Part shown: positions 1 through 64,000 of the stretch, in pieces
Numbering within the stretch: the stretch's first letter is position 1
How the letters are laid out: each line of letters opens with the position of its first letter
Sequence record: PV295200.1
Strand: one strand, 5' to 3'
Source: Escherichia phage vB_Eco_BCPEco_001
DNA length: 64,000 nucleotides
The notes under the pieces: generated by a model
Told to the model about the DNA's origin: nothing
Seen by the model: only the letters and a program-made list of their open reading frames with translations
Databases searched by the model: none
Made by a program: the position numbers and the translations under genes

Positions 1-213
1 AATAGTTTCAACCTTGGCCACGTCTTCTTGTGAATTTATTGATGTCCATTTATTCAATTTCATCATAAAGTGTTCCTTTGATGCATACGTAATAGGAACA
101 CGTATAAACTTATCACCAGATTCTAACTGACGTTTGATTTGGATATTTGAAAACAAATCGCCCATCAAGGTAGCATATCGTCTAAAAGACGAATTATAAA
201 AATAACCAAACAT
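1..213 (-). CDS. 15: tail sheath stabiliser/tail completion protein gp15-like, N-terminal 71 codons; gene continues beyond window start
   Basis: Minus-strand ATG at 213 preceded by AGGAGA; open frame to base 1 reads MFGYFYNSSFRRYATLMGDLFSNIQIKRQLESGDK...; lies downstream of gp14 as in the T4 neck/tail cluster. Confidence 0.75.
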   Translation of the reverse strand, partial: MFGYFYNSSFRRYATLMGDLFSNIQIKRQLESGDKFIRVPITYASKEHFMMKLNKWTSINSQEDVAKVETI

Positions 214-254
214 GATTTCTCCTAATCTGGGCTTTAATTAGTTTATAATATTTA

Positions 255-2765
<2,511 letters not shown>

Positions 2766-2796
2766 TTAAAATCCTTTGGGGCCTTGCGGCCCCATG

Positions 2797-4254
2797 TTAT
2801 GCTGGTGATAAAAAGGTAGAAAGTAGTACCCATTCGCCGTCTTTACGAACGTAAGCTTGCCCATCTCTTGGAGCTTCAGGAATATAACCTGCTTCTTGTA
2901 GATCTTGAACGCTGCTCTGTAAAGAGGATATATCGTCTTTAACTGTATTTACTTCCTGCGTGACTGCCGCAATGTTAGTTTCATTCGTTTTTACAGAATT
3001 AGTTAATCCTCGTTCTTCAACAGTTGATCCGTCAGGATTATTTCCATTTATAAGTGAAGTAAGTTCAATAACTTGACCTTTAATTCCTGTTCTATTATTT
3101 CCTATTTCAACTTGTATATTTTGAACATTATTGTTTAAAACTGAAACTTCTCCTTCAAGCACTGAAACTTTATTTAATAGAGATCCAGAAGGAGACGGTT
3201 GTCCTCCGCTGGAGTCAGTTCCAACAATTTGATTTAACCACGAAACATTCGCTCTTAAACCAGACGAAGTGTTTTCACCAACAATTCCGTTTAAAGACTC
3301 AATAGAAGTTGTGTGATTTTTAATTTTTCCTTTAATACTAGAAGGAATATCATCTGAACCTATAGAAGTTTCAATAGCCGTTAAGCGCTGTTTAACACCT
3401 TCACTCTGATTTAATTCATTATTAATAGATTCAATGCTACTTTTGTTATTATTAATTTCTGTTATTATAGAAACATTTTCTGGGTATCCAATAGAAGATT
3501 TAATTTCTGCTATATCAGAATTTATTAAAGTTTGTTTATCATCTATAGTGTTTAATCTATTATAAATATTTGGTCCAAAATCTACTGGTTTATTACCAAG
3601 TTCATCGCGTAATTTACCAACTTCAACCGTCAATGATCCTACGTCAGATTCAGTAAATTTATTTTCTAATTCACTTAAACGAATGCCTTGTGAAGATAAT
3701 AATGTACTATTTGTTATTATTCTATGTTTCATTCCTGTGCTAGCATTACCAACAACAGGAAGACCGTTAATGTCTTGGCCAGAATATTGCCCTAGTTCTT
3801 GTTTAATCCACAATAAATCATTTCTAATTGTTCTATAAACAGAGTTTTCTTCATCATTAAATGGACCTATATCAGCAATAATTTTGTCAACTGTATTATT
3901 AGTTCCAGTTAATATATCAGTGTGTTCATTAGTAAGTGTCTTTAAATTTGATATGTCATTTTTATTAACACTGATCTGCGATAGTGCTTCTATATCTCCT
4001 GATACATCTAAAACTCCTTGAATTGTTTTAATATCTTTCTGCGATGTTTCAATGGCAGTTTTAAGAATTCCTATATTTTCGTCAAGAACCTCAACATTTT
4101 TAAACACGGAAACAATTGGTCTATTCATTGATCCATCGTTTCCATACTTAGTGCTAGCTCCTAGTATTTCTTCACCATTTTTAATCCATGAAATACGTTC
4201 CTGACCTTCATCAGGAACGCTATCAACAAAAGGTAACTCTTTTAATTCAATCAT
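2797..4254 (-). CDS. wac: fibritin (whisker antigen control protein)
   Basis: 485 aa, long Ser/Asn/Leu-rich coiled-coil repeats, C-terminal foldon [27 protein letters not shown]. Confidence 0.9.
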
Positions 4255-4263
4255 TTGTAATCC

Positions 4264-5814
4264 TTAGTAATGAATTTTAATAATATAGTTTAATGATATA
4301 TTCCATGGTCTAGTTTCATAACCAATTAATCCTTCACGATTAAGTGTACCATGAGCATCTCTCGGTCCACCTAATTCAAATCCATCATTAGTGAAGTATG
4401 AAGCATTATCCCAGTCGGAATATTTTCTAGTTCCAAGATATCCTTGATAAACTGACGCGCCAAATGGACCTTCACTTCTGTTATATTCTCCCCAACCACC
4501 GGCGTGTTTATGGTATGACATTTGTTGTGCCTGGACACCACCAACATGCATTCCGTCACATCCTACACCAAGTCTATCCTTTCCATAACCATCTTGTCCT
4601 CGTTGATTTAAAATATGACCGCCAGTACCGGCTCCTCTGACGAAAAGACCTCGCATATCAGGAATACCAGGATTATTCCAATCACCACCAAATCTTGATC
4701 CAACTACGTTTCTATAATCAGGAAATTGGTCACCTGACACGGTTCCACCGTGACACATAATCCAACCTGGAGGTGCTGAATCACCCGCAAACATCATAAT
4801 AGTTCCAACCGGAACTCGTTCGGACGCATATCTTTCAGTGGCAACAGGTTGATCGCCATTTTTCCACATTCCGCCGCGCGACCAAATTCCGTTTGCTGTA
4901 AGATGGTCTAAATTTAAAGAACCATTAATAGTTTGTCCACCACGCGTATTAATTACATCTGCGTTCCACGCTAATGCTCCAGAACTATCACCTTCAGGGG
5001 CAATACCGGCTTGCGTCGTTAATTTAACTACTCCACGCATAGAACCAGTAGCTCCTCGACCATTTAGTGTTTCACCTGTTACTGCAACATCTCCTAAATT
5101 ACTGTTAATTTCCGATTGTGTTCCTAAACGTATAACACCCTTATATTCTTGTGTTGCAACAGAATTCATAAAGGTATACGGAGAAATTGCATATCCTTCG
5201 CGGAGAGTTCCTTGACGAGTTTGCGCAACAGTTGATAATTGAACCACACCTCTCACAGATTCTGATGCAGTATCTTCGGAAGGAGCTATTTGTGAAATTA
5301 ATTTTATTGCGAGTTTTTGGGTTTTTAGCGGAGTCATCGCCGTAGTATCATCAACACCAGCCAAAGCTGCAGGTGTTGATGATATTTTAATAACCCCGTT
5401 TGATGACTCAGACGAATATCTATTTTGGAACACATCGTCAGTATGGTATTTCAGTTTTTGTGGCGTTATTGATGAATTATTATCTGAGCCTTCTAATGTT
5501 TCTTCATTTGTTGAATAGCGCGTTAAACCATACTTAGTTTCAGTAGCATTTGGATACAATAGTCTTGTTGCTAATGTAGCTGGTGTAACGATTTTAGAAT
5601 TATTTGTTCCATCTAAAACCTCTTGCTCCGATGCAATCATTGCTATTCCTTTAACTTCCATAGTTGCATCAGGAATACCATTTACGCCGATATTACTTAT
5701 TTTTGATAATGCAGACTGCACTGTCGTAACAGTGTCAGGAAAATTCGATCCTACTGGATCGAATTTAACATATTTTGATTCATTTGATACGTGCTGATAT
5801 GTATTGTTACTCAT
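4264..5814 (-). CDS. 12: short tail fibre protein gp12
   Basis: 516 aa ORF immediately upstream of wac and downstream of gp11 (ATGA overlap); Gly-rich C-terminal receptor-binding-like region. Confidence 0.8.
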
Positions 5815-6470
5815 GCTATTCTCTCAAAATAATAAAATACTGTAGGTTGTGTGTGACTATCTAGCGTGACAGTTTGCGCACCTAATAATTGCCACGTTCC
5901 GTACCCAGGTTTAGAAGGAGAAATTATTTCCTGTTTGAAAGTAATTCCTTTATCAGAGTATTGTTCTAAGATATGTTCTTGGTTATCTAAATACTTAACT
6001 TGTATTTTATTTCCTATGGTAGGATGGTCTTCAAATGAATCAATTGCAATAAATTTTACAACCATTTCCTGTAGAGCTATTCTAACAGCACTAGTAAATT
6101 CGATTGAAGTCATTCCATTAGTAGCTTTAACTGGAATACCAAACATGTTAACAATAACTGGATCACCTGGTTTGGCTGAAGTATCAGTAACGGTTCCTTC
6201 AAATGACCAATAGTCGGTTTGTTGCACGCCAGTAGGAGATACGCCGCTTATATTAATTAATACAGCTCCAACCTGTTGCTCTGCCATATTTCTAACATCA
6301 TTGATAGCAGATTCTACATTTGAGTCATAAAAACCTTTTGCTATTTGTGAAATTGTTACAGCGCCTACCGGCTGATTATTCATAACCGAAATATCATTTT
6401 TCTTAGTTCTAAAACCAAGAAAATCTGCTAAGCGGGAAATAACTCCCGCTTTATTATTAAGTAAACTCAT
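5811..6470 (-). CDS. 11: baseplate wedge protein gp11
   Basis: ORF track 5811..6488; start at internal Met ([19 protein letters not shown]...) gives 219 aa with TAATG overlap to gp10 stop. Confidence 0.8.
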
Positions 6471-8275
6471 TATGCAATCCTTATCCAACGGTATACAGTA
6501 ATAGACGGTTGAATATTACTAATATTAGTAGGAGGAGTATGTGAAGAGTTTGTTGTTGCGTAGTCTTCACGATATTTTGTATATATAGGACCAGTTTCGT
6601 CTGGGTCATATTGACATCCTCCAATAATAACTGATCCATTTTCGTCTTCAATTAAAACTCTTTCATCAGTTTTAGTCGCAGGAAGATTTGCGTTTTCAAG
6701 CGTTACTGATGTTGTACCAACTGTTCCACCGGCAGTATGTGAAGGATTTCCGCTAGAATCTAAATCATTATTGTTTAAAGCAAAGTTTGGATCCGTAACA
6801 TCATCATTCCATCCTACTAAAACTTGTCCTTTACCAAATAATTTCCATGAACCAAATCCCATATAAGTCACCGGATTATTTGGGTTTATAGCATTTTCAT
6901 AAATTGAACCAACAGGATAAATGCTGTCGAAAATAGATGATATTGAATTATATGTTCTAGTATAAGAATCAACTTTTTCAACATTTGGCCAACCGATTTT
7001 ATCAAAATCTGTTAAGGCTACATCCCCAGTAACTTCAGTAGATGATCCTTTACTAACATAACGGTCATCAGTTAATTCAATAATGTCATCTTTTTCTAAA
7101 AGAGTTCCTAAATCATTATTAAACCATGTTATAACGATTATATCACCTGATTCAAATTTTCTATCAAATAAAAGACTGACAGGTTTTCCATCTTCATATT
7201 CTATAGAATAATCTGTGTTCGATTCTTTCCATTCACCACCAAGAGATATACATCCTGCTTGCGTATCTGAGTTAGCACCTTCACACAAAAACAGAGGATA
7301 TCCTGCTGTTCCAGCTTGTTGTTGTAAAATTCCATTAAAACGAACTTCAAGAGAATTAGGATTAATAGGTTCTCCAGGAATTAATCCAAATGCAGAGAAT
7401 GGAATTGATTTCATTGTTGATAAATCAGTAACGTAAATACTTCCTTCTAAAGAAGTTTTTGACGTTAATTTTGAATCTAATACTTTTATTTGGCGTCTTG
7501 TATATGAACTTCTCCATTGTGATATACCATCCATAAATGTTTCAATTTGAACAGTGTCACCAATATTACAAGGCTGTCTTAACCTAATATTAAATCCATC
7601 AAGAGGAATCAATTCTCCTTCATTTTCCCCAGGAGAGCCAAAGTCACTGTTTTCACTAAATACATCGCCGTAATATAATTCATTACCACGGTGTTTTACT
7701 CGGATGTTATTAACATTATAGCTAGTTCCGCGGAAAACATCTAAAAAGTCTGTTTGTCCTTGAACTTCGACTAAAAATTCTTTACGTGCTACATTACTAA
7801 TATCTGAACTAATAATTTTGTCAATTTGTTTGTTTTTGACATATTCCCAGCGTCCTGGAGCACAATAAACTAACTCTAAATCGCTAAATTGAACATTAAT
7901 TTCAACTGATGACGATGATCCTTTAATAGTATCACCAGAAGCGGCTACTAGAGTAACTGGATTAACATTCCATGTTGCAAATACATCCCTAGCTTTAATT
8001 ACTTTATTATAATCATTAACGGTTCCTTTAGGAAGTTGTAGAGTTACTCTTCCAGATGAAGTGTTAATAGCATATGATTTTCCCCATTCTGCTGTTAATG
8101 TTTGTCCTGATGAAGCATTATAAGTTTTCCAGGCACCGGCTGAATATGGAACATCTCCATCACCAAGCTCGTAATAAAGTTCATCAAAGTTTTCATTTAT
8201 TTTTATACCACCTTTACGCAGGTAGTCACCGGTACCATCATCAACAACATTACCGATATTAATATTTTGTTTCAT
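6470..8275 (-). CDS. 10: baseplate wedge protein gp10
   Basis: 601 aa; position and size match T4 gp10 (602 aa). Confidence 0.8.
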
Positions 8276-9141
8276 TATTGAGCCACCCCGATTTTCTGCG
8301 TAGCGATAACTTTAACTGCTGCTCTCATACCGACAGTTGAAGAACTTATAGTCGCTGTTACATAATTTGTTTTAATACTAAATGCAATATTAGCGATTTC
8401 GTCTTCTTCGGTTTCATTCCCAACTCGCATGACAGCATATTCAGAAGAAATGACCTCTGAATTAACATTATCCACAAGAATATTTATTTCTGCTGTTTTA
8501 ATTTTTCTTCCATCTATCGATTGGCACGTAACTAACAATTTAGCCATGTTATATTCAGTACGGTGAAATAGTGGAATGTCAACTGATCCAGATGTAGAAA
8601 TATTCCATGTACCTTCAGCTGGTGATTCCTTTTGTCCAAACATACTTTCAATAGAATAATTCCAAACAGATGTAGAATTATCAGATGAAATACATCGTAA
8701 AGTAACTTTACTATATGGGCTAGTTACTACCAAATTACCCGAAACGCCTTTGATTGAATCAATAGCCTGAATTGTTAAAGGATTAGTAACTGATATTGAT
8801 CCATTTGAGTTAATAAATTCAACACAGTCGCCAAGTTCGCCTTTTTCAATGATAACTTTAACACCTACAGTAGAGGTATCAATATCATGTCTAGTGCCAA
8901 CTTTTACTGGAGTTGCGTACTCTGCTATAGAGTGCTTTTGATAATATCCAGTAGCATGGATAATTTGGCCATTTGCTCCAGTGCCATTTGCTACTGCCAT
9001 TTTGCGCTGATCGCCAAACGCATTATAAATTGCGTTAAAATCACTATTAATTTTATTACCACCGTCGAATAAGATATCACCAGTAGAAGCGTTACCAATT
9101 TCGCCGGTATCAATCAATTTCTTTGGTTCTTGAATGAACAT
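8275..9141 (-). CDS. 9: baseplate wedge protein gp9 (long tail fibre socket)
   Basis: 288 aa, same size as T4 gp9; preceded by late promoter and gp8 terminator. Confidence 0.8.
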   Translation of the reverse strand: MFIQEPKKLIDTGEIGNASTGDILFDGGNKINSDFNAIYNAFGDQRKMAVANGTGANGQIIHATGYYQKHSIAEYATPVKVGTRHDIDTSTVGVKVIIEKGELGDCVEFINSNGSISVTNPLTIQAIDSIKGVSGNLVVTSPYSKVTLRCISSDNSTSVWNYSIESMFGQKESPAEGTWNISTSGSVDIPLFHRTEYNMAKLLVTCQSIDGRKIKTAEINILVDNVNSEVISSEYAVMRVGNETEEDEIANIAFSIKTNYVTATISSSTVGMRAAVKVIATQKIGVAQ

Positions 9142-9165
9142 AGCGGTTTCCTTATGAGTTTATAA

Positions 9166-9173
9166 TATTTATA
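9166..9173 (-). promoter_or_regulatory. late promoter (TATAAATA) for gene 9
   Basis: Reverse complement of tatttata about 25 nt upstream of gp9 start; T4 late promoter consensus. Confidence 0.5.
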
Positions 9174-9201
9174 AAGAAAAAAAGGGAGCCCATGGGCTCC
9201 C
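9174..9201 (-). terminator. rho-independent terminator after gene 8
   Basis: GGGAGCCCATGGGCTCCC perfect hairpin followed by T7 run on the minus strand. Confidence 0.6.
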
Positions 9202-9206
9202 TTAAT

Positions 9207-10211
9207 TTAAAATGTAAACAGAATATTGATTTCTTCTGTTTGATCCATTGCCATAATAATAGGTGGCCTATTTTCCATATAAATCATTTCGCCCGAATGC
9301 CTCATTAAATCTTCTGGGTCATAATAATCCTTTTCAGCTTTAACGTTTGGGTCATTTGGATGAGCTTTAGCTTCAAGAGGATTCGTGATTATTGATATTT
9401 GTCTAAATCCTTTATTTCCTGGCAATGCAGCATCAGGAAAATAAACTGAATCTAAATATGCTTTAAAACGGATAGTATTTGCCTTAACCCGGTAAATTAA
9501 TCCAAAATCATCTTGCTGCCAAGTGAGATTATCTTCATATCCCCATCTAGTCGGGTCTTCTTTTAATTCCTCAGGCCAAGGAACCACAATATATTCATTC
9601 GTGCATCTATTTATAGATACATCGGGTGGAATCTCAAAAAGATATTCCCATACATACCCGTCCCCAGGTTCAATTGTTCCTTCAGCATCTCCTCGACCTT
9701 CAGGAGGAGTCATTGACCTAACAGAAGGTGTCCATTTTCCGCCTAATTTAAGGCATTCATCCTTATCAGTTAAAGATGCAATTGAACACATTCCAGTATC
9801 AGGAACATCTAAACAACGATATACTAACCAGCCTGCGCCTGATTCAGTAGCGTTGTAAGGAGCTGAGTTACACACTACAATATCGTTAATTCTAAATGTG
9901 TATGGATCCGGATATCTAGTATCTCCCCAATCTCGACGAGGAATAACTGCGTCAAGCATTGATGGAAGAACCTTTACTGTTCCCATCATATGCGTCCACA
10001 TGTCAGTTACGCCTAATACAGAATCAGTTGGATAAGGTGGAGCAAAGCCCACCTCATTTTCATTTGATGACCACGGTTCTGATCTTCCAAATGTGATAAA
10101 GATAGTGTTTTTATCCGGACCACTCCCAATTGAATTATAAAAATTCAACATTTTTTCTGTTCTAAATTTTGAAGTAACTATCGCACGATAGATAACACTT
10201 GAATCATTCAT
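9207..10211 (-). CDS. 8: baseplate wedge protein gp8
   Basis: 334 aa, same size as T4 gp8; conserved order 6-7-8-9. Confidence 0.8.
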   Translation of the reverse strand: MNDSSVIYRAIVTSKFRTEKMLNFYNSIGSGPDKNTIFITFGRSEPWSSNENEVGFAPPYPTDSVLGVTDMWTHMMGTVKVLPSMLDAVIPRRDWGDTRYPDPYTFRINDIVVCNSAPYNATESGAGWLVYRCLDVPDTGMCSIASLTDKDECLKLGGKWTPSVRSMTPPEGRGDAEGTIEPGDGYVWEYLFEIPPDVSINRCTNEYIVVPWPEELKEDPTRWGYEDNLTWQQDDFGLIYRVKANTIRFKAYLDSVYFPDAALPGNKGFRQISIITNPLEAKAHPNDPNVKAEKDYYDPEDLMRHSGEMIYMENRPPIIMAMDQTEEINILFTF

Positions 10212-13200
10212 CTATTTTAACCTGTGTTGGATTTTCAGGGTCTCTTGGATTTCCTATATTGTCTTTTAGACGTTTATTAACTAAATCTCTAAATTGTGCA
10301 AATGTTGTTCCAGAAGCATCAAATAGAGGACTCATTAATTTACGTCGTTCAGACGGCAATTGACCTTGAAACATTGAATTATTATTTTCAGCATTATAGT
10401 CATCAGGAAGAGGATATTCTACACCAGCCATTGGGCCAGGTTCATAAATTGCTTCTCCTGTTACTGAATCATGTTCAATTTCGCCAGTTGGAGTTAATTT
10501 AGCTACTCTATCAGCATATTCAGTAGGCAATCCAGAATCCCATTTGTAGTTTTTGTATTTATTAATTATAGTCTCTGTGTGTTTAAGAGTTAAACCAACA
10601 TTAATAAACATCGTTAAAAGGGTAATTGCTATAAATCCAAATCCTACTGGATGAACAAAACGAATAACGTCAGATTTCCAGCGAGAAGAAGGTAAATTGG
10701 ATTTAATTTTCATTACATAATATGATCGGCTTCTATTAATATAGTCTATATTATTTTGAAGCAAATCCTTTCCTTTAACCCCACGAATAATTTCGCCTTC
10801 AAAACTAGGAAGTCTTTCTGCTTTAACTTCTTGACCAGCAATTAATCTTCCCAAAAGATTATGAATAGTTACGGTCCATTGCAATTTACCATTAGAATAA
10901 CTTCTTTCTATATAAGTAACATTACATCTTCCTGTGGATGTATAAATCGTTTGTCCTACTAAATCTTCAGTCAAAGAATCAGATTGAACGATTATGTCAT
11001 ATTCAGTACCAGCCCCAGATTCAATTTCAATTTCAACTTCTTCATTATAAAGAACTTTAAAAAGAAACTTGTATGATGCTTCAATTCCTTTAGTAGAATA
11101 AAAATCATAGCTACGTGATTCAAAAAATCTTGCAACAGCATCTCGCTTATCCGCGTTCAAATAAATGTTTCTTTTATATATCTCTGACCACAAATATTCC
11201 CATGCATGCTCTTCTCGTGGATACTGATTACGAATTAAATTTCGTAAATTGTTATACTGAGTTCCATATCCATCAGAAAGATACTGAATATATGCTTCGC
11301 AAAATGCCTCAAAATTCGAATCCTGCAACAAATAAGAATCAGGCATCATTGTGCCAATTAATGGTCTTAAATCAGGATCAGCTAATCCATGCTCTTCTTC
11401 TGGTGACCAAGGAGTCTCATGCTCTTGGTTTTGTAAAAATGCTTTTAAAAATACTCCAGTCGGCTTCCAAATAATTTCTACTGTATCTCTCACACGATAG
11501 TTAAAATCATAGTAAGAAATTATTTCACCAGAGGCTTTATAGAAAAGCATTCCTGATGCATATTTTTTAAATCCAGTGAATTTAACATTTGGCATTACTA
11601 TAGTGCAATCACCATCATCCCAGTATTCATGAACTAATCTATCTGGTGATGTTTCCGGAATATTTTCTATAACTTTAGTGTATTTTAAATCAGCATAAAC
11701 TACTACAGCTCTATCAGAATTGTTTATCCAACAGCGTGTGTTAGATTTTTTAGACCAGTTAAAGAACGGTTCTGCGTAGTATTTCATTGGTTGAGGAGTA
11801 AAAGTCTCCCAATCAGATTTTTCATCCGCTATAAATGCCATCATATGATAATGCTTATCAGCTAACCATTCACGAGGAAATTCATATTTAACAGCACCGA
11901 TTAACTGATATTTTGCTGCAGTTTCAGGGTCATTAACAATGTTATCACTTAAAAATTTAAAATTACTCGAAGATAGAGAAACTAATTTACCGTCAGTTGA
12001 CATATTCGCATATCCGGGTTGAATACGTCTTCTTTCTTCTTCGGTATTACCGAAAACTCTTTTCCATGTTTTTTCGTCATGATTTAAAACATATATTCCT
12101 TTATCAGCAGAATCAATTATTTTTGAAGTTCTCGGATTGGCATTTAATGTTTCAACTTCACCAATAATAAGAGCAAAAACTTTATCACCGATAGAATCCA
12201 TTTTATAGCATACTGCTTTAGGATTTCCAGTTATAGTCATTGTATCAGGTTCAAAAAGTCTTTCCGAATATGTTGGAGATAATGGATCAGAATCTATAGG
12301 TGCATTACTCGTTTTTATGTATCTAACTTTATCTCTGGCGACAACGTAAATGTAATCATCGGTGCAAGTAATAGCTTCTGCAATGCGGTATACATTCGCT
12401 GGTAAAGTCGCGTAAGTGGCAAAAATTTCTACATCAAACCCTAGATGCAATTGGTCACCAAGTTTAGCAAATGTTATATCATGCGAACTAAATCTGACAT
12501 CATCGGCTGACCATCTAACATCAGTAGATTTACGGCCGTAGAAAATCTTGTCGTATCCTAGAACGTATGTCGTGTTTGCAGATTGGTAATATACTGTCTT
12601 AGATAAAGGATATCCTACACGGTCATTGAAGAGCTTTACAGCTTTCCAGGTTTGTCCTTTATCATTAGATACTTTAACCACGGGTTGATAACGCTCAAAA
12701 AGATATAGAATCCCTTCTGATTCCATCAAATAAACTCGGTTAATATCCTTACATACTTGCTGAATGGAACCTTGTATTTCATGATACTCATTTTCACCAA
12801 TAATAAAATTACTGATTGATGAAACATCAACATATGATGGGCTGAATTGGAACGATTCATTCATCAATGCAGCCATTATAGTGTCATTATTAAAATTGAC
12901 ATAATTAGAATTGTTAAGAGTAAATTTTTCCTGAATGAATTTATTGGCTAATTGCATTTCAATCATGTTTTGAAATGTGTAAGCATTCGTAGCAAAAGTT
13001 TCAAACTCTTCCGTATAAACCCAATCAGATTGCTCAAAATCTTGTGCAGCTGTAGCTACTCTAATGATGTATGATGTTAGTGGATCAGCATCATCAAAAA
13101 AGAAACTATTGTTTGCTGTATATCCTAAATTAATCCAACGATATTGATCACTCGGGAGATTTTCCCCCGAGTCTGTTTTTGTCTCAGCGATTTCTACAAA

Positions 13201-13302
13201 ATAGTAGAAATTAGCACCAACGTCATCCCAGCGTACTTGCACCTGATTTGCGGATAACTTGGAAATTCTGAGACTAGTGACTGAAGGTGCTTTTACTGTC
13301 AT
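10204..13302 (-). CDS. 7: baseplate wedge protein gp7
   Basis: 1032 aa, same length as T4 gp7; overlaps gp8 and gp6 starts. Confidence 0.85.
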   Translation of the reverse strand: MTVKAPSVTSLRISKLSANQVQVRWDDVGANFYYFVEIAETKTDSGENLPSDQYRWINLGYTANNSFFFDDADPLTSYIIRVATAAQDFEQSDWVYTEEFETFATNAYTFQNMIEMQLANKFIQEKFTLNNSNYVNFNNDTIMAALMNESFQFSPSYVDVSSISNFIIGENEYHEIQGSIQQVCKDINRVYLMESEGILYLFERYQPVVKVSNDKGQTWKAVKLFNDRVGYPLSKTVYYQSANTTYVLGYDKIFYGRKSTDVRWSADDVRFSSHDITFAKLGDQLHLGFDVEIFATYATLPANVYRIAEAITCTDDYIYVVARDKVRYIKTSNAPIDSDPLSPTYSERLFEPDTMTITGNPKAVCYKMDSIGDKVFALIIGEVETLNANPRTSKIIDSADKGIYVLNHDEKTWKRVFGNTEEERRRIQPGYANMSTDGKLVSLSSSNFKFLSDNIVNDPETAAKYQLIGAVKYEFPREWLADKHYHMMAFIADEKSDWETFTPQPMKYYAEPFFNWSKKSNTRCWINNSDRAVVVYADLKYTKVIENIPETSPDRLVHEYWDDGDCTIVMPNVKFTGFKKYASGMLFYKASGEIISYYDFNYRVRDTVEIIWKPTGVFLKAFLQNQEHETPWSPEEEHGLADPDLRPLIGTMMPDSYLLQDSNFEAFCEAYIQYLSDGYGTQYNNLRNLIRNQYPREEHAWEYLWSEIYKRNIYLNADKRDAVARFFESRSYDFYSTKGIEASYKFLFKVLYNEEVEIEIESGAGTEYDIIVQSDSLTEDLVGQTIYTSTGRCNVTYIERSYSNGKLQWTVTIHNLLGRLIAGQEVKAERLPSFEGEIIRGVKGKDLLQNNIDYINRSRSYYVMKIKSNLPSSRWKSDVIRFVHPVGFGFIAITLLTMFINVGLTLKHTETIINKYKNYKWDSGLPTEYADRVAKLTPTGEIEHDSVTGEAIYEPGPMAGVEYPLPDDYNAENNNSMFQGQLPSERRKLMSPLFDASGTTFAQFRDLVNKRLKDNIGNPRDPENPTQVKIDE

Positions 13303-15281
13303 TGTGATATAGGCTCCAAATCGATAGTTAAGTATTGCGGACGTAAATCATTTTCAAATACAATCAGTGAACCATCACGGGTAAAGATAACATCATCGGT
13401 TGGGTCAGAATATAATTCAATAGTCTGAACCTCAAATTTTTCAGATGTTAAATTAATTTTAGCGATATTCCAATAAATCATGTCAGTCGGATAATTTATT
13501 TCACCGATAACATAGTATTTGTCGCGTCCATCAGAATTTGCTAATTTATTAAAATCATTGCCTGTATATGGCTGAATGTTTTCATTTTCTGTAACATCGC
13601 CAGAAGCAAATGGACCAATAATAACTTTACCAATTCCTTTAGAATCTCGGTCTGTTGATACTATACGAACATCATATAATACATCTTCTTCTAAACCAGT
13701 ATCAGGATTTACAACCTTTCGTCCAGAATTAAATGAAAACGTATTAGATTCCATAGAACGATCTTTTATTTGATTATTATATTTAATACCCGCTTCAGGC
13801 GTTTTATAGAAGTTTTGTACTTCACGAACCATTTGAATAGTCGCTGATGAACCAATGACAGAATGATCTGCATCATCTACATATGTCAACATCTTAGATT
13901 TAGCGAAAGACGAGTTAAAAATTTCTACATCTTCGGTATAATAGCGATCAATTTTATCAATTATTTGACCTTCAAGCCACTGTTCGGATTCTTGCAGCTT
14001 ATTTAAAGCATATGTGACTTTTAAATTAGTCTTAATAAAAAGGTAATTAGGAGAAATAATTGATGGTGTAATAGGAGCTAAATTATAGTCTTTGAGATAA
14101 TTTTTAATATCTTCACGCTGTACGGTAGTTAAATACAGACCTGATTTAGGTTTAGCAGCAATAAATGCATACCCAGGTTTAGTAGAATCAGTGAAAGTTT
14201 GAACAGCTTGAATAATAGAACCAAATCTCTCTGAAACGAATGTATCATAGTCAGTCGCAGTTACGCATCGTTGCTGGGTTTCGCGTTTAATAGTACCCAA
14301 TTCGCGAATACGCTCAATATCTTCTGGATCACCGCCTCCATCTGCCCCAACAAAATCTGGGTCACCGTTTGGATTTTCATTAATATTGATGACAGTTATA
14401 TTTGTTAATGTGTCTGCGTATGAAAATCCGACTGCTCCGTTCGCGTCAGCACCATTAGTACTAATGTACTCAATAACAATCGTAGAGTTCTGAGTAGGTT
14501 TAAGACCTCCAATATAATTAGCAGTCAAAGCTCCTTCAGAAGCATTAACAGAAATTTCACCTTCACCAAAATAGAATTCAGTGTTTCCATCAATAGTTTC
14601 ACGCATATAGTAAATCGTTGATGTTGAACCAGCATGAACCATTGACTTTCTCGTCCAGTTAATCCATTCCGCTCCATCAACATATAATTTAACCTGGTTT
14701 CTATCAATATTTTTATCATAAATGATAATAGGTGTTAATTTATCATAAATGATTTCAGTTCTTACTATACGTCCCTGGGCCAATTTTAAACGTGGAAAAT
14801 ATTGGTTATTTTTATCACGAATAGCAATAACGTCTTCGGTAGAAACGAAGTTATATGGATTAACAGAAGTATCTTTTGCATATGCTAAAAAGCGAGTTCC
14901 GCGAGGAATTGTAATGTAATTCCTATTCAATGCGTCGGTGCATGTTAACATAATTTCGGTTTGCGCAGCGGATTTTGAAGTAGGTAAATATCCGTTATCT
15001 TGTGCAGCTTGAACAACTGAGCTTCGTAAGTTAGCAGTACGCATAAAGCTTTCATATACAGCAGCATTACCAAACTGCTGAATGTACAGCGTATTATAAG
15101 CCAAAAGGTCACACAGAACGTTTAATCTTGAGCCTTCAAAATCATAATCCAAAAATTCATTTTGGCCATTAAGCCATTCAATGAGGTTTTGTTTTATTTC
15201 AGCAAACGTACCCCCGACGAATATCTCGGGAATAGCATTTGCTGTTCTTGTTAATTGATAATTTACAGGGGTATTTGCCAT
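13299..15281 (-). CDS. 6: baseplate wedge protein gp6
   Basis: 660 aa, same length as T4 gp6. Confidence 0.85.
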   Translation of the reverse strand: MANTPVNYQLTRTANAIPEIFVGGTFAEIKQNLIEWLNGQNEFLDYDFEGSRLNVLCDLLAYNTLYIQQFGNAAVYESFMRTANLRSSVVQAAQDNGYLPTSKSAAQTEIMLTCTDALNRNYITIPRGTRFLAYAKDTSVNPYNFVSTEDVIAIRDKNNQYFPRLKLAQGRIVRTEIIYDKLTPIIIYDKNIDRNQVKLYVDGAEWINWTRKSMVHAGSTSTIYYMRETIDGNTEFYFGEGEISVNASEGALTANYIGGLKPTQNSTIVIEYISTNGADANGAVGFSYADTLTNITVININENPNGDPDFVGADGGGDPEDIERIRELGTIKRETQQRCVTATDYDTFVSERFGSIIQAVQTFTDSTKPGYAFIAAKPKSGLYLTTVQREDIKNYLKDYNLAPITPSIISPNYLFIKTNLKVTYALNKLQESEQWLEGQIIDKIDRYYTEDVEIFNSSFAKSKMLTYVDDADHSVIGSSATIQMVREVQNFYKTPEAGIKYNNQIKDRSMESNTFSFNSGRKVVNPDTGLEEDVLYDVRIVSTDRDSKGIGKVIIGPFASGDVTENENIQPYTGNDFNKLANSDGRDKYYVIGEINYPTDMIYWNIAKINLTSEKFEVQTIELYSDPTDDVIFTRDGSLIVFENDLRPQYLTIDLEPISQ

Positions 15282-15289
15282 TTTAAATC

Positions 15290-15583
15290 CTATTTAATGA
15301 ATACTTTAGATGATGCCTGAGCCACAGTATCACCACATGATATTGGATCAGCCATTTGAACAGCTTTCTTTCCAGTGACATATACCTTAGAAGTTCTGGG
15401 TTGTGTCACTCCGCCATGTGTTTCATATGGCTTTTTAATTTCTGTATGTTCTGTAATTGGATCGCCTTCTACTAGAACAGCAATTCCTCCAGTGAATACT
15501 TTACTTTGCGTAGCATTCACAACTGTTGGAGGCCACGCTTCATGGCCAGCAGTAACACACTTATCATAACTCAATCCTGACAT
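15290..15583 (-). CDS. 5.4: PAAR-repeat baseplate spike tip protein gp5.4
   Basis: 97 aa, same size as T4 gp5.4; small beta-rich protein between gp5 region and gp6. Confidence 0.75.
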
Positions 15584-16167
15584 TTATAATACCCCGCTTT
15601 AACTCGCCCCTTTAAGGTACTATAATTTATATTAAGAGCTTTAGCTGCGATTTTAATACTTTTATATAAAACGCCGTTGATAATAACAGATTTAGCATTA
15701 GGGGCTATTTTGCCATACCTTGGGTTATTGGCGCCACACATCTTCAGAGTTTTACCTCTAGGCCCTCTAGGCCCTCTTTTTCTAGACGATTTAATGCTAA
15801 TTTTCAATCTAGTTTCACGCGAATGAGATTTACCGTAAAATCCATTTTTAGCACCCGCTGTGTTATGTTTTGGGAAGCCACCGATACCGCCTAGTTTCAT
15901 ATTATAAGTTTTCTTAGATTTAACAAATTCCTCTGTGACTATTTCTGCCTCTGCGTCATACATAGCTTTTTCAGATTCAAAGAATTTTATAATATGCTTA
16001 TAAAAATTATCTATGCCATATTTTTTAATGGCATTTTTAATGGCAACGCCAGAACCCATATACCCATCATCCAAATTTGAAGTTTTGTGGACGCCTACAT
16101 AAATTTTTCCTGTTGTTTTATTAGTTATTGAATACAAATAAAAATATTTATGGTCTTGCATAGGCAT
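15571..16167 (-). CDS. GIY-YIG homing endonuclease (Seg-like)
   Basis: 198 aa; N-terminal [22 protein letters not shown]...DDGYMGSG matches the GIY-YIG module and resembles SegB in this window; basic C-terminal DNA-binding tail. Confidence 0.7.
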
Positions 16168-16705
16168 ATTCTCTCAATTTATTAGCCCAACGACTCCAAT
16201 TTCCAACTATAGTTTTTGTGTAATTTTTAACAAGAGTTTTTCTTATTGGAGCTGGAGGATCAGTTGGTTCAGTGGTATCAGAAGATGACCTAGAATTACT
16301 ACCAGAACCTCCAGATTCACTTTGTTCTTGGTAGTCATATATTAATGTTACTTCGTAAGTGAATGTCTTCTGGAGGTTCTGAGGAGCTTTCCATAAATAC
16401 AATTGGGTATTAGAATCAGTTGGAAGGTCTTCCCATGAAGCAGCAGTTTTAAATTCATTATCTAAACGATATTTCAACGCATCATTTCCAAATCCAAATA
16501 CAGATTCATACGTTCCATATAAACGATTTTCTTCTACTAAAACTCCAGGAGTTTCTTCGTAACTAGTTATATTTATAGATACTAACGTTTCACCTGTTTC
16601 TAATTGAGCGGTAAAGGTGACGTCGATAGAAGAACCTTCCATGGATTCTCCTAAATCAGCGCTCATTGGAAGTATATTAGCCAATGTCAATCCTCGATCC
16701 ATCAA
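16148..16705 (-). CDS. hypothetical protein at the gp5.1 position
   Basis: 185 aa ORF directly downstream of gp5; Ser/Gly/Thr-rich C-terminal tail. Confidence 0.5.
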   Translation of the reverse strand: MMDRGLTLANILPMSADLGESMEGSSIDVTFTAQLETGETLVSINITSYEETPGVLVEENRLYGTYESVFGFGNDALKYRLDNEFKTAASWEDLPTDSNTQLYLWKAPQNLQKTFTYEVTLIYDYQEQSESGGSGSNSRSSSDTTEPTDPPAPIRKTLVKNYTKTIVGNWSRWANKLREYAYARP

Positions 16706-18404
16706 TTGTGTATTGACCAGATGAAATAGAACTCATAGATGCCATTTTTTCCGTCCAATCACCACCAACGTCCCAATCAACTGTCCCAGCAACTTTCCAA
16801 GAAAGATTTCCATTTACTGTATTAGTCTGATTTCCTTCAACTAAAGTGGTAGCATCTCCTTTAACTGTAATGTCAGCATTACCTTCAACTACGATAGTAA
16901 CATTACCTTTGACTAGGATAGTTCCATTACCTTCAACCGTCTTAGTTTCATCGCCACGTACAAATATTGTATTGCTTCCATCTATTTGGTGAAGACGATT
17001 ATCCATGTTGTAATAAATTTCTGATCCACCGACGTTAGTCTTTTTATCACCGGCTACCAAAAAATTACCATCAGCGTTGGTTATATCATACAAATTATCA
17101 ACAGTTTTTCTTGTTCTTCTTCCTGAGGGTGATACTTCCTCATATGTTCCAGTCGGATGAACTAATCTGTATCGTTCTTGCCCAGGGGTATCATCAAATT
17201 CCTGAATATGACCGCTTTCAGTTTCCATTGTGTGAACATACGGATATTCACCTTTATATGAAGAAACAGGTTCTTTAAATAAAATTCTCGAATCATTCGG
17301 AATAGGAGGATCAGCTGGATCAGAAGACTTTGCTACAGTAGCAGCCATTGCTGACAAAGACCTAGACGGTGTTTTCACTTCAATACCGTATGATTCCAAA
17401 TTACCTGTAAGAATAATCATGGTAACACGAGATGCACGGCCTTTTGTTTGTTGATACCACAATGAATCACGACCAGCTTTATATGCCTTTTCCCAATCTC
17501 CGGCTAACATAGCAGTTAACATTGTGTTAAATTTAGCTACACCACCAACACCCATCTGAAATGCCATATTTTCTAATGCCATTTGACGAGAACGGTTGAC
17601 AGCTTGCCAGACTGGTCCTACTTTAGAATGTGATTTAATGTCACGTTGCATATCAGCCAAATCACGCTCAAATAAAGTTACCGCTTCTTCCATTGTAATA
17701 GAACCTGGATTTCCGGTAATTTCACGACCAACTTGTTTTGATAAAACTTTATTAATTTGGGTCATATCACGAACTGGCTGCTTCATGATAAGATGACCAA
17801 TACCAATTGTCGGATATCCTTCAGTATCCCAATAAACTTTTAGTCTTAATCCTTCATCGCGGCGAAGCATTTCAGCCATTGACATATTTGGATTATCATC
17901 AGTTGGAATCTCTGATAGTGGTCTATCATCAGGATTTATCGCAGTGTCTAGATTGCTATCTTGGATAATATTAGAAGACGAATCATATCCTACTTCTCCG
18001 CCTTGGTTTAATACGTTAGTATCATTTCCTAGACGTCTAGGATACTGTCCAGTCGGATCAGAAAATCCTTCGAGTCTATTAGGCTTTTCGCGAACTATTC
18101 CACCATACGTGCCAAGGACAATTCCGTTAGTTTTCCATTTGTCTAAAAAATGACCATAGACTCTAGTTCCTTCTACCGGACCAGTAACGGAGCCTCCAAT
18201 TCCAGACATTGCTGCGGAAGTTATGGGTTGAATAACTGACATCCACGGTAATTTATCAGTTGGAATACCCATTACATCGCCTTGTGCTCTTTGAGGTGGA
18301 TGCAGACCAACTACACGAACACGAACACGACCTAATTTTAATGGGTCCATTCTATCTTCAACAACACCAACAAACCAATTAAGGTTATTACTTATCATTT
18401 CCAT
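16677..18404 (-). CDS. 5: baseplate hub/central spike protein gp5 with lysozyme domain
   Basis: 575 aa; starts MEMISNNLNWFVGVVEDRMDPLKLGRVRVRV; central lysozyme domain (YWDTEGYPTIGIGHL) resembling the e lysozyme; C-terminal VEGN beta-helix repeats. Confidence 0.9.
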   Translation of the reverse strand: MEMISNNLNWFVGVVEDRMDPLKLGRVRVRVVGLHPPQRAQGDVMGIPTDKLPWMSVIQPITSAAMSGIGGSVTGPVEGTRVYGHFLDKWKTNGIVLGTYGGIVREKPNRLEGFSDPTGQYPRRLGNDTNVLNQGGEVGYDSSSNIIQDSNLDTAINPDDRPLSEIPTDDNPNMSMAEMLRRDEGLRLKVYWDTEGYPTIGIGHLIMKQPVRDMTQINKVLSKQVGREITGNPGSITMEEAVTLFERDLADMQRDIKSHSKVGPVWQAVNRSRQMALENMAFQMGVGGVAKFNTMLTAMLAGDWEKAYKAGRDSLWYQQTKGRASRVTMIILTGNLESYGIEVKTPSRSLSAMAATVAKSSDPADPPIPNDSRILFKEPVSSYKGEYPYVHTMETESGHIQEFDDTPGQERYRLVHPTGTYEEVSPSGRRTRKTVDNLYDITNADGNFLVAGDKKTNVGGSEIYYNMDNRLHQIDGSNTIFVRGDETKTVEGNGTILVKGNVTIVVEGNADITVKGDATTLVEGNQTNTVNGNLSWKVAGTVDWDVGGDWTEKMASMSSISSGQYTIDGSRIDIG

Positions 18405-18978
18405 AAGATTTCTCCATTATACGTATAAGGTCGTTCATAAATGAATTGATGTCTGATTTTGCTATTATTTTTATTTGACGAAGTTTTTCATTTTCAAGAA
18501 CAGCAGCTTCATACGTATCGACCGCAGCAAGTGCTCCTTCATATTGAGGATATTTTCTAGCTTTATCGCCTTTGTCATACCAAACATATGGATTATCATC
18601 GTATGATATTAAATTATAAAATTTTTCACCGTTCTCATTCACATGATATACTATTTGGTCTCCACCTACGTTTTTGTATTTTTGTATAGATGCTTGATAA
18701 GCAGCTTCTTGCGAAGTAATCCATCCATAATACGGATCATAATTATCATTACACATCAATAAAACCCAATACAACTGCGGATTTCCATATATAGCATTTG
18801 CTAATTCTTCCGGGCGCGGTGAACCTTTAATATAATAAGTACGTAAGCGGTATCCCGCAAGAGCACGTTTGAAATAGTCTTTATAGTTTCTAAAAATATC
18901 TGTCATAGGAATAGTCGGCGCGTTTTTATTCACCGTTTTGGCCGCATATTCAATCGGATCAAAAAATGTAAAGAGCAT
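18388..18978 (-). CDS. 53: baseplate wedge protein gp53
   Basis: 196 aa, same size as T4 gp53; first gene of the minus-strand late operon, divergent from gene 4. Confidence 0.75.
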   Translation of the reverse strand: MLFTFFDPIEYAAKTVNKNAPTIPMTDIFRNYKDYFKRALAGYRLRTYYIKGSPRPEELANAIYGNPQLYWVLLMCNDNYDPYYGWITSQEAAYQASIQKYKNVGGDQIVYHVNENGEKFYNLISYDDNPYVWYDKGDKARKYPQYEGALAAVDTYEAAVLENEKLRQIKIIAKSDINSFMNDLIRIMEKSYGNDK

Positions 18979-18989
18979 GGGCCCTCCTG

Positions 18990-19016
18990 TTTATAAATAT
19001 ATTATCTATTTATAAG
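18990..19016. promoter_or_regulatory. divergent late promoters (TATAAATA on both strands) for genes 4 and 53
   Basis: gtttataaatatattatctatttataagg carries TATAAATA on the plus strand and its reverse complement on the minus strand, each about 25-30 nt from the respective start codon. Confidence 0.5.
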
Positions 19017-19025
19017 GAGAATCCA

Positions 19026-19478
19026 ATGGCATATTCTGGAAAATGGGTTCCTAAAAATATATCAAAATATAGAGGTGACCCTAAAAAAATTACGTATAGA
19101 TCAAATTGGGAAAAATTCTTTTTTGAATGGTTAGATAAAAATCCAGAAATTATTGCATGGGGTAGTGAAACAGCAGTAATTCCTTATTTTTGTAATGCAG
19201 AAGGGAAAAAACGTAGATACTTCATGGATATTTGGATGAAAGATTCTTCTGGACAAGAATTTTTTATTGAAATAAAACCTAAAAAAGAAACACAACCACC
19301 AGTTAAACCAGCACATCTAACAACTGCAGCGAAGAAAAGATTTATGAATGAAATTTATACATATTCCGTTAATACTGACAAATGGAAAGCAGCGCAATCT
19401 TTAGCTGAAAAGCGTGGAATAAAATTTAGAATTTTAACAGAAGATGGATTACGAGCTCTTGGCTTTAAGGGGGCATAA
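19026..19478 (+). CDS. 4: head completion protein gp4
   Basis: 150 aa, same size as T4 gp4; conserved order 53 / 4-2-3. Confidence 0.75.
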
Positions 19479-20302
19479 TGGCTATTTTTCAAATAATTAA
19501 TGAAAGCACTCCCCAAGTTCCAAAGGTTAAGCAATCATTAAACGAAAAGAAATGGATTCAGATAGGTCTTGAATACAGAAAGGCCAAAGCAAAAGGAATG
19601 ACAGGAAAGCAATTTGCCGAAGAAAGAGGAATCAAATACTCTACGTTTACTTCAGCAATGTCAAAATATGCTTCAGGAATTAAAACAGCTGAAAAGATTC
19701 AAAAGCTTGAATCAAAACCAATGAATAAACTCAATAAGCAAGAAAGACAACTGCTTATGATAAATTCATTCAGACAAACATTGCGCGATAAAATTCGTAA
19801 TGAAGGCGCAGCAATTAATAATAAAACCAGAAAGTGGTTTGCTGAAACTATTAAGCAAGTAAAAGGACATAAAGTTGTTCGCCCGCAGCCGGGACGAATA
19901 TATGCTTTTGCTTATGATGCTAAACACAAGGAAACTCTTCCTTACTGGGATAAATTTCCTTTGATAATTTACCTTGGTTTAGGTAAGCATAACTTAATGT
20001 ACGGATTGAACTTGCACTATATTCCACCTAAAGCTCGTCAGCAATTCCTAGAAGAGCTTTTAAAGCAATATGCAAATACACCTACTATTACTAATAAAAC
20101 GAAATTAAAAATTGATTGGAGTCAAGTGAAAGGATTTAGGGGCGCAGACCAAATGATTAAGGCATATATACCTGGTAATATTATGGGTAGCCTTGTTGAA
20201 ATCGCCCCGAAAGACTGGGCGAACGTTGTGTTAATGCCACTTCAGCAGTTCGTTTCAAAAGGAAAACGTTTCTCTGCAAACAAAGTCTGGTCAAATATCT
20301 AA
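19478..20302 (+). CDS. 2: DNA end protector protein gp2
   Basis: 274 aa, same size as T4 gp2; ATGA-type overlap with gp4. Confidence 0.75.
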
Positions 20303-20408
20303 TTCTATTATCTTCCATTCTTTTCTGTTGTTTGTTCTAAATGGAATTGAATGGAAGGGACTTAGACCCATTATACCACCAACAGTTATAAAGCATTATG
20401 AGGAATAT

Positions 20409-20939
20409 ATGTCGCAAGCTCTGCAACAAATTTTTAACCAAGCAAATACAACTAACTTTGTAGTATCAATACCACATAGTAATACTACGTCTGCTTTTAC
20501 TTTAAATGCTCAGTCAGTTCCTATTCCAGGAATTAGAATACCTGTTACTGATACCGTGACTGGGCCGTTTGGACTGGGCCGAGCACAACGTCCAGGTGTT
20601 ACATTCGAGTATGATCCACTCATTGTGAGATTTATAGTTGATGAAGAACTTAAGTCGTGGATAGGAATGTATGAATGGATGCTAGGAACTAGCAACTATC
20701 TTACAGGTGAAAATACTGCCCAAAAAACAGGTCCTGAGTACATTACGCTTTACATCTTAGATAATAGCAAAACTGAAATCGTGATGTCAATAAATTTTTA
20801 TAAGCCTTGGGTTTCTGACCTGTCTGAAGTAGAATTTAGCTACACGGAAGATTCAGACCCGGCTTTAGTATGTACAGCAACGATTCCTTACACCTATTTT
20901 CAAGTAGAAAAAGATGGAAAAATTATAGCAGAAGTTTAA
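20409..20939 (+). CDS. 3: tail completion/sheath stabiliser protein gp3
   Basis: ORF track 20328..20939; ATG at 20409 with GAGGAA RBS gives 176 aa, the T4 gp3 size. Confidence 0.7.
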   Translation: MSQALQQIFNQANTTNFVVSIPHSNTTSAFTLNAQSVPIPGIRIPVTDTVTGPFGLGRAQRPGVTFEYDPLIVRFIVDEELKSWIGMYEWMLGTSNYLTGENTAQKTGPEYITLYILDNSKTEIVMSINFYKPWVSDLSEVEFSYTEDSDPALVCTATIPYTYFQVEKDGKIIAEV

Positions 20940-20988
20940 TGCTTCAGTTTTGTGTGTTATAATCTTAATTAAATTTGAGGAGAAACAC

Positions 20989-21713
20989 ATGAAACTAATC
21001 TTTTTAAGCGGTGTAAAGCGTAGTGGAAAAGATACTACTGCTGATTTTATCATGAGCAATTATTCTGCAGTTAAATACCAACTTGCTGGTCCTATTAAGG
21101 ATGCATTGGCTTATGCATGGGGAGTATTTGCTGCAAATACCGACTATCCTTGCTTAACTCGTAAAGAGTTTGAAGGAATTGACTATGATCGTGAGACTAA
21201 TTTAAATCTGACTAAATTAGAAGTAATCACGATTATGGAACAAGCATTTTGCTATCTTAATGGTAAAAGCCCAATTAAAGGTGTGTTTGTTTTTGATGAC
21301 GAAGGAAAAGAATCAGTTAATTTCGTAGCATTTAATAAGATTGCTGACGTTATAAATAATATTGAAGATCAATGGTCAGTCCGTCGTCTGATGCAAGCCC
21401 TAGGTACGGATTTGATTGTTAATAACTTCGACCGCATGTACTGGGTAAAATTATTTGCTTTAGATTATCTTGATAAATTTAACTCAGGTTATGATTATTA
21501 TATCGTTCCTGATACCCGTCAAGATCATGAAATGGATGCGGCTAGGGCGATGGGTGCTACAGTAATTCATGTAGTTCGTCCTGGTCAAAAATCCAATGAT
21601 ACACATATTACAGAAGCTGGATTGCCAATTCGTGATGGCGATTTAGTAATTACAAACGATGGTTCTCTTGAAGAACTTTTTTCTAAAATTAAAAATACAC
21701 TAAAGGTACTATA

Positions 21714-21714
<1 letters not shown>
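20989..21714 (+). CDS. 1: deoxynucleoside monophosphate kinase
   Basis: ATG at 20989 with GAGGAG RBS gives 241 aa; P-loop LSGVKRSGKDT. Confidence 0.85.
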
Positions 21715-22399
<685 letters not shown>

Positions 22400-22400
22400 T

Positions 22401-22452
22401 TTCACAAAGTTGTTTACATACTGATGAGGTAGTGATACTATTACCTCATCAA
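22401..22452 (+). promoter_or_regulatory. early promoter embedded in stem-loop (PeSL-type cassette, copy 1)
   Basis: TTTCACAAAGTT-GTTTAC, 18-nt spacer, TG-n-TACTAT; inverted repeat TGATGAGGTA...TACCTCATCA encloses the -10. Confidence 0.6.
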
Positions 22453-22472
22453 AATTAATTAGGAAAATAAAA

Positions 22473-22730
22473 ATGAAAACTTTCAAAGAGTTTGCTACAA
22501 AAACTACTATCACTGAATCTTCCCACGGTATGGAAGTAAAGCTTGGAATGGCTTTAGCTGAAGCTGAGCGTCTTTTCTCTCGTATTAAAGAACTTGCTGC
22601 TGCGGTCGATCCTTCATCTTTTAAAGGAGACCAAACTAAAGTTAAAGCACTTTTAGCATTATGCTCCGATGCAGGAGAAATTGCTAAAAATGGTTCTAAG
22701 ATGAAGAAACGATTAGAAGATTTAAAATAA
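22473..22730 (+). CDS. internal-protein-like protein with capsid-targeting-type N-terminus
   Basis: 85 aa; N-terminus MKTFKEFATKTTITE resembles the T4 internal protein leader MKTYQEFIAE cleaved after Glu. Confidence 0.5.
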   Translation: MKTFKEFATKTTITESSHGMEVKLGMALAEAERLFSRIKELAAAVDPSSFKGDQTKVKALLALCSDAGEIAKNGSKMKKRLEDLK

Positions 22731-22782
22731 TTTCACAAAGTTGTTTACATAGGGTTTTAGTTGTGATACTATTACCCTATCA
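22731..22782 (+). promoter_or_regulatory. early promoter in stem-loop (PeSL-type cassette, copy 2)
   Basis: Near-identical to copy 1 over about 35 nt including the preceding gene's last codons (gatttaaaataa); inverted repeat ATAGGGT...ACCCTAT. Confidence 0.6.
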
Positions 22783-22806
22783 AAACAAAACCAAATGGAA
22801 ATCAAA

Positions 22807-23040
22807 ATGAAAACTTTCAAAGAGTTTATCGCTGAAACTGCTGATGTAAAAGTTGAGTTTATTTACACTGGCAAGAAAGATAAAATGGGTGAAATGCCTC
22901 ATGGAGTTCTTCGTGATGCATTAGATAATTTCGGTCAACTCGCCGCAGAAGATTACGGTGATAAAATTGTTGTTACTGGTCCTGCTGCAGTTATTGAAAA
23001 ATGGGCAGCAGAAAATAAATCAATTTTTCGTAAAAAATAA
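22807..23040 (+). CDS. internal-protein-like protein with capsid-targeting-type N-terminus
   Basis: ATG at 22807 gives MKTFKEFIAETADV..., nearly identical to the T4 IP leader motif; 77 aa. Confidence 0.5.
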   Translation: MKTFKEFIAETADVKVEFIYTGKKDKMGEMPHGVLRDALDNFGQLAAEDYGDKIVVTGPAAVIEKWAAENKSIFRKK

Positions 23041-23076
23041 GTTTACTTTTAGATGGGGTAGTGATACTATTACCCT
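23041..23076 (+). promoter_or_regulatory. early promoter in stem-loop (PeSL-type cassette, copy 3)
   Basis: GTTTAC, 18 nt, TG-a-TACTAT with imperfect inverted repeat GATGGGGTA...TACCCTATC. Confidence 0.55.
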
Positions 23077-23098
23077 ATCAACTATTGAGGAGAATAAA

Positions 23099-23284
23099 AT
23101 GAAACGTTGTGAATTAATTCGAAATGTTGCTATTGCAATTTCTGCTTCTGCTTTCAGTTTTTCAATGTTTGTTGGATTTATATGCGGATTATTAACTACA
23201 GCAGAAAATGTGTTTTCACTTGTAGTAGCATTTTTAATTGGTTTAATCGCTATTGTTACGGATAAAATTTCTAAAGGTGAATAA
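23099..23284 (+). CDS. small hydrophobic membrane protein
   Basis: 61 aa from ATG at 23099 with GAGGAGA RBS; two hydrophobic segments (AIAISASAFSFSMFVGFICGLL and LVVAFLIGLIAIV). Confidence 0.4.
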   Translation: MKRCELIRNVAIAISASAFSFSMFVGFICGLLTTAENVFSLVVAFLIGLIAIVTDKISKGE

Positions 23285-23682
23285 TGAACGTTGAATATTA
23301 TGTATATGCGGATTACGAAAATAATCCGTCTAAAGATGAAGATAATCGTTTAGGTGTAGATGCTTTCGATTGCCCTGCAGCGGCATGGCAATGGGTTGAA
23401 AGAACCGATATTCCTTACCGTTATATTGAAGTGGTTGACCACGCAGGAAACAAGTATCCTAAGGAAGCATATGTTCCTTCCGTGAAGGTAAATTTCCTTT
23501 TGTTTGCAGGTGATAATTATTATCCACGTGGTGGGTATACCGATTTAATCGCTAAAGCATTCTCTGAAGATGAACTCCGTGACATTATCAAAGAAAATGA
23601 AAACAAACCGATGGGTTCTAATCGCTTTGACTGGTGGCAAATCGTAAATGCTCATACTCATGCTATTGTTGATAGAGGTTGA
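23284..23682 (+). CDS. hypothetical protein
   Basis: 132 aa ORF with ATGA overlap to the upstream gene; no recognised motif. Confidence 0.5.
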   Translation: MNVEYYVYADYENNPSKDEDNRLGVDAFDCPAAAWQWVERTDIPYRYIEVVDHAGNKYPKEAYVPSVKVNFLLFAGDNYYPRGGYTDLIAKAFSEDELRDIIKENENKPMGSNRFDWWQIVNAHTHAIVDRG

Positions 23683-23972
23683 TAATGATTCTTTATGCTA
23701 AAGTATCATCCATTGAAAATGGATATAAATATGATCAAGAAGCAGCTAAAGCCTTGATTGATGATTATGGCATTTTAACCTGTTTTGAAGTTGAAAAGGT
23801 TTACATTGACCGTTCATCTTCTCAAGTTAAATTAGTGAAGGAAGACCGTAAATTTAATACAGTAAATTTTGATTTCTTTATTGAAACGGAAAAAGGTCCT
23901 CTTGAATATAATATTTTCAAGAATCCTTTGGGTCTTGAATGTATCGTAAATACGTATTATCATAAATGGTAA
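23679..23972 (+). CDS. hypothetical protein
   Basis: 97 aa ORF; track start is TTG, ATG two codons downstream; no recognised motif. Confidence 0.4.
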   Translation: MIMILYAKVSSIENGYKYDQEAAKALIDDYGILTCFEVEKVYIDRSSSQVKLVKEDRKFNTVNFDFFIETEKGPLEYNIFKNPLGLECIVNTYYHKW

Positions 23973-24069
23973 ATATGCTTTAAGAATTATTTGTTATTAT
24001 TAACTCATACCGCACTGATTAATACCCTCTATCATCAAGGGTTCTTGTTAGAGAGCCTTTGTTAATAAT

Positions 24070-24142
24070 TGGGAATTAGCCAAGTTGGTAAGGCATAGCA
24101 CTTTGACTGCTAGATGCAAAGGTTCGAGTCCTTTATTCCCAG
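24070..24142 (+). tRNA. tRNA-Gln (anticodon UUG)
   Basis: Cloverleaf read by eye: acceptor tgggaat/attccca, anticodon loop ctTTGac, T-loop ggttcgagtcc. Confidence 0.8.
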
Positions 24143-24143
24143 C

Positions 24144-24230
24144 GCGAGAATGGTCAAATTGGTAAAGACACAGCACTTAAAATGCTGCGGAATGATTTCC
24201 TTGTGGGTTCGAGTCCCACTTCTCGTACCA
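24144..24230 (+). tRNA. tRNA-Leu (anticodon UAA), long variable arm, CCA encoded
   Basis: Acceptor gcgagaa/ttctcgt, anticodon loop ctTAAaa, T-loop gggttcgagtccc, 3' acca. Confidence 0.8.
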
Positions 24231-24236
24231 AAGTTT

Positions 24237-24308
<72 letters not shown>

Positions 24309-24320
24309 AAATTTAATTTA

Positions 24321-24394
24321 CTTCGTGTAGCTCAGTTTGGTAGAGCGTCTGCTTTGGGAGCAGAATGTCGCAGGTTCAAATCCTGCCGCGGAGA
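24321..24394 (+). tRNA. tRNA-Pro (anticodon UGG)
   Basis: Anticodon stem tctgc/gcaga with loop ttTGGga, T-loop caggttcaaatcctg; acceptor stem has G-U pairs. Confidence 0.75.
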
Positions 24395-24396
24395 CT

Positions 24397-24483
24397 GGAG
24401 GCGTGGCAGAGTGGTTTAATGCACCGGTCTTGAAAACCGGCAGTCGCTCCGGCGACTCATAGGTTCAAATCCTATCGCCTCCG
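24397..24483 (+). tRNA. tRNA-Ser (anticodon UGA), long variable arm
   Basis: Acceptor ggaggcg/cgcctcc, anticodon loop ctTGAaa, variable arm cagtcgctccggcgactc, T-loop aggttcaaatcct. Confidence 0.8.
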
Positions 24484-24490
24484 TAATTTC

Positions 24491-24563
24491 GCTGATTTAG
24501 CTCAGTAGGTAGAGCAACTCACTTGTAATGAGAAGGTCGGCGGTTCGATTCCGTCAATCAGCA
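24491..24563 (+). tRNA. tRNA-Thr (anticodon UGU)
   Basis: Acceptor gctgatt/aatcagc, anticodon loop ctTGTaa, T-loop cggttcgattccg. Confidence 0.8.
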
Positions 24564-24569
24564 TATCAA

Positions 24570-24641
24570 GGCCCTGTAGCTGGAAGGTTCAAGCAAGCGA
24601 CTCATAATCGCCAGATGGTGGTTCAATTCCACCCAGGGCCA
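24570..24641 (+). tRNA. tRNA-Ile (anticodon CAU, presumably modified to read AUA)
   Basis: Acceptor ggccctg/cagggcc, anticodon loop ctCATaa, T-loop tggttcaattcca; T4 is known to carry a CAU-anticodon tRNA-Ile. Confidence 0.75.
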
Positions 24642-24682
24642 TATTTTGAGAACATAAATACTCTTAGAAATAGGAGATATTT

Positions 24683-25348
24683 ATGTTCTATTACATTTAT
24701 AAAATAACAAATAAAATTAATAATAAAATCTATATAGGCGCTCATTCTACCGAAAATTTAGATGATGGATATATGGGTTCTGGTAAATTATTAAAAAGAG
24801 CCCAAGATAAGTATGGTATAGAAAATTTTTCTAAAGAAATATTAGAGTATTTTGACGATAAAACCTCTATGTTTGAGTCAGAAAAGAATATTGTGGCTGA
24901 AGAGTTTTTAAAGCGCCCTGATGTTTATAATTTGAAATTAGGTGGTGAAGGTGGTTGGGACCATTTAAACACTAAAGAATATTTGGATAAAAAGAAAGAA
25001 GCTTCCTTAAAAGGAGCTGCCGCTTTTAAAACCAGATTTGAGAACGACCCAGACCTTAAAGAAAAATATCGTAAAATGGGTTCAGAAAGGTTTAAACAGC
25101 TTTGGGATAATCCTAAGTATAGAGAGAAATTTTTAAATACTAAATCTTTCTTGGGTAAGACCCATACTCCTGAAACTATTAATAAAATGAAAGAATCTCA
25201 CGCCAGAAATAAACACCAACAAGGTGAAAAGAATTCCCAATTTGGTATGATGTGGATTCATTCATTAGATGAAAAAGTTTCTAAACGTATTAAGAAAACT
25301 GACCCAATTCCAGAAGGATGGTTTAAAGGTCGAAAAATGAAATTTTAA
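24683..25348 (+). CDS. segB: GIY-YIG homing endonuclease SegB
   Basis: 221 aa inside the tRNA cluster; N-terminal YYIYKITNKINNKIYIGAHS...DDGYMGSG module. Confidence 0.8.
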   Translation: MFYYIYKITNKINNKIYIGAHSTENLDDGYMGSGKLLKRAQDKYGIENFSKEILEYFDDKTSMFESEKNIVAEEFLKRPDVYNLKLGGEGGWDHLNTKEYLDKKKEASLKGAAAFKTRFENDPDLKEKYRKMGSERFKQLWDNPKYREKFLNTKSFLGKTHTPETINKMKESHARNKHQQGEKNSQFGMMWIHSLDEKVSKRIKKTDPIPEGWFKGRKMKF

Positions 25349-25351
25349 TTA

Positions 25352-25428
<77 letters not shown>

Positions 25429-25439
25429 AACAAGAAGCC

Positions 25440-25790
25440 GGGTCGCTACCGGCAAGTCGTCGGACTGATGTTCCCTGAGTAAGGACTGGCATTAATAAAT
25501 CTTTATGTTTTGTTAATGCCCCCTTATATCACAGCAGAAACGGCGCACCGAATTATCGATTCGAGGAAATATCTTTGCCGTAAGCCGAGTAGCGTTTTTG
25601 ACGGAACGTTCGGATATGGTCAAGATATGGCCTTTTAAAAATATTGAGTAGCGTCAACTGCTTAATAACCGGGTTCGAATCCCGGCGTTTCGTACAAACA
25701 CTTGCCTTAGCAGGTGGAACCCCGACAAGGTTGCCGCAAGGCTCAGTCCCGACCGAAAGGTTGGGGCTTTTTAGTATCTAGGCCTTTCCG
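25440..25790 (+). ncRNA. structured GC-rich non-coding region, probable stable small RNAs (T4 species 1/2, rnaC/rnaD position)
   Basis: No ORF over 60 aa; GC-rich versus flanks; tRNA-like T-arm ccgggttcgaatcccgg; ends with hairpin plus T-run (ggttggggcttttt); follows tRNA-Arg as in T4. Confidence 0.35.
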
Positions 25791-25894
25791 GGCCTCTCTA
25801 GGCATCATTTAGTTTATACCCTTTATAATATATTATCCTACCTTTTAATTGCCCCTCCTGACCCTAGAATTCCCTAAAACTTTTTAAAAATTTT

Positions 25895-25936
25895 TTCACA
25901 AAACTGTTTACAAGACTGTTCTTCTATGGTACTATA
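25895..25936 (+). promoter_or_regulatory. early promoter (repeat family B, copy 1)
   Basis: TTTTCACAAAACT-GTTTAC, 18 nt, TG-g-TACTAT; about 48 nt near-identical to copies at about 40,900 and 43,044. Confidence 0.6.
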
Positions 25937-25978
25937 CAACTATCAACTACTGATACAGAAAACAACTTGGAGAACGAA

Positions 25979-26242
25979 ATGGATAATTACGGCGAACTGT
26001 TCAACTTCTTTATGAAATGTGTTTCAGAAGATTTCGGTCGTACAGTGAATGATATTAAAGTTATCGGTCCTGACCATCCGATGTTTGAAACTTACGCAGT
26101 AATGGGGAATGAAGATGGTCAGTGGTATACTGTAAAGGTTGTGATTAACATGTTCACTGCTGAAAGTTATGTTAAACTGTCTTCTAAAGTTTACCATGAT
26201 AACGACGAAATCGCAGAAGAATATTTCAATAATATGAAATAA
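25979..26242 (+). CDS. hypothetical protein
   Basis: 87 aa from ATG at 25979 with GGAGAA RBS (track start 25967 is TTG); directly downstream of an early promoter. Confidence 0.5.
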   Translation: MDNYGELFNFFMKCVSEDFGRTVNDIKVIGPDHPMFETYAVMGNEDGQWYTVKVVINMFTAESYVKLSSKVYHDNDEIAEEYFNNMK

Positions 26243-26272
26243 GTTTACATAGGCTCATGATTGAGATATTAT
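26243..26272 (+). promoter_or_regulatory. early promoter in stem-loop (PeSL-type)
   Basis: GTTTAC, 18 nt, TATTAT; inverted repeat GGCTCAT...ATGAGCC encloses the -10. Confidence 0.55.
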
Positions 26273-26297
26273 GAGCCCATAATTTGAGGAGAACATT

Positions 26298-26633
26298 ATG
26301 AAACGTAACTTTAGTAAAGCTTTTTGTAATCGAAATTATTATCCTGAAGAGCTTTTTGAATCTAAGGAATTTAAAGAGTTTAACGAACGTTCTCAAAACA
26401 TGCCTGTACAATGGGTATTGGATTATGCTAACCGTATCTTTGAAGGCGTGCGGGATATTTGTCCTGATGATGAAGCTCCTTATTTTAAAAAGGCTTGGGA
26501 ACTTGCTAACCAAGCATATATCAATGCTTTAGAATCTTCTAAAGGCACTGACGATGATTTTACTTTATTGGCTATCAATGATGCCGTTATCGAGGCCATC
26601 GACGTCTTTATCGATGAGCTAGATGAAGAATAA
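26298..26633 (+). CDS. hypothetical acidic protein
   Basis: 111 aa ORF with GAGGAGAA RBS; no recognised motif. Confidence 0.5.
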   Translation: MKRNFSKAFCNRNYYPEELFESKEFKEFNERSQNMPVQWVLDYANRIFEGVRDICPDDEAPYFKKAWELANQAYINALESSKGTDDDFTLLAINDAVIEAIDVFIDELDEE

Positions 26634-26679
26634 GTTTACAATCTATTAAAATCTAATTGTATCAACCTAAGGAAATACT

Positions 26680-27273
26680 ATGAACACACTGAAGAAAATT
26701 GTTGAGTTTATTCGCACTAAACTTGGTTCTGCAATGGCTAAAAATCTATCTGTTGAAGAACAGTATACTGCTGCAGCAGCAAAACTGCTTGATAAAATTA
26801 AAGACCTAAAAACTGCTTCTGTTAAATCTATTAATGAAGAAAAACGTATTCGTGAACTTATTGTTGAAAAGAATAAGCAGGCCGAATCAAAAGAGCGTGA
26901 AATTCGCAAGCTTCTTTCTGAAGGTCAAGATGTAACAATGCATGCTAAACTCGGTTTACTATATCGTCGAACAGCTGAGCAGTTGACTACTAAAGCTGAT
27001 GGTTATGCTGAAATGCGAATTGAAATCGCCAAGAAAGTAGTTGAGTTAGATGATGCTCGCCAAGAACTTGCAGTTAAATTGGAATATATCCGTGAAACTC
27101 GTGCTGCGAATGCCCTTGGAATTAGTACTGCTGATGATGTAGTTGAAATTGCAGCACTGACTAAAGTTGATATTGAAGATACTCTCGCCCGAGTTGAAAC
27201 CTTTAATGGCAATATTTCTGGGGTTGAAACTACCTCTGCCGATGTTCAGGAATATATTAATTCTCTGAAATAA
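26680..27273 (+). CDS. coiled-coil protein (possibly PspA/IM30-like architecture)
   Basis: 197 aa, almost entirely heptad-like charged helices; followed by a terminator hairpin; similarity to PspA is impression only. Confidence 0.45.
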
Positions 27274-27278
27274 TGATA

Positions 27279-27300
27279 AGGGGCTTCGGCCCCTATTACT
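27279..27300 (+). terminator. terminator-like hairpin with UUCG loop
   Basis: AGGGGC-ttcg-GCCCCT followed by a weak T-rich tract. Confidence 0.45.
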
Positions 27301-27314
27301 TGGAGTAAGTAGGA

Positions 27315-27923
27315 ATGAAAATGCAAAGTGATTTCAATTCAATGTTTGAAGAGTTCCAAAGGCAGGTTGATGTTCCAGACCAATTGCTAAATGCTCTTAA
27401 ACGTATGGCAGAAGGACGTAATTATTATTGGGGTTCTTCATATGAAACTGATGAAAGTCTTTCTGGAAGATTTTCCAGAGGTAAAAAGTCTTTAATACGT
27501 CCTGGAATACTTATTAACAGTATTGAATCAATTTATTCATTGACATGCGATTTTGATGTTGAATTTACTGATTTCATTTCTCCTGAATGGACAGTTTGTT
27601 ATTTAAACGACGATTTTGATTATCTCGGTGTTTATAGTTTAAGTGACGCATGGTTTAAACGTAACTTACAAAAGTCAAATTTATTCTATATTGATACTAC
27701 AGTAAAATTTCAGGGAAAGAAATATTTCTTTACTCTTATAGTTGATTCTGAAACGAAGCATGAAAATAAACGTATTCTTAGTAAAAAGAATATCTTAACT
27801 ATTGTTGATGATCTTTTTGATAAATTCGTGGAAAATCCCAGTTTTGAAAGCGATTTATTACTAGAAAAATTTGTGAAGGAATGCAGAGAATATGTCAAAG
27901 CCATCAATGTATCTTCCAAGTAA
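27315..27923 (+). CDS. hypothetical protein; C-terminus shares FVKECR motif with the downstream membrane paralogs
   Basis: 202 aa; ends LLLEKFVKECREYVKAINVSSK. Confidence 0.5.
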   Translation: MKMQSDFNSMFEEFQRQVDVPDQLLNALKRMAEGRNYYWGSSYETDESLSGRFSRGKKSLIRPGILINSIESIYSLTCDFDVEFTDFISPEWTVCYLNDDFDYLGVYSLSDAWFKRNLQKSNLFYIDTTVKFQGKKYFFTLIVDSETKHENKRILSKKNILTIVDDLFDKFVENPSFESDLLLEKFVKECREYVKAINVSSK

Positions 27924-28284
27924 ACCGTTGAAGTATGAATTAAAGCGCCAGCTAATTTCTACTGATGTATTAATAGGTCCTGTGGTAGCTGTATCATTTG
28001 TAATTCTACTGGGGGTTGGAATAATTATAGATGTTATGACTAATATTGAATCTAATGTAATATTTGCGTCAACACTAATTCTTCCAATGATAGTTCCATT
28101 TTTATTAGTACCTGTAAATTGGATAGGATACTGGTATCAAGGAAGGCATTATCGTAAACGCGTACGTGATTGGAAAGCACAGTGTAAAAAGATTAAAAAG
28201 GAACATCAGCTTAAACTTGCTGCGTATGAATTTGATGAAATTATGAAATTTGTTAAGGAATCACGATGCAAAAGCCAAAACTAA
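27892..28284 (+). CDS. two-TM membrane protein, paralog family member 1
   Basis: 130 aa; two hydrophobic helices, basic tail ending FVKESRCKSQN. Confidence 0.5.
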   Translation: MSKPSMYLPSKPLKYELKRQLISTDVLIGPVVAVSFVILLGVGIIIDVMTNIESNVIFASTLILPMIVPFLLVPVNWIGYWYQGRHYRKRVRDWKAQCKKIKKEHQLKLAAYEFDEIMKFVKESRCKSQN

Positions 28285-28628
28285 ATAAAGTCAAATATTC
28301 GCTTCCTGAGTCATTTTTAATTTTTGCTGTGGCGTTGGCTGCAGCTCTTGCGGGTAGTCTTTTTGGATTGTTAATTGACTGTCTTATTTTAAACATTGAC
28401 GGCACAGTAAATATAATAGAAGTTTGGAGTGAACTTTGTTATACTAAAATTATTTCATTATTTTCATTCTTTGGTACCATGTTATATTTTCATTATGATA
28501 ATTTTAAAATAAATTGGCAAAGAAAAAAAGATTACAAAATACAATTAAAAGAATATAATAGCTACATGTCTTATATTGAAAATGAGTCAATGAAAGAGTT
28601 TGTGAGTGATTGTAGGAAAATTAAATGA
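28266..28628 (+). CDS. two-TM membrane protein, paralog family member 2
   Basis: 120 aa; two hydrophobic helices, tail ending EFVSDCRKIK; ATGA overlap with the next gene. Confidence 0.5.
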   Translation: MQKPKLNKVKYSLPESFLIFAVALAAALAGSLFGLLIDCLILNIDGTVNIIEVWSELCYTKIISLFSFFGTMLYFHYDNFKINWQRKKDYKIQLKEYNSYMSYIENESMKEFVSDCRKIK

Positions 28629-29113
28629 TTTTAAAAACTCGCTGGTATGATTTAGATGATGGGGATGATGGCATTTCAGTTGATAGAGTTGACTGGAATG
28701 GTTGTTCCGAAGATATGAAAAATTTGTTGATTAGGGAGTTTAGAATGGGATATCAAGCAGCTAAGCCATTTACTGTAACAGATGATAAGTTCGTATGTAT
28801 TCAAAACGGTCGCGCTAAGTTAACGAACGCTGATTGGTTCACAGATAAAATTATGATTCTGTGGTATATTATTAGTCTTCCTGTGACATCATTCGTATTT
28901 TACTTTTTTATAAAAAATCCAATGGACAGAATAGGAGATTGGATTCTTTTAACCATACTTGTTAATATTTTTACAGCAGCAATATTATCTGGGATATGGT
29001 ACACGTTCATTGAAATGCCATGGCGGCTACGCAGACAACAAAAGATTTTTGATGAAAAGAAATACGTTCAAAATTTAAATAACTTTATCACTGAATGCAG
29101 GAAATTAAAATGA
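28625..29113 (+). CDS. two-TM membrane protein, paralog family member 3
   Basis: 162 aa; two hydrophobic helices, tail ending FITECRKLK; ATGA overlap with nudE. Confidence 0.5.
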   Translation: MILKTRWYDLDDGDDGISVDRVDWNGCSEDMKNLLIREFRMGYQAAKPFTVTDDKFVCIQNGRAKLTNADWFTDKIMILWYIISLPVTSFVFYFFIKNPMDRIGDWILLTILVNIFTAAILSGIWYTFIEMPWRLRRQQKIFDEKKYVQNLNNFITECRKLK

Positions 29114-29550
29114 AAACACTATCAGCTGGTATTATCTTTATGACAGAAGATAGAGATTTATTTATGGGTCGGGTTACTGGTTCTCGTAAGCCTGGAATGA
29201 TGGCACATCGCTGGGATATTCCAAAGGGCCGCGTAGAAAATTCTGATTTGAATGCACTGGAAGCTGCAAAAAGAGAATGCTTAGAAGAGACTGGCTTTAG
29301 CAATTATAATCCAGACCTTCTAGAAGACCTAGGTGTATTTAAATATTCTAGTAATAAAGACTTACAGTTATTTTATTATACGATTCCAGTAGAGCATGAG
29401 ATGTTTAGAAATTGTCGTTGCGAGTCTTATTTTGAAAATAAAGATGGTGTTATGATTCCAGAGATGGATGCTTTTGCTCTTATTCCTCGTATTCAGTGGC
29501 AATATGTGATGGGTCCTTCACTTTACCGAATAATGAACAACCTCTTTTAA
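29110..29550 (+). CDS. nudE: Nudix hydrolase NudE
   Basis: Nudix box GRVENSDLNALEAAKRECLEETG; ATG at 29110 overlaps upstream stop (alternative start 29095); immediately upstream of lysozyme e as in T4. Confidence 0.75.
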   Translation: MKTLSAGIIFMTEDRDLFMGRVTGSRKPGMMAHRWDIPKGRVENSDLNALEAAKRECLEETGFSNYNPDLLEDLGVFKYSSNKDLQLFYYTIPVEHEMFRNCRCESYFENKDGVMIPEMDAFALIPRIQWQYVMGPSLYRIMNNLF

Positions 29551-30081
<531 letters not shown>

Positions 30082-30085
30082 AGTT

Positions 30086-30115
30086 GTTTACTTTCTCCTA
30101 GAATTGTGATAGTAT
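30086..30115 (+). promoter_or_regulatory. early promoter upstream of denV
   Basis: GTTTAC, 18 nt, TG-a-TAGTAT. Confidence 0.5.
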
Positions 30116-30140
30116 ATTCACAGTTACTTGGAGGGATAAA

Positions 30141-30557
30141 ATGACTCGTATTAATTTGACTTTAGTATCTGAACTTGCTGATCAACATTTAATCGCAGAA
30201 TACCGTGAATTGCCGCGTGTTTTTGGTATAGTTCGTAAGCATGTGGCAAACGGTAAGCGCGTTAAAGATTTTAAAATATCTTCTAAATTTATTTTAGGTT
30301 CTGGTCATGTTACTTTCTTTTACGATAAGTTAGAATTTTTGCGAAAGCGTCAATCGGACATTATAACGGAATGCTTAAAACGCGGGTTCAGTATAAAAGA
30401 TACTGAAGTTCCTGACATCAGCGATATTCCAGCAGAATGGAAAAATGATTATAACCCATGCAAATCGGCTATTAAATTGAGTCAACAACGACTCGATGAA
30501 AAAATTTTAATGAAGCCACACTGGTATAAATACTACGGCAAAAATATTTACATTTAA
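30141..30557 (+). CDS. denV: endonuclease V (pyrimidine dimer DNA glycosylase)
   Basis: 138 aa; [29 protein letters not shown]... recognisably T4 DenV with scattered substitutions. Confidence 0.85.
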
Positions 30558-30703
30558 ATAACATGGGAATAACCTGGACCTCATGATTCTGTGAGGGATT
30601 CCCGCCAACCTGTAATAAGGTCGAGCCCAAGTGCGGTAATGGGTAAATACAGAAATGGACAATTCATGCGCCATGGAATGGCCCAAACCTAGAGAGAACA
30701 AAA

Positions 30704-31243
30704 ATGAGAACATTTTTAACTGGTCCTTATCTATCCCTGATGAATGCTTTTACACACCATTCTGATGCTAGAGTAGAAGAAATTTGTAAAAACGATTATA
30801 TCCTATCATTTGAAGACTTACTTAAACAGTATTGCACACTTCGACTAGATGGTGGACGTCAATCCGGTAAATCAATTGCTGTGACTAACTTTGCTGCTAA
30901 TTGGTTGTATGATGGCGGAACAGTTATTGTTCTTTCTAATACTTCAGCTTACGCTAAAATTTCTGCAAATAACATCAAAAAGGAATTTTCGCGTTATTCT
31001 AATGATGATATACGTTTTCGTTTATTTACTGATTCTGTACGCAGTTTTATTGGTAATAAAGGAAGCAAGTTCAGAGGTTTATCGCTTTCGCGAATTTTGT
31101 ATATAATTGATGAGCCTGTCAAATCTCCTGATATGGATAAGATTTATGATGCTCATATTGACACTGTACAGTACTGCTGCAATAGTAAATGCTGCATTGG
31201 CGGTATTACTCGTCCGCAGTTTTTCGTAATTGGAATGCAATGA
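30704..31243 (+). CDS. small P-loop NTPase-like protein
   Basis: 179 aa; Walker A-like DGGRQSGKS and Walker B-like ILYIIDEP; Cys-rich C-terminus (CCNSKCC). Confidence 0.45.
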   Translation: MRTFLTGPYLSLMNAFTHHSDARVEEICKNDYILSFEDLLKQYCTLRLDGGRQSGKSIAVTNFAANWLYDGGTVIVLSNTSAYAKISANNIKKEFSRYSNDDIRFRLFTDSVRSFIGNKGSKFRGLSLSRILYIIDEPVKSPDMDKIYDAHIDTVQYCCNSKCCIGGITRPQFFVIGMQ

Positions 31244-31569
31244 TGACAGATACGCAACTTTTCGAATATCTTTATTTTTCGCCAAAAACTATTAAAAATA
31301 AATTGGTGAATCATTTTGAAATTTTGGCAAATAACAACGTCTTGAGCGAATTTTATCCCAAGCAATACAAATTACAAAAAGGTGTATTCAAAGGATGCAG
31401 AGTTTTGTGCACTGCTCCTAATGCAAGATTAATGAATAAAATTCCATATTTTACCATGGAATTTATTGATGGACCATTTAAAGGATTAATTACTCAAAGT
31501 TTAATGGCATATGATTCTGAGCCATTTTTAATTAAAGAACAATCTTGGATAAAATTATTTTCTAATTGA
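31240..31569 (+). CDS. hypothetical protein
   Basis: 109 aa from ATG at 31240 (ATGA overlap with upstream gene). Confidence 0.45.
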   Translation: MMTDTQLFEYLYFSPKTIKNKLVNHFEILANNNVLSEFYPKQYKLQKGVFKGCRVLCTAPNARLMNKIPYFTMEFIDGPFKGLITQSLMAYDSEPFLIKEQSWIKLFSN

Positions 31570-31575
31570 GGTTAT

Positions 31576-31938
31576 ATGAAAGCATATCAAATTCTTGAAG
31601 GCACACATAAAGGTACTATTTATTTTGAAGATGGTATTCAAGCACGAATTATTGTCTCTAAAACCTTTAAAGAGGACTCTTTTGTAGACCCAGAAATTTT
31701 CTATGGTTTGCATGCCCGTGAAATTGAAATTGAGCAACAGCCTACAGTTAAAATTGAAGGTGGTCAACACCTGAACGTTAACGTTCTGCGTCGTGAAACT
31801 CTGGAAGATGCAGTTAAGCATCCGGAAAAATATCCGCAGCTGACCATCCGTGTATCCGGTTATGCAGTTCGCTTTAACTCTCTGACTCCGGAACAGCAGC
31901 GCGACGTTATCGCTCGTACCTTTACCGAGAGTTTGTAA
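31576..31938 (+). CDS. autonomous glycyl radical cofactor (GrcA/YfiD-like) protein
   Basis: 120 aa; C-terminal about 64 residues ([60 protein letters not shown]) carry the glycyl radical motif RVSGY and match E. coli GrcA as recalled; this part uses GC-rich host-like codons. Confidence 0.8.
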
Positions 31939-32159
31939 TGGCAAAGATAATTATTGAAGGTTCTGAAGATGTGCTAAATGCTTTCGCCGAGTGGTTTAGT
32001 AATTCAGGCGAACAGCAATTTAATGAAGCCTGGAATATGGGTGATATTGATGGAATTTATCCTACGACAGAAATTTCTGTTCAGGGATATGGCATTCATG
32101 AACCTATTCGTTTAGTTGAATACGATTTATGCACTGGTGAGGAAGTCAAATATGATTGA
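31938..32159 (+). CDS. hypothetical acidic protein
   Basis: 73 aa ORF, ATGG overlap with upstream stop. Confidence 0.45.
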   Translation: MAKIIIEGSEDVLNAFAEWFSNSGEQQFNEAWNMGDIDGIYPTTEISVQGYGIHEPIRLVEYDLCTGEEVKYD

Positions 32160-32418
32160 AGATATTAAGGGTTATAAGCCACATACTGAAGAGAAAATCG
32201 GTAAAGTGAATGCTATCAAAGATGCTGAAGTTCGTTTAGGACTTATCTTTGACGCTTTATATGACGAATTCTGGGAAGCACTAGATAATTGTGAAGACTA
32301 TGAATTCGCGAAGAATTATGCTGAAAGCCTCGATCAGTTAGCTATTGCTAAAACGAAACTCAAAGAAGCCAGTATGTGGGCTTGTCGTGCTGTGTTCCAA
32401 CCAGAGGAAAAATACTAA
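32152..32418 (+). CDS. hypothetical acidic protein
   Basis: 88 aa from ATG at 32152 with GAGGAAG RBS. Confidence 0.45.
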
Positions 32419-32696
32419 TGGCTCAATTAAGCGCAGGGTTTGGTTATGAGTATTATACTGCCCCTCGTCGTGTGTCTGCTGCTCCTAAGAAAATTCAAAG
32501 TCTTGATGATTTCCAGGAAGTAGTCCGTAAAGCTTTCCAGGACTATGCACGTTATCTTAAAGAAGATTCACAGGACTGTCTCGAAGAAGATGAAATTGCT
32601 TATTATGAGCAGCGTCTTGAACAGCTTAAAAACTTACATGAGGTCCGTGCAGAAGTTTCAAAGTCTATGAATAAATTGATTAGATTTAAAGAATAA
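32418..32696 (+). CDS. hypothetical protein
   Basis: 92 aa from ATG at 32418 ([16 protein letters not shown]...), overlaps upstream stop. Confidence 0.45.
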
Positions 32697-32698
32697 CT

Positions 32699-32728
32699 GT
32701 TTACTTTTCCTCTTGACTGTGGTATAAT
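32699..32728 (+). promoter_or_regulatory. early promoter upstream of regB
   Basis: GTTTAC, 18 nt, TG-g-TATAAT. Confidence 0.55.
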
Positions 32729-32755
32729 TTTTCTATCAGTTAAGAGGAGAATAAC

Positions 32756-33217
32756 ATGACTATCAATACAGAAGTTTTTATCCGTCGAAATAAGCTTCGT
32801 CGTCACTTTGAGTCGGAGTTTCGTCAAATTAACAATGAGATTCGTGAGGCATCAAAAGCAGCAGGGGTCTCATCGTTTCATCTAAAATATTCTCAGCATC
32901 TTCTTGATCGTGCAATTCAACGGGAGATTGATGAGACATATGTTTTTGAATTATTCCACAAAATAAAAGACCATGTTTTAGAAGTTAATGAATTCCTGAG
33001 TATGCCTCCGCGTCCTGACATTGATGAGGATTTTATTGATGGGGTTGAATACCGTCCTGGACGTTTAGAAATCACAGATGGAAATCTTTGGCTTGGATTT
33101 ACAGTTTGTAAACCTAATGCGAAGTTCAAAGACCCGTCGCTTCAATGCAGGATGGCAATTATCAATAGTCGTCGTTTACCAGGAAAGGCTTCTAAAGCAG
33201 TAATTAAAACTCAATGA
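32756..33217 (+). CDS. regB: site-specific endoribonuclease RegB
   Basis: 153 aa, the T4 RegB size; sequence recalled as RegB-like; position between denV-side ORFs and tk as in T4. Confidence 0.6.
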   Translation: MTINTEVFIRRNKLRRHFESEFRQINNEIREASKAAGVSSFHLKYSQHLLDRAIQREIDETYVFELFHKIKDHVLEVNEFLSMPPRPDIDEDFIDGVEYRPGRLEITDGNLWLGFTVCKPNAKFKDPSLQCRMAIINSRRLPGKASKAVIKTQ

Positions 33218-33224
33218 GGTAAGC

Positions 33225-33770
33225 ATGAGAAAAGCACTACTCGCTGGTCTATTGGCCATTTCAATGATGGCACATAGCTCCGAGCATACTTTCAGTAATG
33301 TCCAACTCGATAACATGCGTTACGCGTATCAATTCGGGGAACAATTTTCTAAGGATGGAAAATATAAAACACACAAAAACATCCACAAGAGTGGATTAGG
33401 TCATATAATGGCAGCCATTTTATGGCAAGAAAGCTCTGGCGGAGTTAATTTAAAATCTAAACCAAAGCATCACGCCTACGGAATGTTCCAAAATTATTTG
33501 CCTACTATGCGAGCGAGAGTTAAGGAACTTGGTTATAATATGACCGATGCTGAAATAAAAAGAATGTTGAATAAACGATCCAATTCAGCTTCCTGGGCGT
33601 ACATTGAACTTTCTTATTGGTTAAATATACATAAGGGCGATATAAGAAAAGCAATATCCTCTTATAATTCGGGATGGAATGTTAAAGCAGGTTCTAAATA
33701 TGCTTCTGAAGTCCTAGAAAAGGCTAATTACCTTAAAAATAATAAACTTTTGGAAATAGTAAATGACTAA
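33225..33770 (+). CDS. secreted protein with lytic-transglycosylase-like motif
   Basis: 181 aa; N-terminal signal peptide (MRKALLAGLLAISMMAHS); ILWQESSGG resembles the catalytic E-S motif of family GH23 transglycosylases. Confidence 0.4.
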   Translation: MRKALLAGLLAISMMAHSSEHTFSNVQLDNMRYAYQFGEQFSKDGKYKTHKNIHKSGLGHIMAAILWQESSGGVNLKSKPKHHAYGMFQNYLPTMRARVKELGYNMTDAEIKRMLNKRSNSASWAYIELSYWLNIHKGDIRKAISSYNSGWNVKAGSKYASEVLEKANYLKNNKLLEIVND

Positions 33771-34104
33771 AATTTTGGTTTTATGTATAGGATTAATTTC
33801 ATTTTCTGCGTTAGCAGATACATCATATACTGAAATTAGAGAGTATGTAAACCGTACTGCAGCGGATTATTGCGGGAAAAATAAAGCATGCCAAGCTGAA
33901 TTTGCGCAGAAATTAATATATGCATATAAAGACGGAGAAAGAGATAAATCAAGCAGATACAAAAATGATACATTGTTAAAACGATATGCTAAAAAGTGGA
34001 ATACCTTAGAATGTTCAGTTGCGGAGGAGAAAGATAAAGCCGCTTGTCATTCAATGGTTGACCGTTTAGTAGATTCTTATAATCGAGGATTGAGTACTAG
34101 ATGA
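33763..34104 (+). CDS. secreted cysteine-containing protein
   Basis: 113 aa; signal peptide MTKILVLCIGLISFSALA; four Cys. Confidence 0.4.
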   Translation: MTKILVLCIGLISFSALADTSYTEIREYVNRTAADYCGKNKACQAEFAQKLIYAYKDGERDKSSRYKNDTLLKRYAKKWNTLECSVAEEKDKAACHSMVDRLVDSYNRGLSTR

Positions 34105-34580
34105 TTGTAAAATATATCAAGGGCGATATTGTCGCCCTATTTCTTCAAGGTAATATTATTGCGCACGGGTGCAATTGCTTCCACACAATGGGCTCTGGCG
34201 TAGCAGGTCAATTAGCAAGAGCCTATCCCAAAATTTTAGAAATAGATAAAACCACTACCGAGTACGGTTCTCGTGATAAATTAGGCGATATGTCTATTGT
34301 TTTTAAACATAGTCCTACGGGATTTGGTATATGCTATAACCTGTATACACAATACGAACCGGGTCCTAATCTTGATTATGGTGCTTTAGTAAACTGCATG
34401 ATAGAATTAAATCTACAGGCAGAAACCCTTTTGTTTAAACCAGTAATTTACATTCCACGCATAGGTTGCGGTATTGCTGGCGGCGATTGGGATAAGGTTT
34501 CTAAATTAATCGACATGTTTACTCCTGATATTGATTTAATAGTGGTGGATTATGAAAGTACATTACCCGCATCCGTTTGA
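34101..34580 (+). CDS. macro-domain protein (ADP-ribose binding/processing fold)
   Basis: 159 aa; AHGCNCFHTMGSGVAGQLARAYP and IPRIGCGIAGGDWDKV resemble the two glycine-rich phosphate-binding loops of macro domains. Confidence 0.5.
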   Translation: MIVKYIKGDIVALFLQGNIIAHGCNCFHTMGSGVAGQLARAYPKILEIDKTTTEYGSRDKLGDMSIVFKHSPTGFGICYNLYTQYEPGPNLDYGALVNCMIELNLQAETLLFKPVIYIPRIGCGIAGGDWDKVSKLIDMFTPDIDLIVVDYESTLPASV

Positions 34581-34764
34581 TCCTAAAAACAAAGTGGAAA
34601 TTATTCGTCAATGGGAACGCATTTGCCGTACTAAATGCCCAATTAATAGTCCACATGATGTAGATAAAGACTATATTGGAACATTCGTTGAATATACCTT
34701 TATTGATAGGAAAGGTCGTAAACAACATGTAGAAGAATATTGTTTAAAGGTTACATGGTTATGA
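34552..34764 (+). CDS. hypothetical protein
   Basis: 70 aa ORF overlapping the macro-domain gene end. Confidence 0.35.
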   Translation: MKVHYPHPFDPKNKVEIIRQWERICRTKCPINSPHDVDKDYIGTFVEYTFIDRKGRKQHVEEYCLKVTWL

Positions 34765-34967
34765 GCCAAACTAGTATTCTTAAAAATGCCCACTGCGAAA
34801 AGTGTGAATGGCCAGTTGTTTTTGCTTTATGTAATGATGAAATGGCTTGTGATTTCGATTATTGGTGCTATTGTTCTAATAAAGGATGCATCAATCATAA
34901 AGGTGAAGGATTTTATTCAGGATTTTATCCTTATCCTGATTTCGTTAAAGAAGGTAAACCGAAATGA
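34761..34967 (+). CDS. cysteine-rich small protein (possible zinc binding)
   Basis: 68 aa from ATG at 34761 (ATGA overlap); nine Cys including CEKCEW and CYCSNKGC. Confidence 0.4.
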   Translation: MSQTSILKNAHCEKCEWPVVFALCNDEMACDFDYWCYCSNKGCINHKGEGFYSGFYPYPDFVKEGKPK

Positions 34968-35133
34968 ATAGTTTTGAGTTACAATATGAAGTGTTACGTG
35001 AGCTTGATAATTTAATTGAACTCGCTGTCAATAAAGGTTTTGCCATTGGAATCGGTCAAAAAGATACTGGTCATTTAACTATGGAAATATTTAAGCAAAA
35101 GCGAATTATTTTAAAACTCCTGGAAATTAATAT

Positions 35134-35319
35134 ATGAGTCTGAGTAAAGAACAAAAAGATAAATTGTTTGAGCTTATCCATGAACTTCTAGATGAGCATA
35201 CAGAAGCAAACACCTTTTATGATGAATACGGCCCGCTATCTCCCGAACAGCAAGAAGAATTTGCTGATCGGTTTGATAAGAAAGAAAACGAATTAATAGC
35301 TTATGTGAATATGCTTTAA
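35134..35319 (+). CDS. hypothetical acidic protein
   Basis: 61 aa ORF immediately upstream of tk. Confidence 0.4.
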   Translation: MSLSKEQKDKLFELIHELLDEHTEANTFYDEYGPLSPEQQEEFADRFDKKENELIAYVNML

Positions 35320-35328
35320 GAAGGTGAT

Positions 35329-35910
35329 ATGGCGAGTTTAATTTTTACTTACGCAGCAATGAATGCTGGAAAATCTGCTTCTCTTTTGACTGCTGCACAT
35401 AATTATAAAGAACGCGGAATGGGTGTATTAGTTCTTAAGCCTGCTATTGATACTCGCGATTCTGTCTGTGAAGTCGTTTCTCGCATTGGAATTAAGCAGG
35501 AAGCGAATATTATTACGGATGATATGGATATTTTTGAGTTCTATAAATGGGCTGAAGCACAAAAAGATATTCATTGTGTATTTGTAGATGAAGCCCAGTT
35601 TTTAAAAACTAAACAGGTGCATCAATTAAGCCGAATTGTTGATACATATAATGTTCCTGTTATGGCTTATGGACTAAGGACTGATTTCGCTGGAAAATTA
35701 TTTGAAGGTTCTAAAGAACTTTTGGCGATTGCAGATAAACTTATTGAACTAAAGGCAGTTTGTCATTGTGGTAAAAAGGCTATTATGACAGCTCGATTAA
35801 TGGAAGATGGAACACCGGTTAAAGAAGGTAATCAAATCTGTATTGGTGATGAAATTTATGTTTCTTTGTGTAGAAAACATTGGAATGAATTAACTAAAAA
35901 GCTCGGTTAG
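35329..35910 (+). CDS. tk: thymidine kinase
   Basis: 193 aa; P-loop MNAGKSASLL, Walker B VFVDEAQF, C-terminal zinc motif CHCGKKA...C. Confidence 0.9.
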   Translation: MASLIFTYAAMNAGKSASLLTAAHNYKERGMGVLVLKPAIDTRDSVCEVVSRIGIKQEANIITDDMDIFEFYKWAEAQKDIHCVFVDEAQFLKTKQVHQLSRIVDTYNVPVMAYGLRTDFAGKLFEGSKELLAIADKLIELKAVCHCGKKAIMTARLMEDGTPVKEGNQICIGDEIYVSLCRKHWNELTKKLG

Positions 35911-35952
35911 TGCAAAAGTTATAAATAGGTTTATCTAACTAAAGGGGTATAT

Positions 35953-36165
35953 ATGCTACAATTAACTGAAAAGCAACTTCGCAATCTTACTGTGCTTCAA
36001 TTAGATGAAATTCGTAGGGAAGTTGGAAATATCATTTCAGCTTTGCGTCGAGAAGTATCACTCAACCAATCTCCGGCAGACTATACTAGATTGCGAAATT
36101 TTGAAAAATACCTTGATAAAGTTAAGGCCGTGCATCGGCATAAAGTAAATACAGGACAAAAATGA
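35953..36165 (+). CDS. hypothetical protein
   Basis: 70 aa basic helical ORF between tk and rI. Confidence 0.4.
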
Positions 36166-36177
36166 TAGGAGGCCTTT

Positions 36178-36471
36178 ATGGCCTTAAAAGCAACGGCACT
36201 ATTTGCCATGCTAGGATTAGCGTTTGCTTTATCTCCATCGATTGAAGCGAATGTCGATCCTCATTTTGATAAATTTATGGAATCTGGTATTAGACACGTT
36301 TATATGCTTTTTGAAAATAAAAGCGTAGAATCATCTGAACAGTTCTATAGTTTTATGCGAACGACTTATAAAAATGACCCGTGCTCTTCCGATTTTGAAT
36401 GTATAGAGCGAGGCGCGGAGATGGCACAATCATACGCTAGAATTATGAACATTAAATTGGAGACTGAATGA
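36178..36471 (+). CDS. rI: lysis inhibition regulator RI (periplasmic antiholin)
   Basis: 97 aa; MALKATALFAMLGLAFALSPSIEANVDPHFDKFMESGIRHVYMLFENKS... matches T4 RI as recalled, including signal-anchor and conserved Cys. Confidence 0.85.
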   Translation: MALKATALFAMLGLAFALSPSIEANVDPHFDKFMESGIRHVYMLFENKSVESSEQFYSFMRTTYKNDPCSSDFECIERGAEMAQSYARIMNIKLETE

Positions 36472-36854
36472 AATTCAGCGACTTTTCACAAAGTGGAAAA
36501 CCTTCAAAGGCAGATGAATACTTAGGTTTATTAATGGCTGCACAAGCTTATTTTCATTCTGCACATTTTGAAACTAAAAGTTATGCTAGACACAAAGCAT
36601 ACGATTTTATTTTCTCTGAATTGCCAGATTTGATTGATAAATTTGGTGAGCAATATTTAGGGTATTCTGGTAGAAAATACACGCCTTCTATTCCAGACGC
36701 CAGTAAACTTCCTACCGATACAATTAAAATGATTGATCACATACTAGATCAATCTAACAGCATTTATAAAGAAATGCCTCCAGCCATTCAAAGCACGATA
36801 GATGATATCACTGGGATGTTTTACCAGAGTAAATATCTTCTTTCCCTCGAATAA
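36468..36854 (+). CDS. hypothetical protein (rI.1 position)
   Basis: 128 aa ORF with ATGA overlap to rI, followed by a strong terminator. Confidence 0.5.
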
Positions 36855-36858
36855 CATT

Positions 36859-36882
36859 AGTCTCCTTCGGGAGACTTTTTTC
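36859..36882 (+). terminator. rho-independent terminator
   Basis: AGTCTCC-ttcg-GGAGACT followed by TTTTTTCATTTT. Confidence 0.75.
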
Positions 36883-36891
36883 ATTTTACCG

Positions 36892-36921
36892 GTTTACTTT
36901 CCATTTGAGCTGTGATACTAT
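36892..36921 (+). promoter_or_regulatory. early promoter
   Basis: GTTTAC, 18 nt, TG-a-TACTAT. Confidence 0.55.
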
Positions 36922-36949
36922 ACAAATATCGGATAAAGAGGAGAACATC

Positions 36950-37138
36950 ATGAAAATTGAAGCACTTAATCAAGAAGGAAATATCTACGTCATCATTAAT
37001 GGTGATTTTTTCGTCGACATGGATGAAGTTACTAGTGAAGAACTTGTAGAACTTCTTAAGAAACGTTATGATATGTGTGATGAAGCTGCAACTCATATGG
37101 CGTGTGCAATATTCTCTCTTTCATATGTGGTGGAATAA
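36950..37138 (+). CDS. small acidic protein
   Basis: 62 aa from ATG at 36950 with GAGGAGAA RBS. Confidence 0.45.
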
Positions 37139-37341
37139 TGACTAGAATTGAACAAGCAGATAAAATTAAAGAATTGGTAGCTTTAATTCGCAAAGCAGAT
37201 GAGGAACTTAGTGACTTTGCTTGGTTTTCGGCAGGCATTGCAAATAAAGGTATTGAAAAATTTGAAGCTAAAGTTGATAATGCTGTAGAAGCTTTAGATA
37301 TGTTTCTTGATGAAATTATCGATCATAATACGAGAGTTTAA
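37138..37341 (+). CDS. small helical protein, paralog family (about 60 aa)
   Basis: 67 aa from ATG at 37138; IKELVALIRKADEELSD... Confidence 0.45.
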   Translation: MTRIEQADKIKELVALIRKADEELSDFAWFSAGIANKGIEKFEAKVDNAVEALDMFLDEIIDHNTRV

Positions 37342-37343
37342 GT

Positions 37344-37538
37344 ATGCTAACACGTAAACAGTTTGAAAAAATCATTAAATTAGCACGTGATATTGAAATA
37401 GATTCATACCAATTGGCAGTTGAGCATTGTGAAGGATACTCATACGATGGTATAGAAGCAGCTAAAAAGGATTTGGATAAATCCAAAGCTAAGTTAGTTC
37501 AATATCTTGAAATGATTAGGTGGAATAATGAAAACTGA
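37344..37538 (+). CDS. small helical protein, paralog family
   Basis: 64 aa; KQFEKIIKLARDIEID... Confidence 0.45.
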   Translation: MLTRKQFEKIIKLARDIEIDSYQLAVEHCEGYSYDGIEAAKKDLDKSKAKLVQYLEMIRWNNEN

Positions 37539-37700
37539 AAAGCAGATGTTTTTAATGAAGCTAATTGAAGAATATGCTAATGCAGTTTCTGACTATGAAT
37601 GTTCTTCTCGTGAAAGAGGTACAGCTTTCGCTAAAGAAGAATTGAAAATCATGGTTGATGCTCATACAAAGCTTCAGAATTTTATTGAAAACGTCATTTA
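37527..37700 (+). CDS. small helical protein, paralog family
   Basis: 57 aa ORF not in track (under 60 aa), read from ATG at 37527: MKTEKQMFLMKLIEEYANAVSDYE... Confidence 0.35.
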
Positions 37701-37703
37701 ATG

Positions 37704-37733
37704 GTTTACAAGTTGGCAAGGTTATGGTATAGT
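37704..37733 (+). promoter_or_regulatory. early promoter
   Basis: GTTTAC, 18 nt, TG-g-TATAGT. Confidence 0.5.
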
Positions 37734-37865
37734 AATCTTGTCAACTGTCAAGGAGAAGAGAATGAAAATTTTGTTTGTTGTGTATGTGATGATTCAATAT
37801 AATTACCCAATGTTTACTTATAATCTGGTGAACAACATTATTGATATTATTCAAAGGAGTATGTA

Positions 37866-38051
37866 ATGACAAGTGAGCAGGCTTTTAAATTAAGAGAATT
37901 AATTGAGACGTATAGTAAAGCTGTTCATACATCAACAATTATTGATGAATCAGCTTTCTCCGGACATGCCAACAAGATTAAATACAAAACTCTTATGGAA
38001 GAAGCTAAAGTAAATCTTGATTCTTATATTGAAACTTTAATTGGTGAATAA
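37866..38051 (+). CDS. small helical protein, paralog family
   Basis: 61 aa; MTSEQAFKLRELIETYSKAVHTS... Confidence 0.45.
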   Translation: MTSEQAFKLRELIETYSKAVHTSTIIDESAFSGHANKIKYKTLMEEAKVNLDSYIETLIGE

Positions 38052-38052
38052 C

Positions 38053-38319
38053 ATGGGCTTTCCTAAATTAGAAGTAGGTGATTTGGTCTTAACAAAATTA
38101 TGGAATGATGTTCAATCAGTAGAAATCTGTCAATATCGTGGAGCAACAGGTAATTTGATGTACACGATTTATAATCCAGAAATTTTATTAGAGTGTCATT
38201 TGGAACGCTTTATAAAAGACACCGATAGTATGCCGTATAGTGTATCGATTGTACGTAAATCTGATACAAAGGAATACTCTAAAATTTTAGAACAAATCAG
38301 CGCAAATAAAAAGGATTAA
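38053..38319 (+). CDS. hypothetical protein
   Basis: 88 aa from ATG at 38053 (track start 38041). Confidence 0.4.
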   Translation: MGFPKLEVGDLVLTKLWNDVQSVEICQYRGATGNLMYTIYNPEILLECHLERFIKDTDSMPYSVSIVRKSDTKEYSKILEQISANKKD

Positions 38320-38320
38320 T

Positions 38321-38854
38321 ATGAAACGATTAGTATTAGAAGTTAGTCCACTTTTTGGTGAATTGGCTATAGAAAAAGTAAATAATATGTATCGTTTGAC
38401 GCAAGAAGACGATATGCTGTATTTTACACCTAGTGAAATTATTCATTTAACCCAAATTGAATATCCTTATACTGATAAAATAGTAAGCATCAATGATGAG
38501 CACAAAATTCATTTTTATTCTTCATGCCCAGGATTTAATATTAAAAGTGAGTCAATGTGTTTATCAGTTATCCATTGGGATAGTTTTATAGATAAGATTA
38601 AATATTTTTATTATTCTAATGAAAGAAAACATAGTTTAAAATGGCTCAAAAATTGCAATGCTATTATTACTAACGCTTGCAATCAGAATGATGAAACTGT
38701 TTTAAACGTATCAAAATGCTATGAAGATGGTGATGTCTTAACTATTCGTCAAATTGATGATTTTCGATCGCATATTGTCACATTTACCAAAGACGAAGCT
38801 ATTGCGCTAAAGACTTATCTCGATTCTGTCATTCCAACTATGATTTCAAAGTGA
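38321..38854 (+). CDS. hypothetical protein, paralog of the following gene
   Basis: 177 aa; C-terminus ...FTKDEAIALKTYLDSVIPTMISK. Confidence 0.45.
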   Translation: MKRLVLEVSPLFGELAIEKVNNMYRLTQEDDMLYFTPSEIIHLTQIEYPYTDKIVSINDEHKIHFYSSCPGFNIKSESMCLSVIHWDSFIDKIKYFYYSNERKHSLKWLKNCNAIITNACNQNDETVLNVSKCYEDGDVLTIRQIDDFRSHIVTFTKDEAIALKTYLDSVIPTMISK

Positions 38855-38860
38855 GGAAAT

Positions 38861-39382
38861 ATGTTTATTTCAAGTGGAAGTGGTTTAATTCGTGTTGAAT
38901 TTAAAAATGACATCTTCCTTATTCAAGGAGATGATATTATTAAAATGAGTTATGATGAAATTAAGAAAATTTGTAATGCTCTTGAAAGTCATGGAAAAGT
39001 GAACGCTGTTATTGATATTGGTGATTTATGGGTGACACTTTATGAAGTATCCGAAGGATTTAATATTGAAGATGAAAACAACATCTTAGCTATTGATAAA
39101 AGAAGCGATTTGTTTGATGTGTTAAAAGTTTATGAACAGTCAAACGGTGGAAGAAAAGCTGTATTGATTTATCAAAAACCACATTCATGTGGAACTGCTT
39201 CAATCATTTCAGATATTGAAGATGAAACTGATACTTATATGTGTGTTTTAAAAGCTGGTGGTGACCGTCATCCGGATTTTATTTCTATTCGTCAAAACAA
39301 TGGAGAAATTTCATTGTCAAAATCAGAAGCTGAAGCTATGATTAAGTATTTAACAACCGTTACGCCTTCAATGAAAGGATAA
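38861..39382 (+). CDS. hypothetical protein, paralog of the preceding gene
   Basis: 173 aa; C-terminus ...SLSKSEAEAMIKYLTTVTPSMKG. Confidence 0.45.
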   Translation: MFISSGSGLIRVEFKNDIFLIQGDDIIKMSYDEIKKICNALESHGKVNAVIDIGDLWVTLYEVSEGFNIEDENNILAIDKRSDLFDVLKVYEQSNGGRKAVLIYQKPHSCGTASIISDIEDETDTYMCVLKAGGDRHPDFISIRQNNGEISLSKSEAEAMIKYLTTVTPSMKG

Positions 39383-39384
39383 TT

Positions 39385-39846
39385 ATGATTATTAATGAAA
39401 ACTCTTGGCACTATAAATTATTCAAATTGTTTAACGATGAATGGCAACGACCTAAGACACTATGCGCATATTTTTGGTCTATTGTTATCCCTACATTTTT
39501 CGTTTCTATTTTTGGGTGTGCTATACTCGTAGGGCTAACAATTATTTGTGCAGAAAGCTTACAACGATGGCTTATTTTCGGTAGTTTATGGACTTTGCTT
39601 CCATCAGCATTTATACTTGCCATTTTGCTTGTTTTACTTATTATTGGTTCATTTGTTATTCCTGTACATTTGCGTGAAAAATATAAAGATTATAAATGGA
39701 AAAAGGATTATGCTTTACACGTAGAAAACATTGATAGGAAAAATAAAGGTTTACCTCCTATTCAACCCAAGAAATCGATTATCGTTGAATTTTTAAAAGC
39801 TCGTAAAGCTAAAGTATGTCCTGTTATTGAATATAAGGCTGAATGA
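39385..39846 (+). CDS. membrane protein
   Basis: 153 aa; two to three hydrophobic helices, Lys-rich C-terminal tail. Confidence 0.45.
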   Translation: MIINENSWHYKLFKLFNDEWQRPKTLCAYFWSIVIPTFFVSIFGCAILVGLTIICAESLQRWLIFGSLWTLLPSAFILAILLVLLIIGSFVIPVHLREKYKDYKWKKDYALHVENIDRKNKGLPPIQPKKSIIVEFLKARKAKVCPVIEYKAE

Positions 39847-40856
39847 TGAAAACAGTAATGAAAAGCTATTTTGGTAGCCATCTTTATGGAACTTCTACCC
39901 CAGAATCTGATGTAGATTTTAAAGAAATCTTTGTTCCTCCTGCTCGCGATATTCTTATCGGAAATGTCAAAGAGCATATGAGTAAAAACACTAACAATAC
40001 ATCATCTAAAAACACTAAAGATGATATTGACCATGAACTATACAGTCTTAAATATTTCTTTAAATTAGCAGCAGATGGTGAAACTGTAGCATTAGATATG
40101 CTTCACACTCCACCTGAACTAGTGGTTAAATCTGATTTGCCTGATGTGTGGAAGTTTATTCAAGACAACCGTTCTCGTTTTTATACGACTAACATGAAAT
40201 CATATTTAGGATATGTCCGCAAGCAAGCTTCTAAATACGGTGTCAAGGGTTCTCGTTTGGCCGCATTACGTGATGTATTGAAAGTAGTTAATCAAATCCC
40301 TGAGCAATGGGTTGATTACCAAGAAGACGGTTCCATTAAGCAGCGTCGAACTAAAGTTGAAGATATTAAGCATCGTCTTCCAGAGAACGAATTCTGTGAA
40401 TGGGTATTCCATAATCATGAGAAAACAGGCCCACAAACGTTCTACACTGTGTTGGGTCGTAAATATCAAACAACACTTTCTCTTATTGAGCTTAAGCAAT
40501 CTTTGAATAAACTTGATGCTGAATACGGCGAACGTGCTCGTAAGGCTGAAGCGAATGAGGGCATTGACTGGAAAGCTCTGAGTCATGCTTGCCGTGGTGG
40601 ACTCCAACTATTGGAAATTTACAAAACTGGCGACTTGGTTTACCCACTTCAAGACGCTCCATTTATTCTCGACGTGAAGTTGGGTAAACATCCATTTAAA
40701 ACCGTTCAAGAGTTTTTGGAAGATGTGGTCGATCAAGTAGAAGCAGCATCTACTGAAGCTTCTAAGAACGGTATGCAGCAAAAAGTAGACATGGGTTTCT
40801 GGGATGACTTCCTTGAGAAGGTCTATCTTGAAAACCACCGAAGTTATTATAAATGA
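39843..40856 (+). CDS. Pol-beta superfamily nucleotidyltransferase-like protein
   Basis: 337 aa; N-terminal GSHLYGTSTPESDVDF fits the G[SG]-x9-13-D-x-[DE] nucleotidyltransferase signature; possible third acidic residue in GETVALDMLH. Confidence 0.5.
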   Translation: MMKTVMKSYFGSHLYGTSTPESDVDFKEIFVPPARDILIGNVKEHMSKNTNNTSSKNTKDDIDHELYSLKYFFKLAADGETVALDMLHTPPELVVKSDLPDVWKFIQDNRSRFYTTNMKSYLGYVRKQASKYGVKGSRLAALRDVLKVVNQIPEQWVDYQEDGSIKQRRTKVEDIKHRLPENEFCEWVFHNHEKTGPQTFYTVLGRKYQTTLSLIELKQSLNKLDAEYGERARKAEANEGIDWKALSHACRGGLQLLEIYKTGDLVYPLQDAPFILDVKLGKHPFKTVQEFLEDVVDQVEAASTEASKNGMQQKVDMGFWDDFLEKVYLENHRSYYK

Positions 40857-40858
40857 TA

Positions 40859-40884
40859 GGGAGCCTTCGGGCTCCCTTTTTTTA
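40859..40884 (+). terminator. rho-independent terminator
   Basis: GGGAGCC-ttcg-GGCTCCC followed by TTTTTTTATTT. Confidence 0.75.
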
Positions 40885-40907
40885 TTTCAAAAATTTTTCA
40901 CAAAACG

Positions 40908-40937
40908 GTTTACAAGCATAAAGCTTTATGGTACTAT
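40908..40937 (+). promoter_or_regulatory. early promoter (repeat family B, copy 2)
   Basis: TTTTTCACAAAACG-GTTTAC, 18 nt, TG-g-TACTAT then ACAACTATCAACT shared with copies 1 and 3. Confidence 0.6.
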
Positions 40938-40971
40938 ACAACTATCAACTGATACGGATTTGGAGAATAAA

Positions 40972-41940
40972 ATGAAAACTGTAACTATCAATAAGGGTAT
41001 CTACTTTGGTAAAGAAATCTCTGGAACTTTTGAGCTCTTAGGCGAATGGTTCCCAGATAATGCTCCGGTGGATGCACAAGGAGATGGTAAAGTTTTTGTT
41101 GAAATTGACGGTAAGCGTCGCGGTGTTTGGGTTTACAAATCAGACATTTCATATGATGGTGTAAAAGTTGAAGAAGTTAAAGAATCATATGAAGATATGA
41201 AAACCCGCATTAATAAAAGATTTAATGTTATGGGAATGATGACGAATGGTATTATTAACGGAAACATTCGTTCATTAATTATCTCTGGTGCGGCGGGTAT
41301 TGGTAAAACGTATTCTTTAGATAAAGCTTTAAATAAAGCAAATGATATTGGATACATTGAGTATAAAAGCATTAATGGTAAAATCTCAGGTATCGGTCTT
41401 TATGAGCAGCTCTGGAATAATCGTGAAGAGAATTCTGTCCTTTTGATTGATGATGTGGATGTTTTCTCTGATATGGACATTCTTAATCTTCTGAAAGCTG
41501 CTCTGGACACTGGAGAGACCCGTAAAGTCTGCTGGAGCACTGCATCTTCTTACTTAGAAGAAAAAGGCATTGACCGTGAGTTTGAATTTAAAGGAACAAT
41601 TGTTTTTATCACAAACGTTGATATTGACCGCGAATTAGACCGTGGTACTAAACTTGCTCCACATTTACAAGCATTAGTGTCCCGCTCAGTTTATTTAGAT
41701 TTGGGTGTTCACACTAATGAAGAAATTATGGTCAGGGTTGAAGATGTTATTCTTTCAACCGACATGATGCAAAAGCGCGGTCTTTCTGATGAAGAAACTT
41801 ATAAAGCATTATCATGGATGAAAGTCAATGTTAACCGTTTACGTAATGTTTCACTGCGTACTGCACTTTATCTTGCTGACTTTATTATGACCGACAAAAA
41901 CGGTTGGGAAGAAATCGCTGAAACGGTATTGTTAAAATGA
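40972..41940 (+). CDS. P-loop NTPase (AAA-like ATPase)
   Basis: 322 aa from ATG at 40972; Walker A ISGAAGIGKTYS, Walker B VLLIDDVD. Confidence 0.5.
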   Translation: MKTVTINKGIYFGKEISGTFELLGEWFPDNAPVDAQGDGKVFVEIDGKRRGVWVYKSDISYDGVKVEEVKESYEDMKTRINKRFNVMGMMTNGIINGNIRSLIISGAAGIGKTYSLDKALNKANDIGYIEYKSINGKISGIGLYEQLWNNREENSVLLIDDVDVFSDMDILNLLKAALDTGETRKVCWSTASSYLEEKGIDREFEFKGTIVFITNVDIDRELDRGTKLAPHLQALVSRSVYLDLGVHTNEEIMVRVEDVILSTDMMQKRGLSDEETYKALSWMKVNVNRLRNVSLRTALYLADFIMTDKNGWEEIAETVLLK

Positions 41941-42656
41941 AAAAATATTTTACTATCTATAAAACTGAAATATTAAATTTAAAGACTGGCGTTAAGAAAT
42001 ATTATTATGGTCGACATATAACTAATAATATCAATGATTCGTATGTTGGTAGTGGAAATTATATAGAACGTGTAAAAGTGTCAAATGACCACATATTATC
42101 AAAAACGGTTTTAGAAGTTTTTGATAATTATGATAAAATGGTACAAGCTGAAATATTATATATCATGGCAGGTAAATTGAAATATGGAAAAAACTGTGTT
42201 AACCTGTCATACGGGGGTGAAGGAGGAAAGGTTGCAGATGAAACTAGAATAAAATGCAAAAAGCATTCTATAAATTTATGGAAAAATCCTAATCATATAC
42301 AGCATATGAAGAAAAAGATGAAAGAGGTCACATCCACGCCGGAAGCTAAATTAAACACTTCAATAAAAACTTCGCAACGATATAAGGACCCGGTTTTTGT
42401 TAGAAAAGTTAGTAATATTATTAAAAAGAAACTAAGCAATCCTGCAGTAAAAGAAAAGCATATTAATGGAATTAAAGCTGCAAAGCGTTCTCATTTAACT
42501 ATATGGCAGTATGAAGATGAATTATTCGAGCTTTGGAAAGAAACTAAATGTGGATGGAGAAAATTTACAAAGGAAGCTATAAAACACGGATATCCAAATG
42601 AACCGTATCGTAGTATGGTATCAACTTTTCAGAAAAGACATTTAGAAGAATCCTAA
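41937..42656 (+). CDS. Seg-like GIY-YIG-type homing endonuclease (diverged)
   Basis: 239 aa; N-terminal FTIYKTEILNLKTGVKKYYYGRHITNN...YVGSG aligns with SegB and the 15571 ORF; Lys-rich C-terminal tail. Confidence 0.5.
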   Translation: MKKYFTIYKTEILNLKTGVKKYYYGRHITNNINDSYVGSGNYIERVKVSNDHILSKTVLEVFDNYDKMVQAEILYIMAGKLKYGKNCVNLSYGGEGGKVADETRIKCKKHSINLWKNPNHIQHMKKKMKEVTSTPEAKLNTSIKTSQRYKDPVFVRKVSNIIKKKLSNPAVKEKHINGIKAAKRSHLTIWQYEDELFELWKETKCGWRKFTKEAIKHGYPNEPYRSMVSTFQKRHLEES

Positions 42657-42738
42657 GACAAAAAGGCAGTTCAGAAATAGATTATATGGACTGCCATCAA
42701 AAAGATGACTAGAATTAAACTGGTAAATGGAGGTAGTG

Positions 42739-43041
42739 ATGTTATACTCAAAGGCTCGTGAAATTTACGAAACTAAAATTAAAGAAGCTGTACTTCAATT
42801 CGCAACAACGATGCGATGGACAAATGATTGGGAATATTCAAAAAATCATAAGAAGCCCCTGGTGACAAGAAAGGCTCATATGTTAGTGTTAATAGACCGT
42901 GAGCAGATTAAAGCCCGAGAAGCCCTCCAGAATCATAAAAAGGCTGCCTTTGAATGGTTTATGGATAACACTGCTCCTGAGACTAAGAAAGCAGTGAGCG
43001 CGTGGTTCAGTGGAAAAAATTGTGAAAGAAGTTTCTTTTAG
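42739..43041 (+). CDS. hypothetical protein
   Basis: 100 aa from ATG at 42739 with GGAGG RBS. Confidence 0.45.
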   Translation: MLYSKAREIYETKIKEAVLQFATTMRWTNDWEYSKNHKKPLVTRKAHMLVLIDREQIKAREALQNHKKAAFEWFMDNTAPETKKAVSAWFSGKNCERSFF

Positions 43042-43043
43042 TG

Positions 43044-43073
43044 GTTTACAAGACTGTTCCTCTGTGGTACTAT
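43044..43073 (+). promoter_or_regulatory. early promoter (repeat family B, copy 3)
   Basis: GTTTACAAGACTGTTCCTCTGTGGTACTATACAACTATCAACTAC, nearly identical to copy 1. Confidence 0.6.
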
Positions 43074-43101
43074 ACAACTATCAACTACGGAGGAATACAA
43101 A

Positions 43102-43629
43102 ATGAACGCTAAAGATATTTTCAACCTGGTAAATTACAACGATGGTAAATTTAAATCAGAAGCACAAAGCAAGTTCTTTAATGACATCTCAATTGGAGGT
43201 GAAATCACGGTTGATGGAGGACAAATTTACAAATCCCGTTGGAATTGGATCGTTATTATTGATGAGATTGGTATTGTAGAAATTTACAAGAATACGAATA
43301 AAAATCGTACATTACACTGGTCTCGTGATACTAACGAACAGTACAAAAAGGATAAAGCATCTAAATTATCTCGTGTAACTCAAGAAGATATTGAGTTCAT
43401 CAAGAAAGATATTTTGATGTATGATAACTTAATTGCTGAAGAGCAAGCTGTTATTGATAAATTTGATGAGATTAAAGCTTCTCGTGAAATTCCTGATTTT
43501 ATGAAAGAATCAGTAAATGAACGATACACTCTCATTTCAGAGCGTATTGAAACTTACAAAAAGCAAAGAGCTGAACGCCAGAATACTCTTCGGAAATTTG
43601 AAGAACGGTTAAAGACGGTACTCGCATAA
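43102..43629 (+). CDS. hypothetical protein with C-terminal coiled coil
   Basis: 175 aa. Confidence 0.5.
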   Translation: MNAKDIFNLVNYNDGKFKSEAQSKFFNDISIGGEITVDGGQIYKSRWNWIVIIDEIGIVEIYKNTNKNRTLHWSRDTNEQYKKDKASKLSRVTQEDIEFIKKDILMYDNLIAEEQAVIDKFDEIKASREIPDFMKESVNERYTLISERIETYKKQRAERQNTLRKFEERLKTVLA

Positions 43630-43684
43630 CCGCTTTATACCAAGGATGGTATAATGGTTCTAAGCCCTTTTAATTGAGATTATT

Positions 43685-44086
43685 ATGAAACAGTTGATAA
43701 TTAAAAGATTGAATTTATTGATATGTTGTTTATGTATAGTAATTGCATATGGTTATTACGCAATTAATGATTATATGCATTATAAAGATTATGATGTTAC
43801 TGTAGTTAATACCCTTACAGGAACTCAAGGAAAGGGGTCTAGTTTATCGTTTATTGCCGTATATGAACTCAAAGACGGTTATAGATTTAGCGAATATATT
43901 TCCCCAGAGATGTATTCATCAATAGAAAAAGGCGATAATATTACTGTAAGTTTACGTCCTTTCGACGTAAAACAGACATGGTTTGATAATATTGTTTGGT
44001 TCTTTGGAATGGCATTAGTTCAATCTATATGTGGTACTTATATAGTTTGTTCAATCTTATTCCGCGTAATTGGTAAAATTGAGTGA
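43685..44086 (+). CDS. membrane protein
   Basis: 133 aa; N-terminal signal-anchor LLICCLCIVIAYGYYAI and C-terminal hydrophobic helix. Confidence 0.45.
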   Translation: MKQLIIKRLNLLICCLCIVIAYGYYAINDYMHYKDYDVTVVNTLTGTQGKGSSLSFIAVYELKDGYRFSEYISPEMYSSIEKGDNITVSLRPFDVKQTWFDNIVWFFGMALVQSICGTYIVCSILFRVIGKIE

Positions 44087-44093
44087 GGAAAAT

Positions 44094-44981
44094 ATGTCAG
44101 TAGTAATTAATAATATCAATGCAGTAATTAAATCTTTAGTTAATAAAAAATTAAATGAATGGACTGTACTTCGTCGTGGAGAGCCAGATAAATTTTTTCA
44201 TAGATTTAACCCAACTTTGGATTTGAATGCTATTGACAGAGATGTTCATGCTGAAATTTTAGATAAATTTAAAGTTGATATTGGGTTTGGATTAGAAAAA
44301 CATTTACAGCGAACAAATGGGTCTGGAATGAGTTTATCTAATCGCATCATGAAAGCCCTTAATAAAATTGGAGCGTTGTCTCGTATTAACGCGAGTGAAA
44401 TCCTTCGTAATTATAATAAAGGATATGACCTTTATGGTCGACTAATGCCGAAATTGTCATTCGATCAAATGATTGCGGATTTGTGGGAAAATCAACGACG
44501 ATTATTAGCATTAGGCGCTCGATTGGCTAAAGGTCTAGATAAACAAATGATTTTTAAAACTAATAATACAGAAGACCTTAAATGCTTTAAATTTAGTACT
44601 CGTGGAGATGATTATTACGTCAGAGCTCACTCTACAGATTATGTCAATATGGGTCATCATCTCTGTTTAGCTTTTGAAATTTTAAAAGAAGCTGGAACAT
44701 TAGAATATGTGTCTGGTGCTAAATGCCCGATTGGTTCAAGTTGTATTTTAATTTATCGCCCGGATGAATCCAGTTCAACTAAATTGTCTACAAAACCTGC
44801 GCCAGTTCGTAGTAACGAAAAACATTCTGAGCAAATTGATTATTTTAATAAGCAAATTGAAGAGCTGAATATTTCTATTCAACAGTATGACGATGAAATT
44901 TTCAGACTATCTGGACTGAGTAGTAAAGCTAAATCTGAGCGTGAAAAGTTAATTAAAATTGTTGATTTACTTAAATCTTAA
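44094..44981 (+). CDS. hypothetical protein, tandem paralog A (C-terminal coiled coil)
   Basis: 295 aa from ATG at 44094 with GAGGAA RBS. Confidence 0.5.
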   Translation: MSVVINNINAVIKSLVNKKLNEWTVLRRGEPDKFFHRFNPTLDLNAIDRDVHAEILDKFKVDIGFGLEKHLQRTNGSGMSLSNRIMKALNKIGALSRINASEILRNYNKGYDLYGRLMPKLSFDQMIADLWENQRRLLALGARLAKGLDKQMIFKTNNTEDLKCFKFSTRGDDYYVRAHSTDYVNMGHHLCLAFEILKEAGTLEYVSGAKCPIGSSCILIYRPDESSSTKLSTKPAPVRSNEKHSEQIDYFNKQIEELNISIQQYDDEIFRLSGLSSKAKSEREKLIKIVDLLKS

Positions 44982-44989
44982 GGAACACC

Positions 44990-46012
44990 ATGAAAACTCG
45001 TTCTCAAATTGAAGATATGGTTCGTAATGCCAGCTATAATCGTGATGTTATGACATTTTTGTGTGAAAATAATTTAGACCTTAATAAAGTTAATTGTTCC
45101 ATTCACGCCTTTAAACATCTAAACAGCAGTGAATGGGTGCGTAATTTTAATGAAGCGGGGTATATTACACAAATGACTGCTCGCGAGCAGCTCACCGATT
45201 TCTGTAAAACTATTGATTATAAAAATCCTCTATTTGTTCAAGGCGTTGGTCAAAGTAAGGTCGATTTATCATCTGGATTTTTCAATCCAAATCATTATCG
45301 TCTTGAATGGAGATTTATTGCTCTATTCCGTAAACAATTAAAGCAAATTTTGTCGACGGCTAGTCGATTAAAAGGTTCTGACATTAACTTAAAGAACCTG
45401 AAATTTGATGGTTATACTCTTCAGATGGAAGTAAGACCATTAAAAGAAAATAATAGAACTGCACGAATTAGCTTTAAACCTAATACAAAAAATTCTCTTT
45501 CAATTTGCGAATGCCTTAAATCGCAGTTGACAGAAGCATTTAAGTATATGGATGTTGTTGCTGCAGTTCAGTCTAAGATTTTACCTCATTTTGAGCGAAA
45601 TTGGGAACATACAACAACGTATGAACTTGATATGATCGTTTCATTTAAATATGATTTTTTGAGAAAGGATGAAGTCCCGCAAGAGAAAAAGCAGGAAGTG
45701 CAAGATAACTTAAATTTATCTAATTGCTCATCAAACGATCCTAAATTTTGGATGTATAGCTCAGGTAATAAAGATGCATGGAAATTCAATAAAGTGAATT
45801 TTCTTCCTATTGAAAATCCGAGTCTTAAACCTGTTGAAAAATGGCACGCGGATGCGATTGAGAAGTCTATCAAGGCAGTAGATGATGAACTCGTTAAAGC
45901 GACCAATGAAGTGCTAGAAGCTGAAAAGATGCTAGAAAAAGCTCAAGAAAAAGTCAAAAATCTCACGAAGCAACGTTCTAAACTGAACAACGCACTAAAT
46001 GCACTAAACTAG
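44990..46012 (+). CDS. hypothetical protein, tandem paralog B (C-terminal coiled coil)
   Basis: 340 aa. Confidence 0.5.
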   Translation: MKTRSQIEDMVRNASYNRDVMTFLCENNLDLNKVNCSIHAFKHLNSSEWVRNFNEAGYITQMTAREQLTDFCKTIDYKNPLFVQGVGQSKVDLSSGFFNPNHYRLEWRFIALFRKQLKQILSTASRLKGSDINLKNLKFDGYTLQMEVRPLKENNRTARISFKPNTKNSLSICECLKSQLTEAFKYMDVVAAVQSKILPHFERNWEHTTTYELDMIVSFKYDFLRKDEVPQEKKQEVQDNLNLSNCSSNDPKFWMYSSGNKDAWKFNKVNFLPIENPSLKPVEKWHADAIEKSIKAVDDELVKATNEVLEAEKMLEKAQEKVKNLTKQRSKLNNALNALN

Positions 46013-46042
46013 TTTACTTCGCCACAAGGATGTGGTATAATG
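46013..46042 (+). promoter_or_regulatory. early promoter
   Basis: GTTTAC, 18 nt, TG-g-TATAAT; spacer contains hairpin CCACA-agga-TGTGG. Confidence 0.55.
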
Positions 46043-46069
46043 TTCTTACTTTCTACTGAGGAGATTAAT

Positions 46070-47071
46070 ATGACTCGTAACGAATATATCAAATCATTCA
46101 ATAGCGTTATTGATGATAAAGTTAAACCTATGTCTAGTCAGAATAGTGTTCTTTCTATTATCAATCAGTGGCTCAACAATACTGATGCAAGTATTGTTTC
46201 TTCCAGCAAATTTATTCATGAAGTTCATAAAATTTCTAGTCGTGTAGATAAAGATGATATTAAGGAAACCTTTAAAGGGTCTCGTCTTCTTTCATATTTA
46301 GTTAATCAAGATATTCTTAGTAAATTTGGGAAAGAAATTAAACGAACTAAAGATGTAGTAGGATACAATTGGTTCGGAGATGTTAATTCTTATCATCTTA
46401 ATAATAAAGAAGACCCTGAGAATATTTTTACTCGTCGTTGGGTTAGTAATTTCAGGCTTTTCAAGAAGCAACTTCTAAAATCAGCTTCTAAATTATGTTA
46501 TGGCGATTATCGTCAAATTCATCCTTTGGCTTCTGATATGATTATCATAAAAGAATATGAACTTGATAAAAATAAAGCAGCTATTTTTGTGAATTATGAA
46601 TTTTTTACACCAGAAGCTAATCAAAAGAACATTAATAAATTTTTCTCAATTGCTAGTGATATAACTCGTCAGTTAGAGACTGCATTACTTTGTATGGAAA
46701 CAGTAGAAAATATTCATACTTATCCTTTTAAGAATATATGCGGTTGGGAAGGATATAAAATTGTAGTTAGTCTTCGTGAAGTAAAGTGTGCGTACTCACC
46801 GACTGATAAAGAAATTTACCAACAAAAATGTGATGAAATTGTGAATACTCCTAAAGAAGAAACTACCCTTGAGGAACTAATGGAATGTCTTGACGATTCA
46901 CCTGAACCGATAGAAATTCGTCCAGAAGTTATTGCATTAGAAAAAGCTTATAAAGAAGTTCTAGAAATTTCTAATAAAGCACAGAAAGAATATGAGCAGG
47001 CTAAAAGGATTTGGGAAGAATCTGTTAATCGCCTGGATCGTCTTGAACAAGCTTTACAGTTAATTAAGTAA
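46070..47071 (+). CDS. hypothetical protein, tandem paralog C (C-terminal coiled coil)
   Basis: 333 aa from ATG at 46070 with GAGGAG RBS (track start 46040 lies inside the -10). Confidence 0.5.
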   Translation: MTRNEYIKSFNSVIDDKVKPMSSQNSVLSIINQWLNNTDASIVSSSKFIHEVHKISSRVDKDDIKETFKGSRLLSYLVNQDILSKFGKEIKRTKDVVGYNWFGDVNSYHLNNKEDPENIFTRRWVSNFRLFKKQLLKSASKLCYGDYRQIHPLASDMIIIKEYELDKNKAAIFVNYEFFTPEANQKNINKFFSIASDITRQLETALLCMETVENIHTYPFKNICGWEGYKIVVSLREVKCAYSPTDKEIYQQKCDEIVNTPKEETTLEELMECLDDSPEPIEIRPEVIALEKAYKEVLEISNKAQKEYEQAKRIWEESVNRLDRLEQALQLIK

Positions 47072-47125
47072 AATTTAAAGCCAAGGATGGCTCGGAGTAT
47101 AAACCATTAACCAAGTGAGAAGAAC

Positions 47126-48055
47126 ATGAAAACTCGTAAACATTATATTGATTATTTTGACAGTCTTATTACTAAACATCGTGATTATCAGATAGGACAC
47201 AGAGCAGTAATCAATAATATTCTTCGTGATTTCCTTCAGTATGTTGGCCAGGAAAATCATATCTGTAAAGATACTCAGAACGCTTATTCTCATTCGTTAG
47301 GCAATTTACTTGAATGGTTTAAACGTTCTCGTATGTTATCTTCTACTGTAGCTCGTGATAACATTGAAAACTTTATGAAGCCGAGCTTCATTAAATCTGC
47401 GACATCTATAACCGATTTGGTTGAATTTACTATTGTTAACGATGTTAAAAAGACCCATTTGGCTGATTGGTTATCTACCATTCCCGAAACTAAATTTGCT
47501 GATAAATTCGCTTGTCAATTCAATGACCAAGTGAATATGCTTTTTAAGCATGCTCGTAAACTATTTACCGCGGGCGATGACCGTACAAATACAGTTCATG
47601 TTAAGGATTGGGTTATTGCTGATGAAGTAACACACAAGCCAGGTGGTTCATCAGTATTAATTAATATCCAGGTTCCTTATTATTACTCACGTAATCTCGG
47701 CACCATGACAGCTAGAGAAATTAATAAGCACAACAAAATTATTCGTTCGTTGTCTTATAAACTCTGCACGATGGTGGAGATGATGGACGTAGTGGAAATG
47801 TATGACGAAACCGAAGATAATGGTTCAATGCTGTACAGTTCACGCATTCTAATTAAACTGAAGAACCCTAATACATATAAGCAAGTTGTAAAAGAACCTA
47901 AAGCAGAAAAGGCTGATAATCTGAGTGAAGAACGCGAATATCTCAATGCTCGTTTGATTGAAGTTGAAGCCCAAATTGCAGAACACACCAAATTGTTAAA
48001 AGCTCTTAATGCAAAAGCAAATGGTTTACGCAATGCTATTGAGGTATTGAAATGA
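47126..48055 (+). CDS. hypothetical protein, tandem paralog D (C-terminal coiled coil)
   Basis: 309 aa. Confidence 0.5.
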   Translation: MKTRKHYIDYFDSLITKHRDYQIGHRAVINNILRDFLQYVGQENHICKDTQNAYSHSLGNLLEWFKRSRMLSSTVARDNIENFMKPSFIKSATSITDLVEFTIVNDVKKTHLADWLSTIPETKFADKFACQFNDQVNMLFKHARKLFTAGDDRTNTVHVKDWVIADEVTHKPGGSSVLINIQVPYYYSRNLGTMTAREINKHNKIIRSLSYKLCTMVEMMDVVEMYDETEDNGSMLYSSRILIKLKNPNTYKQVVKEPKAEKADNLSEEREYLNARLIEVEAQIAEHTKLLKALNAKANGLRNAIEVLK

Positions 48056-48366
48056 AAAAGCGTCTATTAGAAGACATTGCAGCTTCAAGTAATTCTAGTC
48101 TAATTAAAATTATTATGGCTGGTGAAGAAGACAATCTGGAAATGCGTGGAAAGATTTATGGTTGTGATGATTATAGCCCTCCTGTTAATTGGGATTCTGT
48201 AATGGTCATGGTTGAACGTCGTGAAAGGGCTTCTAAAAACGTTCTTAATTGCCCTGAATGTGGAACTGAACAGGTTCAATTGATTCATTGGCAGACTAGT
48301 ATTCTTCGTTATAAATGTCGCCATTGTAAACACCGATTTGACCGAGAAGAAAATGACAAAGCGTAA
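48052..48366 (+). CDS. zinc-ribbon protein
   Basis: 104 aa; CPECGTEQ...CRHCKHRF four-Cys zinc ribbon. Confidence 0.45.
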
Positions 48367-48595
48367 AGAATATATGGAGACTGCTGAAAAGGCAGTCCGT
48401 GAATTAGCAATAGCTTATTATAATGAACATGGTAAATTTCCTGATAGATACAGCGTGCTTAAATCTGCTTTAACTCGTTCATATAAAAATATGCTATCAG
48501 AAGTAAGTGATATTATATACAAACATAAAGAACAAACGGGCCAAAGTCTTGATTACGACGAGACTTTTAAACAAGTACTAGGAATTAAGGAATAA
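48338..48595 (+). CDS. hypothetical protein
   Basis: 85 aa ORF immediately upstream of nrdC. Confidence 0.4.
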
Positions 48596-48596
48596 T

Positions 48597-48860
48597 ATGT
48601 TTAAAGTATATGGTTATGATAGCAACATCCATAAATGTGTGTATTGCGATAATGCAAAACGTCTTTTGACCGTGAAGAAACAGCCGTTTGAATTTATCAA
48701 TATTATGCCGGAAAAAGGTGTTTTTGATGATGAGAAAATCGCTGAGCTTCTGACTAAACTAGGTCGTGATACTCAAATCGGCTTAACAATGCCTCAGGTA
48801 TTTGCTCCTGATGGAAGTCATATTGGTGGATTTGACCAATTGCGGGAATACTTTAAATGA
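48597..48860 (+). CDS. nrdC: phage thioredoxin/glutaredoxin
   Basis: 87 aa; MFKVYGYDSNIHKCVYCDNAKRLL... with CVYC redox motif, matching T4 NrdC as recalled. Confidence 0.9.
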   Translation: MFKVYGYDSNIHKCVYCDNAKRLLTVKKQPFEFINIMPEKGVFDDEKIAELLTKLGRDTQIGLTMPQVFAPDGSHIGGFDQLREYFK

Positions 48861-49072
48861 TTCTCGAAGGAACTGATTATATTCATGATTACCGCGGAAG
48901 CGCGGTATATGTAGGTGATGAAGTTGCAGTTTATTATGGGTATGGAACTTTGATGACAGCCAAGGTTATTCAAATTAAAAATAATCGTGCTAAACTCGAA
49001 GTTTATTATTCTAATGGTGAAAAGTCTATTTCTAAGTGGAAATACGGTGATTGCATGGTCAAACTGGGGTAA
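48857..49072 (+). CDS. hypothetical protein
   Basis: 71 aa ORF with ATGA overlap to nrdC. Confidence 0.4.
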   Translation: MILEGTDYIHDYRGSAVYVGDEVAVYYGYGTLMTAKVIQIKNNRAKLEVYYSNGEKSISKWKYGDCMVKLG

Positions 49073-49367
49073 ATATGATTTACGATATTAGTGTATCAAG
49101 AACTCCATCAATGGTTACTATTCCAGCTGAAGAATTAGATCGTCTTCATAAAATTGAAGAACTTCTTTGGGAAATTGAATGTGACCTGCCATCAGGATTA
49201 GAATCCTGGGTTGATTATGAAGAACTTAATAAGCTTCGGGGTTAAACCTTGGTGGGCGGCTAGATGGGAAACTGTAGAGCCAGAGCCGGAAGAACCGGTT
49301 TACACTGATGAAGAAACAGTATATAATGAACCAACGATAAATGACTTAATTGATATGGAGATGGGAC

Positions 49368-49853
49368 ATGATTACAGTAGATAAGTGGTTTAGAATTAAT
49401 CGTGCTGATACAGGGCTGTGTAATTACTGGCCGGAACTTAGTGCAGGTACTGTCTTTAAAGTTCGTGAACTTGCAAAAGAATGCGAAGATGATATAGAAC
49501 CTGATACTGGAATTATTGAAATTGAACTTTCCGACGGAAAGATTATTAACATCTATGATAAGCCAATTACATACTGGTGTTTGTGGAATACTGAATCCGT
49601 TGAAAATGGCGAAATCGAGGAAGTTGTAGAGCGAACTAATCAAGTTGTTCAGAAGCCTAAAGCCGCTTTTCAAGGTGAACGTATTTCATACGCATTAGCT
49701 AAATTAGCTGCGCAAGAAAATAACGATGGCTATGAAGGTAACCTGATGCAAGCTGCCGCAGAGTACATTGAATGGCTTGAAACTCAAATTTCTTTTTCTG
49801 ACCAAATGATTCGGCAATATAAGCGATTGCATCAAATGTTTTACAATACTTGA
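49368..49853 (+). CDS. pin: protease inhibitor Pin (Lon inhibitor)-like
   Basis: 161 aa from ATG at 49368 (track start 49350 is TTG); size and position between nrdC and gene 49 match T4 pin. Confidence 0.5.
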   Translation: MITVDKWFRINRADTGLCNYWPELSAGTVFKVRELAKECEDDIEPDTGIIEIELSDGKIINIYDKPITYWCLWNTESVENGEIEEVVERTNQVVQKPKAAFQGERISYALAKLAAQENNDGYEGNLMQAAAEYIEWLETQISFSDQMIRQYKRLHQMFYNT

Positions 49854-49889
49854 AAAAACTCAAAATTCTTTTTCTGACAGGACATTTTA

Positions 49890-50066
49890 ATGAAAACCGA
49901 ATTGGTTTATACTGAAAAGTTAAATGGCGGTAAGGTTTGGAAACTTTTTATTAAAGGACATTCTACGGACCCTCATATGACCACTTGCGTAGGAACCTAT
50001 TCTCGTCCTACTAAAAAGATGATTCGACAGTATAAACGATTGAATCAAATGTTTTACAATACTTAA
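49890..50066 (+). CDS. small ORF sharing its C-terminal 15 residues with Pin
   Basis: 58 aa; ends KKMIRQYKRLNQMFYNT versus Pin QMIRQYKRLHQMFYNT; arises from a local duplication. Confidence 0.35.
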   Translation: MKTELVYTEKLNGGKVWKLFIKGHSTDPHMTTCVGTYSRPTKKMIRQYKRLNQMFYNT

Positions 50067-50105
50067 ATAATAAATACCCTTATCTATTTAAGGTAAGGGT
50101 TTATT

Positions 50106-50579
50106 ATGTTATTGACTGGCAAATTATATAAAGAAGAAAAACAGAAATTTTATGATGCACAAAACGGTAAATGCTTAATTTGCCAACGTGAATTAAATCC
50201 TGATGTTCAAGCTAATCACCTCGATCATGACCATGAATTAAATGGACCAAAAGCAGGAAAGGTACGTGGATTGCTTTGTAATCTCTGCAATGCTGCAGAA
50301 GGTCAAATGAAGCACAAATTTAATCGTTCTGGCTTAAAGGGACAAGGTGTTGATTATCTTGAATGGTTAGAAAATTTACTTACTTACTTAAAATCCGATT
50401 ACACCCAAAATAATATTCACCCTAACTTTGTTGGAGATAAATCAAAGGAATTTTCTCGTTTAGGAAAAGAGGAAATGATGGCTGAGATGCTTCAAAGAGG
50501 ATTTGAATATAATGAATCTGACACTAAAACACAATTAATAGCTTCATTTAAGAAGCAGCTTAGAAAGAGTTTAAAATGA
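50106..50579 (+). CDS. 49: endonuclease VII (Holliday junction resolvase)
   Basis: 157 aa; zinc motif CLICQRELNPDVQANHLDHDHELNG...CNLCN. Confidence 0.9.
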   Translation: MLLTGKLYKEEKQKFYDAQNGKCLICQRELNPDVQANHLDHDHELNGPKAGKVRGLLCNLCNAAEGQMKHKFNRSGLKGQGVDYLEWLENLLTYLKSDYTQNNIHPNFVGDKSKEFSRLGKEEMMAEMLQRGFEYNESDTKTQLIASFKKQLRKSLK

Positions 50580-52393
50580 CAATTGAAAAAGAAATTGAAG
50601 GATTGATTCATAAAACTAATAAAGACCTTTTGAACGAGAATGCTAATAAAGATTCTCGTGTTTTTCCAACTCAACGGGACCTTATGGCTGGTATTGTGTC
50701 TAAGCACATTGCCAAAAATATGGTCCCGTCTTTTATTATGAAAGCGCATGAAAGCGGAATTATTCATTTCCATGATATTGATTATTCCCCTGCTCTTCCA
50801 TTTACTAATTGCTGTTTAGTAGATTTAAAAGGAATGCTTGAGAACGGATTTAAGCTCGGTAATGCACAGATTGAAACTCCTAAATCAATCGGTGTTGCTA
50901 CTGCAATTATGGCACAAATTACTGCGCAAGTTGCTTCCCATCAATATGGCGGAACGACTTTTGCGAATGTAGATAAAGTACTTTCTCCTTATGTTAAACG
51001 CACCTATGCAAAACATATCGAGGACGCAGAAAAATGGCAAATCGCTGATGCACTGAATTATGCTCAATCTAAAACAGAAAAAGATGTATACGATGCATTC
51101 CAAGCTTATGAATATGAAGTAAATACTCTCTTTAGTTCAAACGGACAAACGCCTTTTGTAACAATTACATTTGGTACGGGAACTGACTGGACTGAACGAA
51201 TGATTCAGAAAGCAATTCTGAAAAATCGTATTAAAGGTCTTGGTCGTGATGGGATAACTCCTATTTTCCCTAAGCTTGTTATGTTTGTTGAAGAAGGTGT
51301 TAATCTTTATAAAGACGATCCGAACTATGATATTAAGCAGCTTGCTCTAGAGTGTGCAAGCAAAAGAATGTATCCTGATATTATTTCAGCTAAGAACAAT
51401 AAAGCTATCACTGGTTCATCTATTCCTGTTTCTCCAATGGGTTGCCGTAGTTTCTTGAGCGTATGGAAAGATTCGACCGGTAATGAAATTCTTGATGGAC
51501 GTAATAATCTTGGTGTTGTAACACTGAATCTTCCTCGCATCGCGTTAGATTCTTATATTGGAACACAGTTCAATGAACAGAAATTTGTTGAATTATTCAA
51601 TGAACGAATGGATTTATGTTTTGAAGCTTTGATGTGTAGAATTAGTTCCTTAAAAGGAGTTAAAGCGACTGTTGCTCCTATTCTTTACCAAGAAGGTGCA
51701 TTCGGGGTTCGTCTTAAACCTGATGACGATATAATTGAGTTATTTAAAAATGGTAGAAGTTCAGTGTCCCTAGGATACATTGGTATTCACGAATTGAATA
51801 TTCTTGTCGGTCGTGATATTGGACGAGAAATTTTAACTAAAATGAATGCTCATCTTAAACAGTGGACTGAAAGAACCGGATTTGCTTTTAGTTTATATTC
51901 GACTCCTGCTGAAAACCTTTGTTATCGCTTCTGTAAACTCGATACAGAAAAATATGGAAGTGTAAAAGATGTTACCGATAAAGGTTGGTACACTAACAGT
52001 TTCCATGTTTCAGTAGAAGAAAATATTACTCCGTTTGAAAAGATTTCCCGCGAAGCACCATATCATTTCATTGCGACAGGTGGTCACATTTCTTATGTTG
52101 AACTTCCTGATATGAAAAATAACTTAAAAGGTCTTGAGGCCGTGTGGGATTATGCTGCACAACATTTAGATTATTTTGGTGTTAATATGCCAGTAGATAA
52201 ATGTTTTACATGCGGAAGTACCCATGAAATGACTCCTACTGAAAACGGATTTGTTTGTTCTATTTGTGGAGAAACTGATCCTAAAAAGATGAATACCATA
52301 AGAAGAACATGCGGCTATCTTGGAACTCCTAGCGTTGTTCCATGGAATTTAGGTAAAATGAAAGAAATGGTAAAACGAGTAAAACATGCATAG
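50576..52393 (+). CDS. nrdD: anaerobic ribonucleoside-triphosphate reductase (class III), uninterrupted
   Basis: 605 aa continuous ORF; C-terminal glycyl radical motif RRTCGYLG and Cys zinc ribbon CFTCGS...CSICG. Confidence 0.9.
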   Translation: MTIEKEIEGLIHKTNKDLLNENANKDSRVFPTQRDLMAGIVSKHIAKNMVPSFIMKAHESGIIHFHDIDYSPALPFTNCCLVDLKGMLENGFKLGNAQIETPKSIGVATAIMAQITAQVASHQYGGTTFANVDKVLSPYVKRTYAKHIEDAEKWQIADALNYAQSKTEKDVYDAFQAYEYEVNTLFSSNGQTPFVTITFGTGTDWTERMIQKAILKNRIKGLGRDGITPIFPKLVMFVEEGVNLYKDDPNYDIKQLALECASKRMYPDIISAKNNKAITGSSIPVSPMGCRSFLSVWKDSTGNEILDGRNNLGVVTLNLPRIALDSYIGTQFNEQKFVELFNERMDLCFEALMCRISSLKGVKATVAPILYQEGAFGVRLKPDDDIIELFKNGRSSVSLGYIGIHELNILVGRDIGREILTKMNAHLKQWTERTGFAFSLYSTPAENLCYRFCKLDTEKYGSVKDVTDKGWYTNSFHVSVEENITPFEKISREAPYHFIATGGHISYVELPDMKNNLKGLEAVWDYAAQHLDYFGVNMPVDKCFTCGSTHEMTPTENGFVCSICGETDPKKMNTIRRTCGYLGTPSVVPWNLGKMKEMVKRVKHA

Positions 52394-52405
52394 GGTTAAA
52401 CACCA

Positions 52406-53038
52406 ATGAATTATGACAGAATCTATTCAAATCTAGTTAATTCTGCTGAACACCCATCTAAGCCCCGTCAAACTAAAGCCGGGTATGAACTTCATCATAT
52501 AATTCCAAGAAGCATGGGTGGTCCAGATGATTTAGACAACTTAGTATTTTTAACTTATAAGGCCCACTATACTGCTCATCATTTATTGGCTAAAATATAT
52601 GGTGGAAAGATGTATGATGCATATTGGATAATGAGTAATAGTAAGCATAGAAAAGTTACTTCTTCACAATACGCGTATGCAAAAGCTAAGAAATTTGAAA
52701 ATCAGCGTGGCGCAAAAAGAAGCGATAAAACTAAGAAGCTAATGAGCATAGCTAGGTCTAAAGTAACTCTTCCTGATGATTTTGGAAAAAGGATATCTGA
52801 TGGGCTAACAGGAAGAACTTTGTCTACTAGTCATAAAGAGCATATCAAAAATAGTTCTAGAAATCGCTTTAACACCAAAACGGTTATTGGCTATTCACCA
52901 GACGGAAATACAATAGAACTAACTGGAGCAACTGAAATAAGAAATGCAGGATTTTTTCATTCTGCTGTTTATAAATGTTGCAAAGGAATTCAATCTATTC
53001 ATAAGGGATATACTTGGAAATATAAAGATGAATTATGA
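52406..53038 (+). CDS. HNH homing endonuclease
   Basis: 210 aa; HNH motif ELHHIIPRSMGGPDDLDNLVFLTYKAHYTAHH; between nrdD and nrdG, overlapping the nrdG start by 11 nt. Confidence 0.7.
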   Translation: MNYDRIYSNLVNSAEHPSKPRQTKAGYELHHIIPRSMGGPDDLDNLVFLTYKAHYTAHHLLAKIYGGKMYDAYWIMSNSKHRKVTSSQYAYAKAKKFENQRGAKRSDKTKKLMSIARSKVTLPDDFGKRISDGLTGRTLSTSHKEHIKNSSRNRFNTKTVIGYSPDGNTIELTGATEIRNAGFFHSAVYKCCKGIQSIHKGYTWKYKDEL

Positions 53039-53498
53039 TAGAATATACCCGTGCTGCTTTGTTAATGGTCCTGGATGCAGGGTCGTTCTCTTCGTCACTG
53101 GATGTTTGCATAAATGCGAAGGTTGTTATAATCGTAGTACTTGGAATGCTCGTAACGGACAGTTATTCACTATGAATACCGTTAAAGAACTTGCGTCCCA
53201 TTTAAGCAAATCGTATATCCAAGGCCTTACCTTAACCGGTGGTGACCCACTTTATCCACAGAACCGAGAAGAGATTTCAAATTTAGTTTCTTGGGTTAAA
53301 GCAAGATTTCCGGAGAAAGATATCTGGTTGTGGACAGGATATAAGTTTGAAGATATTAAACAGCTAGAAATGCTTAAATATGTTGATGTTATTATTGATG
53401 GGAAGTATGAGAAAAATCTTCCGACTAAAAAGCTGTGGCGAGGATCAGATAATCAGCGACTTTGGTCAAATACCGATGGGGTGTGGAAACATGATTAA
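53028..53498 (+). CDS. nrdG: anaerobic ribonucleotide reductase activating protein (radical SAM)
   Basis: 156 aa from ATG at 53028; CxxxCxxC-type cluster GCLHKCEGCYN. Confidence 0.85.
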   Translation: MNYDRIYPCCFVNGPGCRVVLFVTGCLHKCEGCYNRSTWNARNGQLFTMNTVKELASHLSKSYIQGLTLTGGDPLYPQNREEISNLVSWVKARFPEKDIWLWTGYKFEDIKQLEMLKYVDVIIDGKYEKNLPTKKLWRGSDNQRLWSNTDGVWKHD

Positions 53499-53613
53499 AT
53501 TGAATTACATTATGGATACTATAAATGATATGATTTTTCATTTTGGTCCAGAATTTTATTCGCAGTATAGTTTAGTGCTTATCAATGCTTGGTTAATTAA
53601 TTAAGGGTAAAAT

Positions 53614-53826
53614 ATGTATAAATTTCGTAAAGGTTTAGCTGATTTTCTTACAACTGTAACATTCTTTCTGTTTATGGCAGTTGGAGCTATTTTCCTTATT
53701 CCTTTTATTGCTATATTTTTCGTGATTAGTTTAATTTCTCCAGAAAAGGGCTTATCTTCCAGTGAGTTCAATGAGCGCCTGGATAAAATTACTAACAAGC
53801 TGAATGCTGCTCTTAGTAAGGAATAG
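53614..53826 (+). CDS. small membrane protein
   Basis: 70 aa; hydrophobic helix TVTFFLFMAVGAIFLIPFIAIFFVISLI. Confidence 0.4.
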   Translation: MYKFRKGLADFLTTVTFFLFMAVGAIFLIPFIAIFFVISLISPEKGLSSSEFNERLDKITNKLNAALSKE

Positions 53827-53828
53827 TT

Positions 53829-54137
53829 GTGAAACAAAATAAGATTGAAGTCTATGGAATTCCAGATGAAGTAGGTCGTTGTCCTGGATGTCAATCAGTT
53901 ACAAAACTTCTAAAGGAGCTCAATGCTCCTTTTACTTTCTATAAAGTTCTTACAAATAATGGTAAGATTGAGTATGATCGTCCACTGATTGTATCTCTTG
54001 CTAAACGTGCTGGATTCACATCTCTTAACATTCGTTACCCAGTCATTTTCATTAATGATTCTAGACAAAAGAACATTAAACACTTCAAAGAAACTCTCAT
54101 TTCACTTGGATATGATAGAGATATCATAGAAGACTAA
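53829..54137 (+). CDS. nrdH: glutaredoxin-like protein NrdH
   Basis: 102 aa, GTG start; CPGC redox motif near the N-terminus. Confidence 0.6.
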   Translation: MKQNKIEVYGIPDEVGRCPGCQSVTKLLKELNAPFTFYKVLTNNGKIEYDRPLIVSLAKRAGFTSLNIRYPVIFINDSRQKNIKHFKETLISLGYDRDIIED

Positions 54138-54140
54138 GAC

Positions 54141-54162
54141 GGGCCCTCTGGGCCTTTCTTTC
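54141..54162 (+). terminator. terminator-like hairpin
   Basis: GGCCC-tct-GGGCC followed by TTTCTTTCTT. Confidence 0.45.
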
Positions 54163-54235
54163 TTACATTCTGTATATTACCATTCTAAGCTATCGTTCCT
54201 TTCTTATCATTCCCTAAAATATTTTTCACAAAGTT

Positions 54236-54265
54236 GTTTACAACAAGTTCAAACCATGGTATTAT
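54236..54265 (+). promoter_or_regulatory. early promoter
   Basis: TTTTCACAAAGTT-GTTTAC, 18 nt, TG-g-TATTAT. Confidence 0.55.
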
Positions 54266-54295
54266 TAACATATGAATTACCTTTGAGGAATTGAT

Positions 54296-54478
54296 ATGGT
54301 TGTGGTTGATAAAGAAATTAAAAAGGGACAGTATTATCTCGTGAATGGTAATGTTGTTCGTGTTACTTATGTAAATGGTTTTGATGTTTACTATCTTATA
54401 CTCAAGTTACATAAACGCATGATTTGTGATCGTGCTGTATTTAGTTCAGTTGCTAAGGAAATTAAACTCCATGGGTAA
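54296..54478 (+). CDS. hypothetical protein
   Basis: 60 aa ORF with GAGGAA RBS. Confidence 0.35.
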   Translation: MVVVDKEIKKGQYYLVNGNVVRVTYVNGFDVYYLILKLHKRMICDRAVFSSVAKEIKLHG

Positions 54479-54764
54479 AACGTATCGTCGTAAAGACTTA
54501 AAAGTGCGTGATTATGACTATTTCGGAAAGCGTAAAGCTCCTGCTGGGGTAAGTCATAAAGATATGGTTGAAAACATTTTTCGCTCAGATAAATGGCGTA
54601 GAATGAAAGGTATTGATTCAGAAGTTAAAGATGAGCTAAATCGCCAATTACGTGGTGAAGTAAGAAAGTTGAAAAAATCAGTTTACATTGACGATGATTT
54701 TGATTATAATACTTCTCAACGAGTTGCTAAACGTAAATCAAACGAGTGTTATCGTTACAGCTGA
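54471..54764 (+). CDS. hypothetical basic protein
   Basis: 97 aa from ATG at 54471. Confidence 0.4.
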   Translation: MGKTYRRKDLKVRDYDYFGKRKAPAGVSHKDMVENIFRSDKWRRMKGIDSEVKDELNRQLRGEVRKLKKSVYIDDDFDYNTSQRVAKRKSNECYRYS

Positions 54765-54771
54765 GGAAAAT

Positions 54772-54906
54772 ATGAATATCAAACGAATGCTTTTTAAACA
54801 AGGGTTATACACTTTAAATGTTACTCCAAAAGGCGATACAACTAAGTGGTCAGTAAATGACTGGATTAAATTTATTGATGAAAATGGTAATTGGTGGGAA
54901 ATTTAA
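54772..54906 (+). CDS. small hypothetical protein
   Basis: 44 aa from ATG at 54772 with GAGGAAAA RBS (track 54688 start lies in the upstream gene). Confidence 0.3.
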   Translation: MNIKRMLFKQGLYTLNVTPKGDTTKWSVNDWIKFIDENGNWWEI

Positions 54907-55107
54907 ATGAATCCTGAATCTAAATTATCGCAGCGAATTGCCGAAGCTCGTCGTCAGTTCTTTGAAAATATGATAGCCCAAGGTATTGATGACGAAGTTT
55001 TTCTGAACTGGTTTTGGAATCACAAATATTCAAGTTGCTCAGGAGCAATATTAATATCAGCCGCAATGATGTATGAAGGCTGGAAGGGTGCCAAAAAGTT
55101 TAGCTAA
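54907..55107 (+). CDS. hypothetical protein
   Basis: 66 aa, followed by a terminator. Confidence 0.4.
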   Translation: MNPESKLSQRIAEARRQFFENMIAQGIDDEVFLNWFWNHKYSSCSGAILISAAMMYEGWKGAKKFS

Positions 55108-55125
55108 GGGCTTCGGCCCTTTTTG
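55107..55125 (+). terminator. rho-independent terminator
   Basis: AGGGC-ttcg-GCCCT followed by TTTTTGG. Confidence 0.65.
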
Positions 55126-55159
55126 GATAATAAAATTTTAACGTAATTGAGGATAATAT

Positions 55160-55486
55160 ATGACTATTCAAATTAAAAACGCCATCAATTCTTACGCATA
55201 TGATAAAGTAGTTTCTTTGTTAGAAAAAGGCGATATTGTAACTCCTCAAATTTTGGATAAATGGGAAAAAGAGCTTCATCAGACGATGAAACAGAATGAT
55301 CAGAAGATTGGACGCAATACTGTCCGTGAATTGCTGGTTCAATATATCTTGTCAGAATTTGATGTTAAAGCTTTTGGTGTAGAATCTAAAGCTTATCAAA
55401 AGCATGAAATTTCCGATAAAACTATTCGTCGCATGAAAAATCAACGCAAGAAAAAATTTGCAGACCTGAAAATTACTAAGGTATAA
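55160..55486 (+). CDS. hypothetical protein
   Basis: 108 aa with GAGGA RBS. Confidence 0.45.
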   Translation: MTIQIKNAINSYAYDKVVSLLEKGDIVTPQILDKWEKELHQTMKQNDQKIGRNTVRELLVQYILSEFDVKAFGVESKAYQKHEISDKTIRRMKNQRKKKFADLKITKV

Positions 55487-55488
55487 TT

Positions 55489-55704
55489 ATGAACGAAGCT
55501 CTTATTAACGATTTACGTCTTGCTGGATATGAAGTAAATACAAATGGCATTGGTTTAACTCAAATTGAAGGAAACGGATTCATCCTTGAGTATGAATTTA
55601 GCCAATGGTGGTTATACGCTAATTACGGCGAATTAATTGAATATGTTGACCAATTCGATTCACTAGATGCAGCTCTTGAAGCGGCTAAGTTGATGAATGT
55701 ATGA
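55489..55704 (+). CDS. hypothetical protein
   Basis: 71 aa. Confidence 0.4.
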   Translation: MNEALINDLRLAGYEVNTNGIGLTQIEGNGFILEYEFSQWWLYANYGELIEYVDQFDSLDAALEAAKLMNV

Positions 55705-55970
55705 AATTTATTAATATTTCTATTACTATTGAAAATTATGGCATTTTCTATGTTGATCAATGCATGAAAATTTCATTTTTCCCAAATAAGACTGGTGTTG
55801 GATATTGGGAAAGCCATGTTTCTGAATTAAATGAAAGTGAATATGTTAGTACACATGAAAAGTTTTTAGACTTTTTATATCATGCTGATCTAACTAGTCA
55901 TTATATAGATATTCATGAATTTAAAAAGATGATGGAGAAAGTGTTCCAAGCATACTGTTTACTTAGATAA
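55701..55970 (+). CDS. hypothetical protein
   Basis: 89 aa, ATGA overlap. Confidence 0.4.
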   Translation: MKFINISITIENYGIFYVDQCMKISFFPNKTGVGYWESHVSELNESEYVSTHEKFLDFLYHADLTSHYIDIHEFKKMMEKVFQAYCLLR

Positions 55971-56048
55971 CTGATATCCTCTATGCTTTAAGATAGATCT
56001 TCAAATATTATGATATAATAGATCTATGAATTGAGCTAAGAGGTGAAA

Positions 56049-56606
56049 ATGTCAGAAACTAAGCCTAAATATAATTACGTAAACAATAAAGAGCTTTTAC
56101 AAGCTATTATTGATTGGAAAACAGAATTAGCAAATAATAAAGACCCAAATAAAGTAGTTCGTCAGAATGATACTATCGGATTAGCCATTATGCTTATTGC
56201 AGAAGGCTTATCTAAACGTTTCAACTTTTCAGGATACACCCAGTCTTGGAAACAAGAAATGATTGCAGATGGTATAGAAGCTTCTATTAAAGGGCTTCAT
56301 AATTTTGATGAAACGAAATATAAAAACCCACATGCGTATATAACTCAAGCTTGTTTTAATGCATTCGTCCAACGTATTAAAAAAGAACGTAAGGAAGTTG
56401 CAAAGAAATATAGTTACTTCGTTCACAATGTCTATGACAGTCGTGACGACGATATGGTTGCGTTAGTAGATGAAACTTTTATTCAAGACATCTACGATAA
56501 AATGACGCATTACGAAGAATCAACCTATAGAACACCGGGGGCTGAAAAGAAAAGTGTTGTAGACGATTCTCCTAGTTTGGATTTTTTATATGAGGCTAAC
56601 GATTAA
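56049..56606 (+). CDS. 55: late-transcription sigma factor gp55
   Basis: 185 aa from ATG at 56049; [33 protein letters not shown]... matches T4 gp55 as recalled. Confidence 0.9.
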
Positions 56607-56808
56607 CCTCTCCGGATTCTTGGAAGAAATACCTGAAGTTGAAGCTATTCCCTATTTACTTAAAATGTATCTCAGGGAAGTTTTAGCTTTTGACATTGAT
56701 ATTGATCCAGAAAATCCGTATGATACCGCTTTTAAATCTAATGGTGTAGAATTAAACTATCGGTATCATTTAACAGATGATGATTTTTATTTTATATTAG
56801 AGAAATAA
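56590..56808 (+). CDS. hypothetical protein
   Basis: 72 aa. Confidence 0.4.
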
Positions 56809-56809
56809 T

Positions 56810-57127
56810 ATGACTGATAAACCCGAAATTAACGATGAAGTGGAAAAGCTTATTTTTTCTATTGAAGAAAAGAACCGTCTTGAAGCAGAAAGAAAAGCAA
56901 ATAAGTTATTGTCTAAAAACAAACGCGAACTGAATCGTCTTTATAAGCACGCTCAGATCGCAGCTGAAAATAATAATTTTGCTCAATACGAATATGCTAT
57001 CAAGAAAAGTCGGGATATTCTAAAACAGCCATATAACGATGAACTCATCAGTATTCTTTGGAAGACTACTAGATCGCAAATTGAGGATATGATTGATGCT
57101 TACACACATAAAATTCAAGCGTCTTAA
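56810..57127 (+). CDS. hypothetical protein
   Basis: 105 aa helical. Confidence 0.4.
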   Translation: MTDKPEINDEVEKLIFSIEEKNRLEAERKANKLLSKNKRELNRLYKHAQIAAENNNFAQYEYAIKKSRDILKQPYNDELISILWKTTRSQIEDMIDAYTHKIQAS

Positions 57128-57542
57128 AATTAATGCAGGATTTACTGAATCTTTGAATGGTCATCTTTGTGTGAAAATTTCTGAAAAAGAATACCATGAT
57201 AGTTCAATTAAAGAAGTTAATCCTCCTATTGTAAGAGCAGACCCTAATATGAAAGTGTGGGTTGATTCTTATCAAGTCAAAAAATGGTGGCAGTTATGAA
57301 AGATGAACACCCAGACTTCTGAAATGGATTATAATAAAAGTCGTTCCTCTAAAGTAGAAATGATGAGACGCTCTAAAGAGTCTTATGATAAAGCTAAAGC
57401 AGAAGGAACTATAACATATAAGCGCAGAAAATTTAGAAGCTCTAATGAGCCTCTATACGGTGTATTATGCGGATAGGAGCTTCGGCTCCTATATTGCTTT
57501 ACAAAATTTTGGTAAAATAAACCAAAACAAAGAGGATATTAA

Positions 57543-58745
57543 ATGAAAGTATGTATTTTTATGGCTCGAGGTCTTGAAGGTTGCGGTGTAACTAAATTTT
57601 CTCTTGAGCAACGTGATTGGTTCATTAAAAATGGCCATGAAGTAACTCTAGTTTATGCTAAAGATAAATCATTTACTCGTACAAGTTCTCATGACCACAA
57701 ATCATTTTCAATTCCAGTTATTTTAGCTAAAGAATACGATAAAGCACTTAAACTGATTAATGATTGTGATATTTTAATTATTAATTCTGTTCCTGCTACT
57801 TCCGTTCAAGAAGCCACGATTAATAACTATAAAAAAATTATTGATAACATTAAACCTTCAGTTCGTGTTGTAGTTTATCAACATGACCATTCTTCTCTTT
57901 CTTTGCGCCGAAATTTGGGATTAGAAGAAACTGTTCGTCGAGCTGATGTTATTTTTAGTCATTCTGATAATGGTGATTTTAATAAAGTTCTGATGAAAGA
58001 ATGGTATCCAGAAACTGTTTCTTTGTTTGATGATATTGAAGAAGCACCGACTGTATACAACTTTCAGCCTCCTATGGATATTGCGAAGGTTCGATCAACC
58101 TACTGGAAAGATGTTTCTGAAATTAACATGAATGTCAACCGCTGGATTGGTCGTACGACTACATGGAAAGGTTTTTATCAGATGTTTGATTTTCACGAAA
58201 AACATCTTAAACCTGCTGGGCTAAGTACTATTATGGAAGGTCTGGAACGTTCTCCAGCGTTCATTCCTATTAAAGAAAAAGGAATTCCATATGAGTATTA
58301 TCGTCTTCATCAAGTAGACCAAATTAAAATTGCTCCTAATTTGCCAACGCAAATTCTTGACCGTTATGTAAATAGCGAAATGCTTGAACGCATGAGTAAA
58401 TCTGGATTTGGTTATCAGCTGAGTAAGTTGGACAAAAAATATCTACAACGTTCTTTAGAATATACTCATCTCGAGCTTGGTGCATGTGGAACAATTCCAG
58501 TATTTTGGAAATCTACTGGCGAAAATTTAAAATTCCGTGTTGATAATACTCCGTTAATTTCTCATGATAGTGGTATCGTTTGGTTTGATGAAAATGACAT
58601 GGAATCAGCATTTGAGCGTATTAAAGAACTGTCATCTGACCGAACTCTTTATGACCGTGAACGCGAAAAAGCTTATGAATTTTTGTATCAGCATCAAGAT
58701 TCAAGCTTCTGCTTTAAAGAACAGTTTGACATTATTACAAAATAA
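57543..58745 (+). CDS. agt: DNA alpha-glucosyltransferase
   Basis: 400 aa; MKVCIFMARGLEGCGVTKFSLEQRDWFIKNGHEVTLVYAKDKSF... near-identical to T4 alpha-gt as recalled. Confidence 0.9.
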   Translation: MKVCIFMARGLEGCGVTKFSLEQRDWFIKNGHEVTLVYAKDKSFTRTSSHDHKSFSIPVILAKEYDKALKLINDCDILIINSVPATSVQEATINNYKKIIDNIKPSVRVVVYQHDHSSLSLRRNLGLEETVRRADVIFSHSDNGDFNKVLMKEWYPETVSLFDDIEEAPTVYNFQPPMDIAKVRSTYWKDVSEINMNVNRWIGRTTTWKGFYQMFDFHEKHLKPAGLSTIMEGLERSPAFIPIKEKGIPYEYYRLHQVDQIKIAPNLPTQILDRYVNSEMLERMSKSGFGYQLSKLDKKYLQRSLEYTHLELGACGTIPVFWKSTGENLKFRVDNTPLISHDSGIVWFDENDMESAFERIKELSSDRTLYDREREKAYEFLYQHQDSSFCFKEQFDIITK

Positions 58746-58766
58746 AGGGCTTCGGCCCTTTAGCTT
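58746..58766 (+). terminator. terminator-like hairpin
   Basis: AGGGC-ttcg-GCCCT followed by TTAGCTTTAT. Confidence 0.45.
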
Positions 58767-58921
58767 TATACGGAGTTTGATATAATGATATTTCTTGGAT
58801 ATGTGATACTTTTTCTCGCATTTTATCTATTCACTAGAGCATGTTGGATTGGGTTCTTTAGCACTCCAGATGGATTTATTTCAATAATTTTATTTTGCAT
58901 TTCAATGACGGTTCTTGATAT

Positions 58922-59941
58922 ATGAAAATACTAAACTTGGGTGATTGGCATTTAGGCGTTAAAGCTGATGATGAGTGGATTCGCGGTATTCAAATTGATG
59001 GAATTAAGCAAGCGATAGAATATTCTAAGAAAAATGGAATTACGGTATGGATTCAATACGGTGATATTTTTGATGTACGAAAAGCGATCACGCATAAAAC
59101 TATGGAGTTTGCCCGTGAAATAGTTCAAATGCTTGATGGTGCTGGAATCACATTACATACTATTGTAGGAAATCACGATCTCCACTACAAAAATGTAATG
59201 CATCCAAATGCTTCTACTGAGCTTTTGGCTAAATATCCTAATGTTAAAGTATATGATAAGCCTACTACAGTAGATTTTGACGGGTGTTTGATTGATTTAA
59301 TTCCTTGGATGTGTGAAGAAAATACTGGTGAAATTCTTGAGCATATCAAAACTTCATCTGCTTCTTTTTGTGTTGGTCACTGGGAACTGAATGGATTTTA
59401 TTTTTATAAAGGAATGAAATCTCACGGTCTTGAACCTGATTTCCTTAAGACTTATAAAGAAGTGTGGTCTGGTCACTTCCATACTATCTCTGAGGCTGCT
59501 AACGTTAGATATATTGGGACACCATGGACACTAACTGCAGGTGACGAGAATGACCCTCGTGGGTTCTGGATGTTTGATACAGAAACAGAACGAATGGAAT
59601 TTATTCCAAACAATACTACCTGGCATCGTAGAATTCATTATCCATTTAAAGGAAAAATTGACTATAAAGATTTTACAAATCTATCAGTACGTGTTATAGT
59701 AACTGAAGTAGACAAAAATCTGACGAAGTTCGAATCTGAACTAGAAAAAGTTGTGCATTCATTACGAGTTGTGTCAAAGATTGATAACTCTGTCGAGTCA
59801 GATGACAGTGAAGAAGTTGAAGTTCAATCGCTTCAGACATTAATGGAAGAGTATATTAATGCAATTCCAGACATCACCGATTCTGACCGTGAAGCACTTA
59901 TTCAATATGCAAATCAGCTATATGTAGAGGCAACACAATGA
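58922..59941 (+). CDS. 47: recombination endonuclease subunit gp47 (Mre11-like)
   Basis: 339 aa; phosphoesterase motifs LGDWHLG, GDIFD, GNHD, GHWE, GHFH. Confidence 0.9.
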   Translation: MKILNLGDWHLGVKADDEWIRGIQIDGIKQAIEYSKKNGITVWIQYGDIFDVRKAITHKTMEFAREIVQMLDGAGITLHTIVGNHDLHYKNVMHPNASTELLAKYPNVKVYDKPTTVDFDGCLIDLIPWMCEENTGEILEHIKTSSASFCVGHWELNGFYFYKGMKSHGLEPDFLKTYKEVWSGHFHTISEAANVRYIGTPWTLTAGDENDPRGFWMFDTETERMEFIPNNTTWHRRIHYPFKGKIDYKDFTNLSVRVIVTEVDKNLTKFESELEKVVHSLRVVSKIDNSVESDDSEEVEVQSLQTLMEEYINAIPDITDSDREALIQYANQLYVEATQ

Positions 59942-60201
59942 CTTTTGATGAATTTAAAAATGTTATGATGAGTCAGCATTTTGAATGCGAAGTAAAAGAT
60001 GATATTGGGCATAAAGAAATTATTGAATATTGGTTTGAACCACTAGAGGTTGAAGATAATTGTATTAAAAAGGTTACGGTCTGCACTGACTGGGCTGTAT
60101 CTTTTAACTTCAACATTTTAGATAATGACACACCTAAATCATTACAAGATATGGCTGTATCTTGTATTAAGGATGCATACTGTGAAGTTTTCGACATTTG
60201 A
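59938..60201 (+). CDS. hypothetical protein
   Basis: 87 aa, ATGA overlap with gp47. Confidence 0.45.
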   Translation: MTFDEFKNVMMSQHFECEVKDDIGHKEIIEYWFEPLEVEDNCIKKVTVCTDWAVSFNFNILDNDTPKSLQDMAVSCIKDAYCEVFDI

Positions 60202-60388
60202 CATTAATGATGAATTCATAGCAAACATTGATTATACCGAAGAAGATTCTAGATATGTTGGAATAATTTATATTACATCAAAAACAGCACAAGGTGTTGT
60301 TTGCATGGCTGAATTTGATGAATACTTTTTAGATTATGATGATATGATAGAATGGTCTAAAAGATACATTAAAAGGAATCTTTTGTGA
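60125..60388 (+). CDS. hypothetical protein (start uncertain; possible GTG start at 60182)
   Basis: ORF track 60125..60388; the GTG at 60182 with AAGGAT RBS reproduces the start context of the downstream HNH gene. Confidence 0.35.
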   Translation: MTHLNHYKIWLYLVLRMHTVKFSTFDINDEFIANIDYTEEDSRYVGIIYITSKTAQGVVCMAEFDEYFLDYDDMIEWSKRYIKRNLL

Positions 60389-61239
60389 AGAATTTTAAAC
60401 TTGACATTAATGATGAATTTTTAATAAAGGAATTAGTTGAAAAATTAGCGTTGAGTGAAGAAGACGCCAAGTCTTACATTAATTTTATTTCTATGAATTC
60501 AACTGTTAAAACTCCAGGTAAAACGGAAGCACACCACGTGCTTCCTAAATCAATATTTCCTGAATATTTAAAATCTACATGGAATTTAGTTAATTTAAGT
60601 CATTTTAATCATTTTAAAGCACACTTCTTATTAGCAAAAGGTAAAAATGGAAAAATGCTAAATGCTTTAAATAGAATGATGTCAGGGAAAACATATAAAA
60701 ATTTATCTTTAGCCGAAGTTGATTTAATAGCTGCTGAATATAGTTTTATAAAACAAGATGTAAGTGACACAATATCAAAAAGGCTTCAACAGTATTATTC
60801 AAATCCGCAAAATAGAAATGCTGCTAGAGAAAGGGCATTAAAATATTTTTCAGTAGCAAAAAATAGGAAAGATAACAAAGAAAGATTAAATAATTTTAAA
60901 ACAAAACAAAAAATTTCAATGGCTTCAAGGGAATGGTTTAATAACGAAGAAAACAAAATTAAACACCAAAAGGCTGTTCGTGCTGCTTTATCAAAACCTG
61001 AATATAAAATAGCTATATCAAATTCAGTAGCTGCTAGTTGGAAAAATCCGGAGATTAGAAAAGCTCATATAGCATCTAGACGAAAAGGCTATCATTGGGA
61101 TAATAAAGATAAATTGTATGAATTGTGGATATCATATAATCGTCCTAAACATGTGATGTTTAGGAAAATGTTAGTTAAGAATGGATATCCAATAGAGGCT
61201 TCATTACAGGCTTTAGTTAAAGAATTTTCTTCATTGTGA
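60385..61239 (+). CDS. HNH homing endonuclease
   Basis: 284 aa, GTG start with AAGGAA RBS; HNH motif EAHHVLPKSIFPEYLKSTWNLVNLSHFNHFKAH; Lys-rich repeated C-terminal modules; between genes 47 and 46. Confidence 0.7.
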   Translation: MKNFKLDINDEFLIKELVEKLALSEEDAKSYINFISMNSTVKTPGKTEAHHVLPKSIFPEYLKSTWNLVNLSHFNHFKAHFLLAKGKNGKMLNALNRMMSGKTYKNLSLAEVDLIAAEYSFIKQDVSDTISKRLQQYYSNPQNRNAARERALKYFSVAKNRKDNKERLNNFKTKQKISMASREWFNNEENKIKHQKAVRAALSKPEYKIAISNSVAASWKNPEIRKAHIASRRKGYHWDNKDKLYELWISYNRPKHVMFRKMLVKNGYPIEASLQALVKEFSSL

Positions 61240-61254
61240 ACAATTGGATACAAA

Positions 61255-62937
61255 ATGAAATCATTTAAACTTAATAGAGTAAAATATAAAAATATAATGT
61301 CAGTTGGTCAAAATGGAGTTGACATTCAATTAGATAAGGTTCAAAAAACTCTTATTACTGGACGAAATGGCGGTGGTAAGTCTACTATGCTAGAAGCCAT
61401 CACATTTGGGCTTTTTGGCAAGCCATTTCGTGATGTAAAGAAAGGCCAATTAATAAACAGCACAAATAAGAAAGAACTTTTAGTTGAACTGTGGATGGAA
61501 TATGATGAGAAAAAGTACTATATCAAAAGAGGACAAAAACCAAACGTTTTCGAAATCACCGTTAACGGTACACGTCTTAATGAATCTGCCAGCAGTAAAG
61601 ATTTCCAAGCAGAATTTGAACAGCTTATCGGAATGTCATATTCCAGTTTCAAGCAGATTGTTGTCCTTGGTACAGCAGGGTATACCCCTTTCATGGGTTT
61701 GTCGACCCCTGCGCGAAGAAAGCTTGTGGAAGACCTGCTTGAGGTAGGAACATTAGCTGAAATGGATAAGCTTAATAAAGCACTAATACGTGAATTAAAT
61801 TCGCAGAACCAAGTGCTTGATGTTAAAAAAGATAGTATTATCCAACAAATTAAAATATATAATGATAATGTTGAACGCCAGAAAAAATTAACTGGCGACA
61901 ACCTTACTCGTCTACAAAATATGTATGATGATTTGGCAAAAGAAGCTAGAACGCTAAAATCGGAAATAGAAGAAGCTAATGAAAGATTAGTTAATATTGT
62001 TTTAGATGAAGACCCAACTGATGCATTTAATAAAATCGGTCAAGAAGCAGTTTTAATTAAATCAAAAATTGACTCGTATAATAAAGTCATTAATATGTAT
62101 CACGAAGGTGGATTATGTCCAACCTGCTTGTCACAATTAAGTTCCGGTGATAAAGTTGTTTCTAAAATTAAAGATAAAGTTTCTGAATGTACGCATTCGT
62201 TTGAACAGCTTTCAACACACCGTGATAATTTAAAAGTTCTTGTTGATGAATACCGAGATAATATTAAAACCCAACAGTCGTTGGCAAATGATATTCGCAA
62301 TAAAAAGCAATCTCTAATCACGACAGTAGATAAAGCTAAAAAAGTTAAAGCGGCTATAGAAAAAGCATCTTCTGAGTTTATTGACCATGCTGATGAAATA
62401 GCACTGCTTCAAGAAGAACTTGATAAAATTGTTAAGACAAAAACTAATTTAGTAATGGAAAAATACCACCGAGGAATTTTGACTGATATGCTCAAAGATT
62501 CTGGTATTAAAGGTGCTATTATTAAAAAGTACATTCCATTATTTAATAAGCAGATTAACCATTATCTTAAAATAATGGAAGCGGATTATGTGTTTACATT
62601 AGATGAAGAATTTAATGAGACAATTAAATCCCGCGGTCGTGAAGATTTTAGTTATGCTTCATTTAGTGAAGGTGAAAAAGCACGAATTGATATTGCTCTT
62701 TTATTTACTTGGCGTGATATTGCTTCTATTGTATCTGGTGTTAGTATTAGTACATTAATACTCGATGAAGTGTTTGATGGGTCATTTGATGCCGAAGGTA
62801 TTAAAGGTGTAGCTAATATTATAAATTCAATGAAAAACACTAATGTTTTTATAATTTCACATAAAGACCATGACCCGCAAGAATATGGTCAGCATCTTCA
62901 AATGAAGAAAGTTGGTCGATTTACTGTAATGGTTTAA
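61255..62937 (+). CDS. 46: recombination endonuclease subunit gp46 (Rad50-like ATPase)
   Basis: 560 aa; Walker A GRNGGGKST, central coiled coil with CPTC zinc hook, signature SGGE-like FSEGEKAR, Walker B LILDEVFD. Confidence 0.9.
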   Translation: MKSFKLNRVKYKNIMSVGQNGVDIQLDKVQKTLITGRNGGGKSTMLEAITFGLFGKPFRDVKKGQLINSTNKKELLVELWMEYDEKKYYIKRGQKPNVFEITVNGTRLNESASSKDFQAEFEQLIGMSYSSFKQIVVLGTAGYTPFMGLSTPARRKLVEDLLEVGTLAEMDKLNKALIRELNSQNQVLDVKKDSIIQQIKIYNDNVERQKKLTGDNLTRLQNMYDDLAKEARTLKSEIEEANERLVNIVLDEDPTDAFNKIGQEAVLIKSKIDSYNKVINMYHEGGLCPTCLSQLSSGDKVVSKIKDKVSECTHSFEQLSTHRDNLKVLVDEYRDNIKTQQSLANDIRNKKQSLITTVDKAKKVKAAIEKASSEFIDHADEIALLQEELDKIVKTKTNLVMEKYHRGILTDMLKDSGIKGAIIKKYIPLFNKQINHYLKIMEADYVFTLDEEFNETIKSRGREDFSYASFSEGEKARIDIALLFTWRDIASIVSGVSISTLILDEVFDGSFDAEGIKGVANIINSMKNTNVFIISHKDHDPQEYGQHLQMKKVGRFTVMV

Positions 62938-62992
62938 TTTATAAGAGATTATGCTTTAATTTATTAGAGTATAATCTCTATGGAGGAAAAAC

Positions 62993-63181
62993 ATGGAATA
63001 TTCAACTGGACAACATCTATTAACTATTCCTGAAATAAAACGATATATTCTGAGAAATAATTTTTCTAATGAAGAGCATATAGTTACTGAATCTATGCTT
63101 AGGAATGCATTTAAAGCAGAATATACAAAAATAATGTCCAATAGAAATGAAGCTTGGACTGTTACTGATTATTATGACTAA
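62993..63181 (+). CDS. hypothetical protein
   Basis: 62 aa with GGAGGAAAA RBS. Confidence 0.4.
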   Translation: MEYSTGQHLLTIPEIKRYILRNNFSNEEHIVTESMLRNAFKAEYTKIMSNRNEAWTVTDYYD

Positions 63182-63190
63182 AGGTGTATT

Positions 63191-63580
63191 ATGACTAAAA
63201 TTACTGTGAATTATAACGTTGATGTAAAAGATATTCAGCCAAAACACGTGCGTTCTGAATCAAATCCACAAAACCAAAATAAAATTCGTCGAGCTTGGGT
63301 TTTGTCTCTTTCTGATAACGCAATGGAAGTTATTCAGAATAAAATTAAATCTGCACCTGCTCGTCATGCGTATTATGAAGCTATCGATCGTGAAGTAAGT
63401 AATAAATGGATTGAACTAATGCGCAAACATACTACAGAATCCCTAAACGCCGGTGCTAAATTTATTATGACTTCATGTGGTGAACGCCTTGAAGATGATT
63501 ATTGCGGTAATGCAGATGAACGTCTAATTGTTGCTGCTCAAATTGTTGCGGAAACAATTGCGGCTGATTTTAATCGTTAA
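63191..63580 (+). CDS. rpbA: RNA polymerase binding protein RpbA
   Basis: 129 aa, the T4 RpbA size; position between 46 and 45. Confidence 0.6.
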
Positions 63581-63635
63581 TTGCTTTATTAAATTAGTTA
63601 TAAAATTAAATCTCATTTGAATTGAAGGAAATTAC

Positions 63636-64000
63636 ATGAAACTGTCTAAAGATACTACTGCTCTGCTTAAAAATTTCGCTACTATTAACTCTGGTATTAT
63701 GCTTAAATCCGGTCAATTTATTATGACTCGCGCAGTTAATGGTACAACTTATGCGGAAGCAAATATTTCTGACGTTATTGACTTTGATGTAGCAATTTAC
63801 GATTTGAACGGTTTTCTCGGTATTCTGTCTCTAGTTAATGATGATGCAGAAATTTCCCAGTCAGAAGATGGAAATATTAAAATTGCTGATGCCCGCTCAA
63901 CAATTTTTTGGCCAGCAGCCGATCCGAGTACAGTAGTTGCTCCTAATAAACCAATTCCATTCCCGGTAGCATCTGTTGTTACTGAAATTAAAGCTGAAGA
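63636..64000 (+). CDS. 45: sliding clamp gp45 (N-terminal part; continues beyond window end)
   Basis: MKLSKDTTALLKNFATINSGIMLKSGQFIMTRAVNGTTYAEANISDVIDFDVAIYDLNGFLGILSL... matches T4 gp45 as recalled. Confidence 0.9.
   Translation, partial: MKLSKDTTALLKNFATINSGIMLKSGQFIMTRAVNGTTYAEANISDVIDFDVAIYDLNGFLGILSLVNDDAEISQSEDGNIKIADARSTIFWPAADPSTVVAPNKPIPFPVASVVTEIKAE

What the first reader, a model, noticed from the sequence alone, without database searches (positions are those of the whole stretch)
34101..34580. Macro-domain protein in the early region upstream of tk
A 159-aa ORF carries two glycine-rich loops (HGCNCFHTMGSGVAGQL and IPRIGCGIAGGDWDKV) that resemble the phosphate-binding loops of macro domains, which bind or hydrolyse ADP-ribose derivatives. 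In a phage this suggests reversal of host ADP-ribosylation or processing of ADP-ribose-derived signals. It is followed by three very small ORFs, one Cys-rich.
Basis: partly seen in the sequence, partly recalled or inferred. Interest (0 to 1): 0.5.

Follow-up and report, generated by a model that had tools for sequence, protein, structure and literature searches.

The report
Known phage macrodomain, AdfM (Tk.4)

Summary

The window is a Tequatrovirus (T4-like) genome. The ORF sits between vs and tk.3, exactly where T4 and T2 have tk.4. T4 tk.4 has been annotated as an A1pp/macro protein since at least 2006. In a 2025 preprint it was named adfM, because deleting it makes T4 sensitive to DarTG2. 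Near-identical phages already annotate this exact ORF as "macro domain protein".

Two nuances are not stated in those papers:
- The catalytic Lys of DarG and TARG1 is an invariant Gln (Q84) in the whole Tk.4 family. The same is true of SCO6735, which still cleaves thymidine-linked ADP-ribose from DNA and needs that Gln.
- The window carries a laterally exchanged allele. It is 58% identical to T4 Tk.4 but 75-92% identical to Dhakavirus copies, inside a backbone 99% identical to T2. It is under strong purifying selection (dN/dS 0.08).

Four small ORFs follow, not three. Verdict: interpretation supported, already known, low interest.

The parts
34101..34580 (+). adfM / tk.4 allele: 159-aa single-domain macro protein (ALC1-like/TARG1-like class)
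34164..34214 (+). Loop 1, residues 22-38 (H22, G23, N25, G31-S32-G33): distal-ribose/catalytic loop
   Evidence: H22, G23, N25 and G33 are invariant in 57 family members. They align with SCO6735 H24/V25/N27. N27S in SCO6735 and N23A in PhiKZ AdfM reduce activity
34350..34352 (+). Codon CAA = Gln84, at the position of the catalytic Lys of DarG (K80) and TARG1 (K84)
   Evidence: MAFFT and hhalign alignments; invariant in the family; the equivalent Gln85 of SCO6735 is essential
34452..34499 (+). Loop 2, residues 118-133 (P119, G122, G124, G127, G128, W130): phosphate-binding loop
   Evidence: Invariant or nearly invariant columns; aligns with PRIGCGLAGG of SCO6735/BT1257 and PRIGCGLD of TARG1
34140..34607 (+). 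Divergent cassette: nucleotide identity to T4/T2 is 33-75% here, against 95-100% on both sides
   Evidence: Sliding identity; per-gene identities; the same allele occurs in Dhakavirus IME281 at 88.5% nt / 92.5% aa
34120..34138 (+). Perfect 8-bp hairpin (AGGGCGAT-ATT-GTCGCCCT) inside codons 7-13, identical in the window, T4 and T2, ending where identity breaks down
   Evidence: RNA fold -12.9 kcal/mol; function unknown
34552..34580 (+). 29-nt overlap with tk.3; the C-terminal tail of the macro ORF arises because 13 nt are missing relative to T4/T2
   Evidence: Alignment; mean pLDDT of the last residue block is 64
33763..34104 (+). vs (valyl-tRNA synthetase modifier), upstream neighbour, translationally coupled
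   Evidence: PHROG 1256 E=5e-40; 99% aa identity to T4/T2
34552..34764 (+). tk.3 homologue (DUF7202), 70 aa
   Evidence: Pfam PF23832 E=5e-37
34761..34967 (+). Cys-rich 68-aa ORF, phage zinc-binding domain; present in T2, absent from T4
   Evidence: Pfam PF23895 E=4e-29
34964..35137 (+). 57-aa ORF, PHROG 3452, unknown function; present in T2, absent from T4
35134..35319 (+). tk.2-like ORF (DUF7438), 61 aa; a second divergent cassette
   Evidence: Pfam PF24219; 54-56% aa identity to T4/T2 but 70% to Dhakavirus VR5
35329..35910 (+). tk, thymidine kinase
   Evidence: Pfam TK E=1.7e-60

Best explanation
The ORF is an allelic variant of the T-even phage gene tk.4, now called adfM (anti-DarT factor, macrodomain). 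It is a stand-alone ADP-ribose-binding hydrolase of the ALC1-like/TARG1-like macrodomain class. The host toxin DarT2 (of the DarTG2 defence) attaches ADP-ribose to thymine bases in single-stranded phage DNA and so blocks replication. This enzyme most likely cuts the ADP-ribose off again, acting as an orphan antitoxin mimic that works on the product rather than on the toxin. Its active site is the Gln type seen in SCO6735 and BT1257. Gln84, held by Asn25, positions the distal ribose, and catalysis is presumably water-mediated rather than through the Lys used by DarG and TARG1. What is shown here: the ORF, the fold, the class, the orthologous position, the conserved residues, purifying selection and the mosaic origin. 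What is taken from the literature: the DarTG2 phenotype of T4 tk.4, and the thymine-ADPr hydrolysis and Gln requirement in SCO6735. What is inferred: that this 58%-identical allele has the same activity and target.
For: Macro family and fold. Orthology: same position between vs and tk.3 as T2/T4 tk.4; 58% aa identity to T4 Tk.4 over the full length; same PHROG. Function of the orthologue: tk.4 was the single significant hit in a T4 transposon screen on a DarTG2 host, and a clean knock-out sensitised T4 to DarTG2 (bioRxiv 10.1101/2025.11.20.689424). Earlier work had shown that T4 lacking adfA and adfN is still DarTG2-resistant (PMC11825919). A phage macrodomain (PhiKZ gp104) removes DarT2-made ADP-ribose from DNA in vitro (PMC13309987). 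Mechanism: Q84 aligns with DarG K80, TARG1 K84 and SCO6735 Q85. SCO6735 cleaves thymidine-linked ADPr on DNA, Q85A is inactive and N27S nearly so (PMC9411070). The equivalents H22, N25, Q84, G122 and G124 are invariant in 57 family members down to 38% identity. The DarG models of PADLOC and NCBIfam are the best hits in those libraries at domain level. The gene is maintained: dN/dS 0.08 against the Dhakavirus IME281 copy.
Against: No experiment exists for this allele. It is only 58% identical to the tested T4 protein. Even for T4 AdfM the enzymatic step is inferred, not shown. The DNA-contacting lysines of SCO6735 (K34, K89 in a longer mobile loop) are not conserved: S32 replaces K34 and the loop is shorter. 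The protein is acidic (pI 5.0). By sequence the family is no closer to DarG than to TARG1, BT1257 or Poa1p, so substrate cannot be read from homology alone.
Confidence: 0.7

Rival explanations
1. The main substrate is not ADP-ribosylated DNA but another ADP-ribosylated macromolecule: uracil-ADPr in RNA, or Glu/Asp-linked ADP-ribose on proteins placed by a host defence ART. The DarTG2 phenotype of the T4 allele would then be one of several activities, or would not apply to this allele.
For: SCO6735 and TARG1 also hydrolyse protein-linked ADPr. TARG1, DarG and SCO6735 also hydrolyse uracil-ADPr in RNA (PMC13036486). The window allele is highly diverged from T4's and was exchanged as a cassette, which could accompany a change in specificity.
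Against: All residues invariant in the family, including the active-site set, are shared by both alleles. The only genetic phenotype known for the gene is against DarTG2. No bacterial defence that makes U-ADPr is described in the papers read.
Confidence: 0.12
2. It is a small-molecule enzyme: an ADP-ribose-1''-phosphate phosphatase (Poa1p-like, as the database label 'phosphatase' implies) or an O-acetyl-ADP-ribose deacetylase/YmdB-like RNase III regulator (as some records label it).
For: Poa1p is among the best sequence and structure matches, and the Poa1p H23 equivalent (H22) is invariant. T4's record says 'contains A1pp phosphatase motif'. The PHROG label is 'phosphatase'.
Confidence: 0.06
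3. It protects without catalysis, by binding and inhibiting DarT2 directly or by binding ADP-ribosylated DNA or ADP-ribose.
For: Catalytically dead SCO6735 (Q85A) still inhibits DarT in vitro by interaction, more strongly than DarG or TARG1. The canonical catalytic Lys is absent.
Against: The active-site residues (H22, N25, Q84, G122, G124) are invariant across relatives at 38-100% identity, as expected for an enzyme. A 159-aa single domain has no counterpart of DarG's C-terminal DarT-binding domain. The Gln is catalytically required in SCO6735.
Confidence: 0.07

Closest known systems
T4 Tk.4 = AdfM (anti-DarT factor, macrodomain), NP_049723; identical protein in T2
   Same: Same position (vs - tk.4 - tk.3), similar length (155 vs 159 aa), same fold class, same invariant residues including Gln at the Lys position, same PHROG.
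   Different: Only 58% aa / 64% nt identity inside a backbone that is 97-99% identical. The first 38 residues are near-identical and the rest is replaced. There is an 8-residue out-of-frame tail. This allele is untested.
Dhakavirus tk.4 alleles (IME281, VR5)
   Same: 92.5% (IME281) and 75% (VR5) aa identity. IME281 has the same 159-aa gene model and the same overlap with tk.3.
   Different: They sit in a genome backbone only 47-70% identical to the window.
SCO6735 (Streptomyces coelicolor; PDB 5E3B) and BT1257 (PDB 2AFC/2FG1)
   Same: TARG1-like macrodomains with Gln in place of the catalytic Lys and Ala in place of TARG1 Asp125. His, Asn and both loop Gly residues are conserved. All are orphan genes not linked to darT. 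SCO6735 removes thymidine-linked ADPr from DNA.
   Different: About 26% identity. SCO6735/BT1257 have a longer mobile loop with DNA-binding lysines (K89 and a second Lys) and K34, none of which is conserved here. They are cellular, not viral.
DarG macrodomain (antitoxin of DarTG2; PDB 5M31, 5M3I, 7OMU)
   Different: DarG uses Lys80 where this protein has Gln84. DarG has a C-terminal DarT-binding domain and is encoded next to darT. About 21% identity; 27.7 bits against the 250-bit NCBIfam cut-off.
PhiKZ gp104, also named AdfM
   Same: Stand-alone phage macrodomain that counters DarTG2, with biochemical proof of ADPr removal from DNA.
   Different: A true DarG-type macrodomain with the FPTKxxWR Lys motif. 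It matches Mtb DarG at E=9e-25, against 5e-5 for the window protein. It is imported into the phage nucleus. Two different subfamilies share one name.
Human TARG1/OARD1
   Same: Top Foldseek hit (E=7e-10, TM 0.72-0.82); the family profile scores 66 bits against it; it also reverses thymine-ADPr on DNA.

Membership tests
Macro domain (Pfam PF01661) | Sequence match above the curated Pfam gathering score | tested here: met
   32 bits against a cut-off of 22, E=1.3e-7, covering residues 22-136 and profile positions 2-117 of 118
Macro domain (Pfam PF01661) | Macro fold (mixed beta-sheet sandwiched by helices) with an ADP-ribose-binding cleft formed by two Gly-rich loops | tested here: met
ALC1-like / TARG1-like macrodomain class | Closest sequence and structure neighbours are TARG1, DarG, Poa1p, SCO6735/BT1257 and ALC1 rather than MacroD, PARG or macroH2A types | tested here: met
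Tk.4 / AdfM orthologous group of T-even phages | Conserved position between vs and tk.3 upstream of tk | tested here: met
   Gene order regB-vs.1-vs-[ORF]-tk.3-...-tk is the same as in T2, T4, VR5 and OE5505
Tk.4 / AdfM orthologous group of T-even phages | Full-length sequence homology to T4 Tk.4 | tested here: met
   58% identity over 155 aa; PHROG 335 E=1.2e-71
Tk.4 / AdfM orthologous group of T-even phages | Required for phage growth on a DarTG2-expressing host | not testable with these tools
   Shown only for the T4 allele
DarG antitoxin (NCBIfam NF048014, PADLOC DarG) | Score above the equivalog cut-off | tested here: not met
   27.7 bits against a cut-off of 250; only the N-terminal macro part of the 338-position model is matched
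DarG antitoxin (NCBIfam NF048014, PADLOC DarG) | Catalytic Lys (TaqDarG K80) in the FPTK motif | tested here: not met
   Gln84 at that column, invariant in the family
DarG antitoxin (NCBIfam NF048014, PADLOC DarG) | C-terminal DarT-binding domain and adjacency to a darT gene | tested here: not met
   159-aa single domain. The neighbours are vs and tk.3. A bacterial homologue is also an orphan
SCO6735/BT1257-type (Gln-type) thymidine-ADPr DNA hydrolases | Gln at the Lys position, stabilised by the conserved Asn; conserved His and loop Gly residues | tested here: met
   SCO6735 H24/N27/Q85/G126/G128 correspond to window H22/N25/Q84/G122/G124; their roles are described
SCO6735/BT1257-type (Gln-type) thymidine-ADPr DNA hydrolases | Extended mobile loop with DNA-binding Lys89 and a second Lys, plus Lys34 | tested here: not met
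   The loop is about 5-6 residues shorter and lacks Lys; S32 replaces K34
SCO6735/BT1257-type (Gln-type) thymidine-ADPr DNA hydrolases | Hydrolysis of thymidine-linked ADP-ribose on ssDNA | not testable with these tools
   Needs an enzyme assay
TARG1/OARD1 | Lys84/Asp125 catalytic dyad | tested here: not met
   Gln84 and Ala126 at those columns (dyad defined)
Poa1p-type ADP-ribose-1''-phosphate phosphatase | Residues probed in the deposited Poa1p mutant structures (H23, S30, F152) | tested here: inconclusive
   H23 corresponds to H22 (invariant), S30 to T29 and F152 to A126 (alignment; mutants listed). The structure paper was not in the library, so the roles of these residues are not known to me
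MacroD/YmdB-type O-acetyl-ADP-ribose deacetylase ('RNase III inhibitor' label) | Score above the NCBIfam equivalog cut-off; closest structures of MacroD type | tested here: not met

The most novel reading that the evidence does not exclude
The two deeply diverged adfM alleles that circulate in otherwise near-identical Tequatroviruses may not be equivalent. One is the T4 type; the other is the window type, shared with Dhakaviruses. The cassette may be swapped between genera because the alleles differ in substrate range (for example thymine-ADPr DNA against uracil-ADPr RNA or protein-ADPr), or because hosts carry factors that sense or inhibit one allele. More generally, the T-even AdfM would be a Gln-type hydrolase working by a different chemistry from DarG and from PhiKZ AdfM, even though all are described as DarG-like.
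Probability: 0.12. Interest if true: 0.45.

Novelty: already known. Interest (0 to 1): 0.15.

Why it matters
It adds little new biology. The gene is an annotated, widespread phage macrodomain, and its T4 orthologue already has an assigned counter-defence role. Its value is in annotation: the labels 'phosphatase', 'RNase III inhibitor' and 'hypothetical protein' on hundreds of T-even genomes should read adfM-like macrodomain. Two points may help people working on DarTG. First, T-even AdfM lacks the DarG/TARG1 catalytic lysine and looks mechanistically like SCO6735. Second, the gene is exchanged as a cassette between T-even genera, so allele-swap experiments are a natural test of specificity.

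Tried and rejected
- Filing it as DarG: rejected. It falls far below the equivalog cut-off, has no catalytic Lys, no C-terminal domain and no darT neighbour.
- TARG1 membership: rejected, because the dyad is absent.
- YmdB/'RNase III inhibitor' and O-acetyl-ADP-ribose deacetylase labels: rejected (15.7 bits against 291; more distant structures).
- The 'phosphatase' label: traced to the old A1pp domain name, with no assay behind it. Kept only as a low-probability rival.
- Looking for a darT gene next to a bacterial homologue (Pelagimonas P0094): none found; the gene is an orphan among housekeeping genes.
- Promoter scan of 32400-36200: 11 sigma-70-like sites against 14.0 +/- 3.8 expected, so uninformative. 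The 'early region' claim rests only on synteny with T4.
- Deciding between Gln-type and Lys-type affinity by profile-profile comparison: both are strong (E 6.7e-19 against 2e-16), so the comparison is only mildly discriminating.
- Searching for biochemical work on T4 Tk.4 itself: none found in the library.
- The Poa1p structure paper was not in the library.
- Gradual divergence as the explanation for 58% identity to T4: rejected in favour of cassette exchange, because the boundaries are sharp and the allele is closer to Dhakavirus copies.

Full report
**Observation.** Its start codon overlaps the stop of the upstream gene (ATGA), the usual T4-type translational coupling. Four small genes, not three, lie between it and thymidine kinase: 34552-34764 (DUF7202, the tk.3 homologue), 34761-34967 (Cys-rich, Pfam Phage_zn_bind), 34964-35137 (PHROG 3452) and 35134-35319 (DUF7438, tk.2-like). 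tk follows at 35329-35910.

- Pfam Macro (PF01661) matches nearly end to end at 32 bits, against a gathering score of 22.
- A plain sequence search of the PDB finds BT1257, Poa1p, the Streptomyces macrodomain SCO6735, the M. tuberculosis DarG macrodomain and human TARG1/OARD1.
- An AlphaFold2 model built on a 57-sequence family alignment is very confident: pLDDT 93.8, pTM 0.88, with only the last few residues weak.
- Foldseek finds TARG1, BT1257, Poa1p, DarG and SCO6735 at E = 1e-7 to 7e-10.

The protein therefore belongs to the ALC1-like/TARG1-like class of macrodomains.

**What genome and what gene.** The surrounding 1.7 kb is 99.5-99.8% identical to many Tequatrovirus (T4-like) phages of Escherichia, Shigella and Yersinia. 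The gene order regB - vs.1 - vs - [ORF] - tk.3 ... tk is that of T2 and T4, where the gene in this position is tk.4. T4's RefSeq record already notes that Tk.4 'contains A1pp phosphatase motif'. A 2006 comparative paper reported the A1pp (macro) match for tk.4 orthologues in T4-like phages (PMC1524935). The 99.6%-identical phage OE5505 annotates this very ORF, with the same 480-nt gene model, as 'macro domain protein'. tblastn finds relatives in 2,789 phage records. A survey of viral NAD/ADP-ribose systems reports macro domains in 41% of myoviruses (PMC9503650).

**Published function.**
- A November 2025 preprint (10.1101/2025.11.20.689424) screened a T4 transposon library on a DarTG2-expressing host. 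tk.4 was the single significant hit, and a clean knock-out became sensitive to DarTG2. The authors renamed the gene adfM (anti-DarT factor, macrodomain). They proposed, but did not show, enzymatic removal of ADP-ribose from DNA.
- This fits earlier work showing that T4 lacking adfA and adfN is still DarTG2-resistant (PMC11825919).
- Independently, PhiKZ gp104, also named AdfM, was shown in vitro to remove DarT2-made ADP-ribose from a TNTC oligonucleotide and to protect the phage (PMC13309987).

I found no biochemical study of T4 Tk.4 itself.

**Mechanistic nuance: a Gln-type active site.** When the window protein, T4 Tk.4, PhiKZ AdfM, two DarG macrodomains, TARG1 and BT1257 are aligned, a difference appears. 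The catalytic lysine (DarG K80, TARG1 K84, PhiKZ 'PTK') is Gln84 in the window protein, in T4 Tk.4 and in BT1257. TARG1 Asp125 is Ala126. Gln84 is invariant in 57 family members down to 38% identity, together with H22, G23, N25, G122, G124 and W130.

This is the situation described for SCO6735 (PMC9411070). It lacks the Lys/Asp residues yet efficiently cleaves thymidine-linked ADP-ribose from DNA. Q85A is inactive, N27S is nearly inactive, and G128E is impaired. A water-mediated mechanism with Gln85 positioning the distal ribose was proposed. SCO6735 H24/N27/Q85/G126/G128 map onto window H22/N25/Q84/G122/G124.

Other comparisons point the same way, though not decisively:
- The family profile ranks BT1257 (71 bits), TARG1 (66) and SCO6735 (61.5) above Poa1p (57) and the DarG macrodomains (49, 45, 33).
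- Profile-profile comparison gives E = 6.7e-19 to SCO6735+BT1257 and 2e-16 to DarG+PhiKZ.
- PhiKZ AdfM, by contrast, is a true DarG-type domain: E = 9e-25 to Mtb DarG, with the FPTKxxWR motif.

So two different macrodomain subfamilies now share the name AdfM.

Not everything matches SCO6735. Its DNA-binding lysines and its longer mobile loop are not conserved here, and the protein is acidic. DarG membership fails every specific test: 27.7 bits against a 250-bit cut-off, no Lys, no C-terminal domain and no darT neighbour.

**A laterally exchanged allele.** Against T4 and T2 the flanking proteins are 91-100% identical (vs 99%, tk.3 90-91%, tk 98-99%), but this ORF is only 58% identical. tk.2 behaves the same way, at 54-56%. 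The boundaries are sharp. Nucleotide identity is about 98% up to roughly 34140, 33-75% from there to roughly 34600, and 95% or more after 34608.

The window allele is closer to Dhakavirus copies: 75% to VR5 and 92.5% to IME281. Backbone genes are only 47-70% identical to VR5. Between the window and IME281, dS = 0.54 and dN = 0.04, giving dN/dS = 0.08. The allele is therefore a functional gene under strong purifying selection that has moved between genera.

A perfect 8-bp hairpin at 34120-34138 is identical in the window, T4 and T2, and it ends exactly where identity collapses. At the 3' end, 13 nt are missing relative to T4/T2, which puts the usual ATGA stop out of frame. The ORF therefore runs 29 nt into tk.3 and gains a low-confidence tail, ESTLPASV.

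**Rivals.**
- A different macromolecular substrate (U-ADPr RNA or protein-ADPr) is possible, because TARG1-like enzymes are promiscuous.
- Small-molecule roles (Appr1p phosphatase, OAADPr deacetylase) rest on legacy labels and do not explain the T4 phenotype.
- Non-catalytic inhibition of DarT2 has a precedent in SCO6735, but it is hard to square with an invariant active site.

**Verdict.** The feature is already known: an annotated macro domain whose orthologue has a published function. The Gln-type active site and the inter-genus cassette exchange are useful refinements, not a new kind of system.

Noticed in passing
window 35118-35328: The tk.2-like gene (DUF7438) is a second divergent cassette. 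It is 54-56% aa identical to T4/T2 but 70% to Dhakavirus VR5, inside a 97-99% identical backbone. The window also lacks tk.1, which T4 and T2 have between tk.2 and tk. Its function is unknown; the pattern resembles that of the anti-defence gene next to it.
   Followed up: partly
window 34120-34138: A perfect 8-bp hairpin with a 3-nt loop (AGGGCGATATTGTCGCCCT, about -13 kcal/mol) lies inside codons 7-13 of the macro gene. It is identical in the window, T4 and T2, and it sits at the 5' edge of the divergent cassette. It could be a recombination junction or an RNA element; this was not resolved.
   Followed up: partly
window 34761-35137: Two small ORFs are present here and in T2 (95-97% aa identity) but absent from T4: a Cys-rich zinc-binding protein (PF23895, 7 Cys) and a 57-aa PHROG 3452 protein.
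   Followed up: partly
window 34539-34580 (compared with L001 and L002): 13 nt are missing relative to T4/T2 just before the tk.3 start codon. This removes the ATGA stop/start coupling, so the macro ORF overlaps tk.3 by 29 nt. The same gene model is seen in Dhakavirus IME281.
   Followed up: yes
literature / PhiKZ gp104 compared with window 34101-34580: The name AdfM is used for two different macrodomain subfamilies: T4 Tk.4 (Gln at the catalytic position, SCO6735/BT1257-like) and PhiKZ gp104 (Lys, true DarG type). The T4 preprint describes Tk.4 as DarG-like without noting that the lysine is missing.
   Followed up: yes
public records matching window 34101-34580: Annotation of this gene is inconsistent across phage records: 'phosphatase', 'macro domain protein', 'RNase III inhibitor', 'leucine aminopeptidase' and 'hypothetical protein'. 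One cluster representative (130 aa) starts at an internal Met.
   Followed up: partly
window 33763-34104: The upstream gene vs (valyl-tRNA synthetase modifier) was reported in the same preprint as the T4 gene most depleted in minimal medium. It is 99% identical here to the T4 protein.
   Followed up: no
L003 6001-6459 (Pelagimonas phthalicica chromosome): A bacterial homologue (40% identity) of the phage macrodomain is an orphan gene among housekeeping genes. It has no darT or prophage genes within 6 kb, like SCO6735.
   Followed up: partly

Follow-up and report, generated by a model that had tools for sequence, protein, structure and literature searches.

Two adjacent MobD.1/Y05I-family genes of a Tequatrovirus are full-length paralogs with a predicted Pur-alpha-like architecture

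In the plastic region between rI and nrdC of a T4-like phage genome, two adjacent open reading frames of similar length, here designated P1 and P2, end in related sequences, and this raises the question of whether they are true paralogs, how such a pair came to stand side by side, and what its products might do. An earlier note on the window (the whole stretch of 64,000 nucleotides that was analysed) had described the two ORFs as a tandem duplication with a shared C-terminal motif, followed by a membrane protein. Both are present on the plus strand as quoted, and the next ORF does encode a protein with two long hydrophobic stretches. The 2-kb stretch around P1 and P2 was 100% identical to Shigella phage vB_Shso_BCPShso_001 and 90–99.8% identical to approximately 500 other T4-like phage records, mostly of the genus Tequatrovirus, to which the source phage evidently belongs. 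According to the mapping of T4 proteins to the window, the order on the plus strand is tk, rI.1, rI, rI.-1, mobD.5, mobD.4, mobD.3, mobD.2a, mobD.2, mobD.1, nrdC.11, and nrdC.10, followed further downstream by nrdC, which places the locus where it had been said to lie. The coordinates of the features are collected in Table 1. Pfam, PHROGs, and notes in GenBank records already cover both genes, which are common and identical to genes in deposited phage genomes.

Table 1. Features at and around the P1/P2 locus, in positions of the window.
Feature	Position	Strand	Description and evidence
rI	36178-36468	+	T4 protein mapping
Terminator-like hairpin after rI.-1	36859-36876		strong
Early-promoter-like site	36893-36921	+	TTTACT, 17 nt, TACTAT; read from sequence
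Phage_tudor gene	38041-38319	+	92 aa from the listed TTG start; PF24144, E 9.5e-40
P1	38321-38854	+	ORF, 177 aa; T4 MobD.1/Y05I ortholog
T4 mobD.1 match	38324-38851	+	T4 protein mapping
P1 y05I_N domain	38330-38620	+	aa 4-100
P1 y05I_C domain	38633-38842	+	aa 105-174
P2	38861-39382	+	ORF, 173 aa; full-length MobD.1 paralog, missing in T4
P2 y05I_N domain	38864-39145	+	aa 2-95
P2 y05I_C domain	39164-39373	+	aa 102-171
Small membrane protein gene	39385-39846	+	153 aa; phrog_944 'membrane protein', E 3e-51
nrdC.11 ortholog	39843-40856	+	RlaP-type nucleotidyltransferase, final gene of the unit; PF10127, E 2.5e-11; phrog_388
T4 nrdC.11 match	39846-40853	+	T4 protein mapping
Intrinsic terminator-like hairpin after nrdC.11	40858-40877	+	8-bp stem, 6 G-C pairs, T-run; closes the unit
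nrdC	48597-48857	+	T4 protein mapping

The genes are AT-rich, with a GC content of 29–31%, and the C-terminal tail is the most conspicuous stretch of the match between them, as would be expected if the likeness were a product of chance or composition limited to a short tail. A full-length alignment gave a different picture. BLASTP aligned residues 8–174 of P1 with residues 3–171 of P2 over 176 columns, with 27% identity, 49% positives, and an E value of 9e-10. In a test based on 2000 shuffles and the BLOSUM62 local alignment score, the full-length pair scored 102, compared with 30.7 ± 5.1 for the null (z 13.9), and with the last 27 residues cut off the score was still 75, compared with 29.0 ± 4.7 (z 9.8), a value reached by none of the 2000 shuffles; the N-terminal halves alone gave a z of 9.4 and the C-terminal halves a z of 6.3. 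Likewise, both proteins matched the Pfam families T4_y05I_N (PF24449; E 2e-39 for P1 and 1e-34 for P2) and T4_y05I_C (PF24448; E 2e-21 and 2e-23), with bit scores that pass the gathering scores in every case (134.4 and 119.6 against 24.9 for the N-domain, 76.8 and 82.7 against 27 for the C-domain), and both matched a single PHROG, phrog_1502. Because BLASTP, the shuffle tests, and the Pfam and PHROG matches agree, the similarity is taken as real and full-length, extending beyond any low-complexity tail; a tail-only or compositional origin is hardly credible in view of the score without the tail and of the N-domain matches to PF24449. By these comparisons, the homology of P1 and P2 spans their whole length, which goes beyond what the earlier note had claimed for the adjacent paralogs. 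When the two proteins were searched with tblastn against the window and the T4 region, no further paralogs were found and the P1–P2 pair itself was missed, so the relationship is visible to BLASTP and HMM methods only.

Regarding the age of the pair, a recent tandem duplication leaving two redundant copies would account for genes that are adjacent, in the same orientation, and similar in length, in a region that also holds other tandem paralogs (four DUF7438 genes). However, the proteins share only 27% identity and the genes no DNA word longer than 13 nt, and each copy is separately conserved at 90–100% identity in hundreds of genomes. Both copies also bear the marks of real genes. Shine-Dalgarno-like sequences precede P1 (AAGGA) and P2 (GAGGA), and across six Tequatrovirus genomes neither gene had internal stops. 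In the same genomes, the dN/dS ratio of P1 was mostly 0.1–0.4 (range 0.09–0.60 among same-allele pairs), that of P2 0.12–0.30, and that of the membrane protein gene 0.04–0.21; P1 and P2 are under purifying selection. A recent duplication is therefore very improbable, and of the earlier description as a tandem duplication, the adjacency and the paralogy stand, while the notion of a recent local event does not. Judging from this divergence, the pair is old, having arisen either by an ancient duplication or by the stacking of two divergent alleles through recombination between phages; that these are the two options follows from the existence of phages with a lone P1, a lone P2, or a lone C-domain.

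P1 is 86% identical to T4 MobD.1 (UniProt Y05I_BPT4) and, given this identity and the order of the T4 proteins on the map, is considered its ortholog. In T4, mobD.1 is present in a single copy, and the mobD HNH homing endonuclease gene stands exactly in the place that P2 and the membrane protein gene occupy in this phage, neither of which has a counterpart in T4; the DNA identity between the window and T4 accordingly falls at ~38860 and returns at ~39860. The GenBank record of phage T6 labels P2 as 'similar to mobD.1' and states that the membrane protein gene 'replaces mobD'. The same arrangement, in which the mobD.2/Tudor genes are followed by the slot of the y05I-family genes and then by nrdC.11, was found in the window, T6, slur13, UP19, Kc304, and metagenomic contigs. 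The Tudor gene is the conserved neighbour upstream of the slot, present also in Kc304, in contigs carrying a hybrid gene, and in metagenomic contig L012; it was absent in EC121. At the other end, the nrdC.11 protein of the window is 98.5% identical to T4 NrdC.11.

The content of the slot varies considerably among T4-like phages. P1 and P2 occur together in this window, T6, slur13, PaulHMueller, and others; a P1-type gene stands alone in Dhakavirus UP19, and a P2-type gene in contig L012; Kosakonia phage Kc304 (Winklervirus) carries only a 74-aa C-terminal domain; T4 has P1 with the mobD endonuclease; and the slot is decayed in T2, where both genes are split, and in phage TadeuszReichstein, which keeps the C-terminus of P2 only. 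In the phage collection, tblastn recovered P2 at ≥90% identity from 433 records and P1-type genes from 728. Stand-alone y05I_C proteins of 67–87 aa were present in Kc304, Serratia phage X20, Yersinia phage fHe-Yen9-01, and Erwinia phage Cronus, and the y05I C-domain thus appears, from its gene context, to be an autonomous unit whose stand-alone versions fill the same slot in other T4-like phages. Additionally, on six metagenomic contigs (including L009–L011), the Tudor and membrane protein genes flank just one gene, an in-register hybrid that follows P1 up to residue ~125 and then the C-terminus of P2. In the comparison of L009 (gene at 2501–3040) with the window, the crossover falls in the 10-nt word GATGAAACTG, which occupies equivalent codons of the two genes (38690–38699 on the plus strand in P1 and 39221–39230 in P2). 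The locus therefore offers a clean, small case of accessory-gene turnover in phages, in which one slot can be filled by either gene type or by both types, by a hybrid of the two, by the C-domain alone, or by a homing endonuclease.

This variety bears on the origin of the pair. P1-type and P2-type genes could be two long-diverged alleles of the slot that were stacked by recombination between phages, with no local duplication at all, and a slot that can hold either type alone, the C-domain alone, both types, or a hybrid fits this explanation. The P1 slot is dimorphic even within Tequatrovirus: in EC121, RB27, and SHBML-50-1 it is filled by an allele approximately 48% identical to the P1 of the window, with flanking DNA and P2 93–99% identical to it. 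Between EC121 and the window, dN was 0.47 for P1 and 0.03 for P2, and the allele breakpoint, near 38720, falls within the conserved C-domain. In a tree of the C-domain, P1 grouped with the single-copy genes of other phages (45–51% identical to P1), and P2 fell outside the P1 clade, branching among stand-alone C-domain proteins; however, this tree is based on ~70 residues and is of low resolution, and an ancient in situ duplication followed by differential loss would give an identical pattern. Stacking of alleles is thus a serious candidate to which we give somewhat less than even odds, and since it concerns origin, it is compatible with the functional explanation preferred below.

The small membrane protein is a nearly constant companion of the family. 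Its hydrophobic stretches comprise residues 25–60 and 62–98, and its C-terminal tail is basic (net charge +9, pI 9.5). In Kc304, its homolog (34% identity, E 2e-23) is encoded immediately after the gene for the stand-alone C-domain, and in Tequatrovirus, Dhakavirus, and Winklervirus the membrane homolog lies 0–10 nt downstream of the y05I gene or C-domain. The membrane protein gene also adjoins a y05I-family gene in UP19, contig L012, and the hybrid contigs, so that the two are nearly always adjacent. T4, on the other hand, has P1 but neither P2 nor the membrane protein, which argues that neither is an obligatory partner of P1.

P1, P2, the membrane protein gene, and nrdC.11 all lie between the two terminator-like hairpins of Table 1. 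The early-promoter-like site immediately follows the rI.-1 hairpin and precedes the mobD.5 homolog, and the T4 mobD.5 promoter is active 3 min after infection (PMC1702504). This site, which may correspond to the T4 mobD.5 promoter, is the probable start of the unit that contains P1 and P2, and the four genes would form one early co-transcribed operon read from it. No MotA-box pattern, and hence no middle promoter, was found within 36877–40877.

The P1/P2 region is dispensable. In a CRISPR-based reduction of the T4 genome, the nrdC.11–mobD.3 fragment, the T4 counterpart of this region, was among those lost from viable phage (PMC9825161), and the natural decay in T2, where both genes are fragmented, and in TadeuszReichstein agrees with this. 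Both MobD.1-family genes of T2 were split into several short CDS or BLAST pieces in each of two independent records (AP018813, 2052–3019, and PV958097), which suggests real frameshifts, i.e., pseudogenes, over sequencing error.

To what kind of protein these genes give rise was approached through structure prediction. AlphaFold2 models of P1 and P2, built from a 29-sequence alignment, had a mean pLDDT of 80 and 83, respectively, with values of ~90 in the N-domain and 60–85 in the C-domain. Both models show the same order of elements, consisting of three beta-beta-beta-beta-alpha units, which in P1 comprise residues 3–45, 53–99, and 105–175, the third with an extra strand. The best structural matches were Pur-alpha, PBF-2/Whirly, MRP1/2, PC4/Sub1, and the phage T5 PC4 homolog, a set that corresponds exactly to the PC4-like superfamily described in PMC7549692; the fold matches in the PDB also include an SsgA-like cell-division protein and the N-domain of KhtT, which are not described as nucleic-acid binders. 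In the PC4-like superfamily, a domain is built from two repeats, which belong to the same chain in type I and are brought together by dimerisation in type II, and Pur-alpha is named as the sole known protein with both types of domain (PMC7549692). The predicted models of P1 and P2 have this repeat topology of beta-beta-beta-beta-alpha units, two of which would make one domain. At the sequence level, repeats I and III kept a faint resemblance (HHalign E 8.5e-5, with LTQEDD..E-I paired with IRQ-DD..TKDEA), and repeat II showed no sequence similarity to repeat I or III (HHalign E 0.1 and 0.14).

From these models we infer a Pur-alpha-like architecture for P1 and P2. The Pfam N-domain, with repeats I and II, would be a type I PC4-like domain, like repeats I–II of Pur-alpha, and the Pfam C-domain, composed of repeat III and containing the motif first noticed in the sequence, would be a type II half-domain that needs a second copy for completion. 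Read in this manner, the conserved C-terminal motif becomes a putative dimerisation repeat. The half-domain reading fits both the stand-alone C-domain genes and the in-register hybrid. The single-repeat proteins of the superfamily, namely Borrelia Bpur (3n8b), PC4/Sub1, and the phage T5 PC4 homolog (4bg7), have one beta-beta-beta-beta-alpha repeat each and homodimerise to the full domain (PMC7549692), and they are the likely analogues of the stand-alone y05I_C proteins. The three-repeat fold offers a testable model for mobD.1, an uncharacterised early gene of T4.

The likeness is considered architectural only, and P1 and P2 are not assigned to the Pur-alpha family, because no sequence match to PUR, Whirly, or PC4 families or to the PDB was obtained. 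With an E-value limit of 1, a Pfam scan yielded the y05I models and DUF7189 and nothing else, hence no PurA, Whirly, or PC4 family; among PDB sequences, a profile search had no hit below E 0.3 and thus no relative of solved structure; and a fold search of BFVD returned family members only. When compared to individual members of the superfamily, Pur-alpha (PURA; PDB 3k44, 5fgo, 8chw) showed no detectable sequence similarity to the phage proteins, which, in contrast, are acidic. Whirly/PBF-2 p24 and the trypanosome proteins MRP1/MRP2 are basic binders of single-stranded nucleic acids that form higher oligomers, and they have no sequence relationship to P1 or P2. The same absence of a sequence relationship holds for the SsgA-like protein (PDB 3cm1), an actinomycete cell-division factor that lacks the third repeat; the SsgA/SsgB family is acidic and works via protein contacts.

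The fold thus stands in tension with the charge of the family. Every member examined was acidic, with a net charge of −3 to −22 and an N-domain pI of 4.2–5.5, and several of the most conserved residues are themselves acidic. This combination of a nucleic-acid-binder fold with an acidic family points to protein binding or mimicry, and the family-wide acidity makes classic nucleic-acid binding doubtful. Even so, P1 and P2 might be classical binders of single-stranded DNA or RNA of the Pur-alpha/Whirly/PC4 type, with an early regulatory role in transcription, replication, recombination, or the fate of mRNA. The top structural matches all bind single-stranded nucleic acid, the PC4-like fold is a nucleic-acid-binding and unwinding module (PMC7549692) and is best known for single strands, and early expression would suit a regulator. 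The Pfam label 'putative transcription factor' agrees with such a role and was presumably given because single-stranded nucleic acid is the default ligand of the fold. Weighed against the net charge of −3 to −22 across the family, we consider this role less likely than not, though a serious alternative.

The explanation that we prefer, with a probability of roughly 0.5, is that P1 and P2 are anciently diverged members of the MobD.1/Y05I family, early and non-essential, with a Pur-alpha-like architecture, which would act as dimers on a protein ligand or as nucleic-acid mimics. Since the lone repeats of Pur-alpha, PC4, and Borrelia Bpur must pair, P1 and P2 may by analogy form homodimers or P1–P2 heterodimers, in which the conserved C-terminal repeat would connect the two chains. 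The ligand of the beta-sheet faces would then be a macromolecule, for which a host DNA- or RNA-binding protein and the basic cytoplasmic tail of the neighbouring membrane protein are candidates. A protein ligand or nucleic-acid mimicry is favoured over direct binding of nucleic acid because the whole family is acidic. A more specific and clearly improbable version holds that Y05I is the second known, and first viral, family with the layout of Pur-alpha, in which an acidic P1–P2 heterodimer, formed via the C-terminal repeats as proposed for Pur-alpha and Pur-beta, does not itself bind nucleic acid and serves instead as a mimic of it or as an adaptor docked on the basic membrane-protein tail. 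Should an acidic heterodimer of this kind exist, it could be a strain-specific device for host takeover or counter-defence, which would explain the swapping of alleles at this locus.

The family itself is narrow. A word-indexed search recovered 53 family clusters, and an exhaustive HMM search of 1.84 billion representatives returned 30 relatives; all members whose source was checked came from T4-like phages. The exception was a repeat protein of 1572 aa, in which the C-domain profile weakly matched 12 stretches (summed E 8e-12); it resembles a cell-surface protein whose beta-rich repeats contain cysteine, and the summed match was regarded as probably spurious. None of P1, P2, the membrane protein, the Tudor protein, NrdC.11, and NrdC.10 matched a PADLOC model. 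In the literature on y05I, mobD.1, and nrdC.11, we found no functional study, and the mentions were confined to a table of homing endonucleases, the mobD.5 promoter, and the finding that the region can be deleted. Some RefSeq records give the names 'molybdopterin-guanine dinucleotide biosynthesis protein MobD', 'helicase loader', and 'thioredoxin' to small ORFs under window positions 37344–38854 (NC_030953 and many others). No family search supports these names, and they were therefore rejected as artefacts of name collision or propagation arising from the mobD and nrdC prefixes.

Several other features were recorded in the vicinity. Proteins resembling the T4 HNH endonuclease MobD (30–46% identity) are encoded at 1507–1839 (minus strand), 52406–52690, and 60523–61227, and the mobD site itself is unoccupied. 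Downstream of the putative operon, the homolog of nrdC.10, an AAA-type ATPase, appears as a mechanical ORF of 378 aa at 40804–41940. Its real start is probably M57 (40972), where the PHROG and T4 matches begin, and the hairpin after nrdC.11 lies inside the 5′ extension. Between nrdC.10 and nrdC.9, an ORF of 239 aa at 41937–42656 matched PHROG 314, 'homing endonuclease' (E 4e-30); with an E-value limit of 0.01, it matched no Pfam family. The corresponding interval of T4 spans just ~95 nt, and this phage, which lacks mobD at its T4 site, therefore carries a different free-standing endonuclease nearby. Finally, the four tandem DUF7438 paralogs are located at 37138–37338, 37344–37535, 37528–37698, and 37866–38048 (E 1e-14 to 1e-16). 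Three of them have T4 mobD.4, mobD.3, and mobD.2a as counterparts and one is an extra copy missing from T4; together they form a larger array than P1 and P2.

Follow-up and report, generated by a model that had tools for sequence, protein, structure and literature searches.

The pin gene of bacteriophage T4 encodes PinA (MEROPS I24, PF10465), the phage inhibitor of the Lon protease that serves as the reference and remains in use as a reagent. Previous work has shown that T4 PinA inhibits both the ATPase activity and the proteolysis of Lon, and PinA has been reported to bind Lon, possibly sharing its site with HspQ (PMC8835725). The pin gene analyzed here encodes an orthologue with the same length, the same end and the same fused tail as T4 PinA, as opposed to the tail-less Pins of 148, 137 and 142-144 amino acid residues, which represent the ancestral and more widespread form. 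Downstream of pin lies a small gene of 58 codons (ORF58), which is the same gene, at the same site between pin and gene 49, as RB32ORF078c, RB69ORF087c and JS98 orf087c; it is already annotated (in RB32), and its family is in Pfam. The locus also resembles the boundary-deletion fusions and unequal-crossover duplications of the plastic regions of T4-type phages, in that a short deletion joins adjacent, translationally coupled ORFs in frame, a head-to-tail repeat stands at a short A-rich junction, and the repeat can collapse by homologous recombination (as in phage PST, see below). It differs from such events in that its two copies represent the deleted and the undeleted allelic states, so that the derived fusion and the ancestral gene are both kept. 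Mosaic evolution of this sort is ordinary for plastic T-even regions, and the locus is no new kind of system.

The window, that is, the whole stretch of 64,000 nucleotides that was analyzed, belongs to a Tequatrovirus of the RB32 type and shows ∼98% identity to Pinarejo, ZN18 and SHFML-11 over the region from pin through gene 49 to nrdD. The gene order on the plus strand is nrdC, three small ORFs, pin, the 58-aa ORF, gene 49 and nrdD. A direct-repeat search of the pin–49 region revealed two pairs of repeats in the order A, B, A′, 140 unique nucleotides, B′, hairpin and gene 49. A and A′ (49856-49878) match at 22 of 23 nt, B and B′ at 46 of 52 nt (88%), and the 140 nt between A′ and B′ (49879-50018) are without a copy in pin. 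Both the 21-nt exact core of B and the 23-nt A (with up to 3 mismatches) occur at two places only in the window, and the chance expectation for either repeat, obtained from 100 dinucleotide-preserving shuffles of the window, was 0.00 matches. When the repeats are set in register, copy 1 spans 49780-49855 (76 nt) and copy 2 spans 49856-50068 (213 nt, i.e., 76 + 137); the copies lie head to tail with one novel junction, located in the A-run, which is the arrangement of a tandem segmental duplication. The hairpin in front of gene 49 has, with its extension, a predicted stability of -17.9 kcal/mol (z = -4.2). It is identical or near-identical in T4, in the phages of state (i) (see below) and in JS09, JS10 and dhabil, and forms the right-hand homology common to all configurations of the locus. 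The first-pass annotation, made from the window alone, had described the recurrence of the pin 3′ end, its interruption by about 140 nt and the hairpin, and all three were borne out. The comparison with T4 that it proposed was carried out as well: T4 has no second copy and a pin–49 spacer of 41 nt, and the region does not align collinearly with it.

Table 1. Features of the pin–gene 49 region, with positions given in the window.
Feature	Position	Strand	Description
pin	49368-49853	+	161 aa; codons 1-146 native Pin, codons 147-161 assigned to the DUF7279 gene
Repeat A	49780-49802	+	native pin codons ...ETQISFSD, just before the fusion point; identical in T4 and unfused Pins
Fusion-junction codon	49803-49805	+	CAA in the window; CGA in T4 and unfused pins; 137-nt deletion immediately 3′
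Repeat B	49806-49857	+	Pin tail MIRQYKRLHQMFYNT, stop (49851-49853) and 4 A's
Copy 1/copy 2 illegitimate junction	49854-49859	+	within a run of six A's; window sequence ACTTGAAAAAACTCAAAA
pin 3′-end relic	49856-49890	+	35 nt; A′ (49856-49878) plus AGGACATTTTAA
ORF58	49890-50066	+	58 aa; intact DUF7279 / PHROG 3272 gene; small basic protein
Repeat B′	50019-50070	+	native DUF7279 gene 3′ end: helix residues 44-58 and TAA stop
Gene 49 upstream hairpin	50076-50100	+	10-bp stem; extension 50067-50107 pairs with the gene 49 start region
Gene 49 (endonuclease VII)	50106-50579	+	Pfam PF02945 and PF09124

The nrdD gene of T4 is split by a group I intron carrying I-TevII. In the window, nrdD (50576-52393) is a single uninterrupted ORF of 605 aa, and the phage thus lacks the nrdD intron of T4.

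ORF58 had been taken for a chimeric ORF created by the duplication, a view that the following results contradict. The protein matched Pfam DUF7279 (PF23945) with 56.9 bits against a cut-off of 24.5, residues 7-55 falling on profile positions 1-52 of 53, and PHROG 3272 with an E-value of 6.8e-32 (positions 1-58 of 59); it is therefore a full-length member of this family. Orthologues were detected by tblastn in 332 records of the phage collection and are distributed over four genera: Tequatrovirus, Dhakavirus (JS10, dhabil), Mosigvirus (JS09/RB69ORF087c) and Gelderlandvirus (S16). The small gene is located just upstream of gene 49 in these phages, except in S16, which is without pin and gene 49 at this site. 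The dN/dS ratio was 0.05-0.33 in 20 of 21 pairs, the remaining pair having only 4 differing sites, and the other two forward frames of ORF58 are full of stops; by this measure, ORF58 is under purifying selection and evolves as a protein-coding gene. In the AlphaFold2 model of ORF58 (pLDDT 79.5), strands are predicted at residues 2-9, 15-22 and 31-37, followed by a C-terminal helix at residues 42-56, and the segment common to ORF58 and Pin (residues 44-58) corresponds to this predicted helix. The first reading was right that the ORF shares the C-terminal 15 residues of Pin: the last 15 residues of ORF58 (MIRQYKRLNQMFYNT) and those of Pin (MIRQYKRLHQMFYNT) match at 14 of 15 positions. The motif RPTK+MIRQ[YF]KR.HR.FY is, in addition, kept at the C-terminus of the dhabil, JS10, JS09 and S16 orthologues, and the neighbouring Pins of these orthologues are without the motif. 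Judged from these alignments, the shared residues are the conserved C-terminus of the DUF7279 family itself. This very small family is limited to these phages; fold and sequence searches gave no functional lead for it, and a literature search on DUF7279, RB69ORF087c and RB32ORF078c found nothing.

ORF58 is 96.6% identical to the RB32 protein, whose GenBank note reads ‘similar to RB69ORF087c, JS98orf087c-like, pin’. It carries two unique C-terminal substitutions, H52N and R53Q, which are caused by adjacent nucleotide changes at 50040-50048 (CAT CGA to AAT CAA). None of the listed tblastn matches in the phage collection exceeded 96.6% (56/58), and the protein collection has no identical entry. 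A T4-type contig (L018, 1660-1668) has the AAT-CAA patch in its Pin tail as well, and the patch could be the product of a short gene conversion between repeat copies or of parallel mutation. In E. coli O157 typing phage 3 (L006, 1463-1641), the DUF7279 gene carries a 1-nt frameshift, and its annotation splits it into ORFs of 29 and 30 aa; this may be either a pseudogene or a sequencing error. Three large proteins (P0047, P0050 and P0051; 553-1089 aa) gave 4-7 matches each to the beta-strand part of DUF7279 (E 4e-7 to 8e-4), and these matches probably reflect a generic beta-hairpin repeat and not homology.

The profile matches of Pin point to the opposite direction of transfer. Pfam Inhibitor_I24 (PF10465) matched residues 4-141 of the window Pin with 164.2 bits against a cut-off of 27, and PHROG 2167 (Pin) covers residues 1-146, so that the Pin profiles stop at residue 141-146 and the 15-residue tail lies outside the family core. 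Residues 146-161 match positions 43-58 of PHROG 3272 instead. Two length classes of Tequatrovirus Pin were found in the large protein collection, one of 161 aa ending in ...SFSD[QR]MIRQYKRLHQMFYNT and one of 148 aa ending in ...SFSDRAF. Pins at 40-45% identity end in FSSKSF, FNAKSF or FSDRGF, the Mosigvirus JS09 Pin has 137 aa and ends in ...RRLS*, the Dhakavirus Pin fragment ends in ...FSDEVF*, and the tail is absent from all distant Pins; the 148-aa ending is therefore taken as ancestral and the tail as derived. The 161-aa Pin, that of T4 included, is accordingly the chimera, its tail coming from the neighbouring small gene. A literature search found no paper stating that the T4 PinA C-terminus is a graft from a neighbouring gene, the 1988 and 1998 PinA papers lying outside the search. 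T4 PinA is thus a natural fusion protein whose last 15 residues are the C-terminal helix of its neighbour, outside the Pin family. Tail-less 148-aa Pins and genomes with both the tail and the intact gene are in circulation and offer natural variants for mapping the action of PinA on Lon.

Three configurations of the locus were distinguished. In state (i), represented by SA20RB, G50, sb3, KNP5, ZCEC14, ZCEC15 and 236Ecol005PP, pin encodes 148 aa, its TAA stop shares an A with the ATG of the small gene (TAATG), the small gene is intact and there is no duplication. State (ii) is that of T4, whose sequence is that of KNP5 shortened by exactly 137 nt at a blunt junction: T4 reads CTGACCGA followed directly by ATGATTC, and KNP5 reads CTGACCGA, then GCGTTTTAATG...AAAAAG, then ATGATTC. 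The deletion takes the last two codons and the stop of pin together with the first 43 codons of the small gene; as 137 equals 2 modulo 3, the last 15 codons of the small gene enter the pin frame. The right side of the T4 locus (TGA AAATAATAAATACCC) is identical to that of G50. In state (iii), found in the window, in RB32 and in more than 100 others, the fused pin is followed by AACTCAAAATTCTTTTTCTGACAGGACATTTTAATG and then by the complete small gene. About 260 records are estimated to be T4-like (B only), and ∼180-190 Tequatrovirus records have the small gene, ∼120-130 in state (iii) and ∼50-60 in state (i); these counts are estimates from search summaries, the division between states (i) and (iii) being judged from tblastn identity bands, since junction-specific queries do not cleanly separate the two. 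Well over 100 complete genomes that were sequenced independently, RB32 and RB33 among them, show the same configuration and junction as the window, and an assembly or sequencing artefact, such as a mis-joined repeat, was rejected on this ground, its probability being negligible.

Copy 2 begins with what reads as the former end of a pin gene. Read in the old pin frame from 49858, it gives TQNSFSDRTF* with a stop whose last A also belongs to the ATG of ORF58 (TAATG). The 37 nt from 49856 to 49892 (the relic and the ATG) and the functional pin 3′ end of ZCEC14 are alike except for 1 nt. ZCEC14 is the closest undisrupted relative; its pin ends in ...DRAF* and has the same AGG codon, there still coding. 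A′ can thus be recognized as the relic of a functional pin 3′ end and not as a duplicated target, and no undisrupted donor with the exact relic (...DRTF*) ranked above the state-(iii) genomes. The AGGA at 49879-49882, 7 nt before the ATG of ORF58, is a candidate Shine-Dalgarno sequence. It would be the only plausible ribosome-binding site of ORF58, the translational coupling to pin now presumably being lost. No RNA structure was detected in the relic (z = +0.46), and no promoter-like site was found between pin and ORF58; the transcript of pin probably continues to serve for expression of the small gene, with the AGGA of the relic as its putative ribosome-binding site.

The first-pass annotation had interpreted the locus as a pin 3′ end duplicated around a 140-nt insert that made a new chimeric ORF, or as a small mobile gene inserted with duplication of its target. 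Compared with T4 alone, the locus does resemble a 213-nt insertion between repeats, and the likeness to a target-site duplication lies in the direct repeats that bracket a segment absent from T4. The repeats of the window are, however, 23 and 52 nt long, imperfect (22/23 and 46/52), and not placed at the two ends of one insert, and the upstream repeat runs on into a complete in-frame pin C-terminus with its stop. Searches of the insert against Pfam and PHROGs gave no match to a transposase, HNH or GIY-YIG gene, its only ORF being DUF7279, and the segment holds no transposase, homing endonuclease or integrase. The ORF belongs to a curated family of four genera, including phages with a tail-less Pin, and is under purifying selection; the state-(i) genomes have it without any duplication and, with the Mosigvirus, Dhakavirus and S16 orthologues, refute the insertion, which we consider extremely improbable. 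What stands of the original duplication reading is the duplication itself, its coordinates and its absence from T4; the direction of transfer and the consequence drawn from it do not.

The origin that we favour, with a probability of about 0.72, comprises two steps, a deletion that fused the genes and then a single illegitimate unequal crossover in which a T4-type genome and one of the ZCEC14 type were the partners. The ancestor would have had the arrangement of state (i), with a 148-aa pin ending in ...SFSDRAF*, a stop overlapping the 58-codon DUF7279 gene, and then the gene 49 hairpin. A blunt 137-nt deletion in a state-(i) genome of the CGA class would have produced the 161-aa fused Pin of state (ii). 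Subsequently, an illegitimate unequal crossover in the A-run just past the stop of the fused pin would have joined a T4-type genome to a state-(i) genome of the ZCEC14 type, entering the latter 35 nt upstream of the small-gene ATG. The product, state (iii), would contain two allelic forms of one segment head to tail, copy 1 being the deleted form with the fused pin end and copy 2 the dead pin 3′ relic with the intact small gene, and the repeats are still substrates for homologous recombination.

The two copies were compared with the candidate parents. Besides the single difference in the relic, the window differs from ZCEC14 at 2 of 129 nt in the part of the small gene before B′ and at 2 of 48 nt in B′. 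B differs from the small-gene tails of sb3 and KNP5 at 1 of 48 nt and from its own neighbour B′ at 5 of 48. B is thus nearer to sb3/KNP5 and B′ nearer to ZCEC14, so that the copies carry different lineage haplotypes, an argument of 3-4 informative sites in 48 nt that favours two parents. The fusion-junction codon (CGA in T4, CAA in the window) fits the CGA-class state-(i) phages, and the codon in the relic is AGG. Where all state-(iii) genomes examined have ACA and TAA, ZCEC14 still shows the ancestral GCA (Ala) and TGA, which identifies ZCEC14 as a representative of the donor lineage and not as a collapse product. According to the junction sequences, T4-type genomes read ACTTGAAAA followed by TAAT, ZCEC14 reads GCTTGA followed by AACTCAAAA, and the B/A′ join consists of ACTTGAAAA followed directly by AACTCAAAA; this junction does not vary among the state-(iii) genomes examined, RB32 included, and its constancy speaks for a single origin. 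It has six A's, three more than would result from a simple crossover in the shared CTTGAAA, and the proposed history explains the joining step only in part. The body of pin and gene 49 are uninformative about the parents, with 20 versus 19 and 11 versus 11 mismatches to the T4-type and the ZCEC14-type sequences, respectively. Given the high frequency of T-even recombination, the replacement of alleles in one copy at a later time could give the appearance of two parents.

A route within one lineage was also considered, in which a 213-nt tandem duplication arose in a state-(i) genome, copy 1 then suffered the 137-nt deletion to give state (iii), T4-type genomes arose by collapse, and alleles were exchanged later. 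Collapse of state (iii) to a T4-like state does happen (PST), the flanks name no two parents, T-even recombination is frequent enough to swap short patches, and the AAT-CAA patch of the window B′ recurs in the L018 pin tail. This route nevertheless needs three events and an allelic replacement in place of two events. It also has to accommodate that B has the sb3/KNP5 haplotype at all informative sites and B′ that of ZCEC14, and that the junction codon CGA and the TGA-AAAT right end of T4 fit state (i) of the RAF/CGA class and not the AGG-class relic; moreover, no genome with two full 213-nt copies was found among the best matches to the segment. We regard an origin within one lineage as rather unlikely. 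For the deletion followed by a crossover between two parents, it is the order of events and the single crossover that we infer, the three states, the exact deletion, the relic, the mismatch of B and B′ and a collapse product being read directly from the genomes. With all its intermediates extant, the locus is a traceable case in which translationally coupled phage genes fuse; an unequal crossover between allelic states can restore the lost gene with the fusion retained, and the repeats may later collapse.

Such a collapse was found in Yersinia phage PST, which has a fused pin and no small gene, and whose tail has the haplotype of B′ in full, with TAA and the 5-A run. PST is evidently a product of B/B′ collapse in a state-(iii) genome, and the T4-like state is therefore polyphyletic. 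In a Mosigvirus-like metagenomic contig (L011), a deletion between two ACGTTT microhomologies has joined pin in frame to the final 9 codons of its small gene (...EYLERR-FHRDFYNVY*), with gene 49 directly next; by its sequence, this tail fusion is independent of the T4-type fusion. Another contig (L012) has lost the small gene cleanly, its pin ending in ...RRLS*. The limits of such deletions, set by the gene 49 hairpin on the right and by pin on the left, may alone explain the recurrent capture of tails.

A second DUF7279 paralogue is present immediately upstream of pin in Mosigvirus-type phages (L004, 906-1076, JS09_097 / RB69ORF089c; L011, 2329-2499), so that pin is flanked by two members of the family. 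In L012 (2501-3076) and L013 (1510-2085, P0037), the upstream paralogue is fused in frame to the Pin N-terminus, giving a protein of 191 aa with both PF23945 and PF10465.

The tail might have been kept as a selected functional module, a helix with the ending ...LH.MFYN that binds Lon or another common partner; this would be compatible with the deletion and crossover favoured above. In-frame tail fusions arose twice independently (T4-type and L011), the adjacency of pin and DUF7279 is kept in three genera, Mosigvirus has its second paralogue across pin, and the tail end ...RLHQMFYNT loosely resembles ...KIHSNLYH of the Sul20 degron of Lon, in which the C-terminal Tyr19 and His20 contact the Lon N-domain and are needed for binding (PMC8087443). 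The resemblance amounts, however, to 2 of 9 identities and is not significant. L012 lost the gene without keeping the tail, many natural Pins are tail-less, and the right end of the deletion is constrained anyway, as the gene 49 hairpin must stay. The Pin-tail differences among T4, the window, RB32, L018 and PST (R/Q, Q/R, M/K and H/N versus one synonymous change) are mostly non-synonymous and look like relaxed constraint. In the AlphaFold2 model of Pin (pLDDT 69.7), the tail forms a low-confidence extension of the last helix; no Pin structure has an entry in the PDB. The variation and the model together suggest that the tail is under weak constraint in Pin, and a selected module is unlikely. 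More speculative still, and quite improbable, is the idea, drawn by analogy with the Sul20 degron of SulA, that the DUF7279 proteins are small binders of Lon, acting as decoys, adaptors or substrates and docking on its N-domain by an exposed C-terminus of the ...LH.MFYN type, and that the T4-type Pin, having captured this helix, would be a better or differently acting Lon inhibitor. If true, a Lon-docking helix would explain the adjacency of pin and DUF7279, the second paralogue of Mosigvirus and the two tail captures, and DUF7279 is flagged here as a candidate functional partner.

Further observations concern the remainder of Pin. The segment ENNDGYEGNLMQAAAEYI (window 49717-49780) is near-invariant even between Pins that are ∼45% identical, and in the one pair compared by eye (window versus JS09) the nucleotide differences within it look synonymous; its conservation suggests that it is probably the functional core of the Pin inhibitor. 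A 142-aa protein encoded on an ENA contig of 1494 nt (P0030) combines Pin residues 1-83 with a C-terminal part that belongs to Peptidase_S24 (PF00717); the contig being short, the protein may be a genuine fusion or a product of chimeric assembly. The Dhakavirus pin is fragmented (JS10, L003 1029-1504; dhabil, L010 1028-1201), with a 57-aa gene that holds only the C-terminal helical part of Pin. In JS10, this fragment is followed by a 100-aa ORF resembling the N-terminal beta domain of Pin (BLASTP E 1e-4), and the whole looks like a split, order-swapped pin.

Follow-up and report, generated by a model that had tools for sequence, protein, structure and literature searches.

A Mob-type HNH endonuclease cassette at the nrdD/nrdG junction of a T4-like phage and the probable capture of the nrdG start

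Accounts of free-standing homing-endonuclease genes in T4-like phages usually present them as promoter-less cassettes lying between genes. One of them in T4, mobC (ORF 55.10), is found between nrdD and nrdG and is listed as intergenic (PMC2988022). The MobA element in the topoisomerase gene 39/60 was inserted in coding sequence and brings a diverged copy (homR) of the segment that it displaced (bioRxiv 10.1101/2022.08.31.505936). The nrdD/nrdG junction is occupied by SegH, a GIY-YIG endonuclease, in T6 and RB7 (Sandegren et al. 2005, as cited in PMC2988022). In Aeromonas phage Aeh1, mobE is inserted in nrdA, giving a genes-in-pieces reductase (as cited in PMC2988022). One-sided homing with microhomology junctions was obtained experimentally with T4 introns (Parker et al. 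1999, as cited in PMC2988022).

The nrdD/nrdG junction was examined in a window of 64,000 nucleotides from Escherichia phage vB_Eco_BCPEco_001 (PV295200.1), and all positions below are those of the window. The HNH gene at this junction is the same gene as T4 mobC, at the same locus, with the same 622-bp insert and the same 11-nt overlap with nrdG. In T4 the mobC ATG overlaps the nrdD stop, whereas in the window a T6-type nrdD tail and a relic lie between them. The two phages also differ in nrdG, since nt 18-51 of the window gene are of the ‘PCC’ allele, unlike those of T4. The anaerobic ribonucleotide reductase large subunit gene nrdD (50576..52393, + strand; Pfam NRDD/Gly_radical) is an uninterrupted ORF of 605 aa in the window, as had been noted at the outset, whereas the annotation of T4 nrdD, which carries the I-TevII intron, gives the CDS in two pieces with I-TevII inside.

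MobA and mobC are alike in being Mob-type HNH cassettes inside coding sequence that supply a diverged replacement of the displaced segment. In MobA the target becomes two polypeptides that have gained extensions, and a translational bypass is involved, whereas nrdG stays one ORF. A target split into two translated pieces was seen neither for nrdG (156 aa) nor for gene 46 (560 aa), the target of another cassette in the window. Unlike in MobA, the displaced 5' piece appears to become the start of the endonuclease itself. Aeh1 mobE shares with mobC its place inside the coding sequence of a ribonucleotide reductase, but it splits the enzyme into two chains; mobC splits nothing, and leaves nrdG whole because the cassette replaces the 5' end. 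SegH occupies the same site as mobC, ends in a stop that overlaps the nrdG ATG, and goes with an nrdG 5' allele of the PCC type. It differs in belonging to the GIY-YIG family, in having no nrdG codons at its start, and in an ATG (ATGCATAGG) that lies in the nrdD tail, which in SegH genomes is strongly diverged. The one-sided homing of Parker et al. resembles the mobC pattern in combining long homology on one flank with a microhomology junction on the other; it was obtained with engineered intron donors, whereas the mobC pattern was read from natural genomes only.

The mobC gene was thus already known. As far as sequence comparison goes, the design common to three cassettes, in which the target's start is captured and a replacement 5' end is supplied, is a variant of the MobA/homR insertion. 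No mention of such a design was found in the literature consulted. At least three Mob-type cassettes appear to take the initiation codon of their target and to mend the target with a spare 5' end that has diverged. The design offers a concrete account of how these genes may do without expression signals of their own and of why they would be hard to lose cleanly. It shows how transfer between phage genera may be possible with homology on one side only. It would also explain inconsistent pipeline annotation of where nrdG and these HNH genes begin.

The mobC locus and its empty counterparts

The genome is T4-like (Tequatrovirus) and resembles that of Shigella phage SHFML-11. The 1051 nt around mobC are 100% identical to SHFML-11 and 95.2% identical to T4, and the gene order is endonuclease VII, nrdD, mobC, nrdG. 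The mobC ORF (52406..53038, + strand) encodes a free-standing Mob-type HNH homing endonuclease of 210 aa that is identical to T4 MobC at 208/210 residues (99.0%, 2 differences). It scored 26.8 bits against Pfam HNH (PF01844; cut-off 21.4) and matched the homing endonucleases of PHROG 655 (E = 2e-42). The HNH catalytic core (residues ~28-58, ELHHIIPRSMGG...N...H...H; 52487..52579, + strand; Pfam stretch 28-50) is intact, as the invariant alignment columns E28, H30, H31, P34, G38, G39, N45, H54 and H58 are all kept. A structure predicted by AlphaFold from 8 sequences, at low confidence (pLDDT 64.6), has an N-terminal helix at residues 3-13. By these matches the ORF is mobC, a known selfish homing-endonuclease gene of T4-like phages. 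The activating enzyme gene nrdG (53028..53498, + strand) follows as one intact ORF of 156 aa (Pfam Fer4_12, E = 2e-50, and Radical_SAM).

mobC was present in 31 records, while in ~680 records nrdD directly abuts nrdG; others have segH or a PST-type HNH gene at this position. Presence and absence at a fixed site among close relatives supports the view, put forward in the original prediction, that the gene is a homing-endonuclease insertion. Scans of IMG/VR with the MobC protein and with a degenerate mobC-start pattern returned nothing useful.

The mobC ORF opens with ATGAATTATGACAGAATCTAT (52406..52426, + strand) and nrdG with ATGAATTATGATAGAATATAC (53028..53048, + strand). The two are identical at 18/21 nt and both encode MNYDRIY, just as first reported. 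The distance from ATG to ATG is 622 nt rather than the 620 nt given originally, and the insert is exactly 622 bp. The 11-nt overlap claimed between the 3' end of the HNH gene and the start of nrdG was confirmed, the mobC stop TGA (53036..53038) lying 8 nt past the nrdG ATG. A repeat search of the 64-kb window allowing up to 3 mismatches returned these two sites only, with 0.01 expected from 100 shuffles. The pattern MNY..[IVFLY]Y occurred three times in the six frames of the window, in two HNH genes and in nrdG.

Empty sites place the mobC ATG more exactly. In T2, Pu-Krd-SF3 and ~680 other records nrdD ends ...CACCAATGA, and the nrdG ATG lies inside its ATGA. The T4 junction is base for base that of the empty sites, but mobC comes next, so the mobC ATG would be the old ATG of nrdG. 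The upstream repeat, which in T4 lies where the nrdG ATG of empty sites is, reads as the recipient's nrdG initiation codon together with 6-7 initial codons; T4 keeps it joined to the nrdD stop as ATGA. The downstream repeat reads as the cassette's diverged nrdG 5' end, the first 11 nt of which also supply the last three codons and stop of MobC (..DEL*). In such an alignment mobC does not fill a true intergenic gap; the cassette lies ~20 nt inside the nrdG 5' end. The exact first 20 nt of mobC were found in no HEG-less Tequatrovirus searched, the best match being 88/91.

The Jiaodaviruses, which are Klebsiella phages, have an additional small ORF upstream of nrdG, and for this reason no upstream homology with T4. 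In the HEG-less Jiaodavirus 5N, nrdG starts ATGAATTTCGACAGAATCTAC (MNF...). Wolf_ER13, Shark_ER15 and Boboto have a mobC that is 97% T4-like and starts ATGAATTTCGACAGAATCTAT, which matches the 5N nrdG start at 20/21 positions overall and 20/20 up to the junction. In these three genomes the nrdG behind mobC has the first 90 nt of T4 nrdG. The left junction in Wolf_ER13 falls within 11 shared nt (GACAGAATCTA), upstream of which there is no T4 homology. A 75-mer spanning this hybrid junction matched 152 records and split cleanly into a Jiaodavirus-only half and a mobC-only half. It was whole in 3 records only (Wolf_ER13, Shark_ER15 and Boboto). In ~121 Jiaodavirus records the match reaches nt 20 of the ORF; in the 28 Tequatrovirus records with mobC it begins just upstream of the ATG and continues from there, except at the host-specific ORF nt 8-9.

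PST-type and gene 46 cassettes

Another HNH gene, here called PST-type, occupies the nrdD/nrdG site in 32 records. It encodes 279 aa and is ~32% identical to MobC. Its carriers include the Jiaodaviruses Roth04, Roth77 and Mexia, and 22 Tequatroviruses (Yersinia phage PST, Ec_MI-02 and others). The gene starts MNFDRIYPSDFVN followed by DKL... in Roth04 and MNYDRFYPCDFVN followed by DKL... in PST. These starts differ from each other at 10/41 nt, and the gene bodies are ~85% identical. Compared with nrdG of HEG-less phages in their own genus, the first 40 nt match at 39/40 positions in PST (T2 allele) and at 40/40 in Roth04 (5N allele). On these alignments the first 40 nt of the PST-type gene covary with phage genus. 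Paralogues of the PST-type gene elsewhere align only from residue 22-35 on. The nrdG that follows the gene has the diverged PCC allele (MNYDRIYPCCFVNG) in two genera, and the last codons and stop of the PST-type gene (..NEL*) lie inside the first 11 nt of nrdG, as with mobC.

A tblastn match to MobC identified an HNH homing-endonuclease gene of 284 aa (60385..61239, + strand) upstream of gene 46 in the same window. It opens with 18 nt, GTGAAGAATTTTAAACTT, that the gene 46 starts of T4 and PE37 share at 18/18 positions, the GTG included. Gene 46 restarts 870 nt later, at 61255, with a cassette-borne replacement start (ATGAAATCATTTAAACTT; 61255..61272, + strand) that matches the original start at 13/18 positions; from nt 19 on the gene is T4-like, and it forms one ORF. 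An artificial gene 46 empty-site query gave a single ungapped match in 446/517 records. The gene at 60385, the third HNH gene in the window, reads as a second case of the start-capture design there. Aligned to their targets, the mobC, PST-type and gene 46 cassettes all lie inside the target gene, within its first 18-40 nt.

Origin of the repeated start

We consider it probable that the mobC cassette lies inside the 5' end of nrdG, that the recipient's nrdG start was captured as the start of mobC, and that a diverged, cassette-borne 5' end restores nrdG. Other origins of the repeat were weighed against this one, beginning with the N-terminus of the Mob family itself. Relatives were collected with an exhaustive profile-free search that gave 12,897 representatives at E <= 0.001; it was used in place of a word-indexed protein search, which gave just 7 MobC relatives. 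An MNY start was present in 86/155 of the best Mob-family matches beginning with Met, and M-x-[Y/H]-x-x-x-[Y/H] fits 116/155 of them. Within these 116 relatives, I6 is found in 77/116, Y7 in 114/116 and K or R at residue 5 in 87/116. F at residue 3 was found in 0/116, and D4 in about 1. For most matches the alignment runs from residue 1 on, and a small family alignment shows no variation at M1, Y3, Y7 and L10. On these counts, MNYx[K/R]IY is the N-terminal consensus of the Mob-type HNH family as a whole.

Such a consensus lends some weight to the possibility that mobC came with its own native start and landed exactly at the point where nrdD stops and nrdG starts; the 18/21 match would then come from two families that both begin MNYxRIY and from AT-rich codon usage. 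HNH genes at other loci do reach this level. P0074, a relative between baseplate genes, starts MNYDRIY and matches the window nrdG start at 18/21 nt; the HNH gene at 1839 (- strand) and the MobC orthologue of Miro each match it at 17/21. The nrdG start is thus matched about as closely by family members at unrelated loci as by mobC, which makes 18/21 weak evidence. The HNH gene at 1839, which runs over 1027..1839 (- strand) and starts MNYTKIY, gave no sign of start capture. The MobC orthologues of Slopekviruses (Miro and the metagenome contig L009; 44-46% identical) lie upstream of nrdG behind a spacer of their own and have the consensus start MNYQKIY or MNYHKIY, so that capture would not be universal in the MobC lineage. 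The NrdG start appears native and ancient as well, 91/120 NrdG homologues beginning MNY, with MNYDRYY the commonest start, bacteria included.

A family feature combined with coincidence nevertheless leaves much unexplained. It accounts neither for the MNF start of mobC in the Jiaodaviruses, which is the local allele at 20/20 positions, nor for the rare D4. The mobC ATG would fall by chance in the same ATGA as the ATG of empty-site nrdG, and the captures of 40 nt and 18 nt by two other HNH genes do not involve the family motif at all. The motif is present in only one non-HNH gene of the window, and that gene is the neighbour of mobC. The reading was dropped because of the Jiaodavirus, PST-type and gene 46 comparisons, and we regard it as unlikely. 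The original prediction had named HNH genes elsewhere with the same start as evidence against a duplicated target start, and to a large extent such genes were found (17-18/21 at unrelated loci); the idea stands on the other comparisons. The claim of a duplicated start is likewise upheld by the empty sites and by the Jiaodavirus, PST-type and gene 46 genes, while the 18/21 match, taken by itself, proves little.

The likeness could also have arisen after insertion, if mobC came with a MNYxKIY start of its own and D4 and R5 (F3 in the Jiaodaviruses) were overwritten by gene conversion from the adjacent nrdG start. The copies are 622 nt apart and alike enough to pair, recombination is intense in T4-like phages, and the nrdG start of the window is itself a patchwork (nt 12 T4-like, nt 18-51 PCC-like). 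In Wolf_ER13, however, the upstream copy is the allele of HEG-less Jiaodaviruses and matches the nrdG of its own genome at just 16-17/21 positions, so the donor for such a conversion is absent from that genome. The PST-type starts of PST and Roth04 match the nrdG of their own genomes at only 30-32/41 positions, against 39-40/40 for the HEG-less allele. We therefore think gene conversion very unlikely.

A staggered cut at the nrdG start, filled in as in transposition, would leave two copies of the recipient sequence, and direct repeats are indeed present on both sides of the insert. The copies differ, though, at 18/21 identity here and 30-32/41 in the PST type; the repeat length varies by cassette (about 20, 40 and 18 nt); and across genera it is the downstream copy that accompanies the cassette, the upstream copy being local. 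We give a target-site duplication of this kind almost no credence. From the distribution of alleles the upstream copy appears to be the recipient's own, and the downstream copy appears to travel with the cassette rather than to have been made by a transposon-style duplication at insertion.

The resemblance of the two N-termini invites a further thought, which we hold to be quite improbable, that in its start (MNYx[K/R]IY) the Mob family preserves, as a fossil, the NrdG start (MNYDR[Y/I]Y) captured long ago. The founder of the family may then have been an endonuclease fused in frame to the first nrdG codons, as the PST-type and gene 46 cassettes are fused now. If true, this would also fit the liking of the Mob family for ribonucleotide-reductase genes.

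Expression, spread and history of the cassette

Capture of the nrdG start by mobC would be favoured by the two protein families themselves. The Mob-family MNYx[K/R]IY would by chance resemble the native MNYDR[I/Y]Y of NrdG, and it is probably because the N-termini are alike that the mobC fusion is in register, harmless and easy. The cassette would spread by double-strand-break repair. Homing would be one-sided, with long homology on the nrdG side and the captured start serving as microhomology on the other. The junction layout read from natural genomes fits this route, the left junction lying in GACAGAATCTA in Wolf_ER13 and in CATGCATAGG in the window. The diverged replacement 5' end is likely to be an immunity allele that marks the putative MobC target, which would accordingly be located in nt ~1-60 of nrdG; a location within the first ~60 nt is what the design itself provides. 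The cassette copy of the nrdG 5' end has 7-11 differences from HEG-less alleles in its first ~55 nt.

mobC is a promoter-less Mob-type HNH cassette, and a scan for sigma-70 promoters gave no more than background (4 found vs 3.9 expected). It may be translated through the former coupling of nrdG to nrdD. nrdG in turn would be re-initiated after termination of mobC or be served by a promoter inside mobC. The T4 late-promoter consensus is TATAAATA, and the late-promoter-like TATAAATG (52970..52977, + strand) is a candidate embedded nrdG promoter. It is found just past a hairpin (52946..52965), 50 nt upstream of the nrdG ATG. Promoters for downstream genes have been reported inside mobC (PMC2988022). 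It is plausible that the duplicated start preserves nrdG expression, as the original prediction proposed.

The junction in the window is a mosaic. Block identities against T6, T4 and T2 assign the last ~80 nt of nrdD to the T6 type, which is associated with segH. This tail joins a T2/T4-type remnant of about 12-15 nt at a 10-nt microhomology, CATGCATAGG. The remnant is part of a 7-codon ORF (ATGCATAGGGTTAAACACCAATGA, MHRVKHQ*; 52386..52409, + strand) that was recognized as a relic of a T2/T4-type nrdD tail by comparing the junctions of the window, T4, T6, T2 and Pu-Krd-SF3. The TGA of this ORF overlaps the mobC ATG, and the 12-nt spacer between nrdD and mobC is there because the relic tail intervenes.

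The same patchwork continues on the other side of mobC. By informative sites and block identities, window nrdG is T4-like at nt 12, has the PCC allele at nt 18-51, and is T4-like again from nt 55 onward; the PCC allele is common to the segH and PST-type cassettes. From nt ~90 to 330, nrdG of T4 and of the window is near-identical to that of Jiaodavirus 5N and only ~50% identical to that of T2 and T6. The first 20 nt of mobC combine a T-even-like part (nt 1-9) with a Jiaodavirus-like one (nt 10-20). Together, the mosaic nrdG and the Jiaodavirus-like nt 10-20 of mobC suggest that the cassette was probably assembled in a Jiaodavirus-like genome and moved later.

HNH genes at gene 46 and among the neck-protein genes

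The second HNH homing-endonuclease gene of the window, with a GTG start and encoding 284 amino acids, lies within 60385..61272, between 46.1 and gene 46. Its opening 18 nt are identical (18/18) to the gene 46 start of T4 and PE37, both of which are without the HNH gene. The start of gene 46 itself lies at 61255, in a diverged copy of the same stretch that carries an ATG and is 13/18 identical.

At 1027..1839, on the minus strand, is the third such gene, also of the Mob type, whose 270-aa product begins MNYTKIY. The genes on either side were classified by PHROG as head-tail adaptor and head closure, neck-protein neighbors that we take to be T4 gp13/gp14. The ATG of the HNH gene overlaps the upstream stop codon (ATGA), and the next ATG begins 1 nt after the HNH stop. 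Start capture, in which an HNH gene opens with the first nucleotides of its target gene, was not seen at this minus-strand gene.

mobC and the mosaic structure of nrdG

The Mob-type HNH gene mobC (52406..53038, plus strand) is located between nrdD (50576..52393) and nrdG (53028..53498). A review states that mobC overlaps the upstream ORF by 24 bp (PMC2988022), whereas in T4 both the RefSeq annotation and the sequence give an overlap of 4 nt, ATGA. The nrdG frame remains open for 84 nt 5' of the true ATG, within mobC, which generates a 184-aa ORF (52944..53498) that is annotated as nrdG in some records, such as Wolf_ER13. By homology, the real nrdG start is placed at 53028.

In the central part of nrdG, from nt ∼90 to 330 (53117..53357 in the window), T4 and the window are nearly identical to Klebsiella Jiaodavirus 5N, with many blocks matching 30/30. 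Over the same region their identity to T2 and T6 falls to ∼50%. The pattern resembles that of an extended co-conversion tract between genera, lying next to mobC.

The nrdD tail and segH

Up to its TAG, the nrdD tail in the window (52380..52409) is of the T6/segH type. What follows the TAG is a remnant (MHRVKHQ*) of a tail of the T2/T4 type, with the junction at CATGCATAGG. The segH start in T6 and RB7 is ATGCATAGG, which is also present at this junction; in the T2-type nrdD tail ATGCATAGG encodes M-H-R, 15 nt ahead of the stop.

In the Mosigvirus Escherichia phage FL18 (L017 1909..3400), an annotated homing endonuclease ORF upstream of segH ends in a T6-type nrdD tail. A full nrdD is absent from the FL18 annotation, and the gene may have been largely replaced or misannotated.

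Alleles, remnants and decaying copies in other genomes

Phage U5 and Shigella phage ESh24 have no homing-endonuclease gene at the site and retain the usual nrdD/nrdG ATGA junction, yet their nrdG 5' allele resembles the diverged 'PCC' one shared by the segH and PST-type cassettes. It is either the allele from which the cassette-borne version naturally derives or the footprint of a clean loss of the endonuclease gene.

The Slopekvirus Miro has a MobC orthologue (44% identical) directly upstream of nrdG. In most members of the genus (KP15) an unrelated ORF of 175 aa takes this position, and between their nrdG start and the Miro allele 7 of 21 nt are different. Klebsiella phage Earwig_ER32 (L013 480..640) has a deletion remnant of the MobC orthologue: only the final ∼58 nt are left, and they are fused with the gene upstream. 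In Escherichia phage BF15 (L020 800..1000) the captured nrdG start is still present. The PST-type HNH gene of BF15 (the 279-aa type) is disrupted by a single-base change within a run of A, and the annotated gene opens at an internal codon; it is therefore a decaying copy.

Follow-up and report, generated by a model that had tools for sequence, protein, structure and literature searches.

Gene 46 encodes the phage Rad50 homologue and is needed for recombination-dependent replication. PeSL (promoter-early stem-loop) cassettes are known from the T4-type phages, in which genes are shuffled by homeologous recombination between these short regulatory repeats, found at gene starts. The MobA element of the T4 topoisomerase gene 39/60 is an HNH cassette that includes a diverged replacement copy ('homR') of the disrupted target, such that the host gene remains functional while the site is altered; MobA also divides a long ORF to give two genes, removes 55–75 nt, and adds extensions together with a translational bypass (bioRxiv 10.1101/2022.08.31.505936). 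The T4 mobE gene is a free-standing HNH homing endonuclease gene (HEG) lying between the tightly packed and conserved genes nrdA and nrdB, and its start overlaps the upstream stop codon (UAAUGA), suggesting translational coupling (PMC2790892, PMC2988022). The target of mobC is listed as unknown (PMC2988022).

We have analysed a window of 64,000 nt from Escherichia phage vB_Eco_BCPEco_001 (PV295200.1; positions are those of the window and all features described here are on the + strand) in which an HNH endonuclease ORF separates genes 46.1 and 46 and shares a short exact repeat with 46.1. Our preferred reading, to which we give a probability of about 0.7, is that recombination left the repeat as a scar at the 5' end of a selfish HEG whose lineage moved from the 46.1 slot, and that the repeat has no function in its own right. 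The locus begins with gene 46.2 (59938..60201, 87 aa; Pfam T4_Y03C, E 1e-43; named 46.2 in PP01 and T4), and the Shine-Dalgarno sequence (SD) and start of 46.1 (AAGGAT, 7 nt and GTG; 60169..60184) are found inside the 3' end of this gene. It is followed by gene 46.1 (60182..60388, 68 aa; DUF5487, Pfam PF17589, E 4.5e-50), for which homologues are found in Tequatro-, Mosig-, Dhaka- and Gelderlandvirus, the HNH ORF (60385..61239, 284 aa), whose start codon and the 46.1 stop overlap in the sequence GTGA, and gene 46 (61255..62937; identified from the ORF and T4/PP01 annotation), which encodes a Rad50/SbcC-like recombination nuclease subunit and is the presumed target of the endonuclease. GTG 60182 is the best-supported start of 46.1 because it agrees with the T4/PP01 annotation, with the Pfam register (from this codon residues 1–66 align to PF17589 profile positions 1–66 of 66, a full-length match) and with the ATG found at exactly this position in variant phages. 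None of the comparisons favours the ATG at 60125, raised in the first-pass annotation as a competing start, from which the overlap with 46.2 would be 77 nt.

The HNH ORF is a predicted Mob-type free-standing homing endonuclease, with homology to PHROG 655 ('homing endonuclease', E 7.8e-45) and PHROG 12434 ('HNH endonuclease', E 4e-15), 30% identity with T4 MobD (tblastn, E 2e-11), and a BLASTP match to MobC (E 3e-9) which is aligned across the motif, where EAHHVLPKS...NLVNLSHFNHFKAHFLLAK of the HNH ORF is paired with ELHHIIPRS...NLVFLTYKAHYTAHHLLAK of MobC. The catalytic motif, HH...NLVNL...H..H, is located at about residues 50–80. No Pfam HNH model was matched at E<=0.1, nor was any NCBIfam family or any solved structure (PDB) by sequence, and a search of IMG/VR with the protein for related loci gave no match. 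The gene is carried by about 71 of 518 Tequatrovirus records, with T4 and many others having an uninterrupted 46.1/46 junction, and all copies in the cluster carrying the 17-mer described below are at least 97% identical. Frameshifts have truncated the copies in T2 and RB68 (204 and 208 aa, respectively), and P0054 has a C-terminal frameshift. It should be noted that the phage Ac3 copy was rejected as a diverged natural orthologue, as synonymous recoding toward E. coli codons leaves it without value as evolutionary evidence.

The repeat consists of a 19-nt exact identity, TTGACATTAATGATGAATT, which occurs twice in the window with a start-to-start spacing of 203 nt, at 60198..60216 (copy 1; 46.1 codons 6–12 and native 46.1 sequence) and 60401–60419 (copy 2). 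Both copies are in frame behind GTG, with 46.1 reading MKFSTFDINDEF and the HNH ORF MKNFKLDINDEF, and all members of the HNH cluster begin with the latter. The first-pass annotation had described a duplicated translation-initiation region here, and this is borne out, as both sequences lie where they had been placed and the identity exceeds that seen in shuffled sequence. Nor is the 19-nt identity isolated, as a repeat search found the likeness to run over 45 nt, of which 78% are identical (60181–60225 and 60384–60428). The layout given at the same time for the two starts, AAGGAT or AAGGAA followed by 6 nt, is correct for the HNH gene (60379–60384), but the gap in 46.1 is 7 nt (60175–60181). 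A chance likeness of two gene starts might be entertained in an AT-rich genome in which both genes need an SD and a start codon. However, three matches to the 19-mer were found in the 64-kb window when up to three mismatches were allowed compared to 0.18 expected, none of 100 dinucleotide-preserving shuffles reached this number, and a window-wide scan found five start-sharing ORF pairs compared to 0.03 expected, which leaves coincidence with a negligible probability.

Comparison of the locus with the T4 46–47 region, as had been recommended, identifies the source of the HNH start. T4 has no HNH gene, and its gene 46 starts AAGGAA-N6-GTGAAGAATTTTAAACTT, overlapping the 46.1 stop. This empty site continues from GTGAAGAATTTTAAACTT directly into AATAGAG, and the window is identical to T4 up to the boundary between the two and then again from TTTAAACTTAATAGAG onward. 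The alignment places an 870-nt insertion at 60403..61272, in frame after gene 46 codon 6, with nothing deleted relative to T4 and six codons duplicated. The ancestral gene 46 initiation region (AAGGAA, 6 nt and GTGAAGAATTTTAAACTT; 60373..60402) is base-for-base the T4 46.1/46 junction and would now serve the HNH ORF, the first 18 nt of which match the T4 gene 46 start at 18/18 positions. Because T4, without the HEG, has these same bases (AAGGAA, GTG and the first 18 nt) at the start of its gene 46, the ribosome-binding site, GTG and six codons of the HNH gene are, on sequence comparison, those of the downstream target gene 46 and not those of 46.1.

This bears directly on the model of the first-pass annotation, in which one duplication at integration gave the HNH gene a copy of the 46.1 ribosome-binding site and first ~12 codons. 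The AAGGA, the GTGAAG and the 19-nt identity are common to both starts and in the same register, as such a duplication would leave them, but only 12 of the first 18 nt of the HNH ORF match 46.1, and the AAGGA...GTGAAG likeness between 46.1 and 46 is already present in T4, which is HNH-less (the two starts have 12/18 nt in common in T4 and 16/21 nt in variant phages). The part specific to 46.1 is limited to 17 nt (60403–60419, codons 7–12). An initiation region and codons have thus been borrowed as proposed, but from gene 46, and we regard a single duplication of 46.1 as very unlikely.

At the other end of the insertion, the cassette provides gene 46 with a replacement initiation region (61240..61272, from the T4 comparison), consisting of the spacer ACAATTGGATACAAA with a weak GGA SD followed by ATGAAATCATTTAAACTT (61255–61272). 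The latter encodes MKSFKL where T4 has MKNFKL and is identical to the ancestral GTGAAGAATTTTAAACTT at 13/18 positions, so that a diverged version of the displaced target segment is included in the cassette, and gene 46 remains a single ORF despite the insertion. Amongst the matches listed, the gene 46 start ATGAAATCA is, in Tequatrovirus, confined to genomes that also have the HNH gene. We note that the insertion boundaries can slide anywhere within a 9-nt direct repeat, TTTAAACTT, found at 60394–60402 and 61264–61272. Identical repeats flanking an 870-nt insert might be taken as the target-site duplication of a transposon-like insertion, but there is no transposase and there are no terminal inverted repeats at 60403/61272, the sole ORF is the HNH endonuclease, and the 9-nt repeat lies within the diverged 18-nt duplicate of the gene 46 start, which recombination would predict. 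In addition, the full-length DNA matches are all at the gene 46 locus with the 870-nt unit unseen at unrelated sites, and in the metagenomic contig L008 a tract of the window type (98–100% identical) runs from the middle of 46.1 to about nt 70 of gene 46 within a Mosigvirus-type backbone. L008 records transfer of the cassette, together with short flanks, into this backbone. Transfer with homologous flanks is not precise transposition, and we find a transposon origin highly improbable.

The gene 46 HEG is similar to MobA in having a diverged replacement of a target segment within the cassette, but differs from it in that six codons have been duplicated without deletion and the target is not split, with the HEG joined in frame to the start of the target. 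It is also similar to mobE in the overlap of stop and start codons (here the GTGA shared with 46.1); however, mobE has been described as an intergenic gene that shares no codons, whereas the overlap of the gene 46 HEG has been inherited from the old 46.1/46 junction.

Copy 2 of the repeat is made up of the TT at 60401–60402 plus the first 17 nt of the insert, GACATTAATGATGAATT (60403..60419), which come from codons 7–12 of T4-type 46.1. This segment is present in all members of the HNH cluster and absent from the HNH orthologues of other genera, which at 44% identity start with MIDAETILK or MTKTDYETQIYK and have no DINDEF segment. In 46.1, DINDEF aligns with FNLGDEF and FNLGNGW of other alleles, and GATGAATT (DEF) and the xANIDY that forms the context of copy 1 are conserved in every 46.1 variant, indicating the direction in which the 17 nt moved. 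The reverse direction would have DINDEF native to the endonuclease, with T4-type 46.1 being the footprint of an HNH insertion later deleted imprecisely, and could draw on the loose likeness of the Gelderlandvirus HNH start MIDAETILK to INDEFLIK, and on the strong variation between lineages in the N-terminal half of 46.1, compared to a conserved C-terminal half. Against this, DEF/HEF and the following xANIDY/GNIEY are conserved in the 46.1 of four genera including HNH-less genomes, the 17-mer is continuous with native T4-type 46.1 on both sides, and homology between the HNH ORF and its orthologues begins only around residue 13–16. No protein homology between 46.1 and the HNH N-terminus was found beyond the 12 shared residues. 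We consider the reverse direction unlikely, and retain 46.1 as the donor of the 17 nt.

An exact identity adjoining unrelated sequence, with small palindromes (CATTAATG and an inverted repeat) inside it, might also be expected of 17–19 nt kept identical as a functional site, such as an operator or binding site of the endonuclease (compare the autorepression of I-TevI), a translational enhancer lying after the start codon, or an RNA structure governing both genes. Operator-like copies of homing sites are found near T4 intron-encoded endonuclease genes (PMC2988022), and we have counted these in favour of such a site. However, predicted RNA structure at the two starts was within the shuffled controls (z +0.43 and -1.10), as it was for a third start region (z +0.48), there were 10 promoter-like hits compared to 9.2 expected, and neither of two terminator-like hairpins is at the repeat. 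Furthermore, in L008 the HNH 17-mer sits beside a 46.1 that does not have it, HEG-less phages with other 46.1 N-termini exist, as do orthologous HNH genes without the segment, and with the HNH copies all at least 97% identical, selection is not needed to explain the identity. A conserved functional site is accordingly quite improbable, and the repeat is better read as a scar. The 46.1/HNH locus is also unlike PeSL in that the common sequence comprises the SD, start and coding sequence, and a search for an early promoter or stem-loop at 60150–60440 found neither an excess of promoters nor structure beyond that of shuffled sequence.

How the scar might have arisen is suggested by the HNH orthologues of Mosigvirus and Gelderlandvirus, which replace 46.1. 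Mosigvirus phiEC1 is the same as the HEG-less JS09 through the 46.1 ATG and 22 nt more, and then has HNH sequence until the gene 46 start, while comparison of UoN_LG358_1 with S16 and STP4-a shows the HNH gene in place of 46.1, with the replacement running from the ATGA overlap with gene 47. We propose that the HEG lineage was first in the 46.1 slot, fused to the first 46.1 codons in an intermediate of the form 46.2–[46.1 codons 1–12::HNH]–46 with the sequence ACATTTGACATTAATGATGAATTTTTAATAAAGG. Unequal (homeologous) exchange or a template switch between the similar 46.1 and 46 starts would then have placed the HEG behind an intact 46.1, joining gene 46 nt 1–18 to 46.1 nt 19–35 with the reading register kept. 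The HNH ORF would now be translated from the old gene 46 Shine-Dalgarno sequence and GTG, perhaps coupled to 46.1 through the GTGA overlap, with the 3' end of the cassette supplying gene 46 with a slightly different start (a weak SD and then ATGAAATCATTTAAACTT), and the cassette would spread by break repair with short co-converted flanks. Genomes with the HEG are probably protected against the enzyme by the altered first codons of gene 46, and the predicted target of the enzyme is the T4-type 46.1/46 junction, GTGAAGAATTTTAAACTTAATAGAG. The fusion intermediate was looked for with a synthetic-junction BLAST of 50,697 phage records, which gave two-piece matches only, and with exact pattern scans of IMG/VR and JGI metagenomes in which it was not found; it is also absent from the HNH protein cluster, and a search for the reciprocal product, in which gene 46 nt 1–18 would precede a second 46.1, found none. 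The spacer at 61219–61254, a likeness of which to 46.1 3' ends would have pointed to an origin within 46.1, was rejected as a remnant of the 46.1 3' end, as local alignments to JS98, S16, STP4-a, JS09 and T4 were no better than those of shuffled sequences (p 0.06–0.9).

These findings correct the annotation of the locus, in that the T4 comparison gives the start positions of both the HNH protein and gp46 in phages like T6, T2 and RB51, and in the HEG-carrying phages gene 46 would be expressed from a different and weaker-looking initiation region. They also indicate that a selfish endonuclease gene can enter a site that has no intergenic DNA by fusing with the initial codons of the target gene. 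In practice the consequences are modest, and the repeat appears to be a historical scar of a kind ordinary for homing endonucleases.

A parallel case is found in the window at mobC/nrdG (52406..53048; identified by comparison with T4 and RB51). The mobC gene (52406–53038) encodes a protein of the same family as the gene 46 HEG with 209/211 aa identical to T4 MobC, and starts with the nrdG upstream region and seven codons (ATGAATTATGACAGAATCTAT), with nrdG restarting at 53028 with ATGAATTATGATAGAATATAC. The architecture is the same in T4 itself, where the ORF likewise begins with the upstream region and first seven codons (MNYDRIY) of its target and nrdG has been given a near-identical start, and the empty nrdD–nrdG site is present in RB51. 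T4 mobC nevertheless differs from the gene 46 HEG in borrowing from the downstream gene only, whereas the latter is composite with 17 nt of the upstream 46.1. The suggestion that nrdG and gene 46 reflect a recurrent mode of integration is correct insofar as mobC/nrdG also shows a borrowed start, but the duplication there is with the downstream and not the upstream gene. HEGs of the KK4/UFV-AREG1 type have the same architecture, with 7 and 13 nrdG codons kept. We found no paper commenting on the codons shared by mobC and nrdG (Sandegren et al. 2005 on SegH/Hef was outside our coverage). The mobC/nrdG signature in T4 suggests a simple sequence rule by which the targets of homing endonucleases might be spotted. 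More tentatively, in-frame capture of the target ribosome-binding site and first 6–13 codons, with a variant replacement start at the 3' end of the cassette, could be a general and so far unremarked rule of Mob-type integration in T4-like phages, with repeated rounds at the gene 46 start having perhaps made the paralogous 46.1 and 46 starts, and 46.1 possibly being the relic of an older insertion; we hold this to be doubtful as it stands. If the capture rule were true, Mob-type HEGs could invade sites at which genes overlap and leave no intergenic DNA. The 22473/22807 pair was considered as a third example and rejected, as repeated early-promoter and stem-loop modules represent a different and known route. 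The PeSL-type modules of this pair are visible in the window at 22400–22470 and 22735–22805.

The locus lies in a Tequatrovirus genome segment, is 100% identical to that of Salmonella phage BCPSen_003 and ~99% identical to those of T6, RB51 and PP01, and has the gene order a-gt, 47.1, 47 (58922–59941), 46.2 (59938–60201), 46.1 (from a GTG at 60182 to 60388), the HNH ORF (from a GTG at 60385 to 61239; 284 aa) and 46 (61255–62937). The repeat reported in the first-pass annotation is real, with exactly two copies of TTGACATTAATGATGAATT, at 60198 and 60401, a result that no shuffle reproduced. Both copies are in frame downstream of a GTG which is itself preceded by AAGGA, and the extended pair is 78% identical over 45 nt, its copies spaced by 203 nt. 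It is unlikely that the repeat has a functional role, as there is no RNA structure above that of shuffles and no excess of promoters or terminators, and natural genomes carry one of the two copies alone; the repeat is instead a recombination scar of modest interest. The annotation had also proposed that the HNH gene took its ribosome-binding site and first codons from its upstream neighbour by a recurrent mode of integration; a borrowed start and a recurrent mode are retained here, but the T4 empty site points to gene 46 and not 46.1 as the donor of the Shine-Dalgarno (SD) site, GTG and first six codons.

T4 lacks the HNH gene at this locus, and the 46.1 stop overlaps the gene 46 start, which reads AAAAGGAATCTTTTGTGAAGAATTTTAAACTT directly followed by AATAGAG. 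Up to and including the CTT of AAAAGGAATCTTTTGTGAAGAATTTTAAACTT, the window does not differ from T4; it then carries an 870-nt insert missing from T4 (60403–61272), and the T4 match resumes at TTTAAACTTAATAGAG. Because of this arrangement, the SD site, the GTG and codons 1–6 (MKNFKL) in the HNH ORF are the original gene 46 start, and the cassette supplies gene 46 with a replacement (MKSFKL); gene 46 in the window sits behind the new start ACAATTGGATACAAA-ATGAAATCA. Among the matches listed, the ATGAAATCA allele is found in Tequatrovirus only alongside the HNH gene, and genomes without this homing endonuclease gene (HEG) match from TTTAAACTT onward only. The AAGGA-spacer-GTGAAG likeness of 46.1 and the HNH gene is the likeness of the 46.1 and 46 starts pre-existing in T4, where 12/18 nt are identical when aligned at the start codon, compared with 16/21 in variant phages. 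In the latter (HEG-less T-even loci L015–L017, positions 1501 and 1704), the 46.1 start is ATGAAGACTTTTGAATTTAAT (MKTFEFN) and the genome's own gene 46 start GTGAAGACTTTTAAGCTTAAG (MKTFKLK), and this 16/21 identity hints that 46.1 itself may be the product of an earlier insertion just after the opening codons of gene 46.

The true 46.1-derived part of the insert is the 17 nt GACATTAATGATGAATT (60403–60419), equal to 46.1 codons 7–12. The 46.1 protein (DUF5487, E 4.5e-50) has homologues in four genera, with N-termini of MKFSTFDINDEFIANIDY (T4-type), MKTFEFNL[G/D]DEFVANIDY (variant), MTKTDYEIHRHEFSIGDGY (JS09), MKMYKHDFHIGDGW (JS98) and MKLHEFNLGNGWYGNIEY (STP4-a), and since these can be aligned across the genera, DINDEF lies in native 46.1 sequence. 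HNH orthologues (44% identity) are without DINDEF, the Gelderlandvirus UoN_LG358_1 protein beginning MIDAETILKAAFPQWEG and the Mosigvirus phiEC1 protein MTKTDYETQIYKILKTSFPSWEG. Transfer was from 46.1 into the HNH ORF, whose 5' end is a mosaic of the gene 46 start region plus six codons, six codons of 46.1, and then the endonuclease proper.

The HEG-less Mosigvirus JS09 has the order 46.2-46.1-46, and phiEC1 is identical to it through the 46.1 ATG plus 22 nt, continues with HNH sequence, and is JS09-like again from the gene 46 start; here the HNH gene has taken the place of the 46.1 body, retaining the 46.1 initiation region and seven codons. The HEG-less Gelderlandviruses S16 and STP4-a have the order 47-46.1-46, and in UoN and Melville HNH takes the place of 46.1, beginning at the ATGA where it overlaps gene 47. 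We infer that the Tequatrovirus HNH gene, too, formerly occupied the position of 46.1, as a fusion after codon 12, and that unequal exchange or template switching then took place between two starts, that of gene 46 in a genome with 46.1 (...GTGAAGAATTTTAAACTT) and that of 46.1 in the carrier (...GTGAAGTTTTCGACATTT followed by GACATT...). The product would be exactly the present junction, in register and downstream of an intact 46.1; searches for the intermediate and the reciprocal product found neither. A 46.1 3' remnant in the HNH–46 spacer would have supported this pathway, but the idea failed a permutation test.

In a Logan metagenomic contig (L008, ERR10686928), 47, 46.2 and the 5' half of 46.1 are all Mosigvirus-type, window-type sequence (98–100% identity, composite HNH start included) runs from the shared motif AGGTGTTGTT midway through 46.1 until ~nt 70 of gene 46, and beyond this the contig is again Mosigvirus-type (95–99% to phiEC1, 65–80% to the window). 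This tract is the footprint expected from homing with short co-conversion tracts, and shows that the HNH 17-mer needs no matching 46.1. We note that the contig is an intergeneric recombinant (2650–3680) with a ~1.02 kb Tequatrovirus-type tract (46.1 3' part, HNH and the first ~70 nt of 46) in a Mosigvirus-type backbone, and that the crossovers fall in short shared motifs.

The HNH ORF matches PHROG 655 'homing endonuclease' (E 8e-45), shares ~30% identity with T4 MobD, and aligns to MobC over the HH...NLV.L...H..AH motif (E 3e-9), with no match in Pfam, NCBIfam or PDB sequence searches; it belongs, as a so far uncharacterised gene, to the Mob family of free-standing HEGs. It was found in ~71/518 Tequatrovirus records, with all copies at least 97% identical and beginning MKNFKLDINDEF, and those of T2 and RB68 are frameshifted. 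A GC-rich inverted repeat at 60525–60545 (GGAAGCAC...GTGCTTCC), scored as a minus-strand terminator-like hairpin, lies within the codons of the catalytic TEAHHVLP motif, and ~165 nt around these codons (60516–60680) share ~74% DNA identity with mobC-type genes of other phages whose proteins are distant. Further distant HNH paralogues at 1501–1758 (minus strand) and 42390–42629 (plus strand) (tblastn E 1e-6 and 7e-4) are presumably other mob-type genes. In phage Ac3 (OK040907.1, ~1162–2110, corresponding to window 60385–61330), the HNH gene and gene 46 start of the deposited genome share only ~71% DNA identity with the window, against ~99% for the flanks; the differences are nearly all synonymous and toward E. 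coli-preferred codons, with a GTT start and one frameshift, and the stretch has the appearance of codon-optimised synthetic DNA or of an assembly chimera.

The second HNH ORF of the window (52406–53038) is T4 MobC (209/211 aa identical), and mobC begins from the upstream region of nrdG with ATGAATTATGACAGAATCTAT (MNYDRIY), nrdG restarting at 53028 with ATGAATTATGATAGAATATAC. RB51 has an empty nrdD–nrdG site with the same upstream sequence, and a different HEG at this site (KK4/UFV-AREG1 type) begins with 13 retained NrdG codons. Start borrowing is thus recurrent, as the first-pass annotation had suggested, but it is the downstream target gene with which the codons are shared. In the T4 reference genome itself (counterpart of window 52406–53048), MobC and NrdG both start MNYDRIY, and the nrdG alleles of HEG carriers have several differences from the empty-site allele within the first 39 nt. 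A 2010 review of T4 mobile elements gives the mobC target as unknown, treats free-standing HEGs as intergenic genes that overlap or are coupled to upstream genes, and has no entry for a HEG at gene 46 (PMC2988022). A full-text literature search found no paper describing a composite start or shared codons, and the nearest described analogue is the cassette-borne homologous replacement region 'homR' of the MobA element (bioRxiv 10.1101/2022.08.31.505936).

When the whole window was scanned for adjacent ORFs that begin with the same codons, 5 pairs emerged compared with 0.03 expected. Two adjacent small ORFs just 3' of Acb1 (21941–22399), at 22473–22730 (85 aa) and 22807–23040 (77 aa) and with no Pfam match, have their first 7–11 codons in common (MKTFKEF, 24/30 nt). 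The early-promoter and stem-loop modules upstream of them (GTTTACAT...GTGATACTATTACC) are also nearly identical, the two have nothing else in common, and the arrangement (22400–23040) looks like PeSL-type cassettes. The weak pairs 34964/35524 (MNSFEL/MDIFEF) and 43417/45698 (MYDNLI/VQDNLN) agree at 12 of the 15 nt that follow the start codon.
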